A DNA stretch of 64,000 nucleotides from an uncultured Granulosicoccaceae bacterium (lineage in GTDB: Bacteria; Pseudomonadota; Gammaproteobacteria; Granulosicoccales; Granulosicoccaceae): contig CALLOA010000052.1 in NCBI GenBank assembly GCA_938005265.1, positions 1,408 through 65,407 on the forward strand, given 5' to 3'. The translations under genes were made by a program, and so were the position numbers. Positions 1 to 64,000 of the stretch are shown here, piece after piece. The notes beneath the pieces are model-generated. The model worked only from the letters and a program-made list of their open reading frames with translations, was not told the DNA's origin and did not search any database. Numbering within the stretch: position 1 is the first letter of the stretch; each line of letters starts with the position of its first letter.

Positions 1-50
1 AGCGTGTGTTTGGTGAAGAGCTTGGCCAGAATGAAGCGGTCTACGGTTGA
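1..50 (+). CDS. 3-prime terminal fragment of a CobS-like AAA+ ATPase gene (runs off left edge)
   Basis: Frame 3 reads ...RVFGEELGQNEAVYG* with the stop at 48-50. It resembles the C-terminal ...QRAFNRELDES... segment of the CobS-like protein at 47220-48281. It lies 72 nt upstream of a CobT-like gene, mirroring that second pair. Only 15 codons are visible. Confidence 0.35.
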   Translation, partial: RVFGEELGQNEAVYG

Positions 51-122
51 TTCGGCCAATTCTATGGTTGCGACGTTGCTCGGGCTCCAGCCGCTTTGTA
101 ACAGGCAGGATGGCTGACTGCT

Positions 123-2054
123 GTGGCTGATAAGACGCAACCCCAATCAGGAGCCACTTCCACTGATGCGGCTGAGCCTGTCACGAAGCCCGTGCCTGAG
201 CCAGAAAGAGCGAGTGGTGAAACATTCAAACGCTCCATCTCCGTTTGTGCCCGTGCTATGGGCGAAGACAATGCGCTCAATGTTGAATTTGTCGAGGGTG
301 ACTTCAACTTTGACGCCAAAAGCAGCAAGTTAGCTAATGTACCTGATACACCGACGCCTGCCGATATAGCGGTCACCCGCGGCCACAGTGATTCAGTCGC
401 CCTGTTTCATCACCTTCATGATTCCGGCATACATAAAAAACATCAGCCAAAATCTTTTGCAGCGCAGAATATATTCGCCATGGCTGAGCAATTGCGATGT
501 GAAGCCCATGGGTCGCAAAATTTGCCCGGCGTGCAGAAAAATCTCGATGCCAGCATGCAAAAACACTACTCGCATGTGCTGGCCAATAAGGGTGCGTCGC
601 GTGACACGATGCCGATGGAAGAAGCTATTGCGCTAAAACTGCGTGAGAAAATCATGCAAAGGCCGTTACCTCCGGCTGCACAGAAAATTCTGGAGCCCTG
701 GAGTGACTGGCTGGACGAAATGGTCGCACCGCAAATGCGTGATGATCAGTATGTTCTGGATGACCAGGCTGACTTTGCCAAGGGAATCCATAAACTCTTG
801 CAACGCATTCGCATCGAAGATGCGGAAGTTGACCCTGACTACACGGACGAGGATCAGGAGCAGGAGGAGGAAGACGCCGAGGAGCCCGAAAGCGCTGGCA
901 ATGATGATTCGGAAACTGAAGAGGGGAGTCAGGAGCAGCAGGAAACCGCGGACGAACGAAATACGGCCGAGGAAGCAGACACTGAAGATACGGCTGATGA
1001 GTCAATGGACACACAGTCCGAGGAACCGGGCAGTACCTGGCGGCCCTTGCCAGGATCGCAGCAAGCCAGTGATTTGCAGGAATATCAGGTATTCACCCGT
1101 GAGTTCGATGAGGTTGTCAAACCTCAAGATCTTTGCAGTGCTGAAGAGCTTGGTTTGTTGCGCGGCACGCTAGATACTCATGTGGGTGATTTGCAAAAAT
1201 CGGTGGGGCGTTTTGCCAATCGCTTGCAGCGAAGTTTGTTGGCGCAACAAAATCGATCCTGGGATTTTGATCTGGAAGAAGGGCAGCTGGATTCTGCACG
1301 CCTGACCCGCGTACTGACTGACCCGATGCAGCCGCTCAGTTTCAAACAGGAGCAGGACACGGAATTTCGCGACACCGTTGTAACCCTGGTGCTCGACAAT
1401 TCAGGTTCGATGCATGGACGTTCCATCCGGGTTGCTGCTGTTTGTGCTGACATACTGTCTTCAACACTTGAACGCTGTGGTGTCCGCGTCGAGATTCTGG
1501 GTTTTACCACCTGTGCCTGGAAGGGCGGACAATCGCGAGAGCAGTGGGTCAAGGCAGGTTACCCGGCCAACCCCGGGCGCCTGAATGATTTGCGCCACAT
1601 TATCTACAAATCGGCCGATATGCCGTGGCGTCGGGCAAGGCGAAATCTTGGCCTGATGATGCGTAAAGGCCTGCTGAAAGAAAATATCGATGGAGAAGCC
1701 CTGTTGTGGGCGCATGGGCGTTTGCGAGCCCGGCCCGAGCAAAGAAAGATTCTGATGATGATCTCTGACGGTGCGCCGATTGACGACTCAACACTGTCTA
1801 CCAACCCGGGCCGCTTTCTTGAGCGCCATCTGCGTGCCGTCATCCACATGATTGAAAATCAGTCGCCGGTTGAAATGGTGGCTGTGGGGATCGGGCATGA
1901 TGTCGGCCAATATTACAATCGTGCTGCCACTATCGTTGATGTCAGCCAGCTTGCCAGTGCCATGACTGAACAGTTGGCTGATCTGTTCGCACAACCTGCG
2001 TCAAATCGTAAGAAATCTGGCCGAATCAGACACCCATCCCGTCGCGCTGGCTAG
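123..2054 (+). CDS. CobT-like vWA-domain protein (cobaltochelatase CobT family)
   Basis: 643-aa ORF with a GTG start (start uncertain). It has the N-terminal [22 protein letters not shown] segment, a long acidic tract ([16 protein letters not shown]...TEDTADES), and a C-terminal vWA domain with MIDAS DNSGSM and ISDGAP. It is a clear paralogue of 48294-50051. Confidence 0.75.
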
Positions 2055-2141
2055 TTCGACTCCGCTACTATTTCACATACTTCGCTGCTCAAGCGGTGGA
2101 TTTTTGGCAGCTCAGGTCAAAGCCTTCACTTGAGTCAGTAT

Positions 2142-2157
2142 TTGACCAATTGGACAA
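2142..2157. promoter_or_regulatory. RutR-box-like operator upstream of preT
   Basis: TTGACCAATTGGACAA matches the E. coli RutR consensus TTGACCAnnTGGTCAA at 15 of 16 specified/any positions (one mismatch in the right half). It lies 43 nt upstream of the preT ATG. Confidence 0.6.
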
Positions 2158-2199
2158 ATGTTGCTTTAATCAAGATTGCTAGTCCGCCGGGATACACTT

Positions 2200-3504
2200 A
2201 TGCAACTAGAAAAGCTGGTTACCGATCTGCATCCGCCACTGACAAGTCATGAGGCAAGTGTTGAGTCAGACCGGTGCTATTTTTGTCATGACGCACCCTG
2301 TATTACTGCCTGTCCTACCGGTATCGATATACCCATGTTTATCCGTCAGATAAACACCGGGAACCCAAAAGGTGCTGCCAAAACCATTTTTACCCAGAAT
2401 ATTTTCGGAGGGATGTGCGCGCGTGATTGTCCGACTGAAACTCTTTGTGAGCAGGCTTGCGTGCGCAATACGGCAGAAGAACAACCTGTGCGAATCGGGG
2501 AGTTGCAACGCCATGCCACCGACAGTCTGATGCAATCCGGTGAGCAGCCGTTCAAGAGAGCGGCAGACAGCGGTAAGCGTGTTGCGGTGATCGGTGCGGG
2601 TCCGGCCGGCATATCCTGCGCACACCGTTTATCAACCTATGGTCACGAAGTTGTGGTGTTCGATTCGCGCAGCAAAGCTGGTGGTTTGAACGAATATGGT
2701 ATTGCAGCCTATAAAACAGTTGACAACTTTGCCCAGCAGGAAGTGGACTATATTTGTTCGATAGGTGGTATCAGCTTTGAATTCGGCAAGAAGCTCGGTG
2801 ATTCACTGAAGCTTGCGAATCTGGTGCAGGAGTACGATGCCGTTTTTATCGGTTTCGGGCTTGCGAGTGTTAACGAACTGTCTGTACCGGGCGCTGACAC
2901 GGAAGGGGTTGTTGATGCGGTTTCGTTTATTTCGGAACTTCGTCAGGCGGACGACTACGAATCGTTTGGTCAATCGATCGGAAACCCACAGGATGTAGTC
3001 GTGATTGGTGGAGGTATGACCGCCATAGATGCAGCCATGCAGTCTCGATTACTGGGTGCTGCCAATGTCACTATTGCCTACCGTCGTGGCTATGAACATA
3101 TGAATGCCAGTGAAGTGGAGCAACATCTGGCGCAAACTCATGGCATCAGTATAAAACCCTGGCTGCAACCAAAAGCGATTCATAGCAACAACGGCAGAAT
3201 CTCTGAAATTGAATTTGCCAGTGTTAAGCTCGACAACGGTGAGCTCGTTGAGACTGGTGATAGTCGGCGGATTCCGGCTGACCGTGTTTATAAGGCGATT
3301 GGTCAATCGTTGTCACCTGATGCCTTGAGCATTGCCGGCCTTGAATTGAAGGGTGGTCGTATTCAGGTCAATGATGAGAGGCAAACCGGCCATGCGTCAA
3401 TCTGGGCTGGTGGAGACTGCATCGGAAACAGTGAAGATCTGACTGTAGCTGCGGTGCAGGATGGCAAATTAGCGGCTGAGTCCATTCACCAAAGCTTAAG
3501 CTGA
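2200..3504 (+). CDS. preT: NAD-dependent dihydropyrimidine dehydrogenase subunit PreT (glutamate-synthase small-subunit-like)
   Basis: 434 aa from the first ATG (the ORF opens at TTG 2176). It has an N-terminal Fe-S Cys cluster RCYFCHDAPCITACPTGIDIP and two Rossmann motifs, VAVIGAGPAGISCA and VVVIGGGMTAIDAA. A PreA-like gene follows directly. Confidence 0.85.
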   Translation: MQLEKLVTDLHPPLTSHEASVESDRCYFCHDAPCITACPTGIDIPMFIRQINTGNPKGAAKTIFTQNIFGGMCARDCPTETLCEQACVRNTAEEQPVRIGELQRHATDSLMQSGEQPFKRAADSGKRVAVIGAGPAGISCAHRLSTYGHEVVVFDSRSKAGGLNEYGIAAYKTVDNFAQQEVDYICSIGGISFEFGKKLGDSLKLANLVQEYDAVFIGFGLASVNELSVPGADTEGVVDAVSFISELRQADDYESFGQSIGNPQDVVVIGGGMTAIDAAMQSRLLGAANVTIAYRRGYEHMNASEVEQHLAQTHGISIKPWLQPKAIHSNNGRISEIEFASVKLDNGELVETGDSRRIPADRVYKAIGQSLSPDALSIAGLELKGGRIQVNDERQTGHASIWAGGDCIGNSEDLTVAAVQDGKLAAESIHQSLS

Positions 3505-3548
3505 ACCCCTTATTGCAATTTGAATTAATCAGTTCAGAGGAAAGTCAT

Positions 3549-4853
3549 ATGGCTACGCTTGAATCGGAATTTGCCGGGATAAAATCACCGAATCCCTTCT
3601 GGCTGGCGTCAGCCCCTCCCACAGACAAGGAATACAACGTCAACCGCGCATTCGAAGCCGGTTGGGGAGGCGTGGTCTGGAAAACTCTTGGCGAAGATCC
3701 TCACATTGTTAATGTCAATGGCCCGCGCTACGGAGCAGTCTGGTCTTCTGATCGCAAACTGATTGGTCTGAACAATATCGAGCTAATAACTGATCGTCCT
3801 CTGCAAACCAATCTTCAGGAAATTGTGCGAGTCAAGAAGAACTGGCCTGACCGGGCGTTGGTGGTTTCCTTGATGGTCCCTTGCGAAGAAAAAATCTGGA
3901 AGGACATACTTGCACAGGTTGAAGACACGGGTGCCGATGGTGTGGAGCTTAATTTCGGTTGCCCGCACGGCATGTCCGAGCGAGGCATGGGGGCCGCTGT
4001 CGGCCAGGTACCTGATTACATCACGATGGTCACAGAGTGGTGCAAGCAGAACAGCAAATTACCGGTCATCGTCAAACTCACTCCCAACATTACTGACATC
4101 CGTTATCCGGCCCGTGCGGCTTCGGTCGGTGGTGCCGATGCCGTGTCATTGATCAATACGGTCAGTTCAATCGTCAGCGTCAATCTTGACACCATGTCTC
4201 CTGAGCCCTCGATTGATGGCTGGGGTTCTCATGGCGGTTACTGCGGTCCGGCTGTAAAACCCATAGCACTGAACATGGTGTCCCAAATCGCTCGCGACCC
4301 GGAAACTGATAATCTACCAATTTCCGGAATAGGGGGCATCACCAACTGGCGTGATGCTGCAGAATTCATCGCGCTCGGAGCTGGCAATGTGCAAGTCTGC
4401 ACAGCCGCCATGACCTATGGTTTTCGAATCGTTGAGGAAATGCAAACCGGCTTACTGAACTGGATGGAGGAAAAAGGCTACAGCTCGATTGCTGATTTTG
4501 TTGGAAGTGCAACACCCAATGTCAAAGACTGGCAAGATCTGAATCTTAACTATGTGGCTAAAGCCAAAATAAATCAGGACCTTTGCATCAAATGTGGTCG
4601 TTGCCATATAGCCTGTGAAGATACCTCCCACCAGGCCATTACGCAAACAGTCAATGGTGAGAGACATTATGAAGTGATTGACAAGGAGTGTGTGGGTTGT
4701 AATTTATGCGTTAGTGTTTGCCCGGTGGAGAGTTGCATAACTATGGATCAACAGGTATCGGGTACGGATGAAAGAACCGGGCAGCCGATCTCGTCGGAAT
4801 ATGCAAACTGGACCACGCACGCCAACAACCCGGCTTCAAATTCCTCTGGTTGA
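3549..4853 (+). CDS. preA: NAD-dependent dihydropyrimidine dehydrogenase subunit PreA (DHODH-like barrel plus 2x[4Fe-4S])
   Basis: 434 aa from ATG 3549, with a GAGGAA Shine-Dalgarno at 3537-3542. It has the GADGVELNFGCPHG barrel motif and C-terminal ferredoxin motifs CIKCGRCHIACED and CVGCNLCVSVCPV. Confidence 0.85.
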   Translation: MATLESEFAGIKSPNPFWLASAPPTDKEYNVNRAFEAGWGGVVWKTLGEDPHIVNVNGPRYGAVWSSDRKLIGLNNIELITDRPLQTNLQEIVRVKKNWPDRALVVSLMVPCEEKIWKDILAQVEDTGADGVELNFGCPHGMSERGMGAAVGQVPDYITMVTEWCKQNSKLPVIVKLTPNITDIRYPARAASVGGADAVSLINTVSSIVSVNLDTMSPEPSIDGWGSHGGYCGPAVKPIALNMVSQIARDPETDNLPISGIGGITNWRDAAEFIALGAGNVQVCTAAMTYGFRIVEEMQTGLLNWMEEKGYSSIADFVGSATPNVKDWQDLNLNYVAKAKINQDLCIKCGRCHIACEDTSHQAITQTVNGERHYEVIDKECVGCNLCVSVCPVESCITMDQQVSGTDERTGQPISSEYANWTTHANNPASNSSG

Positions 4854-4868
4854 CAGCAATTGATATGA

Positions 4869-6011
4869 TTACTGTAGCTTCTCTTTAGTCGCTTCTTTGC
4901 CTGATGCCTGCCTGCTGTCGCGTAGAAATTTAAGCCAAAGTATTAACAAGCCGAGCAGTGCGCCAAGCAACGTGCCTAAAGAATTAAACATCCAGTCAAA
5001 TATTGTTGAATGGCGTGAGGGCAGAATACCTTGCGTGATTTCAATTATCAGGCTTAAAGAGCTACCCGCCAGACAGGAGATTGTAAAAGACACGATTGCG
5101 CTTGCATGTTTGGATAGCAAAAGTAAGCCAAGAAGGCCAAACGGTATGAAGCCCGCGATATTTAACGGTATATCTACTAAAGATCCCCGACCTGTCTCGA
5201 AGTAGTTTGTCGAATAGTTCAAGAACTGTGTTCCGCGAACTTGGAAATTTGCAAGCAGAGCAATATCCGCATTGTCCAGCTGAGTTTCAGTTTTAGCTGG
5301 TAGTTTTGTGAAGTCATACTTCACAACACTTTCGTTTTTTTCAACCCCCGTTTCCAATAGCTCAAACCGGGCAAGGCTGCCAAGCCATGCCTGATTGCGG
5401 GCCGCAGTATTAGTCAGCGTTACAAACGCTTTCTTGGAGCTTGATTGCTGGCTTTTACTTGCTGAATCGTCGTGGTCGATGCCGCCGGGTAAAACTCCTC
5501 GAAATGCTGGATTACTTGAAATCGGTTTGTCTTTGAAAAACGCAGTCCCGGCATTGACCGAAAATTGTAACTTCAACTTAATAGTGCCTTGGTCGGAATT
5601 GTTGTTTCGAATATCAGAGAGATTCACTTGTAACCTTGGTTTGCGACTTTTGTTCTGGTAATCGTCGCCTGTCATTATTATCAGCGTGTCACGCCATTGC
5701 CCGATCAGGAATTGATCGCTGGCATTCCCCGTAGTAATCGTCGCGATAGCCATAAAATAGTTTGGCCATTCCTCTGGCGGAATGAAGGCCATCTCGATGC
5801 CAAACCCCTTGTTATTCAGTCTTGATATCAGATCGGCTGGCAGAAATACATCCGTGGCAGCCAGTGCATATTTTGCACCAGTAAGGCCTGATTCAGAATC
5901 AGTGGTGACAGAGCCTGTAATCTTGAAATCCTTAGGGTGCAAGCCGGCTACAAGAATCAAAACCACTGTCAGGATGGCAAAAACCTTTATTTGGGTTCTG
6001 CCGATGTTCAA
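4869..6011 (-). CDS. VanZ-like family membrane protein with large extracytoplasmic N-terminal region
   Basis: 380 aa with a TTG start preceded by AAGGA. It has an N-terminal signal anchor (IKVFAILTVVLILVAGL) and about 250 aa of non-membrane region. The C-terminal multi-TM block NIAGFIPFGLLGLLLL...ITQGILPSRHSTIFDWMFNSLGTLLG is typical of VanZ-like proteins. Confidence 0.6.
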   Translation of the reverse strand: MNIGRTQIKVFAILTVVLILVAGLHPKDFKITGSVTTDSESGLTGAKYALAATDVFLPADLISRLNNKGFGIEMAFIPPEEWPNYFMAIATITTGNASDQFLIGQWRDTLIIMTGDDYQNKSRKPRLQVNLSDIRNNNSDQGTIKLKLQFSVNAGTAFFKDKPISSNPAFRGVLPGGIDHDDSASKSQQSSSKKAFVTLTNTAARNQAWLGSLARFELLETGVEKNESVVKYDFTKLPAKTETQLDNADIALLANFQVRGTQFLNYSTNYFETGRGSLVDIPLNIAGFIPFGLLGLLLLSKHASAIVSFTISCLAGSSLSLIIEITQGILPSRHSTIFDWMFNSLGTLLGALLGLLILWLKFLRDSRQASGKEATKEKLQ

Positions 6012-6072
6012 TGTACGTCCTTCATGCGTGCTTTAAGGTGGGGTTTCGCAAGTATCAGTTTAACGGCTTGGC

Positions 6073-6612
6073 CTAAAGTTTATCTTTTATAGCGCTGCAA
6101 CAAATGCCGGCTTTTTCTAATGCTGATTGCCATAGCTCGAGCTTTTGTTCGAAATTCAACGCAGCCATGGCTGGACTGCTGGACGGCAGGCTGGTCATCG
6201 CAGGTATTGTGTCCAGGCTTGTTTCCAGCTTCTTTAACGCGTGTTTGCGGAAAAGACGTTCCGCAGTTTTGCCATTAAAAAGTAGCGTTGTTACGTTACC
6301 GTGGTGATTCAGAAATTCAGAAAAATCATTGCACTCAACGCTTGCTTCGACAATGTTCGAATCGAGGCTGCCCGGGCGTTCGCAATGCTTTAGAACGTCC
6401 CATAGTGCGATACCATTCTTGTTCAGAGTACTCAGGCAAGTATGATAGCTACTGTGATCGAATCCCAGACACCGGCCCATCAGTCTCCAGAAAACGTTTC
6501 GTGGATGTGCGTAGTAGCGTTGTTCATCCAGGGACGCGATGCCGGGCATTGAACCCAGGATCAGAACCGTTGCCTGGCTGCTTGAAACAGGTGGAAAAGC
6601 GCTGAGTTTCAC
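6073..6612 (-). CDS. Uracil-DNA glycosylase superfamily protein (family-6 / DNA-deoxyinosine glycosylase type)
   Basis: 179 aa with a GTG start. VLILGSMPGIASLDEQRYYAHPRNVFWRLMG and the later GIALWDV segment match the UDG-fold family-6 pattern. Confidence 0.6.
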   Translation of the reverse strand: MKLSAFPPVSSSQATVLILGSMPGIASLDEQRYYAHPRNVFWRLMGRCLGFDHSSYHTCLSTLNKNGIALWDVLKHCERPGSLDSNIVEASVECNDFSEFLNHHGNVTTLLFNGKTAERLFRKHALKKLETSLDTIPAMTSLPSSSPAMAALNFEQKLELWQSALEKAGICCSAIKDKL

Positions 6613-6657
6613 AAGAGAAATTCCCGGGTAACAAACGATTGTCCGGAAGGCTCCATA

Positions 6658-7320
6658 CTAATGTTCAGGTGTTCTGAGCATGCCGCGCAATAACACTTTT
6701 TTCAGTGTTGTTTCAGCATCACTAAAGATTTGTTCTTCATTATCACGGGTTAATGCATTGATCTGGGTTGCGAAATCGGCATAGTGTTGTGTTGCTGCCC
6801 AAATCATGAATATCAGGTGCAAGGGCGGAGCATCGATCAGTTTGCCCTCATCAATCCATTGTTGTAGTACTTTGCAGTTTGCATCAACAACATCTTTAAG
6901 TTCGGACTCAAGAAACGGTTTTAACAAGGGTGCGCCTTGTAAGATTTCGCTGGCGAAAAGACGTGATGCTTCGGGCGCTGTGCGCGATAAGTGAATTTTC
7001 GTCTTTATGTATTTCCAGAGTTCCTGTTGTGGGTCACCTGCCGGATCCATCGATTGCAGTGGTTCCAGCCAGTTTTCCAGGGTTTTCTCAAGTACGGCCA
7101 GATAGATGTCGTTTTTGCGCCTGAAGTAATACAGAATGTTGGCCTTGGACATTCCCGAGCCCGTGGCAATCTGATCGACTGTGGTGCCGCGAAAGCCAAA
7201 ACGCGAGAACTCGGTTAATGCGGCAGCCAGAATGCGTTCCTGGTTTTGCATTTGAGTTCGCGTCAGTTTGCGATGGCTACCCAATTCGTCTTGAGTGTGT
7301 TGCTGATGCTGCGCTTTCAT
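6658..7320 (-). CDS. rutR: TetR-family transcriptional regulator, RutR-like
   Basis: 220 aa with an N-terminal TetR HTH (FSRFGFRGTTVDQIATGSGMSKANILYYFRRKNDIY). It is divergent from mmsA with a RutR box in the shared intergenic region, and a second box lies upstream of preT. Confidence 0.7.
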   Translation of the reverse strand: MKAQHQQHTQDELGSHRKLTRTQMQNQERILAAALTEFSRFGFRGTTVDQIATGSGMSKANILYYFRRKNDIYLAVLEKTLENWLEPLQSMDPAGDPQQELWKYIKTKIHLSRTAPEASRLFASEILQGAPLLKPFLESELKDVVDANCKVLQQWIDEGKLIDAPPLHLIFMIWAATQHYADFATQINALTRDNEEQIFSDAETTLKKVLLRGMLRTPEH

Positions 7321-7449
7321 GATTTAGCGAAACCGGGCCTATCCTGATTGCAGTTGGGTGGGAGCAGTGGTGGCGTCCAGACAAGCTGTGTTGCCCGTAA
7401 CCCGCATCCCGCGTTTGCAAGTATTGTAAGCTTGCTTGGGTTTGATTTC

Positions 7450-7465
7450 TTGACCAATTGGTTAA
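7450..7465. promoter_or_regulatory. RutR-box-like operator in the rutR-like/mmsA divergent region
   Basis: TTGACCAATTGGTTAA versus consensus TTGACCAnnTGGTCAA, with one mismatch. The left half and spacer are identical to the box at 2142-2157. Confidence 0.6.
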
Positions 7466-7655
7466 ATTACGATAGTTTCAAACTCGAAACTGCGATCAGA
7501 TACCTTTACTATCGGGGAGTGCCTGCTGCCATGACAGTGTGTTTATCTAGCTCAGCTGCTGCCAACGCTTGGTGCCGTGTGGTACGTGCAGTATTGCCGA
7601 AAATCATCCACAATTGCGCGATATTATCGATTCGCCCATCAGAGAGTTTCAATTC

Positions 7656-9143
7656 ATGATTAGTAACCTGGTTAACGGCCTTTCAGTCGCGTCGCAAAGC
7701 GGCAATTCACAGCCTGTATTCAATCCTGCTACTGGAGAACAGGTAGATGACCTGGCGCTTTCCAGTGTGGATGAGGTGAATCAGGCTATCGATGCTGCGG
7801 CTGCGGCAGCTCCTGCCTGGGCGGCCACTCCTCCCCTGAAAAGGGCAGGCATGATGTTCAAGTTTAACGAACTGCTGGGTAAGCGTGCTGATGACATAGC
7901 GCGTGCCATTTCAAGGGAGCATGGAAAAACCCATGATGATGCTCTGGGTGAAGTGCAGCGTGGCAAGGAGGTCGTTGAGTACGCCTGTGGGATCCCCAGT
8001 TTGCTCAAGGGCGAATTCTCAAGAAACGTCGGCCCTCAGATTGATTCGTTTTCGGATCGTCAACCACTGGGTGTCGTGGCTGGCATTACACCCTTCAATT
8101 TCCCGGCGATGGTGCCTCTGTGGATGTACCCGGTTGCGGTAGCCTGTGGAAACACTTTCATTCTGAAACCGTCGGAACGTGATCCCTCGGCGGTCAATCT
8201 CATTGCCGAGATTTTTCATGAAGCCGGCTTTCCACCCGGTGTACTGAATGTTGTACATGGCGATAAGACGGCGGTTGATACTATCCTTGATTCACCGATC
8301 ATCCAGGCAGTCAGCTTTGTTGGTTCTACACCCATTGCCGAGTACGTCTACCAGAGGGGTAGCGCGTCGGGTAAACGTGTTCAGGCTCTGGGTGGTGCAA
8401 AAAATCATATGGTGGTGTTGCCCGATGCCGATATGCAACAGGCTGCGGAAGCATTGATGGGGGCAGGTTATGGTTCAGCTGGTGAGCGTTGCATGGCGAT
8501 TTCGGTCGCAGTGCCGGTTGGTGAAAAAACAGCTGATCAATTGGTCGAAAAACTGGTGCCCATGGTCGAAGCGCTGAAAGTTGGTCCGGCAGATGATGCT
8601 GATGCCGAAATGGGGCCTGTCATTACCAGGGATGCCAAGGAGCGGATTTCAGGCCTCATAGATTCCGGTGTAAATCAGGGTGCTGAGTTATTGGTAGATG
8701 GCCGTAGTTTGAGTCTGCAGGGCTACGAGAATGGATATTTTCTGGGTGGTAGCCTGTTCGATAAGGTAACTACAGAAATGGATATCTACAAGCAGGAGAT
8801 TTTTGGCCCTGTGCTGTCTGTTGTCCGGGCCAATGATTATTCTGAAGCTGTTGATATGATAAACCGTCACGAGTACGGCAATGGCACTGCAATCTTTACA
8901 CGCGATGGGGATGCTGCCAGGGATTTCGCTGATCGAATCCAGATCGGAATGGTTGGGGTTAACGTGCCGATTCCAGTACCGGTCGCCTATCACAGTTTTG
9001 GTGGTTGGAAGCGCTCGCTTTTTGGTGATCACTCAATCTACGGGCCGGAGGGCGTTCACTTTTACACCCGTCTGAAGACAATTACTGCTCGCTGGCCCAG
9101 CGGTATCAAAGACGGCGCAGCCTACGCATTCCCGACGACCTGA
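7656..9143 (+). CDS. mmsA: CoA-acylating methylmalonate/malonate-semialdehyde dehydrogenase
   Basis: 495 aa from ATG 7656 (the ORF track start at 7569 is an upstream extension). ALDH motifs are VSFVGSTPIAEYV, catalytic GERCMA and EIFGPV. Confidence 0.85.
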   Translation: MISNLVNGLSVASQSGNSQPVFNPATGEQVDDLALSSVDEVNQAIDAAAAAAPAWAATPPLKRAGMMFKFNELLGKRADDIARAISREHGKTHDDALGEVQRGKEVVEYACGIPSLLKGEFSRNVGPQIDSFSDRQPLGVVAGITPFNFPAMVPLWMYPVAVACGNTFILKPSERDPSAVNLIAEIFHEAGFPPGVLNVVHGDKTAVDTILDSPIIQAVSFVGSTPIAEYVYQRGSASGKRVQALGGAKNHMVVLPDADMQQAAEALMGAGYGSAGERCMAISVAVPVGEKTADQLVEKLVPMVEALKVGPADDADAEMGPVITRDAKERISGLIDSGVNQGAELLVDGRSLSLQGYENGYFLGGSLFDKVTTEMDIYKQEIFGPVLSVVRANDYSEAVDMINRHEYGNGTAIFTRDGDAARDFADRIQIGMVGVNVPIPVPVAYHSFGGWKRSLFGDHSIYGPEGVHFYTRLKTITARWPSGIKDGAAYAFPTT

Positions 9144-9248
9144 GCCAGTTGACCCCGATCAAGCCCGGTTGCAAAAAGACTAACAGTGTTTGATAGCAGC
9201 CAGCCAGGTGATCGACAAGTCACATCACTGCCAAAAAAGGAGAGCCTG

Positions 9249-10496
9249 ATGGCCATTAACAGCAATATGAAGATCAACGGCGAACGCCTGTGGGATTCGC
9301 TGATGGAGATGGCGAAAATTGGCCCGGGTGTCGCTGGTGGCAACAATCGCCAGACACTGACTGATGATGATGCCAAAGGGCGTGCGTTGTTCCAGAATTG
9401 GTGTGAGTCAGCGGGTTGCACCATGGGGCTGGATCAAATGGGTACGATGTTCGCGCGACGCGAAGGTACCGACCCGGATGCTTTGCCGGTTTATGTGGGT
9501 AGTCATCTTGATACCCAGCCCACAGGTGGTAAGTATGATGGTGTGCTGGGTGTGCTTGCCGGTCTGGAGATCATTCGTATGCTTAATGATCTCAACATCA
9601 AGACGCGTCATCCGATTGTTGTGGTCAACTGGACCAATGAAGAGGGAACACGCTTCGCACCACCCATGGTTGCCAGTGGTGTATTTGCCGGTGTGCATAC
9701 GCTCGACTGGGCCTATGATCGCACCGACGCGGACGGCTGTAAGCTCGGTGACGAGTTGCAACGTGTGGGTTATGTGGGTGAGGAAAAGGTGGGCGAGCGC
9801 AAGATGCATGCGTTCTTCGAGCTGCATATCGAACAGGGCCCGATACTCGAAGCTGAAAACAAGGACATCGGTGTGGTCACGCATGGCCAGGGTCTTAACT
9901 GGTTGCAGGTGACCTTGAGCGGTAGAGAAAGTCATACCGGTTCAACTCCGATGCCGATGCGAGTTAACGCTGGTCTGGGTATGGCAAAAATAACGCAGCT
10001 GGTGGACGACATAGCCTGGGGGCACGCGCCTCATGCGGTCGGTGCCATAGGGCATTGCGATGTTTACCCGAATTCTCGAAACATCATTCCCGGCAAAGTT
10101 GTGTTCACCATCGATTTCCGGCATCCGGATAAGGCCGTGATTGCTGCGATGGAAACCCAATTGCGTGAAGGTGCTGAGAAAATAGTTGAGGATATCGGTT
10201 TGCAAATGGAAATCGAACAGGTGGGCGGTTTTGATCCGGTAGAATTCGACAAAGGCTGTGTTGAAAAAGTCCGTGCAGCAGCTGAGCGGCTTGGGTACAG
10301 CCACCAGGATATCGTATCTGGTGCCGGCCATGACGCCTGCTGGATCAATCGCGTAGCACCTACCTGCATGGTGATGTGCCCTTGTGTTGACGGGCTATCG
10401 CACAATGAGGCTGAGGAGATTACTCAGGAATGGTCAACAGCGGGTGCCAATGTTCTTTTCCATGCTGTTGTTGAGACTGCAGGAATTGTAGATTGA
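9249..10496 (+). CDS. M20-family N-carbamoyl amidohydrolase (probable beta-ureidopropionase)
   Basis: 415 aa from ATG 9249, with an AAGGAG Shine-Dalgarno at 9237-9242. VGSHLDTQPTGGKYDGVLGV is typical of the amidase, hydantoinase/carbamoylase family. It sits between mmsA and dihydropyrimidinase. Confidence 0.8.
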   Translation: MAINSNMKINGERLWDSLMEMAKIGPGVAGGNNRQTLTDDDAKGRALFQNWCESAGCTMGLDQMGTMFARREGTDPDALPVYVGSHLDTQPTGGKYDGVLGVLAGLEIIRMLNDLNIKTRHPIVVVNWTNEEGTRFAPPMVASGVFAGVHTLDWAYDRTDADGCKLGDELQRVGYVGEEKVGERKMHAFFELHIEQGPILEAENKDIGVVTHGQGLNWLQVTLSGRESHTGSTPMPMRVNAGLGMAKITQLVDDIAWGHAPHAVGAIGHCDVYPNSRNIIPGKVVFTIDFRHPDKAVIAAMETQLREGAEKIVEDIGLQMEIEQVGGFDPVEFDKGCVEKVRAAAERLGYSHQDIVSGAGHDACWINRVAPTCMVMCPCVDGLSHNEAEEITQEWSTAGANVLFHAVVETAGIVD

Positions 10497-10562
10497 GTTG
10501 CTGCTGTTGAGTGCAGGCGTTCGTTCTGCCATAAAACGAAATTTCACGGAGGTTGATGTAGC

Positions 10563-12017
10563 ATGTCAAAAGTTATCAAGGGCGGCACCGTACTGACCGC
10601 TGATCGTACTTACAAAGCCGATGTTCTGGTTGAAGGTGGCAAGATTACAGCCATTGGAGACAACCTGGCTGGTGATGAAACACTGGATGCCAGTGGTTGT
10701 TATGTCATACCGGGTGGCATAGACCCTCACACTCATCTTGAAATGCCCTTTATGGGTACTTATTCCGCTGATGATTTCGAATCCGGAACGCGTGCGGCAC
10801 TTTCCGGTGGCACCACAACCGTTGTCGATTTTTGTTTGCCTTCGCCCGGTCAGTCATTGCTTGAAGCGCGGCAGATGTGGGACAACAAAACCAGCAAGGC
10901 TTCTTGTGATTTCTCTTTTCACATGGCGATTACCTGGTGGGGCGAACAGGTGTTTAATGAAATGGCAACCGTCGTTGACAGCGGTATCAACACCTTTAAA
11001 CACTTTCTGGCCTACAAAGGCGCACTGATGGTTAACGATGAGGAGTTGTATGCCTCGTTCAAGCGCTGCAGTGCTTTGGGAGGTATGCCATTAGTGCATG
11101 CAGAGAATGGTGATGTGGTTGCGCAACTGCAAGCGTCACTCATGGAAGAAGGTAACAATGGCCCTGAGGGACACGCCTATTCACGCCCGCCACAGGTTGA
11201 AGGTGAGGCCACCAATCGTGCCATCATGATTGCCGATATGGCTGGCGTGCCCCTGTACGTGGTACATGTATCCTGCGAAGAATCACATGAAGCCATCAGG
11301 CGGGCCCGTCAAAATGGCATGCGCGTTTTTGGCGAACCTTTGATTCAGCATCTGGTGCTCGATGAATCTGAATACTTCCATGAAGACTGGGATCATTCGG
11401 CGCGTCGCGTTATGTCGCCACCGTTTCGCAACAAACAACACCAGGATTCACTGTGGGCAGGATTGGCGGCCGGTAGTTTACAGGTGGTTGCGACTGACCA
11501 CTGTGCATTTACCACTGAACAGAAGCGCATGGGTATAGGCGATTTCACCAAGATACCTAACGGTACCGGTGGTCTGGAAGACCGCTTGCCGGTTCTTTGG
11601 ACCTACGGTGTGGGCACCGGTCGTCTGACGATGAATGAATTTGTTGCCGTGACCTCAACCAACATTGCGAAGATACTCAATATGTACCCGCAAAAAGGGG
11701 CCATTCTTGAAGGCAGTGATGCTGACATTGTCGTTTGGGATCCGGAACGAACCGAAACCATCAGTGCGGCCAAACAAAACTCCGCCATTGATTACAACGT
11801 GTTTGAAGGTGTGGAAGTCAAAGGTCTGCCACGTTTCACTTTAACGCGTGGCCATGTAGCCTGTCGTGAAGATGAAATGAATACCGAAGAAGGGCATGGA
11901 CGGTTCGTACCGCGTGATGCTTATCCTGCGACGAATCGTGCACTTTCGGTATGGAAGGACATTACCGCACCTCAGCCGGTGGCACGTGATCCATCGAAAA
12001 TGCCGGCGGGCGTTTAA
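10563..12017 (+). CDS. Dihydropyrimidinase / D-hydantoinase
   Basis: 484 aa. Cyclic-amidohydrolase motifs are GGIDPHTHLEMPF, FKHFLAYKG (carbamylated-Lys region), HAENGD and ATDHCAF. Confidence 0.9.
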   Translation: MSKVIKGGTVLTADRTYKADVLVEGGKITAIGDNLAGDETLDASGCYVIPGGIDPHTHLEMPFMGTYSADDFESGTRAALSGGTTTVVDFCLPSPGQSLLEARQMWDNKTSKASCDFSFHMAITWWGEQVFNEMATVVDSGINTFKHFLAYKGALMVNDEELYASFKRCSALGGMPLVHAENGDVVAQLQASLMEEGNNGPEGHAYSRPPQVEGEATNRAIMIADMAGVPLYVVHVSCEESHEAIRRARQNGMRVFGEPLIQHLVLDESEYFHEDWDHSARRVMSPPFRNKQHQDSLWAGLAAGSLQVVATDHCAFTTEQKRMGIGDFTKIPNGTGGLEDRLPVLWTYGVGTGRLTMNEFVAVTSTNIAKILNMYPQKGAILEGSDADIVVWDPERTETISAAKQNSAIDYNVFEGVEVKGLPRFTLTRGHVACREDEMNTEEGHGRFVPRDAYPATNRALSVWKDITAPQPVARDPSKMPAGV

Positions 12018-12115
12018 TCACCGGTTTTTGCCACGCAGTGGTTTACCCAAATGGTGTGCAAAAGTGTTGCGCGCAAGCTGTGCCCAAGTGACTGATCAAT
12101 CATGTCAATAGACCC

Positions 12116-12925
12116 ATGACAGCAGAATCGGAACAGAAATCCGACCAGGTAATCAGCATCGAAAACCTGTCGTTGACCTTCCAGACTTCAGATGCGCCAG
12201 TGCATGCTTTGGCTGATATCGATCTACAAGTGGAGCAGGGTGCTTTTGTTTCCCTGATCGGGCCTTCAGGCTGCGGTAAGACTACCTTGTTACGGGTAAT
12301 AGCCGATCTGGAAACACCAACATCCGGCGCTATCAGCGTTAATGGTGTTACTCCACATGAGGCGCGTTTGCAGCGTGCCTACGGTTATGTTTTTCAGGCG
12401 GCATCACTCTACCCCTGGCGCAACATTGCGAAAAATGTTGCCTTGCCGCTTGAAATAATGTCACTACCCAAGGCTGAGCGGGAACGTCGCATAAAAGCCA
12501 ATCTCGAGCTCGTGGATCTGGCTGGGTTTGAAAAAAAATACCCCTGGCAACTTTCCGGTGGAATGCAACAGCGTGCATCAATTGCCAGGGCACTGGCTGT
12601 GGAACCGGCACTGCTGCTGATGGATGAACCGTTTGGTGCACTGGACGAGATTGTGCGTGATCATCTGAACGAGCAGCTGCTGCAGTTGTGGGCCAAAACC
12701 AGTAAGACGGTGGTTTTTGTTACGCACTCAATTCCTGAAGCCGTTTTTCTGTCGACGCATATCGTTGTTATGTCGCCACGCCCGGGACGAATACACGAGA
12801 TTATTGTTAATGATTTGCCGGCCGAACGTACACTTGATGTGCGTGAAACGCCGGAGTTTCTACAAATTGCCAATCGTGTGCGTGCCGGCTTGCGCGCGAG
12901 CCATAGTTATGACGACATCACCTGA
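12116..12925 (+). CDS. ABC transporter ATP-binding protein (NitT/TauT family)
   Basis: 269 aa with Walker A GPSGCGKTT, signature LSGGMQQR and Walker B LLLMDEPFGALD. Confidence 0.9.
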   Translation: MTAESEQKSDQVISIENLSLTFQTSDAPVHALADIDLQVEQGAFVSLIGPSGCGKTTLLRVIADLETPTSGAISVNGVTPHEARLQRAYGYVFQAASLYPWRNIAKNVALPLEIMSLPKAERERRIKANLELVDLAGFEKKYPWQLSGGMQQRASIARALAVEPALLLMDEPFGALDEIVRDHLNEQLLQLWAKTSKTVVFVTHSIPEAVFLSTHIVVMSPRPGRIHEIIVNDLPAERTLDVRETPEFLQIANRVRAGLRASHSYDDIT

Positions 12926-13844
12926 AGAAGCTCGCCCGGTTGTGAAGCCAAAGCCGGGCAAGGCAGGCCCGGTCATGGTGGTACTGCTGGCGCTAATGAT
13001 GTTGTGGTATGTCTTTACGGTGATTCTCAACACGCCATGGCAAAAGGATGTTTTTAAACGTGCTGATAACAAAGATTGGAATATGGTTGAACTGGTCAAG
13101 GGAACCATGGCACAGGAGCGCCCGGTTTTGCCGGCACCTCACCAGGTTGCAACGGAGATTTACAAAACCACGGTACAGAAAAAGATCACTTCCAAGCGCA
13201 GTCTGATTTACCACTCGAGGATTACACTAACTACAGCGTTGCTAGGTTTTTTACTAGGCACCTTGCTTGGAATTGCGCTGGCGGTCGCCATAATTCATAA
13301 CCGTGCGCTCGATAAAAGTTTGATGCCATGGATCATCGCCTCGCAAACTATTCCGATACTGGCGATCGCGCCGATGATTATTGTCGTGCTCAATGCCGTA
13401 GGTATACAGGGTCTGCTGCCGAAGGCCTTTATTTCGACTTATCTCAGCTTTTTTCCCGTTGCTGTGGGGATGGTCAAGGGTCTACGCTCCCCGGAGAGTA
13501 GCCATCTGGACTTACTGCGTACCTACAATGCGTCACCCTCTCAGATTTTCTGGAAACTGCGTCTGCCATCGGCCTTGCCCTATCTTTTTACCAGTATGAA
13601 AATCGCTGTCGCGATAGCGATGGTTGGTGCCATTGTTGGTGAATTACCCACCGGTGCGGTTGCCGGGCTGGGTGCACGGCTGCTGGCTGGTTCATACTAT
13701 GGCCAGACCATCCAGATCTGGTCGGCTTTGATTATGGCATCGATCCTTGCCGCACTTTTGGTAACGCTGGTTGGTTTGGTCGGTGCCTGGGTGCAGGCGC
13801 GTTTCGGTTTTCGCGAGACGCAGCTTTCCGGTAAGGGCATATGA
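12909..13844 (+). CDS. ABC transporter permease
   Basis: 311 aa from ATG 12909, overlapping the ATPase stop by 17 nt. The ORF track start at 12717 lies out of frame inside the ATPase gene. It is a multi-TM protein with a typical binding-protein-dependent permease core. Confidence 0.8.
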   Translation: MTTSPEEARPVVKPKPGKAGPVMVVLLALMMLWYVFTVILNTPWQKDVFKRADNKDWNMVELVKGTMAQERPVLPAPHQVATEIYKTTVQKKITSKRSLIYHSRITLTTALLGFLLGTLLGIALAVAIIHNRALDKSLMPWIIASQTIPILAIAPMIIVVLNAVGIQGLLPKAFISTYLSFFPVAVGMVKGLRSPESSHLDLLRTYNASPSQIFWKLRLPSALPYLFTSMKIAVAIAMVGAIVGELPTGAVAGLGARLLAGSYYGQTIQIWSALIMASILAALLVTLVGLVGAWVQARFGFRETQLSGKGI

Positions 13845-14998
13845 AAAGTTTACGCGGAGCACTGGTACTTATCGCCACTGTAGCAGCTGCTATAGCCCTG
13901 ATTGCTGGTTTGTGGATCGGCCCCTTGATTTCAGTTGCCGCCTTTATTGCGTTATTTGTTTCATGCCAATGTGGTTTTTCGCTCCTTCGTACCGACCCCA
14001 TGGACGCTAACTCGTCTGTCGTGTGGCAAGATCGAGCCATCGTGATTGCGATGTTGTCGTTCGGCACTGTTTTTGGCAGTTATGTGTTGCTGCATCAGCT
14101 GGGTATTTTTGAATCTGCTGATTCACCTGAGCCGGGATTTGCGTTTTATTCACTGGTTGTTTCTATCTGGGCTCTTGGCTGGCTTCTGGTTGAATGGTTG
14201 GCAGATATTGATTCGCGACGTGGGTTCGTGAGGCGCATTCTGGGCGTCGTAATACCAGTGTTGTTTGGTGCCGGTCTGCTGATGCTGTGGGAAGTATTGA
14301 CTCGAGCGTTGGATGTTCCGCAGGTTTTGCTTCCCTCACCAAGCGCTATCGCTGAACGGTTTGGAAATTCCTTGTCAGTGTTGTGGGCCGATTTCAAACA
14401 AACGTTCCTGAAAGCTGTGCTGATTGGTTATGCAATGGGTTGTGGTAGTGGTTTCCTGATAGCTATTTTGATTGATCGTTCACCGTTTTTACAGCGAGGC
14501 CTGCTGCCTGTTGGTAATCTGGTATCTGCGCTACCTATCGTTGGCATAGCGCCCATCATGGTTATGTGGTTTGGCTTCGATTGGCCTTCGAAGGCTGCAG
14601 TCGTTGTGGTCATGACGTTTTTTCCCATGCTGGTTAACACCATAAGCGGCCTGGCTGCATCCGATCACATGCAACTGGATCTAATGAAAACCTATGCTGC
14701 CAACTACTGGCAAAACCTGTTCAAGCTTCGCCTTCCCCAGGCGGCACCGTTTATTTTTAATGCTTTGAAAATAAACTCTACGCTGGCGCTGATCGGTGCG
14801 ATTGTCGCTGAGTTTTTTGGCACACCGATAGTTGGTATGGGGTTTCGTATTTCTACCGAAGTGGGGCGTATGAATGTAGATATGGTTTGGGCTGAAATTG
14901 CGGTAGCCGCTGTGGCTGGTTCCTGCTTTTATGGCCTGATTGCCTTGATTGAGCGGATGCTGACGTTCTGGCATCCGTCTGTTCGTTCCGGCCGTTAG
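13841..14998 (+). CDS. ABC transporter permease with extra N-terminal membrane extension
   Basis: 385 aa. The ATG overlaps the upstream stop (ATGA at 13841-13844). The C-terminal ~250 aa form the permease core. The N-terminal ~125 aa add further hydrophobic helices. Confidence 0.8.
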   Translation: MKSLRGALVLIATVAAAIALIAGLWIGPLISVAAFIALFVSCQCGFSLLRTDPMDANSSVVWQDRAIVIAMLSFGTVFGSYVLLHQLGIFESADSPEPGFAFYSLVVSIWALGWLLVEWLADIDSRRGFVRRILGVVIPVLFGAGLLMLWEVLTRALDVPQVLLPSPSAIAERFGNSLSVLWADFKQTFLKAVLIGYAMGCGSGFLIAILIDRSPFLQRGLLPVGNLVSALPIVGIAPIMVMWFGFDWPSKAAVVVVMTFFPMLVNTISGLAASDHMQLDLMKTYAANYWQNLFKLRLPQAAPFIFNALKINSTLALIGAIVAEFFGTPIVGMGFRISTEVGRMNVDMVWAEIAVAAVAGSCFYGLIALIERMLTFWHPSVRSGR

Positions 14999-15112
14999 TG
15001 TTGGTCAGATAGCAGTTGCCCTGCTATGACGCGCGTGCAACTTGTTGTAAAACGGCCGTGGTAAACAAAACCGCAGATGTATAACAATGAAAGGATGAAA
15101 GAGGAGATAAAA

Positions 15113-16120
15113 ATGAAATTATCAAAAAACTCACTGCTTAAACTGGGTGCTTCACTTGGGATGTCAGTTACGCTTTTAGCTGGCGCTTCATTCGCGCAAG
15201 CAAAAGACAAAGTAACCCTGCAGCTTAAGTGGGTTACCCAGGCACAATTTGCAGGCTATTACGTTGCCCAGGAACAGGGGTTCTATGATGAGGTCGATCT
15301 GGACGTTGAAATTAAACCGGGTGGGCCCGACATTGCTCCACCTCAAGTCATAGCAGGCGGCGGTGCTGATGTCATTGTTGACTGGATGCCTTCGGCTCTC
15401 GCCAGCCGTGAGAAAGGTGTAGCGCTGGTTAATATTGCTCAGCCGTTCAAGCGCTCGGGCATGATGCTAACCTGCCGCAAAGAGACCGGTATCACCAAGC
15501 CTGAAGACTTTGCCGGGCGTACGCTGGGTGTCTGGTTTTTCGGCAATGAGTATCCATTTCTGAGCTGGATGTCACAGCTGGGAATTTCGACGGAAGGCGG
15601 TGACGGTGTCACTGTATTGAAGCAGGGTTTTAATGTTGATCCCATTTTGCAAAAGCAGGCTGACTGCATTTCGACAATGACCTATAACGAGTACTGGCAG
15701 GTTATTGATGCAGGTATCCCTGAAGAAGAGCTGGTGGTCTTCAAATATGAAGAGCAGGGTGTGTCAACCATGGAAGATGGTCTGTATGTTCTTGAGGAAA
15801 ATCTTAAGGACGAGGCTTTTGTCGACAAGATGGCGCGATTTGTTCAGGCTTCAATGAAGGGCTGGGCTTGGGCGCGAGATAACAGTGATGCGGCCGCTGA
15901 CATCGTTCTTGAAAATGATGCAACGGGTGCACAAACTGAAAAGCACCAGCGCCGCATGATGGGTGAAATCAATAAGCTGACCGAAGGTTCTGACGGTAAG
16001 CTGGACCCTGCGGATTTTGACCGCACCGTTGCAACGTTGTTGTCGGGCGGTTCGGATCCTGTGATTACGAAAGAGCCCGAAGGTGCATGGACCCATGCTG
16101 TTATTGACAAGGCTCAGTAG
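15113..16120 (+). CDS. Periplasmic substrate-binding protein, NMT1/THI5-like (NitT/TauT family)
   Basis: 335 aa from ATG 15113, with a GAGGAG Shine-Dalgarno at 15101-15106. The signal peptide is MKLSKNSLLKLGASLGMSVTLLAGASFAQA. It is the last gene of the ABC set. Confidence 0.8.
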   Translation: MKLSKNSLLKLGASLGMSVTLLAGASFAQAKDKVTLQLKWVTQAQFAGYYVAQEQGFYDEVDLDVEIKPGGPDIAPPQVIAGGGADVIVDWMPSALASREKGVALVNIAQPFKRSGMMLTCRKETGITKPEDFAGRTLGVWFFGNEYPFLSWMSQLGISTEGGDGVTVLKQGFNVDPILQKQADCISTMTYNEYWQVIDAGIPEEELVVFKYEEQGVSTMEDGLYVLEENLKDEAFVDKMARFVQASMKGWAWARDNSDAAADIVLENDATGAQTEKHQRRMMGEINKLTEGSDGKLDPADFDRTVATLLSGGSDPVITKEPEGAWTHAVIDKAQ

Positions 16121-16206
16121 TTCAGGCTCTGCAGTGGCAGGAATTGACTTTTGTGCCATAAAGCTGCAATTGCTTGTTGCCCTCAGTTAAAAAGGCTTGC
16201 AGGTAT

Positions 16207-16230
16207 GTGTGTCGCAACTTTGCGACACAC
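16207..16230. terminator. Perfect 10-bp hairpin between convergent genes (terminator-like)
   Basis: GTGTGTCGCA-actt-TGCGACACAC lies between the binding-protein stop (16120) and the PRT stop (16236). There is no clean T-tract on either side. Confidence 0.5.
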
Positions 16231-16235
16231 GCCTG

Positions 16236-16817
16236 TTACTTTGAACGCTGAATAAGGTTTGCCAGGTAGGGTTTGTTTTTCTGTATGTCATCTTCGCTTA
16301 ACCCGGACATTTCGTAGGGCATAACCAGCCAGTCTTCGGTTTTGTACAAGTAATAGTCAGGCTCACGTTGAGTTTTCTTTCTTGACGGTTTCCACCAGGG
16401 TACAGCGACCCTGACTTCATCCGGCATATTTCGTTTTAATCTTCCCGACAGGCGTGTTATCACGGCTTCCACATTGAGACCGGAGCTCATGACATCATCA
16501 ACGATCAGAAGCTTGTCGTCAGCGTTAAGGTTTTCCAGAAGATATTGAGTTCCGTGGATGCGAATTTCCTGTTCCGCATTGTCAACCATTTGCTGGTAAC
16601 TATCGACACCACGATAGCTGGTTCGGATACAGATATGATCGGTTTCGACCCCCAGGTATTGCAGACATTCCTGTACTGATATTCCCACACTACTGCCACC
16701 GCGCCACAAGCCCACTATAAAAGACGGGCGAAACCCGCTGTTATAAATCTGCACGCCGAGCCTGTAGGCATCCTGCAGCAACTGCTCTTCGTCGATGAAT
16801 TTCTTTTTCGTAGTCAC
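16236..16817 (-). CDS. Type I phosphoribosyltransferase, Gpt/Hpt-like
   Basis: 193 aa with a GTG start. It has the PRPP loop LLIVDDVMSSGLN and a C-terminal DYYLYKTEDWLVMPYE segment reminiscent of Gpt. Confidence 0.7.
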   Translation of the reverse strand: MTTKKKFIDEEQLLQDAYRLGVQIYNSGFRPSFIVGLWRGGSSVGISVQECLQYLGVETDHICIRTSYRGVDSYQQMVDNAEQEIRIHGTQYLLENLNADDKLLIVDDVMSSGLNVEAVITRLSGRLKRNMPDEVRVAVPWWKPSRKKTQREPDYYLYKTEDWLVMPYEMSGLSEDDIQKNKPYLANLIQRSK

Positions 16818-16920
16818 GTCTGAATATTACCAGTATCGACTACTAAGCGTGTATGATTTCAGGGTATTTAACTGAAGATGGTGCGGTACACCGCGCCGTG
16901 TCTGGACTGCCTCTGAACCT

Positions 16921-17514
16921 GTGCCTGAAACCTTGTCTAAAACTACAGCCGCCCCTGAGAAACTCTACCTGGATGCCCAACAGCTGCTTGAAGATTCGTT
17001 CAAGCTTGCCGGTATGGTGCTGGAGAGTGGTTTCCATCCGACCTTCATTGCTGCAGTCTGGCGCGGTGGCGCACCGATGGGTATCGCAGTACAGGAGTTA
17101 CTTGCCTATCACGGAATAGAGACAGACCACATAGCTATTCGATCGTCGGCCTATCACGGTATTGATAATCAAGCAAGTAGTGTGAAAGTTTTCGGGCTTA
17201 ACTATCTCACCAAAAAAATTCGCTATGAAGATCGTTTGCTATTGGTTGATGATGTATTCGATACTGGCAAGAGCATCGATACGATCATTGCGGATTTAAA
17301 CACCCGTGCAAGAAAAAACACTCCCCATGACATCCGTGTGGCTGTGCCGTATTACAAACCGACTCGCAGCCTTTCAAGCAGAGTGCCGGACTATTACCTG
17401 CACGAGACGCAGGCCTGGTTGAAATTTCCACATTCGCTGGAAGGGCTTACTGAAGAAGAGGTTCGCACCAATCGTCCGAAACTTTTTGAAATTTTGCAGC
17501 AAGCAAGAAACTAG
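16921..17514 (+). CDS. Type I phosphoribosyltransferase, Gpt/Hpt-like (paralogue of 16236-16817)
   Basis: 197 aa with a GTG start. It has the PRPP loop LLLVDDVFDTGKS and is alignable with the neighbour over its full length (GFxPxFIxxxWRGGxxxGIxVQExLxYxGxETDHIxIR). Confidence 0.7.
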   Translation: MPETLSKTTAAPEKLYLDAQQLLEDSFKLAGMVLESGFHPTFIAAVWRGGAPMGIAVQELLAYHGIETDHIAIRSSAYHGIDNQASSVKVFGLNYLTKKIRYEDRLLLVDDVFDTGKSIDTIIADLNTRARKNTPHDIRVAVPYYKPTRSLSSRVPDYYLHETQAWLKFPHSLEGLTEEEVRTNRPKLFEILQQARN

Positions 17515-17785
17515 CCGCATTGGTTAAAACCGTTCTATCTGTTTGATTCGTTTCGAAACCTTCCTATTGCATTATTATTCAGCTCGTTCCTTTGCGAGTT
17601 TGCATTCATGATCGAGTGCAAAATGCGTTGCTAACTGTGTGGAACAGTTGACAACTTCCACTGTTTCAAATGCCATGCGACAAAGTTATACTTGGTTGAA
17701 CACAGCGTATTTCTGGAGTCGCAAAAGTTTATCAATCTCGAAACGGAAATTGCATAGCTGTGACTTTGTGCATTGCTGTGGCTTT

Positions 17786-17825
17786 GCAAACGCTGGCAAA
17801 GGTTGGCAAACGCTGGCAAACGCTG
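17786..17825. repeat. 10-bp tandem repeat x4 (GCAAACGCTG; copy 2 degenerate)
   Basis: The array reads GCAAACGCTG GCAAAGGTTG GCAAACGCTG GCAAACGCTG. It lies inside the 608-bp non-coding gap. Confidence 0.9.
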
Positions 17826-18122
17826 CTAAGGGCTCGCTTGAGATTATGTTGTCATGACAAACCTTAGCATGACAGACCAAGGATAAGACTGAAGCAGGAA
17901 AAAACTGCTGCAGCAAAAACTGTAACGGAATACCATTGGCTCGTTTGTTAATTGTGAGAATTCGAAGTTGTACAAAAAATAAACAGTGTCCCGAGTTTTC
18001 GTTCAGCTGTTTATTTTTACCAGCCTCCCCAGGGGTTGCTTCTTCGACCTGCAGCTTTAAGCTGTACAACCTGTTTGTTGTCTGGTGTTTCCAGATATTA
18101 GTCAAGGTCATATTTGCTCCGC

Positions 18123-18659
18123 ATGAATCAACCGAATACTGTTTGTCTACTTGATGATTTCCAATCAAAACGTAAACAAAAAGAAAGGAGCCCGGCTGAC
18201 GGCGGTGATGCCGCGCTAGTTGACGCTCTTGCAGAGGTAGTACCTTTTACCAGGCCAACCACCTACCTGGCATTGCTTGAGCTTGATGATCTTCTCAGTT
18301 ACAAAATGTTGTACAGCGAACTTGATCTTCAGCTATTGCTTGGCAAGATATCCGCGCTGTTGCAGCGGGAATTTGGCAGGGGAGTGGTCAGGCGTGAAAA
18401 AAACTGTTTTCTTCTGGGTCACAACCAATTTGAATCGTTGGTCGCAGGTTTGTTGCGCGTGCAGTTCTACGCAAATATGGAAGACTTGCCGGAATTCAAT
18501 ATTTTTGGAGAATCCAGTACGCAGGAAGGAATCACGTTGACGTGGGGTATCGGCAAAACGGCGGAAGATGCGCAACTTGATCTTGGCCGTAAGCGCATGC
18601 AGAAAAAAACTCGCCGTACTCGTCGCGGGCGTAAGAGGCACAAGCAAATCCAGGAGTAG
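18123..18659 (+). CDS. Hypothetical protein with Arg/Lys-rich C-terminal tail
   Basis: 178 aa from ATG 18123, with no confident family. By eye the core (ALLELDDLLSYKM...GKISALLQREFGRGVVRREKNCFLLG...ITLTWGIG) loosely resembles a degenerate GGDEF fold without the GGDEF motif. The tail is KKTRRTRRGRKRHK. The stop is 5 nt before the next gene. Confidence 0.45.
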   Translation: MNQPNTVCLLDDFQSKRKQKERSPADGGDAALVDALAEVVPFTRPTTYLALLELDDLLSYKMLYSELDLQLLLGKISALLQREFGRGVVRREKNCFLLGHNQFESLVAGLLRVQFYANMEDLPEFNIFGESSTQEGITLTWGIGKTAEDAQLDLGRKRMQKKTRRTRRGRKRHKQIQE

Positions 18660-18664
18660 CTACA

Positions 18665-19708
18665 GTGCAAGCGGTCTATTTTTTAGGTGATCGTGAAATC
18701 GAGTTTCGTGAGGTAGCTGATCCCGAGCCCGGTCCCGGTGAAGTGGTTCTTGAGATCAAGGCCTCGGGTATGTGTGGTAGTGATCTGAAATTCTATCGCA
18801 CCAAGGGAGGTCCGCAGGCGTTTGGTCTTGGTGGCGATGGCAATCCCGTGATCGCCGGTCATGAACCTTGTGGTGAGGTGGCGGCTTTAGGGGAAGGGGT
18901 GTCGGCTAAGCGTATCAAAATCGGCCAACGCATGATGAATCACCATTATCAGGGTTGTGGGTGCTGCCCGCATTGCCGCACCGGCTGGGGCCAGATGTGC
19001 GATGAAGGTTCTGTCGTTTTCGGGGTTACTGGTAATGGAGCACATGCTCAGTACATGAAGGTGCCCGTGGAAACGCTGATTGATCTCCCGGACGGCTTAA
19101 GTTTCAAGTCGGGTGCCGCAATTTCCTGTGGTACCGGTACCGCCTTTGGTGCTCTGCAACGTCTGGAATTGCGTGGCACCGACACGCTGGCAGTGTTCGG
19201 GCAAGGGCCGGTAGGGCTCAGTGCCACGCAGCTTGCTAACGCTATGGGTGCTCGTGTTATAGCCCTTGATGTTGACCCGCAACGACTTGGTCGTGCCACT
19301 GCCTTTGGTGCCGATGCTGTTGTCGATGCGACCAGCGATGGAGTCGTAGAACAGTTGATGGAGCTGACTAACGGGCGCGGGGTCGAGTGCGCGATGGATT
19401 GCAGTTCTTCAGCCATTGCCCGGTCACAGGCGCTGAAAGCCGCAGCTAAGTGGGGCCGGGTAGCGTTTGTTGGTGAAGGTGGTGAAGTCACGGTAGATGT
19501 CAGTACCGATATGCTGAGGAAACAGCTCACGGTTCTGGGGTCCTGGACATTTAGTCGTGTCGGCCAGGCTGACTGCGCACGTTTTTGCATCGAACGTGGT
19601 GTCGATGTCGATGCCCTGTTTACCGATGAATGGTCCCTGTCGGACGCGGTTGAAGCCTACGCCAAATTTGACCAGCAAAATACCGGAAAGGGTGTACTGG
19701 TCCCCTGA
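18665..19708 (+). CDS. Zinc-dependent MDR alcohol dehydrogenase
   Basis: 347 aa with a GTG start. Motifs are GMCGSDLKFY, GHEPCGEV, the structural-Zn cluster GCGCCPHCRTG and the Rossmann motif VFGQGPVGL. Confidence 0.85.
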   Translation: MQAVYFLGDREIEFREVADPEPGPGEVVLEIKASGMCGSDLKFYRTKGGPQAFGLGGDGNPVIAGHEPCGEVAALGEGVSAKRIKIGQRMMNHHYQGCGCCPHCRTGWGQMCDEGSVVFGVTGNGAHAQYMKVPVETLIDLPDGLSFKSGAAISCGTGTAFGALQRLELRGTDTLAVFGQGPVGLSATQLANAMGARVIALDVDPQRLGRATAFGADAVVDATSDGVVEQLMELTNGRGVECAMDCSSSAIARSQALKAAAKWGRVAFVGEGGEVTVDVSTDMLRKQLTVLGSWTFSRVGQADCARFCIERGVDVDALFTDEWSLSDAVEAYAKFDQQNTGKGVLVP

Positions 19709-19831
19709 GTTCGCTGTCGGCTATGTTTAAGTCGCTGCAATATCATTTCCCTGTCTGTTACCACAGTACCTGCTGTGGCGCTTGATGTACCATCGCCACA
19801 ACCGACCTAATTAGCTACTTGCAGGTTTGCC

Positions 19832-20743
19832 ATGTCTCTGGAATTCAATAAAGAAGTATTTATCACCTGTGCGGTGACAGGCTCAGGAAGCTCACAGGAT
19901 AAATCCGAACATGTACCGCGTAGCCCCAGGCAAATAGCTGAGAGCGCAATCGATGCCGCAAGGGCAGGAGCAGCGGTTGTACATTGTCATGTAAGAGACC
20001 CTGAAACAGGGGTACCCAGCCGAAAGCCCGAATATTACCGTGAACTCACCGACCGAATTCGTGACGCTGATATTGATGTCGTGTTGAATCTTACCGCTGG
20101 TATGGGCGGAGATATGGTTTTCGGTGGTGTTGAATCACCGCTACCTTTGCAGGAAAAGTCCACTGATATGGCCGGAGCCACCGAGCGGCTAGTCCATGTC
20201 GCTGAGTGCCTGCCTGAAATCTGCACGCTGGACTGCGGCACGATGAATTTCGCAGAAGCTGATTACGTCATGACAAACACGCCGGGAATGTTGCGTGAGA
20301 TGGCTGCTCAGATCAAGGCGTTGGGAGTGCGCCCTGAAATCGAAGCTTTTGATACAGGTCATCTCTGGTTTGCAAAACAACTGGTATCAGAAGGTCTGAT
20401 CGAAGAGCCCGTGCTTATTCAGTTGTGTATGGGCATTCCCTGGGGCGCTCCCGCTGACCTCAATACACTAATGGCAATGGTCAACAACCTGCCTGCTAAC
20501 AGCCATTTCTCTGCATTCTCGATCGGTCGTGATCAGATGCCTTATGCAGCTGCGGCGGTGGCCGCAGGCGGGAATGTACGTGTTGGATTGGAAGACAATA
20601 TCTGGCTGGAAAAAGGGGTACTTGCAACCAATGCACAGCTGGTTGAAAAAGCTGCAACGATTGTTACCAATATGGGAGCGTCAATAATCGGCCCTCAGCA
20701 AGTACGCGAGCGACTGGCTTTGACCAAACGGGCGCCGGTTTAG
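19832..20743 (+). CDS. Beta-keto acid cleavage enzyme (BKACE / DUF849; 3-keto-5-aminohexanoate cleavage family)
   Basis: 303 aa with FITCAVTGSGS and AAVVHCHVRDPETG, and the length typical of BKACE. Confidence 0.8.
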   Translation: MSLEFNKEVFITCAVTGSGSSQDKSEHVPRSPRQIAESAIDAARAGAAVVHCHVRDPETGVPSRKPEYYRELTDRIRDADIDVVLNLTAGMGGDMVFGGVESPLPLQEKSTDMAGATERLVHVAECLPEICTLDCGTMNFAEADYVMTNTPGMLREMAAQIKALGVRPEIEAFDTGHLWFAKQLVSEGLIEEPVLIQLCMGIPWGAPADLNTLMAMVNNLPANSHFSAFSIGRDQMPYAAAAVAAGGNVRVGLEDNIWLEKGVLATNAQLVEKAATIVTNMGASIIGPQQVRERLALTKRAPV

Positions 20744-20784
20744 AAACGGGCACCGGTCTGGACCAACGGGAACCGGTCTGGCAG
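20727..20784. repeat. Tandem triplication of the BKACE gene 3-prime end (18 + 20 + 20 bp)
   Basis: AACGGGCGCCGGTTTAGA (the last codons plus the stop) is followed by AACGGGCACCGGTCTGGACC and AACGGGAACCGGTCTGGCAG. Confidence 0.85.
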
Positions 20785-20874
20785 TTTCACCTTGACTGCG
20801 TTAACACCTGTTTTGAGCGTTCCCGGCAACTGTGTTTACGTAGAGTTTTTTTGTAACTAATCAGGTAACAGTCT

Positions 20875-21909
20875 ATGTCGCAGAAAACGGCAGCAGTAAT
20901 TGGTGGAGGTGTCATAGGCGGGGGCTGGGCTGCGCGTTTTTTGATGCATGGCTGGCGCGTCAATATTTTTGATCCCGACCCGGAAGCGCCACGCAAAATC
21001 GGCGAAGTACTCGATAATGCCAGAGCCTCCTTTCCCGGGATGCTGGATGCGAAACTACCACCGGAAGGTGAGCTGGTTTACTGTGACTCCATCTCTGAAG
21101 CCGTTGTTCAGGCTGCCTGGATACAGGAAAGTGTTCCTGAGAGACTGGACATAAAGCACAGCACATTGGGTGAAATAGTAGCGGCCGCAAATGATGAAGC
21201 CCTGATCGGTAGTTCCACATCCGGCTTCAAGCCCTCGGAACTACAGCAGGCGATCGATTGCCCGCAGCGCCTGATGGTTGCCCATCCTTTTAACCCCGTT
21301 TATTTACTGCCCCTGGTGGAACTGGTTGCCGGTGATGCCGGCACAGTGGAAAACATTGAACGCGCCAAACAGATACTGTCGAGCGTAGGTATGAAACCGC
21401 TGGTAGTGCGCAAGGAAATTGATGCGCATATTGCCGATCGATTTCTTGAAGCGGTCTGGCGCGAAGGCCTATGGTTGATCAAGGATGGTGTGGCGACTAC
21501 CGAAGAAATTGATGATGCCATTCGCTACGGCTTTGGTTTGCGTTGGGCGCAGATGGGGTTATTTGAGACATACAGAATCGCAGGTGGTGAAGCCGGCATG
21601 CGCCATTTTATTGAACAGTTCGGGCCCTGCCTCTCATGGCCCTGGACCAAATTGATGGATGTGCCGGAACTGGATGACGAACTGATTGACAAAATTGCCA
21701 CGCAATCGGATCAGCAATCGGGGCAACACACGATTAGAGAGCTTGAGCGTATTCGCGATAATAACCTGGTGGGTATCATGCGCGCACTGAAAGAAACAGA
21801 TTGGGGTGCCGGGCGCTTGCTGCGCGAACATGACGCGCAACTTCGAAGTAATTTGGGTGCTGCCAATGAATCACACCCGCGTGATGAGCATTCCGATCGC
21901 GAATCCTGA
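20875..21909 (+). CDS. 3-hydroxyacyl-CoA-dehydrogenase-family enzyme, L-carnitine dehydrogenase-like
   Basis: 344 aa with the N-terminal Rossmann motif AAVIGGGVIGGGWAARF. Pairing with a BKACE gene is the hallmark of carnitine-type catabolism. Confidence 0.7.
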   Translation: MSQKTAAVIGGGVIGGGWAARFLMHGWRVNIFDPDPEAPRKIGEVLDNARASFPGMLDAKLPPEGELVYCDSISEAVVQAAWIQESVPERLDIKHSTLGEIVAAANDEALIGSSTSGFKPSELQQAIDCPQRLMVAHPFNPVYLLPLVELVAGDAGTVENIERAKQILSSVGMKPLVVRKEIDAHIADRFLEAVWREGLWLIKDGVATTEEIDDAIRYGFGLRWAQMGLFETYRIAGGEAGMRHFIEQFGPCLSWPWTKLMDVPELDDELIDKIATQSDQQSGQHTIRELERIRDNNLVGIMRALKETDWGAGRLLREHDAQLRSNLGAANESHPRDEHSDRES

Positions 21910-21970
21910 AAAAGTCTTGTTAACCATAAACTTTAAGCAAGATCACATGCCTTTAACAGGAGTTACCTAA

Positions 21971-23131
21971 ATGCACTTTGGCCTGAGTGACGAACAGCAG
22001 ATGATCGTCGACACCGTGCGTACCTTTGTGGAAACCGAAATCTACCCGCATGAGGACGAGGTTGAACGCAGCGGCGAAGTGAGTGATGAGCTTGCCAATC
22101 AAATAAAGCAGAAATGTATTGACTCGGGATTCTATGCGGCGAACTTGCCGGAAGAGGTAGGTGGTGGCGGTTTGAATCATCTGGATTTTACGCTGTTGGA
22201 ACGTGAGCTTGGCCGAAGCAGCATGGCACTCAATCATTTCTTCGGCCGTCCGTCCGGTATTTTGATGGCATGCAATGATGAACAGCGTGAACGCTATTTG
22301 TTGCCAGCGGTGCGTGGCGAGCGCATGGATGCCTTGGCTATGACCGAGCCTGCAGCAGGCTCTGATGTTCGTGGTATGAAGTGCAGCGCCCGGCTTGACG
22401 GTGGTGATTGGGTAGTCAACGGTAGTAAACATTTTATTTCACATGCCAATGTTGCAGATTTTGTCATTGTGTTTATTGCGACCGGTGAAGAAGAAACCGA
22501 GCGTGGTGTGAAAAAGAAAATTACCTGTTTTCTGGTCGACCGGGGTACTCCCGGCTTTGAAATCCTGCCCGGTTATGAATCGGTATCACACCGTGGTTAC
22601 AAGAATTGCATCTTGCAGTTTGATGACTGCCGTCTACCACAGTCCCAGATTCTGGGTGAATTGCACCGTGGTTTCGATATCGCGAATGAATGGCTCTATG
22701 CAACACGTATTTCCGTGGCAGCTTTCTGTGTTGGGCGTGCGCGTCGTGTTCTGGATCTCGTGTTACCCCATGCAGCTGAGCGTGAACAGTTCGGGCAGCC
22801 CATTGGCAGATTTCAGGGCGTATCTTTCCAGTTAGCCGATATGGTGACCGCTATTGATGCGGCCGACTGGTTAACCTTGTCGGCAGCCTGGCGTCTTGAT
22901 CAGGGCTTGCCGGCAAATCGTGAGATTGCCAGTGCCAAAGTAAATGCGTCTGAAATGCTGGCAAGTGTTACGGACACGGCCATTCAGATATTCGGTGGCA
23001 TGGGTTTAATGCAGGATTTGCCGCTGGAGCGTTTCTGGCGTGATGCGCGGGTTGAGCGAATCTGGGATGGAACGTCTGAAATCCAGCGCCATATTATCGG
23101 TCGTGAGTTGCTAAGGCCTTTGGGCTGCTAG
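21971..23131 (+). CDS. Acyl-CoA dehydrogenase
   Basis: 386 aa with LAMTEPAAGSD and the C-terminal RIWDGTSEIQRHIIGREL. Confidence 0.9.
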   Translation: MHFGLSDEQQMIVDTVRTFVETEIYPHEDEVERSGEVSDELANQIKQKCIDSGFYAANLPEEVGGGGLNHLDFTLLERELGRSSMALNHFFGRPSGILMACNDEQRERYLLPAVRGERMDALAMTEPAAGSDVRGMKCSARLDGGDWVVNGSKHFISHANVADFVIVFIATGEEETERGVKKKITCFLVDRGTPGFEILPGYESVSHRGYKNCILQFDDCRLPQSQILGELHRGFDIANEWLYATRISVAAFCVGRARRVLDLVLPHAAEREQFGQPIGRFQGVSFQLADMVTAIDAADWLTLSAAWRLDQGLPANREIASAKVNASEMLASVTDTAIQIFGGMGLMQDLPLERFWRDARVERIWDGTSEIQRHIIGRELLRPLGC

Positions 23132-23182
23132 GCCCTGGATGACTGTTGTTGATTTCTTACGGCCTGACTTGCCAGAATCCTG

Positions 23183-25354
23183 ATGATGAAAGCACCTCAG
23201 CTTCACCCCGATCTTTCGCGACTGTTGCGACCTGCATCGATCGTCGTGATTGGTGGAAGTTGGGCCAGCAACGTTGTCGAGCAGTGCCTTAAGGCGGGCT
23301 ATAACGGTGATATCTGGCCCGTGCATCCCAGCAAGACTGAAGTAGGTGGATTACCTTGCTATGCCTCTCTGGATGATTTACCTGCAGCACCCGATGCAGC
23401 GTTTGTTGGTATTAATCGCGATGCTTCAATCGAAGTGATTAATGCACTGAGTCGCATGAACTGTGGTGGGGCCATCTGTTTTGCATCCGGCTTCAGCGAA
23501 GCCAGCGCAGAGGACGAGCGTGGTGATGAATTGCAGCAATCACTGGTTCGTGCTGCGGGCAACATGCCAATTATCGGGCCCAACTGCTATGGCGTTCTTA
23601 ACTATATTGATGGCGCCATGTTGTGGCCGGATCAACACGGTGGTATCACCTGTGAGCGTGGTGTAGCTCTACTGACACAGTCTTCGAATATTGCCATCAG
23701 TCTTACCATGCAACAGCGCGGACTGCCCATCGCCTATGTGATGACAGCTGGTAACCAGGCGCAGTTATCGCTGGGGCAGTTGGGTGCCGCGATGCTTGCA
23801 GATGAGCGCGTAACCGCCTTGGGTATGTATATTGAAGGCTTTGGCGATTTACGTGATTTCGAGAATATGGCTGCAGATGCACGCCGTCTGGGCAAGCCTG
23901 TTGTTGCCATAAAAGCCGGGCGCTCGCAGGCATCCCGGCTTGCCATGCAATCACACACCAACTCTCTTGCGGGTGATGATGCTGCGTCTGCAGCCTTCAT
24001 GCAGCGCCTTGGTGTTGCGCGTGTTAACTCAATGACCGTGCTGGTTGAATCACTCAAGTTGCTTCATTTCAATGGCCCCCTTGCAGGTATCCGGGTTCAG
24101 TCAATGAGCTGTTCAGGAGGTGAAGCGTCCATGATGGCAGATGCAGCAGAGTTGGTGGCTATCGAATACCCGGCCCTTGAAGAAGCCCAGGAGCAGGCTT
24201 TGCGTGCTGCACTGGGGCCACTGGTTGCATTGGCCAATCCACTCGATTATCACACCTACATATGGGATGATTTTGCGGCGATGACGCGTGCCTTTGCTGC
24301 CATGATGCAAGGCAAAGCGGATATCACCTGTCTGTTGCTGGACTTTCCGCGTGGTGATCGTTGTTCGGCGGAAAGTTGGTATACCGCGGTGGATGCGCTG
24401 GCAGAAGCTGCCCGCAAAACAGGAAGAACCGCCGCGGTGTTGGCTACACTGCCGGAAAATCTGGGAGAATCCGATTCTGACTACATAGCTGCACGCGGTC
24501 TGGTGCCATTGTGTGGTATCGAAGATGGCTTGCAAGCTATAGTAGCTGCTGCGAACTGCAGCGCAGGGCTGCACAAAACACCACAACCACTAGCCTTGCC
24601 CGGGCTCGATTCTGTTGCAGCAAATGGCAGTTCTGTCCAGGTGCGCGAACTAAGCGAGTCATCGGCCAAACAGGTTCTATCGTTGGCAGGCCTCCTGGTG
24701 CCTGCATCTGTTGAAGTACCCGTCTCTCTGGCAATTGATGAAGAAGCGGGCGGTGCTGAGTTGCGTAAAAGATTGCAAGACCTGGAATTTCCAGTGGTGT
24801 TGAAAGCACAAGGCGTGTTGCACAAAACCGATGTTGGTGGTGTTGTCACCGGTATAGCAAATCAGTCGCAATTATTGCTGGAAATGCAAGGCATGAATCA
24901 ACGCCTGGCCGGGCAGGTGCTGGCAGATGGAAATGGCTCGTCCGTGCAGCGACCAGCCAGTGCTTCGTTTCTGGTCGAACAGCAGGTGGAGCAAGTGGTC
25001 GCCGAATTGTTAGTGAGTGTCGTGCGTGATCCGGTGCTGGGGTTGATGTTGACAGTCGCGTCCGGTGGCACTCAGACCGAATTGCTTCGGGATAGTGCGC
25101 ATTTATTGTTACCGCTTGAGCGCGATGAAATCATTGAAGCTATTGAATCACTTAAGGTCGTCAGGTTGTTGAAGGGCTTTCGTGGTCGCGCAGCTGCTGA
25201 TATGGCTGCTGTGCATGAGGCGATTGAGCTAGTTGCAAAACTGGCGCTGCAAAAACGTGACACCTTACTCGAGCTGGAGATCAATCCGCTACTTTGCACC
25301 CCTAACGCCTGTGTTGCTGGCGATGCTATTTTGCGATTTGAAGAATCCGATTGA
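23183..25354 (+). CDS. ADP-forming acyl-CoA synthetase (fused CoA-binding/ligase-CoA/ATP-grasp)
   Basis: 723 aa. It has an N-terminal CoA-binding Rossmann (SIVVIGGS), a succinyl-CoA-synthetase-like middle region, and a C-terminal ATP-grasp (FPVVLKAQGVLHKTDVGGV). Confidence 0.8.
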   Translation: MMKAPQLHPDLSRLLRPASIVVIGGSWASNVVEQCLKAGYNGDIWPVHPSKTEVGGLPCYASLDDLPAAPDAAFVGINRDASIEVINALSRMNCGGAICFASGFSEASAEDERGDELQQSLVRAAGNMPIIGPNCYGVLNYIDGAMLWPDQHGGITCERGVALLTQSSNIAISLTMQQRGLPIAYVMTAGNQAQLSLGQLGAAMLADERVTALGMYIEGFGDLRDFENMAADARRLGKPVVAIKAGRSQASRLAMQSHTNSLAGDDAASAAFMQRLGVARVNSMTVLVESLKLLHFNGPLAGIRVQSMSCSGGEASMMADAAELVAIEYPALEEAQEQALRAALGPLVALANPLDYHTYIWDDFAAMTRAFAAMMQGKADITCLLLDFPRGDRCSAESWYTAVDALAEAARKTGRTAAVLATLPENLGESDSDYIAARGLVPLCGIEDGLQAIVAAANCSAGLHKTPQPLALPGLDSVAANGSSVQVRELSESSAKQVLSLAGLLVPASVEVPVSLAIDEEAGGAELRKRLQDLEFPVVLKAQGVLHKTDVGGVVTGIANQSQLLLEMQGMNQRLAGQVLADGNGSSVQRPASASFLVEQQVEQVVAELLVSVVRDPVLGLMLTVASGGTQTELLRDSAHLLLPLERDEIIEAIESLKVVRLLKGFRGRAAADMAAVHEAIELVAKLALQKRDTLLELEINPLLCTPNACVAGDAILRFEESD

Positions 25355-25364
25355 ATAAACCGAT

Positions 25365-26210
25365 ATGAATGATAAAAGTAACCCGCAAACTGCTAATTCC
25401 GGTTTGCCTGCTGATTGGCGATCAATGGATCATGAGCCGCTGCGCACGCGTGTCAAAGGTCATATATTGGAAGTAACCCTTGATCGCCCCAAAGCTAATG
25501 CCATAGACCTGGCTACCAGCAGACTGATGGGCGAGCTGTTCATGAACTTTCGTGATGATGATGAACTACGAGTGGCGATCTTGCGTTCGGCTGGTGAAAA
25601 ATTCTTTTGCCCCGGCTGGGATCTGAAAGCTGCGGCTGATGGTGATGCCGTTGACGGTGATTACGGTATCGGCGGTTTTGGTGGTTTGCAGGAACTGGGT
25701 AATCTGAATAAACCGGTTGTCTGTGCCGTTCAGGGCATCTGTTGCGGCGGCGGCTTGGAACTGGCATTGTCGGCTGATCTGATCATTGCGACAGAAGAAG
25801 CCAGCTTTGCCTTGCCCGAGATTCGATCTGGCACAGTGGCTGACGCAGCTTCGGTGAAATTGCCCAAGCGAATTCCCTATCACGTTGCGATGGATCTGCT
25901 ATTAACCGGTCGTTGGTTCGATGCTGAAGAAGCCTTGCGTCTTGGTTTACTTCGCGAAATCTGCAAGCCTGATGAGCTTGATGAAAAAATTTGGGAGCTT
26001 GCCGAGCTGCTGGCTTCTGGGCCGCCACTGGTAATGGCTGCTATCAAAGAAGTGGTACGAGAGTCCGAGGACAGTAAATTTCAGGATGCATTGAACCGAA
26101 TTACCACGCGCCAGTTGCAAACCGTTGACAGGCTCTATTCTTCCGAGGATCAGCTGGAAGGTGCGCGGGCATTTGCAGAAAAGCGTGATCCTGTGTGGAA
26201 AGGGCGATGA
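25365..26210 (+). CDS. Enoyl-CoA hydratase/isomerase (crotonase), CaiD-like
   Basis: 281 aa with VCAVQGICCGGGLELALSADLIIA and ALPEIRSG. The start is 10 nt after the upstream stop. Confidence 0.85.
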   Translation: MNDKSNPQTANSGLPADWRSMDHEPLRTRVKGHILEVTLDRPKANAIDLATSRLMGELFMNFRDDDELRVAILRSAGEKFFCPGWDLKAAADGDAVDGDYGIGGFGGLQELGNLNKPVVCAVQGICCGGGLELALSADLIIATEEASFALPEIRSGTVADAASVKLPKRIPYHVAMDLLLTGRWFDAEEALRLGLLREICKPDELDEKIWELAELLASGPPLVMAAIKEVVRESEDSKFQDALNRITTRQLQTVDRLYSSEDQLEGARAFAEKRDPVWKGR

Positions 26211-26308
26211 TTCTAAATGGCGCTGACTAAACTACCGATCAATCCGTAATTTCGACTGTAATCCCATTTTTCGTCACTGATATAACCGTTATCAACTATC
26301 CTTTGAGC

Positions 26309-28054
26309 ATGTCCGTATTCCAGCAACATCTTGCCAGCCTCGTATCCTCTGCTTTCGAAAAAGCACTGGCCAGTCGTACCGACGACGTTCAATCGCTATT
26401 GCCGGTAAATCCGCAATTGCAGAATAGTCAGCACGCACATCTACAAGCGAATGCTGCCATGGCACTGGCTAAGCGGCTTAAAACCAATCCGCGTGAGCTC
26501 GCCAATGAAGTGGCGGCAACACTTGGCAGTGAGACTACGTTTGCCAAAGTAGAAGTTGCCGGCCCCGGGTTTATTAACCTTACGCTATCAGATGAATTTA
26601 TCGGTCAGCAACTCGGTAATTTGCAAACTGATGAAAAGCTTGGCGTATCGGCCACAACTTCATCGACTATCGTGGTTGACTACTCAGCGCCAAATGTTGC
26701 AAAGGAAATGCATGTTGGTCACCTGCGTTCCACCATTATTGGCGATGCCTGTGTACGTCTTTTTGAATGGCAAGGGCACAAGGTGTTGCGGCGTAATCAT
26801 ATAGGTGACTGGGGTACGCCATTTGGTATGCTTATAGAACACCTGCTTGATATTGGTGAATCACAAGCTACTGAAGAGTTATCTCTGGGGGACCTGAATA
26901 CTTTCTATCGTGCAGCGCGGCAAAAGTTTGAAGCTGATACAAGTTTTCAGGAGCGTGCGCGTGGCCGGGTCGTTAAATTGCAATCAGGTGATAAGGAAAC
27001 TTTACGCCTATGGCAACTACTGATAGAGCAATCCCAGAGTTACTTTGTCAGTGTTTACAAGAGTATGGATGTGCGTCTGGATGGCACCGAGTTTTATGGA
27101 GAGAGTGCCTACAATGACATGCTGCAACCTACATTGGCAGAACTGCAGGAAAAGGGTTTGATCAAAGCGAGTGATGGGGCTGAGTGCCTTTACCCTGATG
27201 GATTTCTCAATCGTGATAAACAACCATTGCCGCTGATAGTTAAAAAAAGTGATGGTGGATTCGGTTATGCAGCGACTGACCTTGCTGCCATCCGCAATCG
27301 CATCAATGATCTTGATGCCGACAGAATTCTTTATGTTGTTGGTGCGCCACAGAAACAACACCTTGATATGGTGTACGAGGGTGCACGAATGGCCGGGTGG
27401 CTCAAGGCACCGATCACCGCTGAACACATTAGCTTTGGTTCTGTGTTGGGAACAGACGGCAAGATGTTCAAAAGCCGCTCCGGTGATACCGTTAAGCTGG
27501 CTGAATTGCTGGATGAAGCAATCAAGCGCGCGCTGGCTGTTATTGAAGAGAAGAATCCTGATTTGTCGCAGCAGGAACGGCTGCAGGTTGCCGAATCAGT
27601 CGGCATAGGGGCTGTCAAGTACGCAGATCTGTCCAGCGAACGCACCAAGGACTATGTTTTCGATTTTGAGCAGATGTTGGCACTTGAAGGCAACACTGCC
27701 CCTTATCTGCAATATGCCCATGCACGTATACAGTCGATTTTGCGCCAGGCTGACGAGGCAGAACTGGGTGGTCAGATTACTCCGCATCACGATAGCGAAC
27801 GCGCACTTGCCTTGCAATTGTTGCGATTCGCCGACGTGGTTCGTGAAGTGACTGACACATTGCTCTTCCACCGTTTGGCCACTTGGTTGTATGAATCCGC
27901 GTCTGCTTACTCTTCGTTCTACAACAATTGCCCGGTACTCAAAGCTGAGGATAACGAGACCCGACGTAGCCGACTCGCCCTATGCCAACTCACGGCCAGT
28001 GCTCTTGCGTCCGGGCTGGGTTTGTTGGGAATTAAGGCGCCTGACAGAATGTAG
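26309..28054 (+). CDS. argS: Arginine--tRNA ligase
   Basis: 581 aa from ATG 26309. It has the HIGH motif HVGHLRS, the KMSKS-equivalent MFKSRSG and a DALR-type C-terminal domain. Confidence 0.95.
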   Translation: MSVFQQHLASLVSSAFEKALASRTDDVQSLLPVNPQLQNSQHAHLQANAAMALAKRLKTNPRELANEVAATLGSETTFAKVEVAGPGFINLTLSDEFIGQQLGNLQTDEKLGVSATTSSTIVVDYSAPNVAKEMHVGHLRSTIIGDACVRLFEWQGHKVLRRNHIGDWGTPFGMLIEHLLDIGESQATEELSLGDLNTFYRAARQKFEADTSFQERARGRVVKLQSGDKETLRLWQLLIEQSQSYFVSVYKSMDVRLDGTEFYGESAYNDMLQPTLAELQEKGLIKASDGAECLYPDGFLNRDKQPLPLIVKKSDGGFGYAATDLAAIRNRINDLDADRILYVVGAPQKQHLDMVYEGARMAGWLKAPITAEHISFGSVLGTDGKMFKSRSGDTVKLAELLDEAIKRALAVIEEKNPDLSQQERLQVAESVGIGAVKYADLSSERTKDYVFDFEQMLALEGNTAPYLQYAHARIQSILRQADEAELGGQITPHHDSERALALQLLRFADVVREVTDTLLFHRLATWLYESASAYSSFYNNCPVLKAEDNETRRSRLALCQLTASALASGLGLLGIKAPDRM

Positions 28055-28067
28055 CAGGGTTCACTAA

Positions 28068-29969
28068 TTACTTGAGTGGGTCAGCTCTACCAATATGCGG
28101 AACGAACACGAACCGCGAGCGCTTTTCGTCATACGCTTTGGTTATAAACGTCAATCGATCACCGGTAACAAAAACGGGAAGTTTTTGAAAACCGGATTTG
28201 TCGTCCAAAATAAGTTCCGAGTTGCGTTGTTCTGGACCAGCCTGAACTCCATCGACGCTGTAACGACAACCAAAGTGTTCAGACAAATCATCGGTATAGA
28301 GTTTAACGTCGGCGCCGAAACCGTTCACTGACACATAGATCTTCCCGCCCCGCATACCCATAATAACGCCTTGTCTTATCGGTCTTTCCACTAATTCCAA
28401 TGCCAGGTCCTGATAGAAATACTGTCGTATTGCGAGCAGTCGAGCCTCTTTTTCCAGCTTTTTTTGCAGTTTTCGAGAACGGTTTGAGCTTTCTATAATC
28501 TGCTCACGCAGTGTCGCATCGATTTGGCTTTCACTCGCTGCCGCAAGGTCCAGCGTCTCCAGTAGTTCTTTGTGGACGAAGATACCGACTATTTCCCTCA
28601 TGGGTGCTGAAAACCTGGCGTAATACTCAACGCCAAGTGCGTGATGAGGGCCCGGTTCATCGTCAAACAGAGAGGCTTGATTGGTTAGTAGAATCATGCG
28701 CTCAATAACCTGGCGCAACGCAGAATATTCCGTTTCCTGAGGTAAGAATTCAAGATACTCATCGAGCCTTTGGTCTGCTTTCCATCGCCATTGTGCTGTG
28801 AGATTACGTGTCCGGACCAGATTGTCTATGTCTTGCCTCAGTTGTGACAGTCTATTCTCGAGTGGAGCGCTGTGGATACGGAAAATTGATTGTAGTTCGG
28901 GATCCTTGTTCTGCTTTTCCCACAGCAAACGAGCACCTTCCATATTACACATCAAAGAAACCTGTTCATTGTAGCGTTCGCTGTCGTAGCGCTCTCGCTG
29001 GCTAATAACGAACCGTCCACTCTCATCGGTGCTCACAGCAGCTTCGCGGCGATCATAGCTGATAACATTTCGTCGTCGTGCTTCGCTAATCCGGCGTTGA
29101 CCCACTTGTTCTAGGAGTAGCAACGATTCGGCATAGACTTCACCAGCAAAGGCATGTTCGGCCTGTTTGCCTTCTCTGGCAAAGTCGATAAATTCCTGTA
29201 CCCCGGCGTAGGATAATTTTGCACGACTGTGAATAGTTGCACGTATTATTTGAGTACCGCCAAGACTGCCATCGGTATTGACTGTCATTTTGAAAACCAG
29301 TGCACGACGCCTGACATCAGGATTCAGGGAGATAAGATTTTCGGACAACTGTCTTGGTAGCATCGGCACAGCAGTGTCTGGTGCATAGTAGGTAACGGTA
29401 CGTTTCAGTGCTTCTTTGAAAAGTGCTGAACCTGGCCTCACATAATAGGACGCGTCCGCCAGCGCATAATGGACAATAATACGTGCCTCTTGATTGCTGT
29501 TAGCGTCCGGGTGGTTGGCGGGGGAATCGCTCGAGACATGAATGGCCTGATCAAGATCGCGTGAATCGGCATTGTCGATGGTTACAAACGGTAAATGAGT
29601 CAGATCATCCAGCGCGCTATCGTTGATTCCGGGAGAATCAAGCCAGGCATTGGCCTCGGCTTCACAGGCTGCCGGGAAGCAAGGATCAAGGCGAAATTTC
29701 TGCAGCAAACCGTAAATCGTTGCATCTGCGCTGCCCGATGTGGCTAGCAGTTGAATCAATGGCCTGGTCTTGAAATCATCAGGTAATTTAACAATATCCC
29801 CTTCACCGAGTGGCTGCCCCTTGGTGTCCTTGAGGCAGTTTACAGGTAGAGCCATCTCAAAATCACTGAACAAAGCGCTCACGGTAAAGCCTCGCTGTGC
29901 CCCGTCTGTATCACCGGGATTTGTGCGCAATTCACCGAGCCAACAATTCTGTTGCTGATCTTGTACCAT
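28068..29969 (-). CDS. RNase II/RNase R-family (RNB domain) protein
   Basis: 633 aa from ATG 29969. The ORF track extension to 30230 overlaps the RidA gene. It has RNB motif I TIDNADSRDLDQA and a C-terminal S1-like beta-rich segment. Confidence 0.8.
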   Translation of the reverse strand: MVQDQQQNCWLGELRTNPGDTDGAQRGFTVSALFSDFEMALPVNCLKDTKGQPLGEGDIVKLPDDFKTRPLIQLLATSGSADATIYGLLQKFRLDPCFPAACEAEANAWLDSPGINDSALDDLTHLPFVTIDNADSRDLDQAIHVSSDSPANHPDANSNQEARIIVHYALADASYYVRPGSALFKEALKRTVTYYAPDTAVPMLPRQLSENLISLNPDVRRRALVFKMTVNTDGSLGGTQIIRATIHSRAKLSYAGVQEFIDFAREGKQAEHAFAGEVYAESLLLLEQVGQRRISEARRRNVISYDRREAAVSTDESGRFVISQRERYDSERYNEQVSLMCNMEGARLLWEKQNKDPELQSIFRIHSAPLENRLSQLRQDIDNLVRTRNLTAQWRWKADQRLDEYLEFLPQETEYSALRQVIERMILLTNQASLFDDEPGPHHALGVEYYARFSAPMREIVGIFVHKELLETLDLAAASESQIDATLREQIIESSNRSRKLQKKLEKEARLLAIRQYFYQDLALELVERPIRQGVIMGMRGGKIYVSVNGFGADVKLYTDDLSEHFGCRYSVDGVQAGPEQRNSELILDDKSGFQKLPVFVTGDRLTFITKAYDEKRSRFVFVPHIGRADPLK

Positions 29970-30015
29970 TGGGTGATTATAAGATGATCTGCAAACACAA
30001 ACAGGAAAAATAGCT

Positions 30016-30366
30016 ATGTCAATTAAACGTATTAAAAGTGGCGAGCGTATGAGCCAGGCTGTTGTCCATGGAGGTATTGTCCAGACAGCAGGCCAGGTAG
30101 CACAGAACGCAAAAGGAGAATCTGTTGCAATACAGACACAAGATATTCTGCAGGAAATCGATGCCCTGCTTGCTGAGGCCGGCAGTGACAAGTCAAAATT
30201 GCTCACGGCAACCATATGGCTCAGCAACATTGATGATTTTGCCGAAATGAACAGTGTTTGGGATGCCTGGGTTTCACCCGGTAATGCGCCGACCCGCGCA
30301 TGTGTTGAATCGAAGCTTGCGGCCCCACATTTTACGGTTGAAATTGCGGTTTCAGCGGTAGCCTAG
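30016..30366 (+). CDS. RidA/YjgF-family protein
   Basis: 116 aa of typical YjgF/RidA length and pattern (...TIWLSNIDDFAEMNSVWDAWV...PTRACVES...VEIAV). Confidence 0.8.
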   Translation: MSIKRIKSGERMSQAVVHGGIVQTAGQVAQNAKGESVAIQTQDILQEIDALLAEAGSDKSKLLTATIWLSNIDDFAEMNSVWDAWVSPGNAPTRACVESKLAAPHFTVEIAVSAVA

Positions 30367-30394
30367 GTTTTCACTGTCAACACCGGAAATTACC

Positions 30395-31153
30395 ATGACC
30401 AGGTTGATTGAAAACATACCCTTCAATACCGACGGTGGCTTTGGGTCAAGTGCGCGGATCGGTCTGGTGGTGTTGGCATCTGACTACACAATCGAGCGTG
30501 AGTTTCGGCAAGTCTTTCAGTCGCCTGATGTCGAATTCTATACTGCCAGAATTGCCAATTCTCCTACCGTGACTCCGGAGACTTTGGCTGCCATGGAGGG
30601 TGGTATTGCCGGGGCTGTCGAATTGCTTTTGCCCGGTGACCAGCTGGATGTTGTGGCTTACTGCTGCACCTCAGCGACGGTGGTATTGAGTGAAAAAACG
30701 GTTTTTGAAAAAATCCGGTCTGTGCAGCCTGAGGCTGTGTGCACATCACCAGTGACGGCAGCCTTCGCCGCATTTGATGCTTTTTCTGCCAGGAATATTG
30801 CAGTGTTAACGCCTTACCGTAGTGATGTTAACCGGAAACTGATTAACTACTTCACGGCTGCTGGCTATACTCTGCCGGTTTTTGGTTCGTTCAATGAACC
30901 ACAGGACCCTGTGGTGGCAAGTATTGATAGTGCCAGTTTGGAAAAAGCGGCAGAGCGACTACTTGGTGAGGAACAGGTTGATATGTTGTTTGTGTCGTGT
31001 ACCAGTATTCGTTTAATGGATGCGGTGTGTGAGCTTGAGCAAAAGTTCGGTATCCCGGTGACTTCATCCAATCACGCGATGGCCTGGCACAGCATGAGGT
31101 TGGCCGGTGTCGATGAGCTACGGCCACAGCTTGGAAGTTTGTTTGCGATCTGA
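30395..31153 (+). CDS. Asp/Glu/hydantoin-racemase superfamily protein (maleate isomerase / arylmalonate decarboxylase-like)
   Basis: 252 aa with two catalytic-type Cys segments, YCCTSATV and FVSCTSIRL, about 115 aa apart. Confidence 0.7.
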   Translation: MTRLIENIPFNTDGGFGSSARIGLVVLASDYTIEREFRQVFQSPDVEFYTARIANSPTVTPETLAAMEGGIAGAVELLLPGDQLDVVAYCCTSATVVLSEKTVFEKIRSVQPEAVCTSPVTAAFAAFDAFSARNIAVLTPYRSDVNRKLINYFTAAGYTLPVFGSFNEPQDPVVASIDSASLEKAAERLLGEEQVDMLFVSCTSIRLMDAVCELEQKFGIPVTSSNHAMAWHSMRLAGVDELRPQLGSLFAI

Positions 31154-31197
31154 TTAGGTGCTTCTAGCTAAGCGTTCTGACTACAGCAGAAGGCCTG

Positions 31198-32394
31198 CTA
31201 GAGACGGTGGCACTCAAAATCGCTGATCGAAGGCTGTGCTGCTGTGACCCAAAGCTCACCTTGCGACAGGTTCATCGCAGCGGCGAATACTGTTTCGATA
31301 CGCGCACCCTCTGGCAGACTTTTATCTGCAAACCGGCAGATAGATTCTTCACCGCTACTGGTATCAGATAATAGCGTTTTGATATCCGACAGATTTTGTA
31401 ATTGCCTGATCTTTGCATTGGCTGCATCAAGGCGCGCCTGTGTCGATAAGTTGCCTGTCAATCCTGCGTCCTGCCCAGCAAGCTCACTATGCAGAAAGTG
31501 GTTCGTGTGACATAGCCAATGATGACGCCCGGTGGGTTTGTCAGGCTCCTTATTATTGGCTGATTCGGTTGATTCCGGCGGAGTGGTGTCTGAATGCAGG
31601 ATTCTGGCACCTGTTGGGCTTACTTCAATCGACACAATATGGCCCTCCTTGTCCGCAATCAAGATATTGCTGGAGCTTGAAAATCTGAGCGATTGTGCCA
31701 GCTCGCAAGCGTGCTCGACAGATTCGCAATCGAGTAGTGCACGCAGAAAAATATGGACCGGCATACCCGTTTGATTGCCGTCCAGTTGTGAACGCAATAT
31801 ATTTAAAGTGATGCCCAAACCGTGTTTGTTGACACCAATTTTTGCCAGCATTCCTGCTTCGGTTGCAGTTATCCACCCAGGGTTCCGGTTCTGTTCAGCA
31901 GTGGCTCGAATAACAATCAACGCATTTCGTTGTGTGCCTAGCCAGTCCCAGTTTTGTGCGAGCCAGACAGTTTTCTTGTCAGTTGTTGAGGTTGCCGGTT
32001 TTGCAAAAGCCAGCGATGTGCACTCATTGATATATTGCGTTTGAGATTTTTCCGGGTCTGGCCCTGTTGCTTTGGCGAGGTAGTCGGCAGGGAGAATTTC
32101 TGTTCTGGTATTTAATGCAGCGATCGATGCAATATCTGTGTTGGACCCGTTGGCAATACCTTCCATCTCTTCAATCACAGAAGGGCAATAGCGATTTGCG
32201 TAGTCGATGCAAGGCAGTGCTTTATCGCAGGCTTGTTGCCAGCTGATGTCACAGGTGTTGAACATATTGCGATAGTTGTGCAGTGAAAGTGCAATCGATT
32301 CACCTGCTAAATAGCCAATTTGTCGGCCGCGTTCGGATTCATTGCCGCTTACATCTATTGATCGTATGGGGCTGTAGTTATTGTGCTCGCTCAT
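31198..32394 (-). CDS. Peptidase C45 family acyl-CoA:6-APA acyltransferase-like protein
   Basis: 398 aa. The putative N-terminal-nucleophile Cys at aa 125 (YINECTSLAF) is preceded by a propeptide-length segment, followed by AQNWDW. Confidence 0.65.
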   Translation of the reverse strand: MSEHNNYSPIRSIDVSGNESERGRQIGYLAGESIALSLHNYRNMFNTCDISWQQACDKALPCIDYANRYCPSVIEEMEGIANGSNTDIASIAALNTRTEILPADYLAKATGPDPEKSQTQYINECTSLAFAKPATSTTDKKTVWLAQNWDWLGTQRNALIVIRATAEQNRNPGWITATEAGMLAKIGVNKHGLGITLNILRSQLDGNQTGMPVHIFLRALLDCESVEHACELAQSLRFSSSSNILIADKEGHIVSIEVSPTGARILHSDTTPPESTESANNKEPDKPTGRHHWLCHTNHFLHSELAGQDAGLTGNLSTQARLDAANAKIRQLQNLSDIKTLLSDTSSGEESICRFADKSLPEGARIETVFAAAMNLSQGELWVTAAQPSISDFECHRL

Positions 32395-32428
32395 TTACGG
32401 TCTCGCAGCTATTGTGTGCTGCAGTCTG

Positions 32429-33430
32429 TCATGCAGGGCGGGTTGCGAGCCGGTCACGCTCAGAATCAGCGTCGGCCATTCTGTCATCGTTATACCGATT
32501 ACCGGCTATCGTTTTTTCATTGATGAGTGTGTCCAGTTCATCAATCGTACTCTGCTCAAGTTGAATGTCAGCAGCTTTGGCATTTTCGATCAGGTGCTGC
32601 ATTTTAGTCGTGCCCGGTATCGGCACCATTGAACCGTTTCGTTGCGCCAGCAACCATGCGAGTGATAATTGTGCAGGTGTACATTCAAGCTTTGCAGCCA
32701 CCTGTTTGAACTTGTCCAGAATCTTATTGTTGCTGTGAAAGTTGCTGCCTTCAAAGCGGGGGTGAGCAATAGTTCTACGCAAGTCCTTCTCACCCAGTAC
32801 AGCCAGTTCACTTGCAGACCCTGCCAGAAAACCCCTGCCTAAGGGGCAAAATGGCACAAAAGTAACATCGTGTGCATCGCAAATGTCCAACACTCCAAAC
32901 TCGGGGGTACGCGACCACAACGAGTACTCGGATTGCAATGCGGCAACCGGAGCTTCATCGAGTGCTGCCATGAGATTTTTGGAAGAAACTTCGGACAGAC
33001 CCAGCGCCCTGATTTTTCCTGCGTCTATTAGTTGCTGCAATGCGCCAACGCTTTCGGCAATAGGCACCTTGGGGTCCACCCGATGGAGGTAGTAGAGGTC
33101 TATGTAGTCTGTATCCAGCCGCTTTAAACTTGCGTCACATTGCGCATGAATAGTGGCTGGCCTGCCGTCTATTCCATTGCTGTCCAGCCCGCACTTACTG
33201 GCTATAACTGCTTGGTTACGTACAGACTTCAAAGCTTGGCCGAGCAGGGTTTCACTATGGCCGGATCCGTATAACGTTGCTGTGTCAAAAAAGTCGTAAC
33301 CTGTTGATATTGACTGCCTTAGCATAGTCAGAGAATCAGCATCATTGGCCTTTGCATAACCAGCCGATATATTCATACACCCAAGCCCGACTGGTTGTAC
33401 ATTAAGAGGGCCTATAGTTCTGGTAATCAC
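32429..33430 (-). CDS. Aldo/keto reductase
   Basis: 333 aa with a GTG start. Motifs are FFDTATLYG, LDTDYIDLYYLHRVDP and IPGTTKMQHLIEN. Confidence 0.9.
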   Translation of the reverse strand: MITRTIGPLNVQPVGLGCMNISAGYAKANDADSLTMLRQSISTGYDFFDTATLYGSGHSETLLGQALKSVRNQAVIASKCGLDSNGIDGRPATIHAQCDASLKRLDTDYIDLYYLHRVDPKVPIAESVGALQQLIDAGKIRALGLSEVSSKNLMAALDEAPVAALQSEYSLWSRTPEFGVLDICDAHDVTFVPFCPLGRGFLAGSASELAVLGEKDLRRTIAHPRFEGSNFHSNNKILDKFKQVAAKLECTPAQLSLAWLLAQRNGSMVPIPGTTKMQHLIENAKAADIQLEQSTIDELDTLINEKTIAGNRYNDDRMADADSERDRLATRPA

Positions 33431-33835
33431 AATTTGCTCCTTTTTAGCGCAGTTTTATTTAATGGAATAATGGTTTTTTGTTTGAGCAGAGCGTGACGCA
33501 ATTTGTATTTCCTGGATTATATTGACCATAGTTGCACACCAGAAGAAGCAGGGCAATGTTGAAATAGCAATGCTTTGCATCGATCAAAACATCCCATTGG
33601 CACACTATTTTTTAATCCGACTGTCGTTACTTTGCGTATTGTTCTATATTAAAGGCAAGAAAGATGGCCTTGCTACAGTGACTGTAATAGCCGATCTTAA
33701 AGTCCCCCTTAGATAGAGAAATCTATAGAGAAATCTGCTGATTTGTTGCTTTTATCCATGGGCAGGCGTGCATGGAGAATTAAAAGTTCAGAAGACGCAG
33801 AAAGGGAAATTGTTCTGAAACAGGAGTGATCTGGT

Positions 33836-34297
33836 ATGAGTAGAATTGGTACCAGCGGCGACAAGGTGTTGTCGTTGTTTGAACCATTCGACGATGAGTG
33901 GAAAAGTGCTACTCGTTCAATTCGTATCGATGGCACCGTCACAAGCGTGAGGCTGGAGAATTTTTATTGGAGAATCTTGGCAGAAATTGCCGAGCAGCTG
34001 GGAATGCAGGTTCCGCAAGTCATGACATATCTTGCGAAAGCAGCCAAGTCGGGCGAGACCCAACACACAAACTTTACTTCCTTTGTCAGAGTATGTTGCG
34101 GGCGTTACCTTGACCGCCGCAACGAGGGTGCCAACGCTCAGTCAGAAAGCAACGAGGCAAGTGGCGACGCAGCAAAACTTCAACTTGTCGAAGACAACGC
34201 AGGTGATCAGACATCTGCGGACAGTGGCCAAAGTGAAAAAAGCGCACAGGAGCGCGCAACCGTTGATGATGTGACTTCTTCTGATGACGCTGGTTAG
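33836..34297 (+). CDS. Ribbon-helix-helix (RHH_4-type) protein with acidic/Ser-rich tail
   Basis: 153 aa with a CAGGAG Shine-Dalgarno upstream. SVRLENFYWRILAEIAEQLGMQVPQVMTYL...FTSFVRVCCGRYL matches the RHH_4 pattern. Confidence 0.6.
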   Translation: MSRIGTSGDKVLSLFEPFDDEWKSATRSIRIDGTVTSVRLENFYWRILAEIAEQLGMQVPQVMTYLAKAAKSGETQHTNFTSFVRVCCGRYLDRRNEGANAQSESNEASGDAAKLQLVEDNAGDQTSADSGQSEKSAQERATVDDVTSSDDAG

Positions 34298-34301
34298 GCA
34301 G

Positions 34302-34346
34302 ACGCTTGCAAGTAAAACGCTTGTTAGTAAACGTTTGTTAGTAAAA
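34302..34346. repeat. About 15-bp tandem repeat x3 (ACGCTTGyyAGTAAA)
   Basis: ACGCTTGCAAGTAAA ACGCTTGTTAGTAAA CGTTTGTTAGTAAAA begins 5 nt after the RHH gene stop. Confidence 0.85.
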
Positions 34347-34482
34347 GTAAAGGTACATGATTTTGCCGTCTATTCGAGACACAATAGCGTGATCAGTGCT
34401 ATGTAATGCCATCCCATCGTTACCGCCAAGTATGCTCATAAGCAAAGTGAACATCATTTTGTTGGGCTGGGGCTTTAAGCAT

Positions 34483-34701
34483 CTAGGCTTTTCCGGCAAG
34501 CCGTAATGCCATGTAGATAACGCTGCATAGTATCAATCCGATACTCCAGCAAATTAGCCACAATTTTCGCCCCTTCAATCCTGCATACAATAATATTACA
34601 CCGATAAACAGGGACAAGCTCGCTGAGAACACCAATGCAGCGTGCATACTTTGCGTGTATGGATTCTCAGGGTCGGGTACGCTCCCTTCGCGATATCTCA
34701 C
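34483..34701 (-). CDS. Small two-TM membrane protein, translationally coupled to the Rieske oxygenase
   Basis: 72 aa. Its GTG start overlaps the Rieske gene stop (GTGA at 34698-34701). It has two hydrophobic helices. Confidence 0.5.
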   Translation of the reverse strand: MRYREGSVPDPENPYTQSMHAALVFSASLSLFIGVILLYAGLKGRKLWLICWSIGLILCSVIYMALRLAGKA

Positions 34702-35897
34702 TCAACGGCCTTCGCTAGCTTTTGGGCTACCCACTTATGAAAATGGTGAGTGGGTGCGTCCATAACCGGAGAGAATGCACCGCCAGTGAAGGCAGGTGAA
34801 GCACGCCCGGCCTGCATGCGCTCTACTGCAAAAATATCTTCTTCAAAAACACTTTTCCAGCTATCACGAATCTGTTGGCGATGAGGTTTGAATTCTTCTT
34901 TTGTAGCGCCCTCGCCAACGTAAAAAATGCGTACATGTTCAACAGTGGTATGCTGATCGATTGGTTGCAGATACTGGATGAACAATTGATCTGCATGTAC
35001 TCCTAAAAATGTATTAGGGTAGAGTACCGGGTATTCTGCAAGGTTGATCTTGTCTTGCGCCCATTCAGCAATTGTAGGTAATTGTTTCCCGTTGATGTCG
35101 ATCCTGCTGTAGTTCAGGCTGCCTTGACCGGAGCTATTGCTACACATCTCAAGGTAATAGTGCTGATCAAGTGGTGATACTTTATTCAGCTCGGGGTGCA
35201 CCGATGGGAGATGATACGATTCCAGATAGTTCTCGACTGCGAGCTTCCAGTTGGATTTCACTGTCAGTGTAACAACACTTTCATTTTCTGAAAGCTGGAA
35301 ATTTTCAAGACTTTCTGGTTTTAACAATCTGGACCAACTGCCCAAAATGCTGTCTGCATAAGTTTCAAATTCAGCCGCATCATCTGAGAGATTTACAAAT
35401 AAAGCACCGAGCCAAACCGTTGATCGTATTTCACGTAAGCCGTTTTCTCTATTGTCGAAATCGCAGTGAGTGTGTATTCCATAGCCACCAATATTCGGTG
35501 TAGCTTTGAGTTTGCCATCCAGCCCATAGGTCCAACTGTGGTACGGGCACTTGACCGCACCGTTGTTGGAACCCGGAACGTCTACCAGCTGCATACCGCG
35601 GTGACTGCATACATTATGAAAGACCCGGTATTCATCCTCTGAACTACGGGTTAGCAGTATCGGTAGCCCCATAAAATTTATCGGGTGCACATAGTTAGGT
35701 TCTGGCAGCTGATCAATAAAACCAATGCACGCCCAGTGAGGCGCTATGACATGGTCACGATCCATCTCGAAAGAGCGGTGGCTGACGTAATGTTGATTGG
35801 GTAGGCCTGTGGCTTCAGCGATTGGCAAATCAACACGTGCCAGCACCTGTGTGTTTTCACTGGACTCAGGTTGAGTTAAGTCGGGTCTTCGATTCAT
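34698..35897 (-). CDS. Rieske [2Fe-2S] non-heme-iron oxygenase, alpha subunit
   Basis: 399 aa with the Rieske motif CSHRGMQL...CPYHSWTY and a C-terminal catalytic domain (ENYLESYHLPSVHPEL). Confidence 0.85.
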   Translation of the reverse strand: MNRRPDLTQPESSENTQVLARVDLPIAEATGLPNQHYVSHRSFEMDRDHVIAPHWACIGFIDQLPEPNYVHPINFMGLPILLTRSSEDEYRVFHNVCSHRGMQLVDVPGSNNGAVKCPYHSWTYGLDGKLKATPNIGGYGIHTHCDFDNRENGLREIRSTVWLGALFVNLSDDAAEFETYADSILGSWSRLLKPESLENFQLSENESVVTLTVKSNWKLAVENYLESYHLPSVHPELNKVSPLDQHYYLEMCSNSSGQGSLNYSRIDINGKQLPTIAEWAQDKINLAEYPVLYPNTFLGVHADQLFIQYLQPIDQHTTVEHVRIFYVGEGATKEEFKPHRQQIRDSWKSVFEEDIFAVERMQAGRASPAFTGGAFSPVMDAPTHHFHKWVAQKLAKAVE

Positions 35898-36099
35898 TGC
35901 CGTGTTGCCTTTGAAATTGGTGAACTGCTTGAGATAATAGTCCCCAAATTCTCGAATCTATGCAAGCCCATGGTTCTGGATAGTCGCAGCTGTATACGAT
36001 TCTGTTGAGCTTTGTCAGGAATTTCAGGTAATAAGCCCCGCGTCCAAACCGGGTGGAATCGGGGCAGTTAAAAATACACAGTCTGTCTGGTAGTTTAAA

Positions 36100-37806
36100 T
36101 CAGATAGATTTTGCGAGAGTTTCCGAATCAACGAATGCTTCCAAAGCACTCATTAGTGATTGAGCCAGCTCGTTGCGGTAATCTTCTATGCGCAGTCGAT
36201 TTTCTTCCTGTGGATTGCTCAGGCACGTCAATTCGACCAGCGCACCCGGTATGCCACTTTGGTCCAGTAGATACAGCCGTTCCTTTTTGACTCCAGCATC
36301 TATCGCCAGTGGATTGCGGTTTTGAACTGCGCTGAAAACGCTTGACTGGAGATGCCTGGCAAGCTTGCGGGAAATTTTGTTTCTTTCGGATGGGCCTAAA
36401 GTGGGCTGATCTTGCGCCGCCAGCGAAGTGGCTTCAGCCATTTGTTTTTCAGGACTGCTTGTACTGGTAAAGCCAGCTGGTGCATTGGCATCGGTATAGT
36501 AAGTTTCTACCAGAGTTATATCACCTTCTGGCAGGGAATTAAAATGGAGTGATATAAGCAAGTCTGCATTGGTGCTTTTGACACTTTCGACCCTTGCGGT
36601 GCGCGATAAACCGTAAGTATCGTTTCTGTTCAGAACGACTTTGATATCACTGTGTAATTCTGAAAGCGTTTGGAGTCTTTTTGCCATATCCAGAGTCAGA
36701 TCTTTTTCAAGCAGGCCCAGCTTGCCTATTGTTCCCGGGTCTACACCACCATGACCGGCATCGATGACGACTACAACAGGTTGAACAACGTCATAAGCCA
36801 GCAAACCCGGCAGATTCTTTTTGTACACACCTGCTGCTGCTGTACCTTTTCCATCCGGATTGGCCTGAGCAATGGAGGATTTCTCCGAAGTAGCTTGGGT
36901 TTCGCTAGTCGTTAGTACACCATAAAAATTAACGTCTGCTAATGGTGTCAGATTTTCGACTGTCAGCTCGTATAAATCAAAGGAGTAACCCGGATTGCTG
37001 GTACTTTTGATAGCTGAGACGAAAGTCTTACTGGAGAGCAGGTTGTCTGCATCCGGTGTGGAATCCAGTCTCTGTTTGTCAGGATGTAGACTATCGCTGG
37101 TTTCCCAAGCCAGCAAAGCTGTATTCGACCCAGCACTATTATTTGCTTGCACTGTAGCCGGACTGCTTGTTTTTGGGGCTGTGGTCGCAGAATCTGTGAC
37201 GGTTTCAGTTTTATCTGCAACAACATTGTCTGCAACAAATTTAAGTTTGCTGTTGATCGCAGCCAGACCGGGAGCCGAAATCGTTGTGTCGTACTGTGCT
37301 GCTGGCTGACTATCCTGTGGCTGTTCTTCAAGTGGAAAATACTTTGTATTTACTATCGTGTAGCTAACTCCGGTGATCGGATCCTGTTGTGGTTGAGATT
37401 GCCTGGCAGTCTCATTTTTTCCTGACGACGAAGAAAGATCATGCAGAGTAAGGAACAGTGGATTGGATGCCTTTACGGGATCCTCTATTTTGACGGTAAG
37501 CATATGCATTTCAGGCAGCAAAGCCTTGCTCAGTCTACTGCTCAAGTCAGTAGATCTTTGCAACAGGTCTGTGTGATTCAGGAGCCAGTTGTTGGTAACG
37601 TTGTCCTTGTTATTTAAAACCATCTGCAGCGGAGATACCGGAGTACCCTGCAGTTGTCGGCTGGTAACCAATGCAACGGTTTGAGCTAGTGTGAGGTAGA
37701 AAAGAACACAGTAGGCTAAGGAGCTACGCAAGGGACGGAAAGCCTTGAATCTTTCATACCCGATACAATGTTTGTTGCCGCTAAGGCTGTTGTAGTTTAG
37801 ATTCAC
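36100..37806 (-). CDS. N-acetylmuramoyl-L-alanine amidase (Amidase_3) with long low-complexity N-terminal region
   Basis: 568 aa with a GTG start. It has an N-terminal signal anchor and about 330 aa of S/T/Q-rich sequence. The amidase domain follows (VVVIDAGHGGVDPGTIG, ADLLISLHFNS). Confidence 0.8.
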   Translation of the reverse strand: MNLNYNSLSGNKHCIGYERFKAFRPLRSSLAYCVLFYLTLAQTVALVTSRQLQGTPVSPLQMVLNNKDNVTNNWLLNHTDLLQRSTDLSSRLSKALLPEMHMLTVKIEDPVKASNPLFLTLHDLSSSSGKNETARQSQPQQDPITGVSYTIVNTKYFPLEEQPQDSQPAAQYDTTISAPGLAAINSKLKFVADNVVADKTETVTDSATTAPKTSSPATVQANNSAGSNTALLAWETSDSLHPDKQRLDSTPDADNLLSSKTFVSAIKSTSNPGYSFDLYELTVENLTPLADVNFYGVLTTSETQATSEKSSIAQANPDGKGTAAAGVYKKNLPGLLAYDVVQPVVVVIDAGHGGVDPGTIGKLGLLEKDLTLDMAKRLQTLSELHSDIKVVLNRNDTYGLSRTARVESVKSTNADLLISLHFNSLPEGDITLVETYYTDANAPAGFTSTSSPEKQMAEATSLAAQDQPTLGPSERNKISRKLARHLQSSVFSAVQNRNPLAIDAGVKKERLYLLDQSGIPGALVELTCLSNPQEENRLRIEDYRNELAQSLMSALEAFVDSETLAKSI

Positions 37807-37816
37807 GCCTGCTTTT

Positions 37817-37845
37817 TCTATGTGAAAGTTAATCTATGTGAAAGT
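37817..37845. repeat. 16-bp-period tandem duplication (TCTATGTGAAAGT x2)
   Basis: TCTATGTGAAAGTtaaTCTATGTGAAAGT starts 11 nt upstream of the amidase start codon, on the amidase leader side. Confidence 0.85.
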
Positions 37846-38125
37846 CAGATGTTGCAATAAAATACATTGCTGCTGCTACTTACCAGATAGGATTCGCAAA
37901 AACTGATCCAATCAGCGTAATTATGCAGGTTATCCGGCTTTTTACCCGCCCTACCGCTACCTTGGCCAGCAATGCGGGGCAGCCGCCAGGATTTGCGAGA
38001 ATGGTCAATGAATTGCTCTTCATTTGCCCATGCATCGCTTGTCCGGCAAGCAATATTCAAATGGTGACCCCTGTTTGCAGTTTCCTTCTGTCAAATCAAG
38101 TGTTTAAAATTTTTCGTTTAGTCAT

Positions 38126-39262
38126 ATGAAGAGCAAGCTCATTCTATTGCTCCTGGTGCTGACCTTGCTGGCAACGACGGGGTTTGTAACCGGTACTGCC
38201 CCGGCTGCAGAGCCTACTCTGTATCCATCTGAAGTTTTGTATCAGCAGCGCGACTCTTTCTGTCTGGGTAACCGACAAATGCTGGCGCAACTGACAGGTG
38301 TCATGGTTTCGTATGAAGATCTCGGCCATTTGTCTGTAGCGGCCCGTGAAGGCGAGTTGGGTCTTATCGGTATATTGGGTAACCCTGTAGCCAGTGAACG
38401 CCTGTTATTGCAGGAGCAGGTGACAAAATTACAAGCCCTTTCACCTGTGCCGTTACTGTTTGCCTCAGATGAGGAGTCGAGGGCGGTTCAACGTCTGGAT
38501 AAACTCATTTACAAGTTACCCTCCACTCGTCAGTCAATGTCGTCGGGCCCGGTGGTTGTTGAAGATATCTACCGGGACTATGCTCGAGAAATGCGAAGCC
38601 TTGGTTTTCACATGACCTTCGGGCCCGTCGTTGATGTTGGCAATGGTCCCGGCATTAAACGGCGCTCCTTTGGTAGTGATAGCACCACCGTTACCAGCCT
38701 CAGCAGTGCAGTCGTAAAAGGCCTGGCTGCCGGAGGTGTTTATTCGGTGATCAAACACTTTCCCGGTCATGGGGATGTCACTGTTGATTCGCATGAAGAT
38801 TTGCCACAGACGCCGGTGTTATCAGCGATGCAGGGACAGGTTTCTGTGTATCGCCGTTTGTTTGAGCAGTGGGGTGATTCGGTCGGTGTGATGGTCGGGC
38901 ATCTGGATGTTCCGGGTTTGACCAATGGCAAGCCCGCCAGTCTGTCGGCTGGGGCTATCACCTCCCTGTTACGCGATCAGCTGGGATTTACTGGAGTAGT
39001 CATAACTGACTCGCTGGATATGGGGGCTATTGCTCGAACCACAGGGCAAGCCTCTGCAGGCCTGAGAGCTATTCTGGCAGGGGCTGATATTGCGTTGGTA
39101 AGTCAATGGAGTGAACAGCAAAAGCTATTGAAAGAGCTTGAGCAGGCAGTGGCTTCCGGTGAGCTGGACTGGCGGCGAATAAAGCAGTCGGCTCTCAGGG
39201 TTCTTTCCCTGAAAGACCGACTCACCGGTAGTTCTTCTGCTGCTTCCCTGTGCGGCGCTTGA
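38126..39262 (+). CDS. Secreted glycoside hydrolase family 3 protein (NagZ-like beta-N-acetylhexosaminidase)
   Basis: 378 aa with signal peptide MKSKLILLLLVLTLLATTGFVTGTAPAAEP and GH3 N-domain motifs KHFPGHGD and VITDSLDMGA. Confidence 0.8.
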   Translation: MKSKLILLLLVLTLLATTGFVTGTAPAAEPTLYPSEVLYQQRDSFCLGNRQMLAQLTGVMVSYEDLGHLSVAAREGELGLIGILGNPVASERLLLQEQVTKLQALSPVPLLFASDEESRAVQRLDKLIYKLPSTRQSMSSGPVVVEDIYRDYAREMRSLGFHMTFGPVVDVGNGPGIKRRSFGSDSTTVTSLSSAVVKGLAAGGVYSVIKHFPGHGDVTVDSHEDLPQTPVLSAMQGQVSVYRRLFEQWGDSVGVMVGHLDVPGLTNGKPASLSAGAITSLLRDQLGFTGVVITDSLDMGAIARTTGQASAGLRAILAGADIALVSQWSEQQKLLKELEQAVASGELDWRRIKQSALRVLSLKDRLTGSSSAASLCGA

Positions 39263-42200
39263 TCAGGCGGTTGTATTCTCTTTCTTGCCTTTGCTTGACC
39301 GGGCTTTATTCTTTGCTGTTTTTCTGACGGTGTTTCCTGGCTCTGCCTTGCCACTGTTAGCGCTACGTTGCAGTACAGCTTTGAGAAATGGCGCGGTGCG
39401 TGAGCGGCGCGATTCTGAAATCTTCTCCGGTGTTCCCTTGGCAATCACTTTACCACCACCTTCGCCTCCTTCGGGCCCAAGGTCGAGTAACCAGTCAGCT
39501 TCGGCCATAATGTCCAGATTGTGCTCGATAACAACAACAGAATTGCCTGAATCCACCAGTTCGTGCAGAACATGCATTAGCCTTTCTACATCTGCCATAT
39601 GAAGACCGACAGTAGGTTCATCCAGAATGTAAAGAGTATGTTTGGCCGAAAGGCTGCGCCCACTGTTATCTTTGAGTATTGGTTTGGCTTTGGCCAGCTC
39701 TGAAACCAGTTTAATTCTCTGTGCCTCGCCACCGGATAAGGTCGGGCTTTGTTGGCCCAATGTCAGGTAGCCCAAGCCAACTGCCTGCAGTAGTTTCAGC
39801 GGATGATGAATTGATTGATGAGCTGAGAAAAATTCTACGGCTTCATCAACATCCATAGATAGTACATCGCCAATTGATTTGTTTCGGAATCTGACCGACA
39901 GGGTTTCACTATTAAATCGTTCACCGCCGCAAACATCACATGGAATTTTTACATCGGGCAGGAAATTCATTTCTATGCGCTTGATACCCTGGCCATCGCA
40001 TTCGTCACAACGACCACCTTTAACATTGAAGGAGAACCGGCTGGGCGAGAAGCCCCGTATCCTGGCTTCAGTTGCATCAGCGAAAACTCGACGGATGTTG
40101 TCCCAGAATCCGATGTAAGTAGCCGGGCATGAGCGTGGTGTTTTACCAATCGGGGTCTGGTCAACTTCAAGTACGCGGCTGATCGGTTGCCAACCTGTTA
40201 TGGCCTTGCAGCCGTGAAGTTTGCCAAGTTTCCTGTTGCGTGTTTTGCCATTGAGGCAACGCAGATTGTCATGCAATACCTCTCGTACCAGGGTGCTCTT
40301 GCCGGAACCGGATACGCCGCTGACACACACCAATGCACCCAGCGGTATTTCTGCATCAACAGATTTGAGGTTGTTCAGGCTGGCGGCTTCGATTTTCAGC
40401 CAGTGGTCAAAATTTTTGCGGCGCTGGTGTATTGGGTGTATAAGCGGGTTGGCAAGCATACGACCCGTTGCCGATTGCTTGTTCTTCTTGATTTTTGCAA
40501 CCGAACCCGTAGCTACAACTTCTCCCCCTCGAACACCGGCCCCCGGGCCTATGTCAATGATATGTTCGGCATTAAGAATGGTATCTTCGTCATGCTCGAC
40601 GACTACGATTGTATTGCCTTTTTCACCGAGTTTGTTGAGCGTGTCGAGTAGCATCCTGTTGTCACGCGGGTGTAAGCCAATCGTGGGTTCGTCCAGTATG
40701 TAACATACGCCACGAAGGTTGGAACCCAGTTGCGCAGCTAACCTGATACGTTGCGCTTCACCACCGCTTAAAGTAGGAGCTGCACGATCCAGAGTCAAAT
40801 AGGATAATCCCACTTCGTTCAGAAAGTGCAGGCGTGTGTTTAGCTCCGACAGAACATCATTTGCAATCGTCGCTTCACGTTTCGTGAGTTTCAGGTTGTC
40901 AAATGCTGCTACTGATTTTTCAACTGACAAGGCGGCGTAGTCAGCTATCGAGTTGTTTTTGAAAAAGACGTTTAATGATTCTTCACATAGGCGCTGTCCT
41001 TCGCACTGCGGGCAATCCACTTCGGCTTCGGTATCCATCCATCCGGCTTCTTCACCCGATTGTTCCTCATCAAACCCATCAACTACTCTTCCAGTGCCGA
41101 AGCACTCGGTACACCAGCCGTGCAAAGAGTTGTAGGAGAACATGCGCGGATCAAGTTCCCTGAAGCTGGTTTGGCATTCCGGGCAGGCGCGTGTAATCGA
41201 GAAAAGGATGGGTTTGGCGTTTTTCCTGTTACTCTCAGCTTCAAGCAATACGACGCCTTTGCCAAAATCCAGAGCACGCTGGAGCAATTGCACCAGGCTT
41301 TGCTCATCTTTGGGTTTTACCGTTAATTCGCCCACTGGAAGTTCTATGTTGTGCTCTCGAAAACGGTCCAATCGTGGCCAGTTGTCTGTGGGCAGGAAGT
41401 CACCATCAACCCGCAGTTCCGTAAAGCCTTTTTTCTGTGCCCATTTTGCCAGATCGGTGTAGTAACCTTTGCGGTTGGTTACCATAGGGGCATAGACACG
41501 AACACGTTTGTCCCGCCATTTTTTCATGATCTGGGCTGTGATCGCCTCGACTGTCTGAGCGCTTATCGGCACATCGCAATCCGGGCAATGTTGTACGCCG
41601 AGTTTGACAAACAGCAAACGCAGAAAGTGATAAATCTCCGTCATGGTTGCGACAGTACTTTTAAAACCCCCTCGGCTGGTGCGTTGTTCAATAGCGACTG
41701 TTGGTGGAATACCATGCAGAGCATCAACATCCGGTCGGGCAGCAGGCTGCACAAATTGCCGGGCGTAGGCGTTTAACGATTCCAGATACCGCCTCTGGCC
41801 CTCATTAAAAACGATATCGAAGGCGAGTGTGCTTTTACCACTGCCGCTCATACCGGTTATTACGGTGAATTTGTCTCGAGGTATTTCTACGTTAATATTC
41901 TTCAGATTATGTTCTCGTGCTTGCTGAATAACTATGTGATCTTCAGAAACAGCATCTCGCACCATATCTTTGCCTGCGGGAACAATCTGTTTTACGGGTT
42001 CTGCATAATTATTTGTATGCCCCCTTGATTGCAAATCTTTGATCGAACTGTCATAGCTAATTAAAGCATGAGCAGTGTCGCTATCGCTTTTTTTGCGCAG
42101 CGCTTGTGGTGTACCGGCAAATACCAATGCGCCGCCTGCATCCCCTCCATCGGGTCCCAGGTCAATGACCCATTCGGCATTGCCAATTACGTCCAGATTG

Positions 42201-45043
42201 TGCTCTATAACAATCAAGGAATGTCCGTGAGAAAGCAATTGTTGAAAAGCGCTTAGCAGTTTTTCAATGTCATGAAAATGCAAACCCGTGGTTGGTTCGT
42301 CGAATAGAAATAGAGTGCCTGTGGTGCTGCTAGTGCTTAACTTGGATTTTGCTGTGGTTTTTTTACTGGCACCTTTTTTGGAAATTTTCTTTTTTATGGT
42401 ACTTCGCTTTTTCAATCCCTTTCCCAGGTGAGCAGCAAGCTTCAACCGTTGGGCTTCGCCGCCACTCAGGGTGGGCACGGGTTGGCCTAGTTGCAAATAA
42501 CCAAGTCCAACGTCACTTAGAGGTTGCAAGGCTGTCATGATGTCAGCTTCATCTTTGAAGAATTCCAGACTTTCCTCGACGGTCATGTCAAGTACGTCGG
42601 CGATAGACTTACCATCAGACGAATACTCGGAAAAAACCTTTATTTCCAGTAGTTCAGGGCGATAGCGTCTACCCAGACATTCGCCACAACGTAGATAAAC
42701 GTCGCTGAGGAACTGCATTTCCACATGTTCAAAGCCATTGCCACTACAAGCAGGGCAGCGCATGCCGGAGTTAAAGCTGAATGCCCCTGCGGTTAGACCT
42801 CTGTTTTTTGCTTCCGGTTCCCGTTCGAATAGTTTTCTGATGCCATCGAACGCTCCGGTGTAGCTCACTGGATTTGAACGAGCGGATTTACCTATCGGTG
42901 TCTGGTCAACCAGAACAACATCGTCAATTGCCTCATGCCCATCGATTGACCGGTACTCTCCTGGTGATTCGACAGGCTGACCTTTCATTTTTTTCAGAGC
43001 GCGATAAAGTGTATCTTGCACGAGAGTGGATTTGCCAGAACCGCTGGGACCTGTAATACAGACAAGTTTACCGAGTGGAATTTGTAAAGACAGATTCTTT
43101 AAGTTGTGTGCACAGGCACCCTTTATGTGAATGGATTTTGTGTGTGCCTTGAGTGCCCCTGATGTATCAGTTGCCAGCAACGGTTTGTGTATGTCGGGAT
43201 TTCTATCGCTAATCATTGTCAGTCTTTTGCGACCACTAAGATAATCAGCCGTCAGGGATTTTTTATTTTTAAGCAGCTGCGCAGGGCTGCCGTTAAAAAC
43301 AATGTTGCCTCCAGCTTTGCCAGGCTCCGGGCCCATGTCTATGATGCGATCGGCTGCAAACATCAGCTGAGGGTCATGTTCGACAACGATTAACGTGTTC
43401 CCGGCATCTCTTAGTCGTTGCAAAACCTGTGTCACACGGTCCATGTCGCGAGCGTGCAGGCCGATGCTCGGTTCGTCCAGCACGAAAAGCGTGTTGACAA
43501 GAGATGTACCTATTGCCGTAGTCAGGTTAATACGTTGAACTTCGCCACCACTAAGTGTGCGAGACTGCCTGTCAAGTGAGAGATATCCCAGACCCACATC
43601 GACTAGGTAGCGTAATCGCGAGCGAACTTCATCAAGCAATAACTGCATGGCGTCGTCAAGATTGTTGTGTGGCCGGAAGTTGCGGAAAAACTGTTCTGCG
43701 TCGGTAATCGACAGAGTCATGATGTCATGCAGGCAAAATCCCGGCATCCTCAGCAATGTTTTTGTAGCAAGCGTGTTGTGCAAGGGTACAAACCGGTCGG
43801 CTGGTTTTATGACTTGCCTGACATCTTCCAGAGTCCCGACACGCCAATAAAGTGCCTCAGGCTTAAGTCTTGCGCCACCGCAGCTCTCACACTCTTCGTA
43901 ACTGCGGTATTTGGAAAGCATGACGCGTACATGCATCTTGTAGGCACGACCTTCTAGCCATTTAAAAAAGCCATTGATGCCGTACCAGGTAGTTTTGCGC
44001 CGGCGGTTTCTCGTGCCTTGGCCCTCGATAACCCAGCGTTGGTGTTTCGATGATAGCTTGCTCCAGGGTTTGTCCAATGGGACGCCTTCCTGTTCTGCAA
44101 ATTTTTCCATGTCGCGTTGGCAAATAGCATTGGTTTTAGTTTGCCAGACCTTGATTGCACCCTGTTTTAAAGTTAGTGATTCGTCTGGTATCACAAGGCC
44201 GTAGTCGATCCCCATAGTGCGGCCGAATCCACGACATGACTCACAGGCACCGATCGGTGAGTTAAAAGAAAACAGACTGGGTAGCGACTTTTGGAAGCTG
44301 AGATTGCAATTGCCGCATTGCAGTGCCGTTGTGTAGCGCTCACCTTTTAATGCTTCGCGGCTTTCATCAAGCGGGTAAACGGTTACATGCCCCTGGCCAT
44401 ATCGTAAGGCGGCTTCTATAGCTTCAATAAAGCGACCGCGGTTTTCATCATCAAGACGCAACCTGTCCTGTATGACTTCGAGAGTTTTGCCACGCCGTTG
44501 GTGAATGCGTGTGTAGCCCTGACGTGCCAGCCATTCCTCGATTTCTTCTTTCTTGAAGTTAGCTGGAACTGGCACGCTGAATGTGACCATTACTCTCTTA
44601 CCGGATTCACTGTCTGCAAGCCATTCGTCAGCGATGCTTTGAGCAGAGTCGTTGCTGACCTGTTTGCCACACCCATGGCAATAGAGGTCTGCTGCACGGG
44701 CGAACAGCATTTTTATGTAATCATTGAGCTCGGTCATGGTGCCGACGGTTGAACGGGAGGTGCGAACCGGATTGACCTGATCAATCGCAATAGCAGGCGG
44801 AATTCCTTCGATGCTGTCGACTTTGGGTTTGTCCATGCGATCGAGAAATTGGCGCGCATAGGGTGAGAATGTTTCTACATAACGACGCTGGCCTTCGGCA
44901 TAAATAGTGTCAAAAGCGAGCGTTGACTTACCCGAGCCACTGACCCCTGTAACTACCACCAACTCGCCCAGCGGCAGAGACAGATCCAGCGACTTCAGGT
45001 TGTTCTGATGAGCGTTTCTGATAACTATGGCGCGTTTTGGCAT
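39263..45043 (-). CDS. Tandem-duplicated UvrA-family ABC ATPase (two complete UvrA units, four nucleotide-binding domains)
   Basis: 1926 aa in an uninterrupted ORF. Walker A loops are at aa 33-41, 665-673, 1064-1072 and 1576-1584. LSGGE signatures are at aa 497, 859, 1425 and 1769. There are four LDEP/FDEP Walker B motifs and six paired CxxC zinc modules in canonical UvrA order. Unit 1 spans about aa 1-985 and unit 2 about aa 1036-1926. Confidence 0.9.
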   Translation of the reverse strand: MPKRAIVIRNAHQNNLKSLDLSLPLGELVVVTGVSGSGKSTLAFDTIYAEGQRRYVETFSPYARQFLDRMDKPKVDSIEGIPPAIAIDQVNPVRTSRSTVGTMTELNDYIKMLFARAADLYCHGCGKQVSNDSAQSIADEWLADSESGKRVMVTFSVPVPANFKKEEIEEWLARQGYTRIHQRRGKTLEVIQDRLRLDDENRGRFIEAIEAALRYGQGHVTVYPLDESREALKGERYTTALQCGNCNLSFQKSLPSLFSFNSPIGACESCRGFGRTMGIDYGLVIPDESLTLKQGAIKVWQTKTNAICQRDMEKFAEQEGVPLDKPWSKLSSKHQRWVIEGQGTRNRRRKTTWYGINGFFKWLEGRAYKMHVRVMLSKYRSYEECESCGGARLKPEALYWRVGTLEDVRQVIKPADRFVPLHNTLATKTLLRMPGFCLHDIMTLSITDAEQFFRNFRPHNNLDDAMQLLLDEVRSRLRYLVDVGLGYLSLDRQSRTLSGGEVQRINLTTAIGTSLVNTLFVLDEPSIGLHARDMDRVTQVLQRLRDAGNTLIVVEHDPQLMFAADRIIDMGPEPGKAGGNIVFNGSPAQLLKNKKSLTADYLSGRKRLTMISDRNPDIHKPLLATDTSGALKAHTKSIHIKGACAHNLKNLSLQIPLGKLVCITGPSGSGKSTLVQDTLYRALKKMKGQPVESPGEYRSIDGHEAIDDVVLVDQTPIGKSARSNPVSYTGAFDGIRKLFEREPEAKNRGLTAGAFSFNSGMRCPACSGNGFEHVEMQFLSDVYLRCGECLGRRYRPELLEIKVFSEYSSDGKSIADVLDMTVEESLEFFKDEADIMTALQPLSDVGLGYLQLGQPVPTLSGGEAQRLKLAAHLGKGLKKRSTIKKKISKKGASKKTTAKSKLSTSSTTGTLFLFDEPTTGLHFHDIEKLLSAFQQLLSHGHSLIVIEHNLDVIGNAEWVIDLGPDGGDAGGALVFAGTPQALRKKSDSDTAHALISYDSSIKDLQSRGHTNNYAEPVKQIVPAGKDMVRDAVSEDHIVIQQAREHNLKNINVEIPRDKFTVITGMSGSGKSTLAFDIVFNEGQRRYLESLNAYARQFVQPAARPDVDALHGIPPTVAIEQRTSRGGFKSTVATMTEIYHFLRLLFVKLGVQHCPDCDVPISAQTVEAITAQIMKKWRDKRVRVYAPMVTNRKGYYTDLAKWAQKKGFTELRVDGDFLPTDNWPRLDRFREHNIELPVGELTVKPKDEQSLVQLLQRALDFGKGVVLLEAESNRKNAKPILFSITRACPECQTSFRELDPRMFSYNSLHGWCTECFGTGRVVDGFDEEQSGEEAGWMDTEAEVDCPQCEGQRLCEESLNVFFKNNSIADYAALSVEKSVAAFDNLKLTKREATIANDVLSELNTRLHFLNEVGLSYLTLDRAAPTLSGGEAQRIRLAAQLGSNLRGVCYILDEPTIGLHPRDNRMLLDTLNKLGEKGNTIVVVEHDEDTILNAEHIIDIGPGAGVRGGEVVATGSVAKIKKNKQSATGRMLANPLIHPIHQRRKNFDHWLKIEAASLNNLKSVDAEIPLGALVCVSGVSGSGKSTLVREVLHDNLRCLNGKTRNRKLGKLHGCKAITGWQPISRVLEVDQTPIGKTPRSCPATYIGFWDNIRRVFADATEARIRGFSPSRFSFNVKGGRCDECDGQGIKRIEMNFLPDVKIPCDVCGGERFNSETLSVRFRNKSIGDVLSMDVDEAVEFFSAHQSIHHPLKLLQAVGLGYLTLGQQSPTLSGGEAQRIKLVSELAKAKPILKDNSGRSLSAKHTLYILDEPTVGLHMADVERLMHVLHELVDSGNSVVVIEHNLDIMAEADWLLDLGPEGGEGGGKVIAKGTPEKISESRRSRTAPFLKAVLQRSANSGKAEPGNTVRKTAKNKARSSKGKKENTTA

Positions 45044-45264
45044 CGGGCAGGGTAGGTTTGGAAAAAGGAAATCGCTATTGTCTCACATGTCAGCTGCGCA
45101 GGCTCGACGGCAACACCTTATACTTAACACTCTGCAGTAACTGTTTTGCCTGCAAAGCAGCGGTTGCATTCAGGGGGCACCATGAGTACTTTTCGCAGAT
45201 TATGCTTGTCGTTTCGTATGTTGGTCGCACCCTGATGGCCAGGGTTTTTCAACAGCCATATTCA

Positions 45265-45318
45265 CGGCAATTGAGAGTTTCAAGGCAACTGAGAGTTTCA
45301 CGGCAATTGAGAGTTCAG
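45265..45318. repeat. 18-bp direct repeat x3 immediately upstream of the PhyH-family gene (candidate operator / RBS-overlapping element)
   Basis: The array reads CGGCAATTGAGAGTTTCA AGGCAACTGAGAGTTTCA CGGCAATTGAGAGTTCAG and ends 4 nt before ATG 45323. It lies in the divergent region shared with the double-UvrA gene. Confidence 0.9.
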
Positions 45319-45322
45319 CAAA

Positions 45323-46090
45323 ATGAAAGATGACCGATGGGCCGATGACGTTGAGTTTTTCCATGAGAACGGTTTTGTTGTCATTCGGCAACTATTTAGT
45401 GAACAACGCGTCGATGAGCTGCTCGGTCTGGTTGAGCGCTCGCTAAATCCCCCTCTGGCCCCTGTAGAATTTGAAGCGGATGTGCACTACCCCGGAGCCC
45501 CGGTTTCGCGTCAGGCGCCGGGTGGTGAGACACCACGCCGCCTGTTGCATGCTTATAGCCGTGACCGCCTGTTCCAGAGTTGTGGTGATAGCGAAGTTGT
45601 TGTCACTATTCTTCAGAGATTGCTTGGCGCTGAGGCCGTCATGCTTTCGCAGAATCACCATAATTGCGTGATGACAAAATTCCCCGGATTCAGTAGTCGC
45701 ACCAGCTGGCATCAGGATATACGATACTGGAGCTTTGATCGTCCGGAGCTTATAAGTACCTGGTTGGCGTTGGGTGAAGAAACTGAAGAAAACGGTGGCT
45801 TACTGGTTATACCGGGTTCTCACAAACTGCAGCTTGATCGCGGGCGGCTTGATGCAGCGCTTTTTTTGCGTACCGATCTGGAGGAAAATCGCGAGCTGAT
45901 CGAGGGTGCGCGGGTGGTCGAAATGCAAGCTGGTGATATGCTGTTTTTTCACTCGAGGACCTTTCACGCGGCTGGTCAGAATTGTACAGCGCAGGTCAAG
46001 CGCTCATTGGTCTATACCTATCGTGCGGCAGATAATGCACCGATTCCAGAAACTCGCTCGGCGAATTTCCCGGATATCCCGGTATCCTGA
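45323..46090 (+). CDS. Phytanoyl-CoA dioxygenase (PhyH) family Fe(II)/2-oxoglutarate oxygenase
   Basis: 255 aa with the HxD facial-triad segment WHQDIRYW and a distal His in FFHSRTFHAAGQN. Confidence 0.8.
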   Translation: MKDDRWADDVEFFHENGFVVIRQLFSEQRVDELLGLVERSLNPPLAPVEFEADVHYPGAPVSRQAPGGETPRRLLHAYSRDRLFQSCGDSEVVVTILQRLLGAEAVMLSQNHHNCVMTKFPGFSSRTSWHQDIRYWSFDRPELISTWLALGEETEENGGLLVIPGSHKLQLDRGRLDAALFLRTDLEENRELIEGARVVEMQAGDMLFFHSRTFHAAGQNCTAQVKRSLVYTYRAADNAPIPETRSANFPDIPVS

Positions 46091-46962
46091 TGGAGCATTC
46101 GAATAACATTCAAGCCTGCGAAGTTCTGAACAGGCAGATACTGGGTGAGCTGTATGCGGCTAACGTGTGTGCTGTAGCCATGCCGGTTGCCGATCACCGT
46201 ACAGAACTGGGTGCGCTGGAATCACGGTCAGTTTCACGCATGGTCGATAAACGTCTGAAGGAGTTTTCCACGGGTCGCTTTTGTGCGCATGAAGCAGCGC
46301 GGGCGTTAGTGCAAACGACTGACGGCCGACCGGCTGTGGCAAATCTGGATGCGCATGGCCGGGAAATACCGAAGGCGTGGGATATAGCGGTTGGTCCGGA
46401 ACGAGAGCCTTGTTGGCCCGCTGATATCCGGGGCAGTATTACACACACCAGGCAAATCGCAGCAGCCGTGGTGACCAACGACCCCGCGTGCTACTCCCTG
46501 GGGCTCGATATTGAGCCGCTGCAACGTCTTGAGCAAGGAGTGATGAAAATCATTGCCGACCAGGATGAGTTGGCGGCAGCTTGTCTATTGCTTGAACAGC
46601 AGTTAAAGGCCGCGGATGACACAGTATTCGGGCAGGTGCAAGCCATGCCCGATACTGCAGCTTGTGTCGTGTTCAGTGCCAAGGAGAGTATTTTCAAATG
46701 TCTGTTTCCGGTGTACCGGCACTGGCTTGATTTTAGTGAAGTAAAGGTGTTGTTGAAGGAATTGTCAGTGACCAAAATAACTCCGGCCACAACCGCAGCT
46801 ACCGATGTAAGCGGTGCTGATGGCATTGAGTGCTGGCGCGGACATTTTGTGGCAGAGGTTGCCGGAGGCTGTGCCACAGCGATTGATGTCGGGCCACTGA
46901 GGGGCCAATTCGCCGTATTGCATGGCCTGGTCATCACAACAGCTGAGCTATCCGAGCATTAG
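46090..46962 (+). CDS. 4-prime-phosphopantetheinyl transferase, EntD/Sfp type
   Basis: 290 aa. The ATG overlaps the upstream TGA by 1 nt (TGATG). Motifs are WPADIRGSITHT and FSAKESIFK. Confidence 0.75.
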   Translation: MEHSNNIQACEVLNRQILGELYAANVCAVAMPVADHRTELGALESRSVSRMVDKRLKEFSTGRFCAHEAARALVQTTDGRPAVANLDAHGREIPKAWDIAVGPEREPCWPADIRGSITHTRQIAAAVVTNDPACYSLGLDIEPLQRLEQGVMKIIADQDELAAACLLLEQQLKAADDTVFGQVQAMPDTAACVVFSAKESIFKCLFPVYRHWLDFSEVKVLLKELSVTKITPATTAATDVSGADGIECWRGHFVAEVAGGCATAIDVGPLRGQFAVLHGLVITTAELSEH

Positions 46963-47219
46963 TTGGCTGTGCGGTTGTTTAATTCGCCGGCTTGCTGGAG
47001 CTAAAAAATGATGTGTGTTGGCATGTGATCTGCCGCGCCTATAGTCAAATCACCCCGACGGAAGCGCTTAGGCTTCAGGTAAACTACATTGTTGCTGATC
47101 GTCCACCCATCCGGTTGCGTAAAAACACCAGTTTCCAATGCATATAGACGATCGACTCCGACCTGATTGTCGGGAGGCGGCCAACACTACCCGGATTGCA
47201 TAGAAAGGATAAGAAATAC

Positions 47220-48281
47220 ATGACCGAATTGACTGCACAACAGCCGACTGCACAACAGCCGACTGATAAACAGCCCGGTATCACGCTCACTGCGCGTGAG
47301 GTATTCGGTATTGATTCGGACATGAAAGTCACGGCCTTTGCGGAACCGGATGAGCATGTCCCTCAGATCGATGAAGCCTACCGTTTCAATACAGATGTGA
47401 CTCTGGCGATCCTTTCGGGTTTTCAGTTTAACCGCCGGGTTCTGATTCAGGGTTATCACGGTACCGGCAAATCAACCCATATTGAGCAGGTAGCAGCGAG
47501 ACTGAACTGGCCCACGGTAAGGGTCAATCTTGATGGTCACATTACCCGTCTTGACCTGGTGGGTCGGGACGCCATCGTTTTACAGGACGGCCAGCAGATA
47601 ACGGAATTTCGCGAAGGCATTCTTCCTTGGTCATTGCAGCGACCCATGGCTCTGGTGTTTGATGAATTTGATGCAGGGCGTCCTGACGTCATGTTTGTTA
47701 TTCAGCGTATCCTTGAGCAAGACGGGAAATTTACTCTGCTTGACCAGAACCGGGTACTGACGCCACACAAATGGTTCCGCCTTTTTGCGACAGCAAATAC
47801 CATTGGTTTAGGTAATCTCGACGGTTTGTACCACGGCACCCAGTTACTGAACCAGGCGCAGATTGATCGCTGGAACATAGTTGCACGTCTTGATTACATG
47901 ACAACCGATGAGGAAGTGGAAATTGTGCTTTCCCGCGTGCCGTCATTGCGTGGCCGCAGCGATGGTGAAACACTGGTGAAATCAATGGTTGCTGTCGCTC
48001 AGATGACGCGCAGCGGATTTGCGTCCGGTGACGTATCTACCTTGATGTCGCCTCGAACGACAATTCACTGGGCAGAAAATATGGATATTTTCGATAACCT
48101 TGAAAGTTCATTTCGATTGTCATTCCTGAATAAATGTGATCCCGCTGAGCATTCGATCGTGGCTGAATACTTCCAGCGTGCTTTTAATCGGGAGCTTGAC
48201 GAATCCATTGCTTTGCAGGAATCAGCTAATGATGATGTTGCCGGCAGTGATGACGGCAGTGCTATCACTGCTGCACCGTAG
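47220..48281 (+). CDS. CobS-like MoxR-class AAA+ ATPase
   Basis: 353 aa from ATG 47220 with Walker A GYHGTGKST and Walker B LVFDEFDAGRPD. The N-terminus carries in-frame 15-bp repeats at 47232-47276 encoding TAQQP TAQQP TDKQP. Confidence 0.8.
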   Translation: MTELTAQQPTAQQPTDKQPGITLTAREVFGIDSDMKVTAFAEPDEHVPQIDEAYRFNTDVTLAILSGFQFNRRVLIQGYHGTGKSTHIEQVAARLNWPTVRVNLDGHITRLDLVGRDAIVLQDGQQITEFREGILPWSLQRPMALVFDEFDAGRPDVMFVIQRILEQDGKFTLLDQNRVLTPHKWFRLFATANTIGLGNLDGLYHGTQLLNQAQIDRWNIVARLDYMTTDEEVEIVLSRVPSLRGRSDGETLVKSMVAVAQMTRSGFASGDVSTLMSPRTTIHWAENMDIFDNLESSFRLSFLNKCDPAEHSIVAEYFQRAFNRELDESIALQESANDDVAGSDDGSAITAAP

Positions 48282-48293
48282 GGTCGAATTACC

Positions 48294-50051
48294 TTGCAGT
48301 TCATCGATCCGGCAAAAGCCGCTGCCATTGAGGCTCGCGCCCGGGCCCGAACCCGTCGTGTCGAGCGACATACGGCAGCCAGTTTACGTGCGTTGGCACA
48401 GCAGCCATCTGCCGAGTACAAGAGTAACCGTGTGCTGGTTGCCGGCGAACCCTTACGTTTTGCAGCGCCTTATCTGGTGGCTGATATTGAAAACCTGACA
48501 TTGCCGCAATCACGCGGTGTCGCGGACGCATTGGCGCTGCGTTTACGCTACAGCAACGCACAATTGCATCGTGAATTGCAGCCTCTGGAGCCACTGGCTC
48601 GCGTTATTTTCGATATTCTCGAACAGCTGCGCGCCGAGTCGCTGGCTGCTGATTCCATGCCTGGTTTGCGCGATAACCTGAATGCGGCCTTTGATCGCTG
48701 GTGTAGTGAGGCCCGTCAGAACGGTTTTGCGGAATCTGATTTGGGAATCCTGCTCTACACGCTGATTCATATGGTGAGGGCGCGGTTGATCCGCAACGTC
48801 GATAATGAAGATGTAGCTGCATTGATTGAAGCTACTCGCGCCAACATTGCACCACTGATCGGTACGCCTTTCTACCAATTGCCCAAAACGCGCGAGCGGC
48901 AACGCGATTATGCTGTGCATGCTGTGGCGATTGCCAACAGTCTGGCTGAATTGGTTGACCATGCAGAAGCCGCGCAGGACAACAAGACAAAACGACAGCA
49001 AAGACAGCTTGCCGCCTTGCCACCAGATTGGGATTTGCAGGAATCTCCGGACGAGCACGGTGAAGGTGGTGGCAAGGCTGTTGCGTCTTCTGAAGCTGAC
49101 GAGCTTGAGCTGGAAAATGCGGGTGACTACCACGTTTTCACACGTGAGTTTGATCAACAGGTAACACCGGATTCGCTATATCCGCACGCGCGTCTGAAAA
49201 GGTATCGACATCAGTTGGATCGTCTGGTAGCCGCACAATCAGTCAGTGTAAATCGACTGGCCTTCAGAATGCAGAGACTCTTTGCAACATTGCAGGATGA
49301 TGACTGGCACTTTGGCCAGGAAGAAGGCTGGCTGGATGCACGCCGTCTGACCCAGCTGGTGGCAACGCCATCGTACCGGCAGGTGTACTACCGCAACCGG
49401 CAAGTACCCCAGAGCGATGTGGTGGTGAGCTTCCTGATCGATACCTCGGGGTCGATGAAAACGCAACGTTACGAGGCTGTTGCGACTCTGGTTGATACGT
49501 ATTCCAGAGCACTGGAGCTTGCCGGTATCAAGTCCGAGGTACTTGGTTTTTCGACTGCCGGATGGAATGGCGGGCGGGTGATGGATGCATGGCGTCGGGC
49601 CGGCGAGCCTGACGATCCCGGGCGCCTTAATGAATTGCAACACATTGTCTATAAAAGCGCTGATAGCACCTGGCGGCAGTCCCGGCTGACCATAGCCGCC
49701 ATGATGGAAACACTTCATTATCGCGAAGGTATTGATGGTGAGGCGCTATTGTGGGCCTACAAGCGCCTGCAGGCACGCGGTGAAACACGCCGCTACCTTG
49801 TCATGGTATCTGATGGAGCACCGATGGACGCCGCAACCGGAAACAGTAATCGCGAAGGGTTCCTGCTCGATCACCTGGTCGCAGTTGCCGAGCATATTGA
49901 CAGACGCTCGCCCGTACATATCGGCTGCATCAGCGTAGATCTGGATACCAGCCATTTCGTCACCAATTCTGTGTCGGCCGATTTGCGTGGCACACTGGGA
50001 AATACGACCTACCGTTTGCTTGATCAACTCTTTAGCAGTCGCCGGCACTGA
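48294..50051 (+). CDS. CobT-like vWA-domain protein (paralogue of 123-2054)
   Basis: 585 aa with a TTG start 12 nt after the CobS-like stop (start uncertain). The vWA MIDAS is DTSGSM, followed by VSDGAP. It shares YxVFTREFD and [10 protein letters not shown] blocks with the first CobT-like protein and has a much shorter acidic tract. Confidence 0.75.
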   Translation: MQFIDPAKAAAIEARARARTRRVERHTAASLRALAQQPSAEYKSNRVLVAGEPLRFAAPYLVADIENLTLPQSRGVADALALRLRYSNAQLHRELQPLEPLARVIFDILEQLRAESLAADSMPGLRDNLNAAFDRWCSEARQNGFAESDLGILLYTLIHMVRARLIRNVDNEDVAALIEATRANIAPLIGTPFYQLPKTRERQRDYAVHAVAIANSLAELVDHAEAAQDNKTKRQQRQLAALPPDWDLQESPDEHGEGGGKAVASSEADELELENAGDYHVFTREFDQQVTPDSLYPHARLKRYRHQLDRLVAAQSVSVNRLAFRMQRLFATLQDDDWHFGQEEGWLDARRLTQLVATPSYRQVYYRNRQVPQSDVVVSFLIDTSGSMKTQRYEAVATLVDTYSRALELAGIKSEVLGFSTAGWNGGRVMDAWRRAGEPDDPGRLNELQHIVYKSADSTWRQSRLTIAAMMETLHYREGIDGEALLWAYKRLQARGETRRYLVMVSDGAPMDAATGNSNREGFLLDHLVAVAEHIDRRSPVHIGCISVDLDTSHFVTNSVSADLRGTLGNTTYRLLDQLFSSRRH

Positions 50052-50222
50052 AAAAGCGGGCGTTAGTGCCATTCGCGATTAGCACAGGATCGGGGCCGAA
50101 TAGTCAGACGAGGACGGCAGTTCATCAGCAGTTTTTTCCACAGCACCAGAGTGCTGCGCTATCATCTGGTTTGACCCTTGAGTTAGTGCCTAAACAAGCC
50201 GCCGCGGGCGGACCACAATCCC

Positions 50223-52850
50223 ATGGAATATTCAGCGCAAAATTACGACTTCAATCAGCTCGAGAGTGATGTACAAACTCTCTGGGACAGCGAAAATGCC
50301 TTCCGGGTAGTCGAGGACGAGAGCAAGCCCAAGTACTACTGCCTCTGCATGTTGCCGTATCCGAGTGGCAAGCTGCACATGGGGCATGTCCGCAATTACA
50401 CGATAGGTGATGTTGTTTCACGATATAAGCGCATGCAGGGCTTCAATGTTTTGCAACCCATGGGCTGGGATGCCTTCGGGCTGCCCGCTGAGAATGCTGC
50501 AATTGAAAACAACATGCCACCAGCGCGCTGGACCTATCAGAATATCGACTACATGAAGGTCCAGCTCAGGAGTCTGGGATTTGCCTATGACTGGGAACGT
50601 GAAGTCACTACCTGCAGTCCCGAGTATTACCGGTGGGAGCAATGGTTTTTTACCCGTTTGATCGAAAAAGGACTGGCTTATAAAAAGCTCGCTATTGTTA
50701 ATTGGGATCCGATCGAGCAAACAGTGCTGGCTAATGAACAGGTTGATGCTGAGGGCCGTGGCTGGCGTTCCGGTGCTCTGGTTGAACGACGTGAGATTCC
50801 CCAATGGTTTCTGAAAATTACTGACTATGCCGATGAATTACTGTCCGAGATAGATAATCTGGATGGCTGGCCGGATGCTGTCCGGACTATGCAGCGTAAC
50901 TGGATCGGGCGCTCCGAAGGTGTTGAATTTAATTTTGGCGTTGAAAATTCAGAAGATGTTTTGCGCGTCTACACAACGCGGCCGGATACAGTAGCGGGTG
51001 TTACCTACATGGCGGTCGCCGCTGAGCATCCCCTGGCACGCCGCGCCGCTGAGTCGAATCCGGCACTGGCCGAATTTATCGCAGATTGTGGTAAAACCGG
51101 TTCCTCGGAAGCTGCCATTGAAAAAATGGAAAAGCGAGGCATGCCGTTGGGCATTAACGCCATCAATCCGATCAATGGTTCCAAAATTCCTGTCTGGGTA
51201 GGGAATTTCGTATTGATGACTTATGGCACGGGAGCTGTAATGTCAGTGCCTGCCCATGACGAACGTGACTGGGAATTTGCCAAAAAGTACGACCTTCCTA
51301 TTGTTAAAGTCGTGGATTCAACAGATGAAGCCATTGCACCGGTTGACGTGCAAGCCGGGGCCTTTGTGGCCAAGGAAAACACCATTTCAGTAAATTCCGG
51401 TGAGTTTGATGGCCTGGATCTTACTGAGTGCTTTAACGCCACTGCAGCTTATCTGGTTGCCAATGCTGCAGGAGAGCGCAAGGTAAATTACCGGTTGCGT
51501 GATTGGGGTGTATCGAGGCAGCGATTTTGGGGTTGTCCCATCCCGGTGATATATGATGAGGCCGGGGAGGCGCATGTTGTACCCGAAGAGGATTTACCGG
51601 TCGTCCTGCCAGAGGACGTTGAATTTTCCGGTGTCAAATCTCCTATCAAGGAAGACCCTGATTTTTACCAGACGATAGTGCCGGGAAGCTCAAGCCCCGG
51701 TATACGTGAGACCGATACCTTTGACACTTTTTTTGAATCCAGCTGGTACTACGCGCGTTACTGTTGCCCGGATGCAAACAGTATGCTGGACGAGCGTGCA
51801 CGTTACTGGTTACCTGTAGATCAGTATATCGGGGGTATTGAGCATGCAGTGCTCCACTTGTTGTATGCGCGCTTTTTCCACAAACTGATGCGCGATGCAG
51901 GGTTGGTGGACAGTGACGAGCCATTCACCAACCTGTTAACACAAGGCATGGTGGTTGCGGAAACCTTTTATCGCGAGGATAACGGCAAGAAAACCTACTA
52001 CGGGCCGAACGATGTTGAACTGCAACTGGATGACAAAGCGCGTATAGCCGGTGCAACACTCAAGGCAGATGGTAAAGCGGTAACCGTCGGCCGCATTGAG
52101 AAAATGTCAAAGTCCAAGAATAATGGTGTCGATCCGCAGGAAATGATTGAACGCTATGGGGCAGATACCGTCAGGCTTTTCTCCATGAGCGATACACCGC
52201 CACACCAGTCGCTTGAATGGAAGGAAGGTGGAGTTGATGGTATGCATCGATTTTTGAAGCGTCTTTGGCGTGGTGTGCATGAGTCTGATTTTACAGCGAT
52301 TGATGTGGCTTCCCCGACTTGGACGGCTGCTCTGCAAGCTGATGATTTGAGCTCTGCTGAGAAAGCCTTACGTCGAAAGACGCATGCAACTATTGCCAAA
52401 GTCACTGATGATTTTGGCAGGCGCTTTACTTTTAATACCGCCATAGCTGCGGTTATGGAGTTGTTCAACGAAGTGTCAAAGCTGAAAGTTGAATCGGCAG
52501 CGGCAGTGGCTGTACGATTTGAAGCCTATCGCGCCATCGTACTGTTGTTAGCGCCTATCACACCACATATCACACAAACCTTGTGGCAAGCGCTTGGTTT
52601 TCAATCTCTGCTAATGGATGAATCATGGCCAACGGCCGATGAGTCCGCCATGCAACAAGACGAGCTTGAGCTGGTTGTTCAGGTTAATGGCAAGCTGCGT
52701 TCAAGAATTTCTGTAGCAGCGACAGCTTCGAAAGATGCGATAGAGGCCGATGCGCTGTCAGATGAAAATGTCAAAAAACATACTGATGGTCAGACCATTC
52801 GCAAAGTTATTGTGGTGCCGGGAAAACTCGTCAATATCGTAGCCAACTGA
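50223..52850 (+). CDS. leuS: Leucine--tRNA ligase
   Basis: 875 aa with HIGH motif HMGHVRNY and KMSKS motif KMSKSKNN. Confidence 0.97.
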
Positions 52851-52866
52851 TAGTGACGCTAGTCAC

Positions 52867-53775
52867 ATGCCGAGTGCAATTCGCAAGATATTTGATAACG
52901 CCTATCTTTTACTAATATTGGCAACACTCGCCTGGGGTGGTAACGCTGTTGCCGGCAAAATGGCCGCAGGCGATTGGCTACCGTTTTCCATAACCAGTTT
53001 ACGCTGGTTGTTGGTTTTGCTTCTATTGTTGCCGTTTGTCTATTCCCACTTGCTGGCTGAGCGGCAAACCCTGATCGCGAACGCAGCAAAAATGTTTGCA
53101 TTAGGTGGCTTGGGTATGGGTGGTTTTAATCTGGGTATGTACCTGGCATTGAATTACACCAGTGCGATCAACGTCAGCATCGAACAAGCATCAATGCCCT
53201 TGGTGATATTGTTTTTAAATTTCATGTTGCTGCGCCAGCGCGTGCTTTGGCAGCAACTGTGCGGGCTTGCTGTAGCAATTGGTGGTGTCTGGTTGACCAC
53301 GACACGTGGCCAGCCGCTGGCATTATTCGAGTCGGGGCTTAATCGCGGTGATGCGATTATGCTTGGCGCTTGCGTGCTATATGCAAGCTATTCAGTGGGT
53401 CTTCGCTGGAAGCCAAAAGTAAGTTGGCAGAGTTTTATGTTTTGTCTTGCCTTGTGTGCATTTCTGGTTTCAGTACCATTTACAGCCTACGAACTTTGGC
53501 ATCAGGATCACCCGGCTTTGCAGGCTGTCGATTGGCTGGTGCTGGCTTATGTTGTTATTTTTCCGTCATTGCTGTCACAACTGTTTTTCGCACGCGGGGT
53601 GGAGCTGATAGGTGCCAACAGAGCAGGGCAGTTTATCAATCTGGTGCCTATCTTTGGTGCGGCGCTGGCGGTTATTGTGCTGGGTGAGCAGTTCCGCTGG
53701 TATCATGCCGTTGGGCTGCTGCTGGTTCTAATAGGGATAGGCTTGGCTGAGCGGCGCTTTAGCCGAGAGTCCTAA
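52867..53775 (+). CDS. EamA/DMT-family transporter
   Basis: 302 aa with about 10 hydrophobic helices and duplicated EamA-type halves. It starts 16 nt after the leuS stop. Confidence 0.8.
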   Translation: MPSAIRKIFDNAYLLLILATLAWGGNAVAGKMAAGDWLPFSITSLRWLLVLLLLLPFVYSHLLAERQTLIANAAKMFALGGLGMGGFNLGMYLALNYTSAINVSIEQASMPLVILFLNFMLLRQRVLWQQLCGLAVAIGGVWLTTTRGQPLALFESGLNRGDAIMLGACVLYASYSVGLRWKPKVSWQSFMFCLALCAFLVSVPFTAYELWHQDHPALQAVDWLVLAYVVIFPSLLSQLFFARGVELIGANRAGQFINLVPIFGAALAVIVLGEQFRWYHAVGLLLVLIGIGLAERRFSRES

Positions 53776-53809
53776 GCCGGGTCTGCAAGAGGTATGCAGA
53801 AGCTGTAGG

Positions 53810-53839
53810 GGTCGCCGATCCTGTTCATGATCGGCAACC
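53810..53839. terminator. Hairpin between convergent genes (terminator-like)
   Basis: GGTCGCCGATC-ctgttcat-GATCGGCAACC forms an 11-bp stem with one mismatch. It lies between the EamA stop (53775) and the L,D-transpeptidase stop (53871). Confidence 0.5.
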
Positions 53840-53870
53840 TTGCACAGCTAGACGGCCTGAGCCGTAAAAT

Positions 53871-55643
53871 TTACTGTTCGACCTGTTCAGCAAACACGAC
53901 TGGCTGCAGCTCCCGGAAGTCATTGATCAGCGCATATCGCTGTTCAGATTCAGCTTGCAGTGCTTTTGCCACTCTTTTGTCCTGACCATAGATATCTTCC
54001 CTGAACTGAAGCACTCCATGTTCATCGACCCAGCTGGTGATGTAGACAATATGGTTTTGTATGGGTCGCGACAAATTAATTCTTTTAGTTCGCGTTTTTG
54101 CAAACAGATTGTCAATTTTTTCGCTGTCCCAGCCTTCCTGTGCTAACAGGTGATTGGCCAATTCACGTGGTTCACCTACCCGTACACAACCATGACTAAA
54201 GGCGCGTTTGTTTTTTGCAAACAGCTTTTTAGCTGGCGTATCGTGCAAGTAGATACTGTGCCGATTGGGAAACATGAATTTGACCTTGCCCAAGGCGTTT
54301 GATTTTCCTGCCGGCTGCCTGATGGTGTAGGGGAATTTCTCCTGATTCCAGACATCGGGGCTGAGCGAATCATAGCTGACTTTGGAACCGTCGCTGGTGA
54401 GTAAGTTGTATCCCTTAGCTTGTAAATATCCAGGATTGGCGCGCTCATTTGGAACCAGTTCATTGTTAGTGATACTTCGGGGAACTGTCCAGGTTGGATT
54501 AACCACTATGTGGTCCATCTCAGCACTGAAAACAGGTGTCATATGTTTACGTTTACCGACAACTACCGGCATTTCCAAAGTTGTCTTGCCACCATTAACA
54601 ACCTGCAGGCGATAATCCGGTATATTTGTCACAATATAGCGATCGCCAAAACTCTCCGGCATCCACCGTTGACGTTCTATATTTACCTGTATTTGATCTA
54701 TCCGTTGCTGCACCGATTTGTTCAGTGCGGCAAGCGTTGCCGGCCCTACCAGTCCGTCTGTAACCAGACCATGACGTGCTTGAAAGCGCGTTACTGCGTC
54801 CTGCAGGGAAGCGTCGTAAACACTTGTAGAGCCGTTACTTGATGCCGGATCATAGTCACCGCTAGTACTGAGTCTGCTACGCAGCACGGACACGCGCATT
54901 GAGTCATCGCCGGGCTCAATAGTCGGGCCTTTGGGTATTTCTGGCCAACCGCCGGATTTGTCGATTGCCTGCAAGCGTTTGAGTTCAACCAGTAGTGGTT
55001 TTATCTCACGGTTCTCCTGAGCCAGCTCTGCAATAATCTGTTGCAGGGATCCGGGTTGCAGCTGCAGCAGTTCCCACCAATCATCCGCGTTTACTGTTTT
55101 ATGCTCGGCAAACCAGTAGCGTTGACTCTCGGACGGGGATACGCGACCGTTCTTGATCTCCTCAACCAATAACTTGAATGCTGAGGTCAACAACTGGTCC
55201 ACTTTCAACAAATTGTGTGGGTTGTGTTGACTGATGTTTACGGCACTGGCAAGCCGTCGTGGTGGAACGCCCAGCAATTCACTTAATTCCGCAGCATGCA
55301 ATCTTTCGGGTTCAATGCCAAAACTTTGTGCGTTGGCAATGGTGCCCAACATGTATCTGCCGTTGTCCTTGAGACCGGAACTGTTTACCCAGGGCGAGCG
55401 GTATTGACGTTTTTGTTCCTTGGATACACTTTGCGGTTGCTGCGACAAACCCGCAATGAGTTGTTTGTCAACAGTCGCGTTGCTGTTAGCCGTAGTTGCG
55501 GCTGTTGCAACCTGAGCACATGCCAGTAAAAGGCTTGCAGTCAGACCAATATGGCAAAACTGTGAGGTCGATATTATTGACCAGCGTGATGATGACTTGT
55601 TGGGCCGGGTGGGTGGTTCCGGCCATAGATTCCTTTGGCGCAT
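53871..55643 (-). CDS. L,D-transpeptidase, YcbB/LdtD-like, with peptidoglycan-binding domain
   Basis: 590 aa with a PG_binding_1-like segment (AVTRFQARHGLVTDGLVGPATLAALN) and the YkuD catalytic motif YLHDTPAKKLFAKNKRAFSHGCVRV. Confidence 0.85.
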   Translation of the reverse strand: MRQRNLWPEPPTRPNKSSSRWSIISTSQFCHIGLTASLLLACAQVATAATTANSNATVDKQLIAGLSQQPQSVSKEQKRQYRSPWVNSSGLKDNGRYMLGTIANAQSFGIEPERLHAAELSELLGVPPRRLASAVNISQHNPHNLLKVDQLLTSAFKLLVEEIKNGRVSPSESQRYWFAEHKTVNADDWWELLQLQPGSLQQIIAELAQENREIKPLLVELKRLQAIDKSGGWPEIPKGPTIEPGDDSMRVSVLRSRLSTSGDYDPASSNGSTSVYDASLQDAVTRFQARHGLVTDGLVGPATLAALNKSVQQRIDQIQVNIERQRWMPESFGDRYIVTNIPDYRLQVVNGGKTTLEMPVVVGKRKHMTPVFSAEMDHIVVNPTWTVPRSITNNELVPNERANPGYLQAKGYNLLTSDGSKVSYDSLSPDVWNQEKFPYTIRQPAGKSNALGKVKFMFPNRHSIYLHDTPAKKLFAKNKRAFSHGCVRVGEPRELANHLLAQEGWDSEKIDNLFAKTRTKRINLSRPIQNHIVYITSWVDEHGVLQFREDIYGQDKRVAKALQAESEQRYALINDFRELQPVVFAEQVEQ

Positions 55644-55864
55644 AAGTTTCTACTTCTTGTTATTGTTGTAGCACCGCAGTAATTGGTGAGCCATGTGGAC
55701 AGCCAGAGGCGATGCTTGAGATCTCTATCCATGTTGATGCGGTTACAGGGAGGGTATCGACGTTGCAAAAATTTGCTTAATGCACAATACAACCGCAGAT
55801 TGACGATATGTTGCCGAATTCACAGTTCGACATAATTCAAAGACAAAGAAGAGACGTGGCTTCT

Positions 55865-55888
55865 GGGCGGTTTAAAGGGCGGTTTAAA
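55865..55888. repeat. 12-bp tandem duplication (GGGCGGTTTAAA x2)
   Basis: A perfect duplication in the intergenic region between the PLD-like gene and the L,D-transpeptidase gene. Confidence 0.85.
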
Positions 55889-55991
55889 AAAGAAGCCGGA
55901 ATTGCTGGTTGGGAGTGCGGAAAGTTGGTCTAAATTGGAGCCAGCAAGAGTAGCTGTGCAGGGTGCTTAGGGGTCTGCTAAAACTGTCGTG

Positions 55992-56531
55992 CTATGTGTT
56001 TTCAGAACGCTCAATAATTGGATCCGGGCAATATTCACGGCGCTTGCAGGTGATGCAATGCTCGCCCAGATAGAGCGTATCGACCCAGTTCATCAATTCC
56101 TGGATATCCTTGCGATCATCGAACATGAATCCAGCCTCGAAATTCCGTTTGTCGTCGGACTTGGCTCCCAGACCGGCGCCAGTGAGGTTTGCCGAACCGA
56201 CAAATGCCAGATGACCATCAATGATAATTGCCTTTGTATGCACTCTGGGGCAGAGCACACGTTCAAATAATTCACTGTTTATCAGCTCAGGATAGTTATC
56301 AAAATCTTCACGAAATCGTGGTCCTGGCTCCTTTGCGTGTATCAGTCTAACGGCGACACCGTCACTGACAAGATTCGCCAACAACTCCAGGAAAGGCGCG
56401 AAGCGGCCATTAACATCAACGTGCAGGTCCTTGATGTCTGCAGTGATAATCCACAGAAAACGACGCGCCAGGGGTACCTGCTCGTGCATGAATTCCGTGT
56501 AAATATCCCTGTTGAGCAGCAACTTATGCAT
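55992..56531 (-). CDS. Single-HKD phospholipase D superfamily protein (Nuc-like) with C-terminal Cys cluster
   Basis: 179 aa from the first ATG (56531). The longer TTG-initiated ORF to 56633 would place its start 11 nt from the lptE ATG. It has the HKD motif RVHTKAIIIDGHLAFVGSANLTG and the C-terminal segment GEHCITCKRREYCPDP. Confidence 0.65.
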   Translation of the reverse strand: MHKLLLNRDIYTEFMHEQVPLARRFLWIITADIKDLHVDVNGRFAPFLELLANLVSDGVAVRLIHAKEPGPRFREDFDNYPELINSELFERVLCPRVHTKAIIIDGHLAFVGSANLTGAGLGAKSDDKRNFEAGFMFDDRKDIQELMNWVDTLYLGEHCITCKRREYCPDPIIERSENT

Positions 56532-56644
56532 AAGGGTCTGCGTGAATGCTCTGTAATGGCCCTTCGTTATTATTTTTGATCGTCCGCTCCAACTGGTGTA
56601 GTTTGTCTTTGAAGTCAACTGTATCAAACCCAAGCACAGGGCCT

Positions 56645-57154
56645 ATGTTTAATTTCAAGTCTCTTATTCTCATATTTCTGTTATCGATTCAGTTGTCAGG
56701 CTGCGGGTTTGCCTTACGCGGCAGTGACGCCGAGGGTCTGGCGCTCGGGGAAATATTTGTTGATGCCGCGGCTGATGTGCCGATTGCAGCATTACTAAGG
56801 GAAAAAATTGCTGATCAGGGACTGATCGTTGCGGATAATCGTGAGCGGGCGAATGTACTTGTGCGACTGACGCGCGAAAATCAAGGACAGAGAGTTTTGT
56901 CGGTGCAAAGTGAGGGTAAGGTCAGTGAATTTGAGTTACGCCATGTAGTCGATATGGTGGTAGTTAAGGCGCCAGATGGTGAATTTGCGCGCTACAGCCC
57001 CGGCCTGCAGTCGAATCGCGTATCGGTGCGACGTGAGTACACATTTGATGACACAGGTGTACTAGGCAAGGAGGATGAGGCCTCCATTCTGCAGCGGGAG
57101 ATGCGTGATGAGCTTGCACGTACACTGCTGGTAAGAATAATTGCCAGTGGCTAG
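56645..57154 (+). CDS. lptE: LPS-assembly lipoprotein LptE (RlpB)
   Basis: 169 aa from ATG 56645. The lipobox LSGCGFALRG is characteristic of LptE, and the gene sits in the leuS neighbourhood. Confidence 0.8.
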   Translation: MFNFKSLILIFLLSIQLSGCGFALRGSDAEGLALGEIFVDAAADVPIAALLREKIADQGLIVADNRERANVLVRLTRENQGQRVLSVQSEGKVSEFELRHVVDMVVVKAPDGEFARYSPGLQSNRVSVRREYTFDDTGVLGKEDEASILQREMRDELARTLLVRIIASG

Positions 57155-57169
57155 ATGCCGCTTTGCTTG

Positions 57170-58108
57170 TCAGTAGCCACGCACACGATCCACCAGCCCG
57201 GTCAATTCACTACCAGCCTCGGCGCGCTTGATATTGGCGGCAATCTGGCGCACGGATTCCTGCATTTGTGTGGGGCCTGCTACGTGAGGGGTGATCAGGA
57301 CTGCCGGGTGAGACCACAGCGGGTGGTTTCCGGGCAAAGGCTCCGGGTCGGTAACGTCAAGTAAAGCGCCACGGAGCTTGCCCGATTCAAGGGCTTCAAG
57401 TAGCGCCGCGGTATCTACATGTTTACCTCTTGCTGCATTTATCAGGAACGTACCGTTGGCGAGTTGCTCCAGCAGTTGTTTGTTAATTATTCCATGGGTA
57501 TCCGGAGTCAGTGGTAACAGGCACACCAGGGTATCCAGATTGTCTAAAAACCCGGGCAGGCCCTCTGTGCCGGCATGGAAATCGATACCTTCAACCGTCT
57601 TCTGACTGCGCGACCAGCCTTTGACATGATAGTTGTTGGAAACCAGGCGCTTTGCTACCACACGGCCAATTGTGCCTAAGCCGAGTATTCCAACAGTAGT
57701 GTCGGCCGCGTGAACTTCCCGGTCGCTGTTATCCCATTCCTGAAGAGCCTGTTTGCTGCGATAGTGGTCAAATGAACGCTGGGCATGAAGTACGCCGTAA
57801 AGCACATATTCAGCAATCTTGTCTGCCATGCCGGCATCTTCCAGTCTTGCAAGCGGAACCTCTGGCGGGAGCGATGGGTGATCAAGCAAGTGATCAACGC
57901 CCGCTGCAACCGAAAATATGGCTTGCAGATTGTCCAATCCATCAAAAAAATCTTCCGGTGGATTCCATGCAATCGCGTAGCGGGCACTTTGTCGGGTTGC
58001 GGTATCGGTTTCCTGCCAGTTCCAGATTGGTAAATCCGGCAATTCGGTTTGCAGGTTTTTTCGCACTTGCTCACCGGATGCATCGCTACTGAAGAATATG
58101 ATTGCCAT
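57170..58108 (-). CDS. D-isomer-specific 2-hydroxyacid dehydrogenase (glyoxylate/hydroxypyruvate reductase A-like)
   Basis: 312 aa with the NAD motif GILGLGTIGRVVA and the catalytic region LINAARGKHVD...ALLDV...PHVAG. Confidence 0.85.
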   Translation of the reverse strand: MAIIFFSSDASGEQVRKNLQTELPDLPIWNWQETDTATRQSARYAIAWNPPEDFFDGLDNLQAIFSVAAGVDHLLDHPSLPPEVPLARLEDAGMADKIAEYVLYGVLHAQRSFDHYRSKQALQEWDNSDREVHAADTTVGILGLGTIGRVVAKRLVSNNYHVKGWSRSQKTVEGIDFHAGTEGLPGFLDNLDTLVCLLPLTPDTHGIINKQLLEQLANGTFLINAARGKHVDTAALLEALESGKLRGALLDVTDPEPLPGNHPLWSHPAVLITPHVAGPTQMQESVRQIAANIKRAEAGSELTGLVDRVRGY

Positions 58109-58201
58109 GATTTTGTTTACCGAATTTTTTTAAATTTAATTTTTCCGGCAACGCCATTACTACCGGCTTGCCTGTATTCAGGATTGTGTTAATGTCGAGA
58201 A

Positions 58202-59605
58202 ATGCCAAACACACTTGCAAGTCTTTCACAACGCCTGCAAACGGGTGACTGCTCAGCGCTTGAACTGTTGCAGGATACTTTACAAAGTTGCCGGCAACCA
58301 GCTGCAGAGCATGTGTTTACGCTCCTTACCGAAGATATGGCCATTCAGCAGGCCGAGCATGCAGATCGTTTGCGTCAGTCCGGTAAAGCTGGTCCCTGGG
58401 CCGGCATCCCCATAACCATAAAAGATCTCTTTGATCTTGAGGGTACGGTAACCACTGCAGGTTCCAGGGCACTTGCTGATAGTGAGCCCGCTGCATCGAC
58501 CGCACCATCGATCCAGCGCTTGATCGACGCCGGATTTGTCATCGTCGGTAAGGTGAATATGACCGAGTTCGCTTATTCGGGATTGGGCCTGAATCCTCAT
58601 TATGGCACCCCGGTAAACCCCTGGTCGCGTGAGTCTCAACTCATCCCGGGAGGTTCAAGTGCAGGTGGTGCGGTTTCAGTTGCGCTCGATATTGTTGCAG
58701 CGACAATTGGCACAGACACAGGAGGTTCTGTGAGAATCCCTGCTTCGCTGTGTAACCTGACTGGTTTCAAACCTTCGTCGACTGCTGTACCCGCCCAAGG
58801 TGTGGTGCCGCTGGCGCAGTCTCTTGACAGTATCGGCCCACTCGCCAACTCAGTGGCCTGTTGCTCAGTGCTGCATGGCCTTATGTCTGCAGGCACGGCC
58901 TCACCCATGCCATATGAGCAGACGCAAACGCAGACGACAGCGTTACCGGAATTGCGCCTGCTGGTACCTGAACAATCTGCCTTATGGCGTCAGGCAGATC
59001 CCGCTATTGCCTCACGATGCGAAGCAGCATTACAACGGCTTGAGGATGCTGGTGCGGAGCTTGTAAGAACAGACACGCAATTTTTTGACAAGGTCCTGGA
59101 ATCTGGTGTGCAGGGTGTTCTCGCGGGTTTTGAATCGGCATGCTGGCACCGTGATCTGCTGACAACAGCTCGAGAACTGTATGACCCTAGAGTTATTTCG
59201 AGGATTGATAATGGCGCGAGTATCGGCGAGGCCCATTATCATGAAGCACTAAAGCTTCGTGCTGTATTCCAACAGCAATACCGGGAGTTATTGGCTTCCT
59301 TTGATGCTGTTGTCTGGCCTACAACTGCTCTGCATGCACCAGCATTCACAGAACTGGAATCTGATCAGGAATACAGCCGGCTTAATCTCGAATTGCTGCG
59401 CAATACCAGCGTTGGCAATGTTCTTGATGCCGCTGCGGTATCACTGCCATTGCCTTGTGGCTGGTCTCCTCTGCCATCACTTTCCGGGCAAACGAGTAAT
59501 GGAAACAATCTGCTACCTGCGGGATTAATGCTGCACCAATGTGGAGAGAAAGACCGCGAGCTTTTAAGGCTCGCGGCTCTGGTAGAACATATAGTTACAG
59601 TTTAG
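58202..59605 (+). CDS. Amidase-signature family amidase
   Basis: 467 aa with GGSSAGGAVSVA and GTDTGGSVRIPAS. Confidence 0.85.
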   Translation: MPNTLASLSQRLQTGDCSALELLQDTLQSCRQPAAEHVFTLLTEDMAIQQAEHADRLRQSGKAGPWAGIPITIKDLFDLEGTVTTAGSRALADSEPAASTAPSIQRLIDAGFVIVGKVNMTEFAYSGLGLNPHYGTPVNPWSRESQLIPGGSSAGGAVSVALDIVAATIGTDTGGSVRIPASLCNLTGFKPSSTAVPAQGVVPLAQSLDSIGPLANSVACCSVLHGLMSAGTASPMPYEQTQTQTTALPELRLLVPEQSALWRQADPAIASRCEAALQRLEDAGAELVRTDTQFFDKVLESGVQGVLAGFESACWHRDLLTTARELYDPRVISRIDNGASIGEAHYHEALKLRAVFQQQYRELLASFDAVVWPTTALHAPAFTELESDQEYSRLNLELLRNTSVGNVLDAAAVSLPLPCGWSPLPSLSGQTSNGNNLLPAGLMLHQCGEKDRELLRLAALVEHIVTV

Positions 59606-59671
59606 GCGTTACAGATCAGTCCGACTGACGCTGTAGGTTCAGCATCTTGGGGGTAGGGGTTAGCCTTTGGC

Positions 59672-60949
59672 TCAGACCGGGTAGTCCCGTCGTGCAGCAC
59701 CTGTGTAGATTTGACGCGGCCGGCCAATTCGGCCTTCAGGATCTTCGTGCATTTCCATCCAGTGGGAAATCCACCCGACTGTACGCGACATTGCGAACAT
59801 AACGGTGAACATACTCATCGGGATATCGAGTGCACGAAGAATGATGCCCGAGTAAAAATCTACATTCGGGTACAAGCGTCGTTCTTTGAAATAGTCGTCC
59901 GCCAGTGTCTTTTGCTCAAGTTCGCGTGCCAGATCAAACATCGGTTGATCGCCGCCTAGATCATCGAGTAACTCGTGACACATTTGCTGAATAATTTTTG
60001 CTCTGGGATCAAAGTTTTTGTAAACACGATGACCAAAACCCATCAAACGGAACGGGTCATTTTTGTCTTTGGCGCGCGCAATAGTTTGATCGATGGTTTC
60101 ACCGGAATCCTGAATCGCGTCGAGCATGTTCATCACAGCTTCGTTGGCACCACCATGAGCGGGCCCCCACAAGCTTGCGATACCCGCTGCTATGGAAGCA
60201 AACGGGTTGGCTCCCGAGCTACCCGCCAAGCGTACAGTAGAGGTACTGGCATTCTGTTCATGATCGGCATGCAGAATCATGATGAGTTCGAGTGCTTTGA
60301 CTGCAACCGGGTTCGGTTCGAACTGCTCCGCCGGCACTGCAAACATCAGCCGTGTAAAATTTTCTACGTAACTCAGAGTATTGTCCGGATACATAAACGG
60401 CAAGCCGCGCGAATGGTTGTGGCAGTAAGACGCAATCGTTGGCATTTTCGCTATGAGGCGCTGTGCTGAAATTTCCCGGTGCTTGGGATTATTGATATCC
60501 AGCGAATCATGGTAGAAAGAGGATAGGGCACCCACCGTACCAACCAGCATAGCCATTGGATGGGCGTCGTAACGAAAGCCGCTGATAAAATCTCTGATAT
60601 TTTCATGCACCATCGTGTGTTGCTTGATGATGTTGTTGAACTTGGCGGACTCCTCTGGTGTCGGTAGCTCTCCGTACATCAGCAAATGGCAGACTTCCAG
60701 ATAATCACTGTGTTCTGCAAGTTGTTCGATTGGGTATCCGCGATAGAGCAGAATGCCTTCATCTCCGTCTATGAAAGTGATAGCGCTCTTGCAGCTGGCT
60801 GTTGTGGCATAACCGGGGTCATAGGTAAAAACACCCGCATCTTTGTAAAGGCCCCTGACATCTGCGCATTCCGGTCCATGCGTGCCCTTTAGCATGGGCA
60901 GTTCTGAAGATTTACCCCCTGGAGTCGAAAATTTGCTGGTCGAGGACAT
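59672..60949 (-). CDS. gltA: Citrate synthase (type II)
   Basis: 425 aa from ATG 60949 (the ORF track starts one codon earlier at TTG 60952), with an AGGAGA Shine-Dalgarno upstream. Motifs are [14 protein letters not shown] and [11 protein letters not shown]. Confidence 0.95.
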
Positions 60950-61182
60950 CAATAATTCTCCTGTTCTGTTTTTTTGTGATGGCTGGTTGAGGAGCCTGAT
61001 AAGGCTTAAACAACCTGATAAAGCAAAGTCCGGAAAATCAAGGGTTTAACTGCGATAGCAGTGAGCCCCTGACGTTCAACTGGATTCTGGCCAGATACTG
61101 TTTCTGGACTGGGCAATCTACTTTAAAAGCACCAAGCGTTGATGAGGCAATTACGGCTTCGTATTTGCGTCGAATTTGCATC

Positions 61183-61209
61183 GTATTCGCAGTATTCGCA
61201 GTATTCGCA
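61183..61209. repeat. 9-bp tandem repeat x3 (GTATTCGCA)
   Basis: Three perfect copies, preceded by degenerate copies (GTATTTGCG, AATTTGCA). Confidence 0.9.
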
Positions 61210-61313
61210 TTGAATCTGATTACAGCCATACCCGTTTTTCGGGTGAAATATCGCCCGGGCGGGATATCACATGGGGAAAATCGCATAGAAAAGGTACGAT
61301 GTTCCCAGCTGTT

Positions 61314-61381
61314 GTTGGTCTGACTATTGTTGGTCTGACTATTTATCGGCAATTGCTATGAATATCGGCAATTGCTATGAA
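61314..61381. repeat. Two adjacent perfect tandem duplications (15 bp x2, then 19 bp x2)
   Basis: GTTGGTCTGACTATT x2 spans 61314-61343. It is followed directly by TATCGGCAATTGCTATGAA x2 at 61344-61381. Confidence 0.9.
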
Positions 61382-61912
61382 GCCCGTAGCCATCAAGCCG
61401 TTTCCAGCCAGCATTCAGATCTAGCACACCGCCTGTGGCAGCTTCATACCCCGGATCAGGGTTCGGAGCCAAGTTTGACTTGTACTCAGTCGTTCGATTA
61501 TATCGCGCGTAGCGCTGCAATCGAAGCAATATAAAGTATAAGCCATAAGAAAGTTCTTTCGCGGCTAGCCAAAAGGTCAGTCGTGCAACCTGTCCAGGCC
61601 GGTCCGGATCACTTTCCAACCCCGAAAATTCCAAAGAAAATCTGTTTTAGCTCTCAAAAATCGCCTGCAAAGCGGATCTATCTTGCAGTAGTACACAAAA
61701 GTACACATTTCGACGCTGGTGGCATCAAAGGGCTGGAAACCAAGCCGATACCCATTTCAGAACGAGGATATATCAAAACATCCTGCGTGAAAGAGCACGA
61801 ATGGAGGACACCGGCAACCCGCTTATCTTCGCCATAAAAATGCACCTCGCCCAAAGACGAGGATAATAAAGAAGGTATTTAAACGGCTGCGAAATGGCTT
61901 GTTCTCGACTAT

Positions 61913-61940
61913 GGGGTGCAATAGCGCCCCATTATTTTTT
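61913..61940 (+). terminator. Rho-independent terminator
   Basis: GGGGTGC-aata-GCGCCCC (7-bp stem with one G.U pair) is followed by ATTATTTTTT. It lies about 30 nt before the reading frame of the downstream sensor gene opens (after the TAA at 61970-61972). Confidence 0.7.
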
Positions 61941-62092
61941 CATTTAAACAGGATTTACCCGGTGCGTATTAATTGAGTGCTAATTGGCGATACGCCCACA
62001 CAAATCCAGGGAATCACACCCGCAAAGCATCCAGAAGCACCCTGAGTGCATTTGCAAGCACCAATACCGGAACGATTCCGGGGGAAGAAACA

Positions 62093-64000
62093 TTGCTGGA
62101 TGAGTCAACAAAACTGAATCTGCAAGCTCGTCAAACCAAGTTGGTCTATGACAAGGCGATAATCATAGCGCTGTTTGGCATTTTGGTGGCTGTTGTACTG
62201 GCGGTAGCCAGTTTTGTTGTGGAATCAGGGTTACATGGATTCTACTGGCTCTTGTGCACATCAACGGTCTGTGCCGGTTATGTATTCATGGCTGACCGCT
62301 TCTCGCGCGACGAATCTGCCAGCGACCGCATTGGCGTCTGGCACCGAAGAATTCTTTTACTGGCATTGCTAAGTGGATGCGTATGGGGATTGTCAGCCTG
62401 GGTCCTCTTCACGAATGAAAGCCCTGCATACAAATTTTTCCTCTACACGATACTGGCCGGATTGGCAGCTATTTCCTTATCAGTGTTTGCATCGCGTTTT
62501 ACAGTCTTCGCTGCATTCAGTATTCCATTACTTTCAATAGTGACTTTGGAAACCTTGCATCACAATGGCATTTTTCCGTTTTTTGGCGGCTTTCTCGCGG
62601 TTTTCGGACTAACGCTGCTTCGAGTTGGCTGGACGCACTACCAGGATATTGCGTTCATGTGCTCACTAGAAAATGAAAATACCAGGTTGTGCGACGAAGT
62701 TACAGAATTCAGAGAACAAACCGCCAATATCGCGAAGAAGCAGGCTGCTACTCTCACAGTGCTGGATGAGGCTGGCGTCCTGTTATGGCAAACAGGTCCA
62801 GAGTTGCTGATTACTCAGACATCGCCACGATTTTGCGATTTGACCGGCTTACAATCCGCGGAACTAAAAGGCAAACCAATTACTGATCTGTTGGAGCCTG
62901 ATGAGGTTAACCCCGACGGATATCGTGACTTGCTGATGGCCCTTTCACAACGGCACAGTTTCAAAGATATAGATTGTGTGGTTACCCAAAGCAATGGTAG
63001 TCAGCTGTTGCTACAGATTTCCGCACGACCTGAAACGGACGAGAATGGTGATTTCTTCGGTTTTAAAGGGTATTGCAAAGATGTGACTGCAAGTGGGCAG
63101 GTCATCAGGCAGTTGAGTTTCCAGAAACAGCACGACTCCCTTACAGGGTTTATTAACCGTGAAGAATTTCTGAACAGACTGTCGGTGTTTGTACCGCCGG
63201 TTAACCTCCGTGCAATGGTGCCGCACGTAATATATATCGATGTGCGGAATTTGAAACTTGTCAATGACACGCTGGGATTGGCTGCTGGTGATGAAGTATT
63301 TGTGGAGCTGGCAAAAGTACTCGAAAACAGTATCGGTCAGGAAGCAACGCTCTCACGATTGGGTGGTGGGGCGTTTGGTGTATTGTTACCGCCTGGTGAG
63401 CTGTCCGACGCATTGCAAATTGCGAGTCAAACGATTGAATCGTTGAATGCCTACCGTTATCACGAAAGGGATTTGAGTTTTTCGATTCAGGCCAGGGCAG
63501 GTATTGCGGGAGTCACTCCACAAATGGATACAGCCGCAGTAGTTTTGAATTGCGCACATAGTGCCTGCCGTAAAATAGATGTTGAGGATAGAAACCCGAT
63601 TGGCGTTTACCGGCAAGGAAGCAAGCAAGTTCCTGGTGAAAACGCCACTGACTCCGTGGTTGAACTACTAAGCAGCCTGGAAAATCGTAGCCTCTGCGTG
63701 CAGTACCAGCCCGTGCTTGATGTCGCCAGCGGTGAAACTGTCTGGCTCGAAGCTCTACTTGCCAGTAAATCAGCTGACGGCAGTATAAAATTAGTGGGCG
63801 AAAGACTGGCTGAAGCGATCAAGCATGGTGTTGTTTTGCGCTTTGATCGATGGGTCGTGGACACGGTATTGCGGGAAATTTCTGCGGCCCGTAGTGGTGT
63901 CGAGTGCGGCATCATTATTAATTTGACTGCAGCTTCCATGATGGACAGGCAGTTCCCCGGCTATGTTCATGAGCGCATAGAAAAGTACGGTGTCGAACCG
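62093..64000 (+). CDS. Membrane-anchored PAS-GGDEF(degenerate)-EAL signalling protein (partial, runs off right edge)
   Basis: The frame is open from 61973 to the window end and is absent from the ORF track because no stop is reached. The proposed TTG start at 62093 is preceded by GGGGAAG and is uncertain. The N-terminus has about 5 hydrophobic helices, followed by a PAS-like segment. The GGDEF domain has RLGGGAFGV in place of GGDEF (63362-63376). The EAL domain has QYQPVLDVASGETVWLEALLA. Confidence 0.8.
   Translation, partial: MLDESTKLNLQARQTKLVYDKAIIIALFGILVAVVLAVASFVVESGLHGFYWLLCTSTVCAGYVFMADRFSRDESASDRIGVWHRRILLLALLSGCVWGLSAWVLFTNESPAYKFFLYTILAGLAAISLSVFASRFTVFAAFSIPLLSIVTLETLHHNGIFPFFGGFLAVFGLTLLRVGWTHYQDIAFMCSLENENTRLCDEVTEFREQTANIAKKQAATLTVLDEAGVLLWQTGPELLITQTSPRFCDLTGLQSAELKGKPITDLLEPDEVNPDGYRDLLMALSQRHSFKDIDCVVTQSNGSQLLLQISARPETDENGDFFGFKGYCKDVTASGQVIRQLSFQKQHDSLTGFINREEFLNRLSVFVPPVNLRAMVPHVIYIDVRNLKLVNDTLGLAAGDEVFVELAKVLENSIGQEATLSRLGGGAFGVLLPPGELSDALQIASQTIESLNAYRYHERDLSFSIQARAGIAGVTPQMDTAAVVLNCAHSACRKIDVEDRNPIGVYRQGSKQVPGENATDSVVELLSSLENRSLCVQYQPVLDVASGETVWLEALLASKSADGSIKLVGERLAEAIKHGVVLRFDRWVVDTVLREISAARSGVECGIIINLTAASMMDRQFPGYVHERIEKYGVEP

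Follow-up and report, generated by a model that had tools for sequence, protein, structure and literature searches.

One gene in the window (the whole 64-kb stretch of DNA that was analysed) encodes a single-chain tandem UvrA whose two units carry different accessory domains. Profile matches and alignments showed that these domains are divided between the units, with the only insertion domain in unit 1 and a canonical UvrB-binding domain in unit 2, and that the units are complementary, not equivalent. We propose, with a probability of roughly 55%, that the tandem UvrA works as an asymmetric damage sensor, stand-alone and probably accessory, which would hand lesions to UvrB.

The open reading frame at 39263..45043 on the minus strand, the strand of every feature of the protein given below, starts with ATG and runs without interruption through 1926 codons to its stop, as shown by the ORF call and the translation; matches to UvrA profiles and conserved clusters of relatives cover it. 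Four Walker A motifs were found by regular expression at aa 33 (GVSGSGKS, aa 33-40, 44924..44947), 665 (GPSGSGKS, aa 665-672, 43028..43051), 1064 (GMSGSGKS, aa 1064-1071, 41831..41854) and 1576 (GVSGSGKS, aa 1576-1583, 40295..40318), and four LSGGE signatures at aa 497, 859, 1425 and 1769. The H-loops are at aa 552, 944, 1480 and 1837. The expression for Walker B returned three motifs (aa 519, 911 and 1804) and missed the fourth, CYILDEPT at about aa 1447, which was located in the translation and the alignment. Twelve CxxC motifs form six pairs in UvrA order (122/243, 267/385, 763/786, 1153/1287, 1311/1344 and 1679/1702). These pairs align with the zinc modules of E. coli UvrA, three per unit, including the C-terminal Zn3 finger/hairpin, which was placed by motif and alignment at aa 763-789 (42677..42757) in unit 1 and aa 1679-1705 (39929..40009) in unit 2. 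The NCBIfam UvrA equivalog NF001503 matched with 2060.9 bits in four stretches (cut-off 1147) and TIGR00630 with 2004.3 bits in four stretches (cut-off 729.8), and PDB chains of UvrA were matched by unit 1 at E=1e-217 and by unit 2 at 1e-266, well outside what chance would give. By these matches the product belongs to the UvrA family of ABC ATPases (excinuclease ABC subunit A), and the motifs and alignments showed that its four ATPase sites are all intact, as are the two Zn3 hairpins. The initial annotation had listed the uninterrupted frame, the four Walker A, LSGGE and Walker B motifs and the six CxxC pairs, all of which were recovered. It had also described a head-to-tail covalent fusion of two complete UvrA units; the tandem arrangement is correct, but the units are not complete, since unit 2 lacks the insertion domain and the UvrB-binding domain of unit 1 matches its Pfam profile in part.

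The borders of the units were drawn from alignments with PDB chains and E. coli UvrA. Unit 1 (aa 1-985, 42089..45043) consists of NBD-I, a divergent UvrB-binding domain, the insertion domain and NBD-II with the Zn3 hairpin. In unit 2 (aa 1036-1892, 39368..41938), NBD-I carries a UvrB-binding domain of canonical form, the insertion domain is absent, and NBD-II bears the Zn3 hairpin. The identity to E. coli UvrA is 44% for unit 1 and 48% for unit 2, and the two units are 38% identical to each other.

Parsing with HMMs, as the initial annotation had suggested, found Pfam UvrA_DNA-bind in unit 1 only and UvrA_inter in full in unit 2 and in part in unit 1. The UvrB-binding domain of unit 1 (aa 126-242, 44318..44668, by alignment and Pfam) has a 15-aa deletion relative to residues 176-190 of E. 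coli UvrA, and it matched UvrA_inter with 31 bits over profile positions 65-107 only. The corresponding domain of unit 2 (aa 1157-1286, 41186..41575, by Pfam) scored 101.8 bits over the full profile. Judged from the mean identity to the query among 120 close relatives (53% in unit 1 and 57% in unit 2), the two UvrB-binding domains are under similar constraint. The domain of unit 1, being conserved in the family, may have kept the ability to bind UvrB or some other partner, and a picture with one UvrB only may be wrong.

The insertion domain of unit 1 (aa 271-384, 43892..44233, by Pfam and PDB alignment) matched UvrA_DNA-bind with 59 bits, aligned across the insertion domains of M. tuberculosis and B. 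stearothermophilus UvrA, and kept the Arg-rich hairpin RNRRRKTTWYG. The position equivalent to Tyr323 of M. tuberculosis UvrA is occupied by Ile307 (PMC11985968 for comparison). Because this conserved clamping tyrosine is missing, the domain may not read lesions in the canonical way. In unit 2, about 29 aa replace E. coli residues ~296-404. By alignment, this strongly acidic loop (RVVDGFDEEQSGEEAGWMDTEAEVD, aa 1315-1343, 41015..41101) lies at the position of the insertion domain, between the two CxxC motifs of zinc module 2.

Three further segments stood out from the alignment of relatives. A Lys/Ser-rich low-complexity insert between the signature and Walker B of NBD-II in unit 1 (aa 875-906, 42326..42421) is lineage-specific, with 60% gaps in relatives. 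The inter-unit linker (aa 986-1035, 41939..42088) is variable in both sequence and length (20% identity and 23% gaps), and about 35 of its residues are beyond what canonical termini account for. A basic low-complexity tail at the C-terminus (aa 1893-1926, 39266..39367) is missing in 93% of relatives.

The protein is not an isolated case. At least 120 protein clusters matched over the full length at 62-100% identity. The complete protein is also encoded at no fewer than 598 genomic loci in independent assemblies and isolates, the best 80 of which show 53-66% identity over aa 1 to ~1900. The carriers include isolates of Granulosicoccus, Bordetella, Cupriavidus, Ralstonia and Pandoraea. In PLSDB, 214 records span 80% or more of the query, and the best 25 are all from Ralstonia and all of ~1.7-2.2 Mb. 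Four Walker A motifs, four signatures and four Walker B motifs are kept in 120 of the 120 close relatives and four H-loops in 100; extra matches to the regular expressions gave a fifth Walker A in nine relatives and a fifth signature in one. Unit 2 lacks the insertion domain in 118 of these 120, and the loop in its place is acidic in all 80 loci (25-40 aa, median 27 aa, 8.9 Asp/Glu vs 2.25 Lys/Arg). Full-length collinearity, four ATPase sites, an insertion domain in unit 1 only and the acidic loop of unit 2 place the window protein, by sequence, in a double UvrA family of BI/B- type. This family is spread over beta- and gammaproteobacteria and scattered other phyla, and it is annotated simply as UvrA. 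Representatives in the query's family that were typed by length as BI/BI have a unit 2 longer by ~80-95 aa; the sole Pfam insertion-domain match in them is in unit 1, with no separate match in unit 2, and the call for their unit 2 is uncertain. Double length is common more widely, as at least 105 of the best 150 clusters at 50% identity are double-length, in several architectural types.

A phylogeny of each half, also suggested by the initial annotation, was computed as a crude neighbour-joining tree. Unit 1 of the query grouped exclusively with unit-1 sequences, and the clade that holds its unit 2 contains unit-2 sequences and a few single-length entries; double class II proteins (-I/-I) were separate. 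Since each unit groups in its respective clade, the tree suggests one old fusion behind the query's family. A 914-aa protein that is 62% identical to unit 2 (P0193) was considered as a naturally split version; its 3.1-kb contig is too short to tell.

Fused UvrAs are widespread and have been noted before. The initial annotation mentioned tandem-duplicated paralogues from genome surveys, and this is borne out by a fused UvrA explicitly described for Planctomycetes (PMC8567305), a uvrA of 1786 aa in the annotation of C. trachomatis (PMC6686042) and an NCBIfam model of 1809 positions for long UvrA (NF001885/PRK00635). It also knew of no assigned function, and no functional characterisation of the double-UvrA architecture was found in the literature searched; nor did that literature yield a "class III" or "duplicated UvrA" classification, and a five-class scheme in it describes Cho, not UvrA. 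The fused UvrAs of Planctomycetes and Chlamydiae (CT333, 1786 aa; NF001885/PRK00635) likewise lack one of the two insertion domains according to length-based typing. However, it is unit 1 that lacks it in Ca. Clavichlamydia (P0216) and the Planctomycetota representatives (B-/BI), whereas it is unit 2 in the window protein (BI/B-). Their units also formed clades apart from those of the window protein in the neighbour-joining tree, and the window protein scored 1120.9 bits against PRK00635, below the cut-off of 3054. By these comparisons, the two groups look like independent fusions. In the window protein's family the sequences show two units that have diverged, each retaining what is lost from the other.

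Closer relatives were found in Ralstonia and Cupriavidus. A 1945-aa "uvrA" on a ~1.8-Mb replicon of Ralstonia solanacearum in PLSDB and two Cupriavidus loci (L062 and L081) are members of the window protein's family, with 55% identity along the whole protein, and the Cupriavidus loci have its unit order as well. These genes are stand-alone, like the window gene. They lie on a secondary replicon, those of Cupriavidus behind a perfect LexA box, whereas the window gene has a core chromosomal context and no box. In Cupriavidus sp. TMH.W2 the locus of this family is on chromosome 2. In Cupriavidus metallidurans, uvrA1 is on CHR1 and uvrA2 (Rmet_4549) on CHR2 (PMC2864759); by its name and chromosome 2 location, Rmet_4549 is a candidate member of the family.

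The window presents a core-genome context with argS, leuS, cobST and nagZ-like genes. Among the window ORFs of at least 550 aa, neither uvrB nor uvrC was recognised, in line with the initial annotation, and no second uvrA was found in the 64 kb. By inspection of the sequence, the region upstream of the gene (45044..45322, 279 bp, no strand assigned) is a divergent intergenic region common to the ORF and a PhyH-PPTase gene pair. It contains no CTGT-N8-ACAG box, even with one mismatch allowed, which agrees with the earlier reading of this region, and no match to the sigma-70 consensus was found in it. An 18-bp tandem repeat in three copies lies at 45261-45315 and was not found in the intergenic region of G. 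antarcticus. As to conservation of the neighbourhood, which the initial annotation had asked about, the upstream PhyH-PPTase-leuS synteny is also present in G. antarcticus; no operon partner is conserved across 80 related loci, where the commonest flanking family occurred in 7 of 80. No biosynthetic cluster or defence context was seen around the double-UvrA gene.

Judged from this upstream sequence, the window gene is not SOS-controlled through a classical LexA box. In its orthologues, perfect LexA boxes were found upstream at 6 of 77 loci, vs ~0.3 expected, in Bordetella, Achromobacter, Cupriavidus and Pandoraea, and these boxes would link the family to DNA damage. The initial annotation had considered a role unrelated to classical nucleotide excision repair. 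Since unit 2 conserves a canonical UvrB-binding domain and orthologous loci carry LexA boxes, this is not favoured.

Nucleotide excision repair in bacteria is commonly depicted with a symmetric homodimer of UvrA, and it is still debated how such a dimer selects one strand and how only one UvrB is left on the lesion in the end. Canonical class I UvrA (E. coli; PDB 2R6F, 3PIH, 3ZQJ and 9GXK) shares with each unit of the window protein the full ABC core (NBD-I, signature I, NBD-II, signature II), three zinc modules and the Zn3 hairpin; a UvrB-binding domain is likewise common to it and both units, and an insertion domain to it and unit 1. It differs in that it is a homodimer of ~940-aa chains with an insertion domain in each protomer, whereas the window protein has two non-identical units in one 1926-aa chain; unit 2 has a 29-aa acidic loop instead of an insertion domain, and the UvrB-binding domain of unit 1 is divergent. 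An asymmetric model of the canonical dimer, with a "recognition-ID" and a "support-ID", has been derived from the M. tuberculosis UvrA2-UvrB1-DNA complex (PMC11985968). Units 1 and 2 most likely fold together like the two protomers of a normal UvrA dimer, tied by the flexible linker of ~35 residues. Unit 1 would hold the lesion, like the recognition-ID protomer, and unit 2 would dock UvrB, as does the protomer that has its support-ID displaced on binding of the first UvrB. The double UvrA would then feed lesions into excision by UvrB and UvrC, probably as an accessory paralogue beside a canonical uvrA in the source organism, as in Cupriavidus. One point against an asymmetric sensor is that in the canonical model the two UvrA protomers separate when the lesion is handed over, a step that is not fully open to covalently joined units.

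A stricter version, in which the protein is a hard-wired form of this asymmetric intermediate, is possible but doubtful. Here unit 1 would be a dedicated lesion holder and unit 2 a dedicated UvrB loader, its support-ID permanently swapped for an acidic loop that repels or mimics DNA. If true, fused UvrAs were cut to one insertion domain at least twice, with opposite unit order (BI/B- vs B-/BI). This would give independent support for a division-of-labour damage hand-off and imply a working complex of UvrA and UvrB at 1:1. In a single-chain UvrA, mutations could be placed independently in any of the four ATPase sites, in either UvrB-binding domain or in the lone insertion domain, which is not possible in a homodimer.

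It is also conceivable, though unlikely in our estimate, that the organism has no other UvrA and relies on the double UvrA for all its housekeeping nucleotide excision repair. In Planctomycetes the fused UvrA appears to be the sole one, and presumably the same holds for Chlamydiae. The C. trachomatis gene annotated as uvrA is the 1786-aa one (PMC6686042), a double-UvrA relative is kept in the 0.82-Mb genome of Ca. Kinetoplastibacterium, and the conserved core-genome neighbourhood and the lack of another uvrA in the 64-kb window point the same way. However, the fusions of Planctomycete/Chlamydia type have the opposite unit order and separate clades, and in Cupriavidus uvrA2 coexists with a canonical uvrA1 and the family is on chromosome 2. 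Moreover, with 44% and 48% identity to E. coli UvrA, the two units do not resemble uvrA genes that gammaproteobacteria inherited vertically; canonical gammaproteobacterial UvrAs are generally far closer to E. coli UvrA than this.

A UvrB-independent ATPase of class II type (DrrC, Ecm16), which would clear DNA by stripping intercalating drugs or ligands and so protect against toxins, seemed still less probable. Like the window protein, class II UvrA (D. radiodurans UvrA2, DrrC, Ecm16) is a UvrA paralogue, as the window protein probably is, with an intact ABC core and an unclear repair role. Class IIa UvrAs give ATP-dependent echinomycin resistance independent of nucleotide excision repair (PMC9328131), and a 4'-phosphopantetheinyl transferase gene lies divergently upstream both in the window and in G. 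antarcticus. However, class II UvrA is defined by the lack of the UvrB-binding domain and zinc module 1 (PMC9328131, PMC3167621) and is single-length, whereas both units of the window protein have both elements, the UvrB-binding domain of unit 2 in canonical form, which by that definition places it outside class II. Double class II proteins (-I/-I) do exist, in clades separate from the window protein. Against DNA clearing there are also no neighbour conserved across the 80 loci and no biosynthetic cluster, and the LexA boxes of relatives favour a damage response over self-resistance.

A component of anti-phage defence, such as a MADS system, is very improbable. PADLOC gave mad3 with 498.9 bits and mad8 with 211.4 bits, but these matches are confined to the ABC nucleotide-binding domains, which share UvrA-type ancestry. 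Nine of ten neighbouring proteins had no defence-model match at E<=1e-5, and the tenth, a CobS-like AAA protein, matched IetA weakly (26 bits); the neighbours are housekeeping genes, none of them conserved in the 80 related loci. A MADS system was effectively refuted; none of the ten neighbours gave a mad match.

The chance that the ORF is an assembly or sequencing artefact fusing two adjacent uvrA-like genes, for which nothing speaks beyond the unusual length, is negligible: the linker error raised in the initial annotation is contradicted by the same in-frame passage through the variable linker in 120 clusters and at least 598 loci, complete isolate genomes included, which rules out an assembly error or pseudo-fusion, and halves only 38% identical cannot come from a recent tandem mis-assembly.

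Two consequences concern annotation. The label "excinuclease ABC subunit UvrA" hides a distinct, probably accessory family, and the strong mad3 and mad8 matches of double-UvrA ABC domains could mislead programs that search for defence systems.

The double uvrA gene (39263..45043, minus strand) is an uninterrupted ORF with an ATG start that encodes 1926 aa. A motif search of the translation found four Walker A loops (aa 33, 665, 1064 and 1576), four LSGGE signatures (aa 497, 859, 1425 and 1769), four H-loops and twelve CxxC motifs, which form six pairs in UvrA order. Three Walker B motifs were found by regular expression, and the fourth, CYILDEPT at about aa 1447, was read from the translation and the alignment. 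The curated UvrA equivalog models scored far over their cut-offs and matched in four stretches, with 2060.9 bits for NF001503 against a cut-off of 1147. Solved UvrA structures were matched by the two halves with E values of 1e-217 and 1e-266. The ORF and the motif counts (Walker A, LSGGE, Walker B and CxxC pairs) had been described correctly in the initial annotation, and its statement that uvrB and uvrC are not nearby was borne out among the window ORFs of at least 550 aa, none of which encodes either protein. No second uvrA was found in the window.

Each half was aligned to E. coli UvrA (sequence from NC_000913.3). Unit 1 (aa 1-985) contains every UvrA domain, with a 15-aa deletion in the UvrB-binding domain; it also carries additional inserted residues at 400-436 and, at 875-906, an insert rich in Lys and Ser. 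The insertion domain (ID) is missing from unit 2 (aa 1036-1892), where about 29 residues between the two CxxC of zinc module 2 take the place of E. coli residues ~296-404. The same gap was seen in the PDB alignment of unit 2 with chain 9gxk_A, which covered residues 21-305 and 424-961 and skipped the ID. When the domains were parsed with HMMs, the Pfam ID model matched unit 1 only (59 bits), and the Pfam UvrB-interaction model matched fully in unit 2 only (101.8 bits) and partially in unit 1 (31 bits). Hence the protein is a tandem of two UvrA units, as had been proposed, but the two are not both complete. Each chain carries one ID (unit 1) and one canonical UvrB-binding domain (unit 2), and all four ATPase sites and both C-terminal zinc hairpins are intact. 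The unit 1 ID aligned over the entire canonical ID (E about 1e-19 to the M. tuberculosis chain) and retains the Arg-rich hairpin RNRRRKTTWYG; Ile307 occupies the position of the conserved Tyr323 of M. tuberculosis UvrA (PMC11985968). Units 1 and 2 are 44% and 48% identical to E. coli UvrA, respectively, and merely 38% identical to each other, indicating an old fusion and no recent duplication.

The loop replacing the ID in unit 2 is strongly acidic. Its mean length in the close relatives is 26 aa, with 9.5 Asp/Glu and 1.5 Lys/Arg, and the motif [FY]DEE[QHE]xGEE was present in 98 of 118; the spacing between both CxxC of this zinc module is 25-30 residues in 118 of 120. Across all of the best 80 genome loci the median loop length is 27 aa, and the loop has 8.9 acidic against 2.25 basic residues. 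The UvrB-binding domains of units 1 and 2 showed mean identities to the query of 53% and 57%, respectively, over the 120 close relatives, and this near-equal conservation indicates that the divergent unit 1 domain is under constraint and not decaying. That the units have lost complementary accessory domains, and that the acidic loop is conserved, are new findings of the present analysis.

A search of 5.8 billion proteins gave at least 120 clusters. Among the matches listed, identity was 62-100%, length 1781-2020 aa, and query coverage 94-100% in all but one; they include Granulosicoccus antarcticus (7.78-Mb contig) and several Granulosicoccus MAGs. Genomes were also scanned, one for each GTDB species, and 598 of the 600 matches to the search pattern proved to be relatives; the family thus has at least 598 loci, of which the best 80 were 53-66% identical over aa 1 to ~1900. 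These 80 come from Granulosicoccaceae, Gilvimarinus, Saccharospirillum, Teredinibacter, Aquisalimonas, Arhodomonas, Steroidobacteraceae, Bordetella, Achromobacter, Cupriavidus (chromosome 2), Pandoraea, Rubrivivax, Aromatoleum and Castellaniella, and from MAGs labelled Nitrospirota, Verrucomicrobiia, Spirochaetaceae, Chitinispirillaceae and Thermodesulfobacteriota. In PLSDB, 214 records had at least 80% query coverage; the best 25 were all Ralstonia, including a 1.8-Mb R. solanacearum replicon with a 5838-nt gene annotated 'uvrA'. Among the 120 close relatives, all have four Walker A loops (nine with a fifth regex match), four signatures (one with a fifth) and four Walker B motifs, and 100 keep four H-loops. 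An assembly error fusing two genes at the linker, raised in the initial annotation, is ruled out by these full-length relatives, in which the linker is in frame throughout. The linker, probably flexible, extends about 35 residues past the canonical termini in the query (median 27 in the family, 21 over all doubles). Its sequence varies, and the close relatives show 20% identity and 23% gaps over it. The Lys/Ser insert and a basic C-terminal tail are specific to the query's lineage among the close relatives compared. One 2020-aa relative (P0075) has long PDAGR/LDAGR pentapeptide repeat expansions within the second nucleotide-binding domain (NBD-II) of unit 1 and the linker, so both sites tolerate large low-complexity insertions; the Lys/Ser insert lies in another NBD-II loop, between the signature and Walker B.

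The double architecture is neither unique nor newly noticed. As the initial annotation stated, tandem UvrAs had been noted before: a fused UvrA was detected in Planctomycetes along with UvrB, UvrC and UvrD (PMC8567305), the C. trachomatis uvrA (CT333; 5361 bp, 1786 aa) tolerated five transposon insertions (PMC6686042), and NCBIfam holds a 1809-position long-UvrA model. The query scored 1120.9 bits against the cut-off of 3054 for that model and is therefore outside that family. The literature searched yielded no work on the function or structure of any double UvrA. A phmmer search with unit 2 covered 1.84 billion representatives of 50%-identity clusters; among its 150 best matches, at least 105 were double-length proteins with four well-spaced Walker A loops. 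Units were typed by the extent of the E. coli UvrB-binding domain (B) and ID (I) covered, which gave 35 clusters of the query's type (BI/B-), 32 BI/BI, 17 -I/-I (double class II), 6 BI/Bi, 5 B-/BI and 10 of other mixed architectures. In two remoter 'BI/BI' representatives of the query's family, the single full Pfam UvrB-interaction match is in unit 2 and the sole reported ID match in unit 1. Named doubles include Fibrobacterales, Planctomycetota, Ca. Kinetoplastibacterium (0.82-Mb genome) and Ca. Clavichlamydia (B-/BI). Two longer proteins typed BI/BI, P0122 (2334 aa) and P0127 (2343 aa), have an additional part of ~400 aa. In a crude neighbor-joining tree of the separated units, query unit 1 fell within a clade of 47 unit-1 sequences and unit 2 in a 52-sequence clade of unit-2 sequences with a few single-length entries; class II doubles and Chlamydia/Planctomycete-type doubles were placed elsewhere. 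By this tree, the query's family would go back to one old fusion, and double UvrAs as a whole to several independent ones. This breadth and the apparent multiple origins of double UvrAs are likewise new.

For the canonical homodimer, recent cryo-EM work on M. tuberculosis UvrA describes a 'division of labor': one 'recognition-ID' holds the flipped lesion, and the other protomer lets go of its 'support-ID' once the first UvrB binds the UvrB-binding domain of that same protomer (PMC11985968). If the query units pack like both protomers of a UvrA dimer, the protein would resemble this asymmetric state fixed in the gene, with unit 1 as the recognition protomer and unit 2 as a UvrB-loading protomer that has no support-ID to displace. 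Against this reading, the clamping tyrosine is missing from the unit 1 ID, the conserved UvrB-binding domain of unit 1 may still work, and a covalent fusion cannot separate as proposed for the canonical dimer at hand-off. One unit of the Chlamydia/Planctomycete-type fusions apparently lacks the ID too, but in the opposite order, and reduction to one ID would therefore be convergent.

As to the role in the cell, an accessory function is favored over a sole housekeeping one by roughly three to one. Cupriavidus has a uvrA2 beside the canonical uvrA1, the query's family is on a secondary replicon in Cupriavidus and Ralstonia, and neither query unit looks like a vertically inherited gammaproteobacterial uvrA. 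The C. metallidurans uvrA2 (Rmet_4549, on chromosome 2, with uvrA1 on chromosome 1; PMC2864759), a candidate family member, fits the chromosome 2 location of the family in that genus. A drug-clearing role like that of class II paralogues is less likely: a lost UvrB-binding domain is the defining trait of class II proteins, and the window locus has no biosynthetic context. Membership of a defence system was rejected: the PADLOC matches to the MADS models mad3 (498.9 bits) and mad8 (211.4 bits) fall on UvrA nucleotide-binding domains (aa 646-953 and 1551-1883) and were read as shared UvrA-type ABC ancestry, and no convincing defence-model match was found among the neighbors. Evidently the ATPases of MADS resemble UvrA, and through these models defence finders could wrongly flag UvrAs, whether ordinary or double.

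The absence of a LexA box upstream of the double uvrA was confirmed, as no CTGT-N8-ACAG was found in the 279-bp gap even with one mismatch allowed. Perfect AT-rich boxes such as CTGTTTATATATACAG were present 64-163 bp upstream of orthologues at 6 of 77 loci (two Bordetella, one Achromobacter, two Cupriavidus and one Pandoraea; L023, L026, L039, L062, L078 and L081), compared with ~0.3 expected from the background rate. These boxes, a further new observation, tie the family to the DNA-damage response in the box-bearing lineages; since only some orthologues have them, SOS control would be lineage-specific.

The double uvrA is a stand-alone gene. A convergent nagZ-like GH3 gene (38126..39262, plus strand) abuts it, and the stop codons meet at 39262/39263 with no spacer, leaving no room for separate terminators. 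Other neighbors encode an amidase and a Rieske oxygenase, and remoter window genes include cobS/cobT and leuS; upstream there are argS and a gene for an RNB-domain nuclease. The PhyH-PPTase-leuS arrangement is common to the window and G. antarcticus, but no flanking family recurred in more than 7 of 80 related loci. The pair of PhyH-family dioxygenase and Sfp-type 4'-phosphopantetheinyl transferase (PPTase) genes (45323-46962) is divergent from the long uvrA in the window and in G. antarcticus (8311-9767 of its locus, L001), and not in remoter relatives. The window has two CobT-like genes (123-2054 and 47196-50051 regions; 643 aa and 585 aa). The second forms a pair with a CobS-like AAA gene and is located between the PPTase gene and leuS, a position that is empty in G. 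antarcticus; this cobaltochelatase-like CobST module is duplicated or inserted. A tandem repeat at 45261-45315 (18-bp unit TTCACGGCAATTGAGAGT, 3.1 copies, 89% match) is absent from the equivalent intergenic region of G. antarcticus. Situated between the divergent genes, a short way upstream of where the PhyH-family gene starts (45323), the repeat could be an iterated regulator-binding site.
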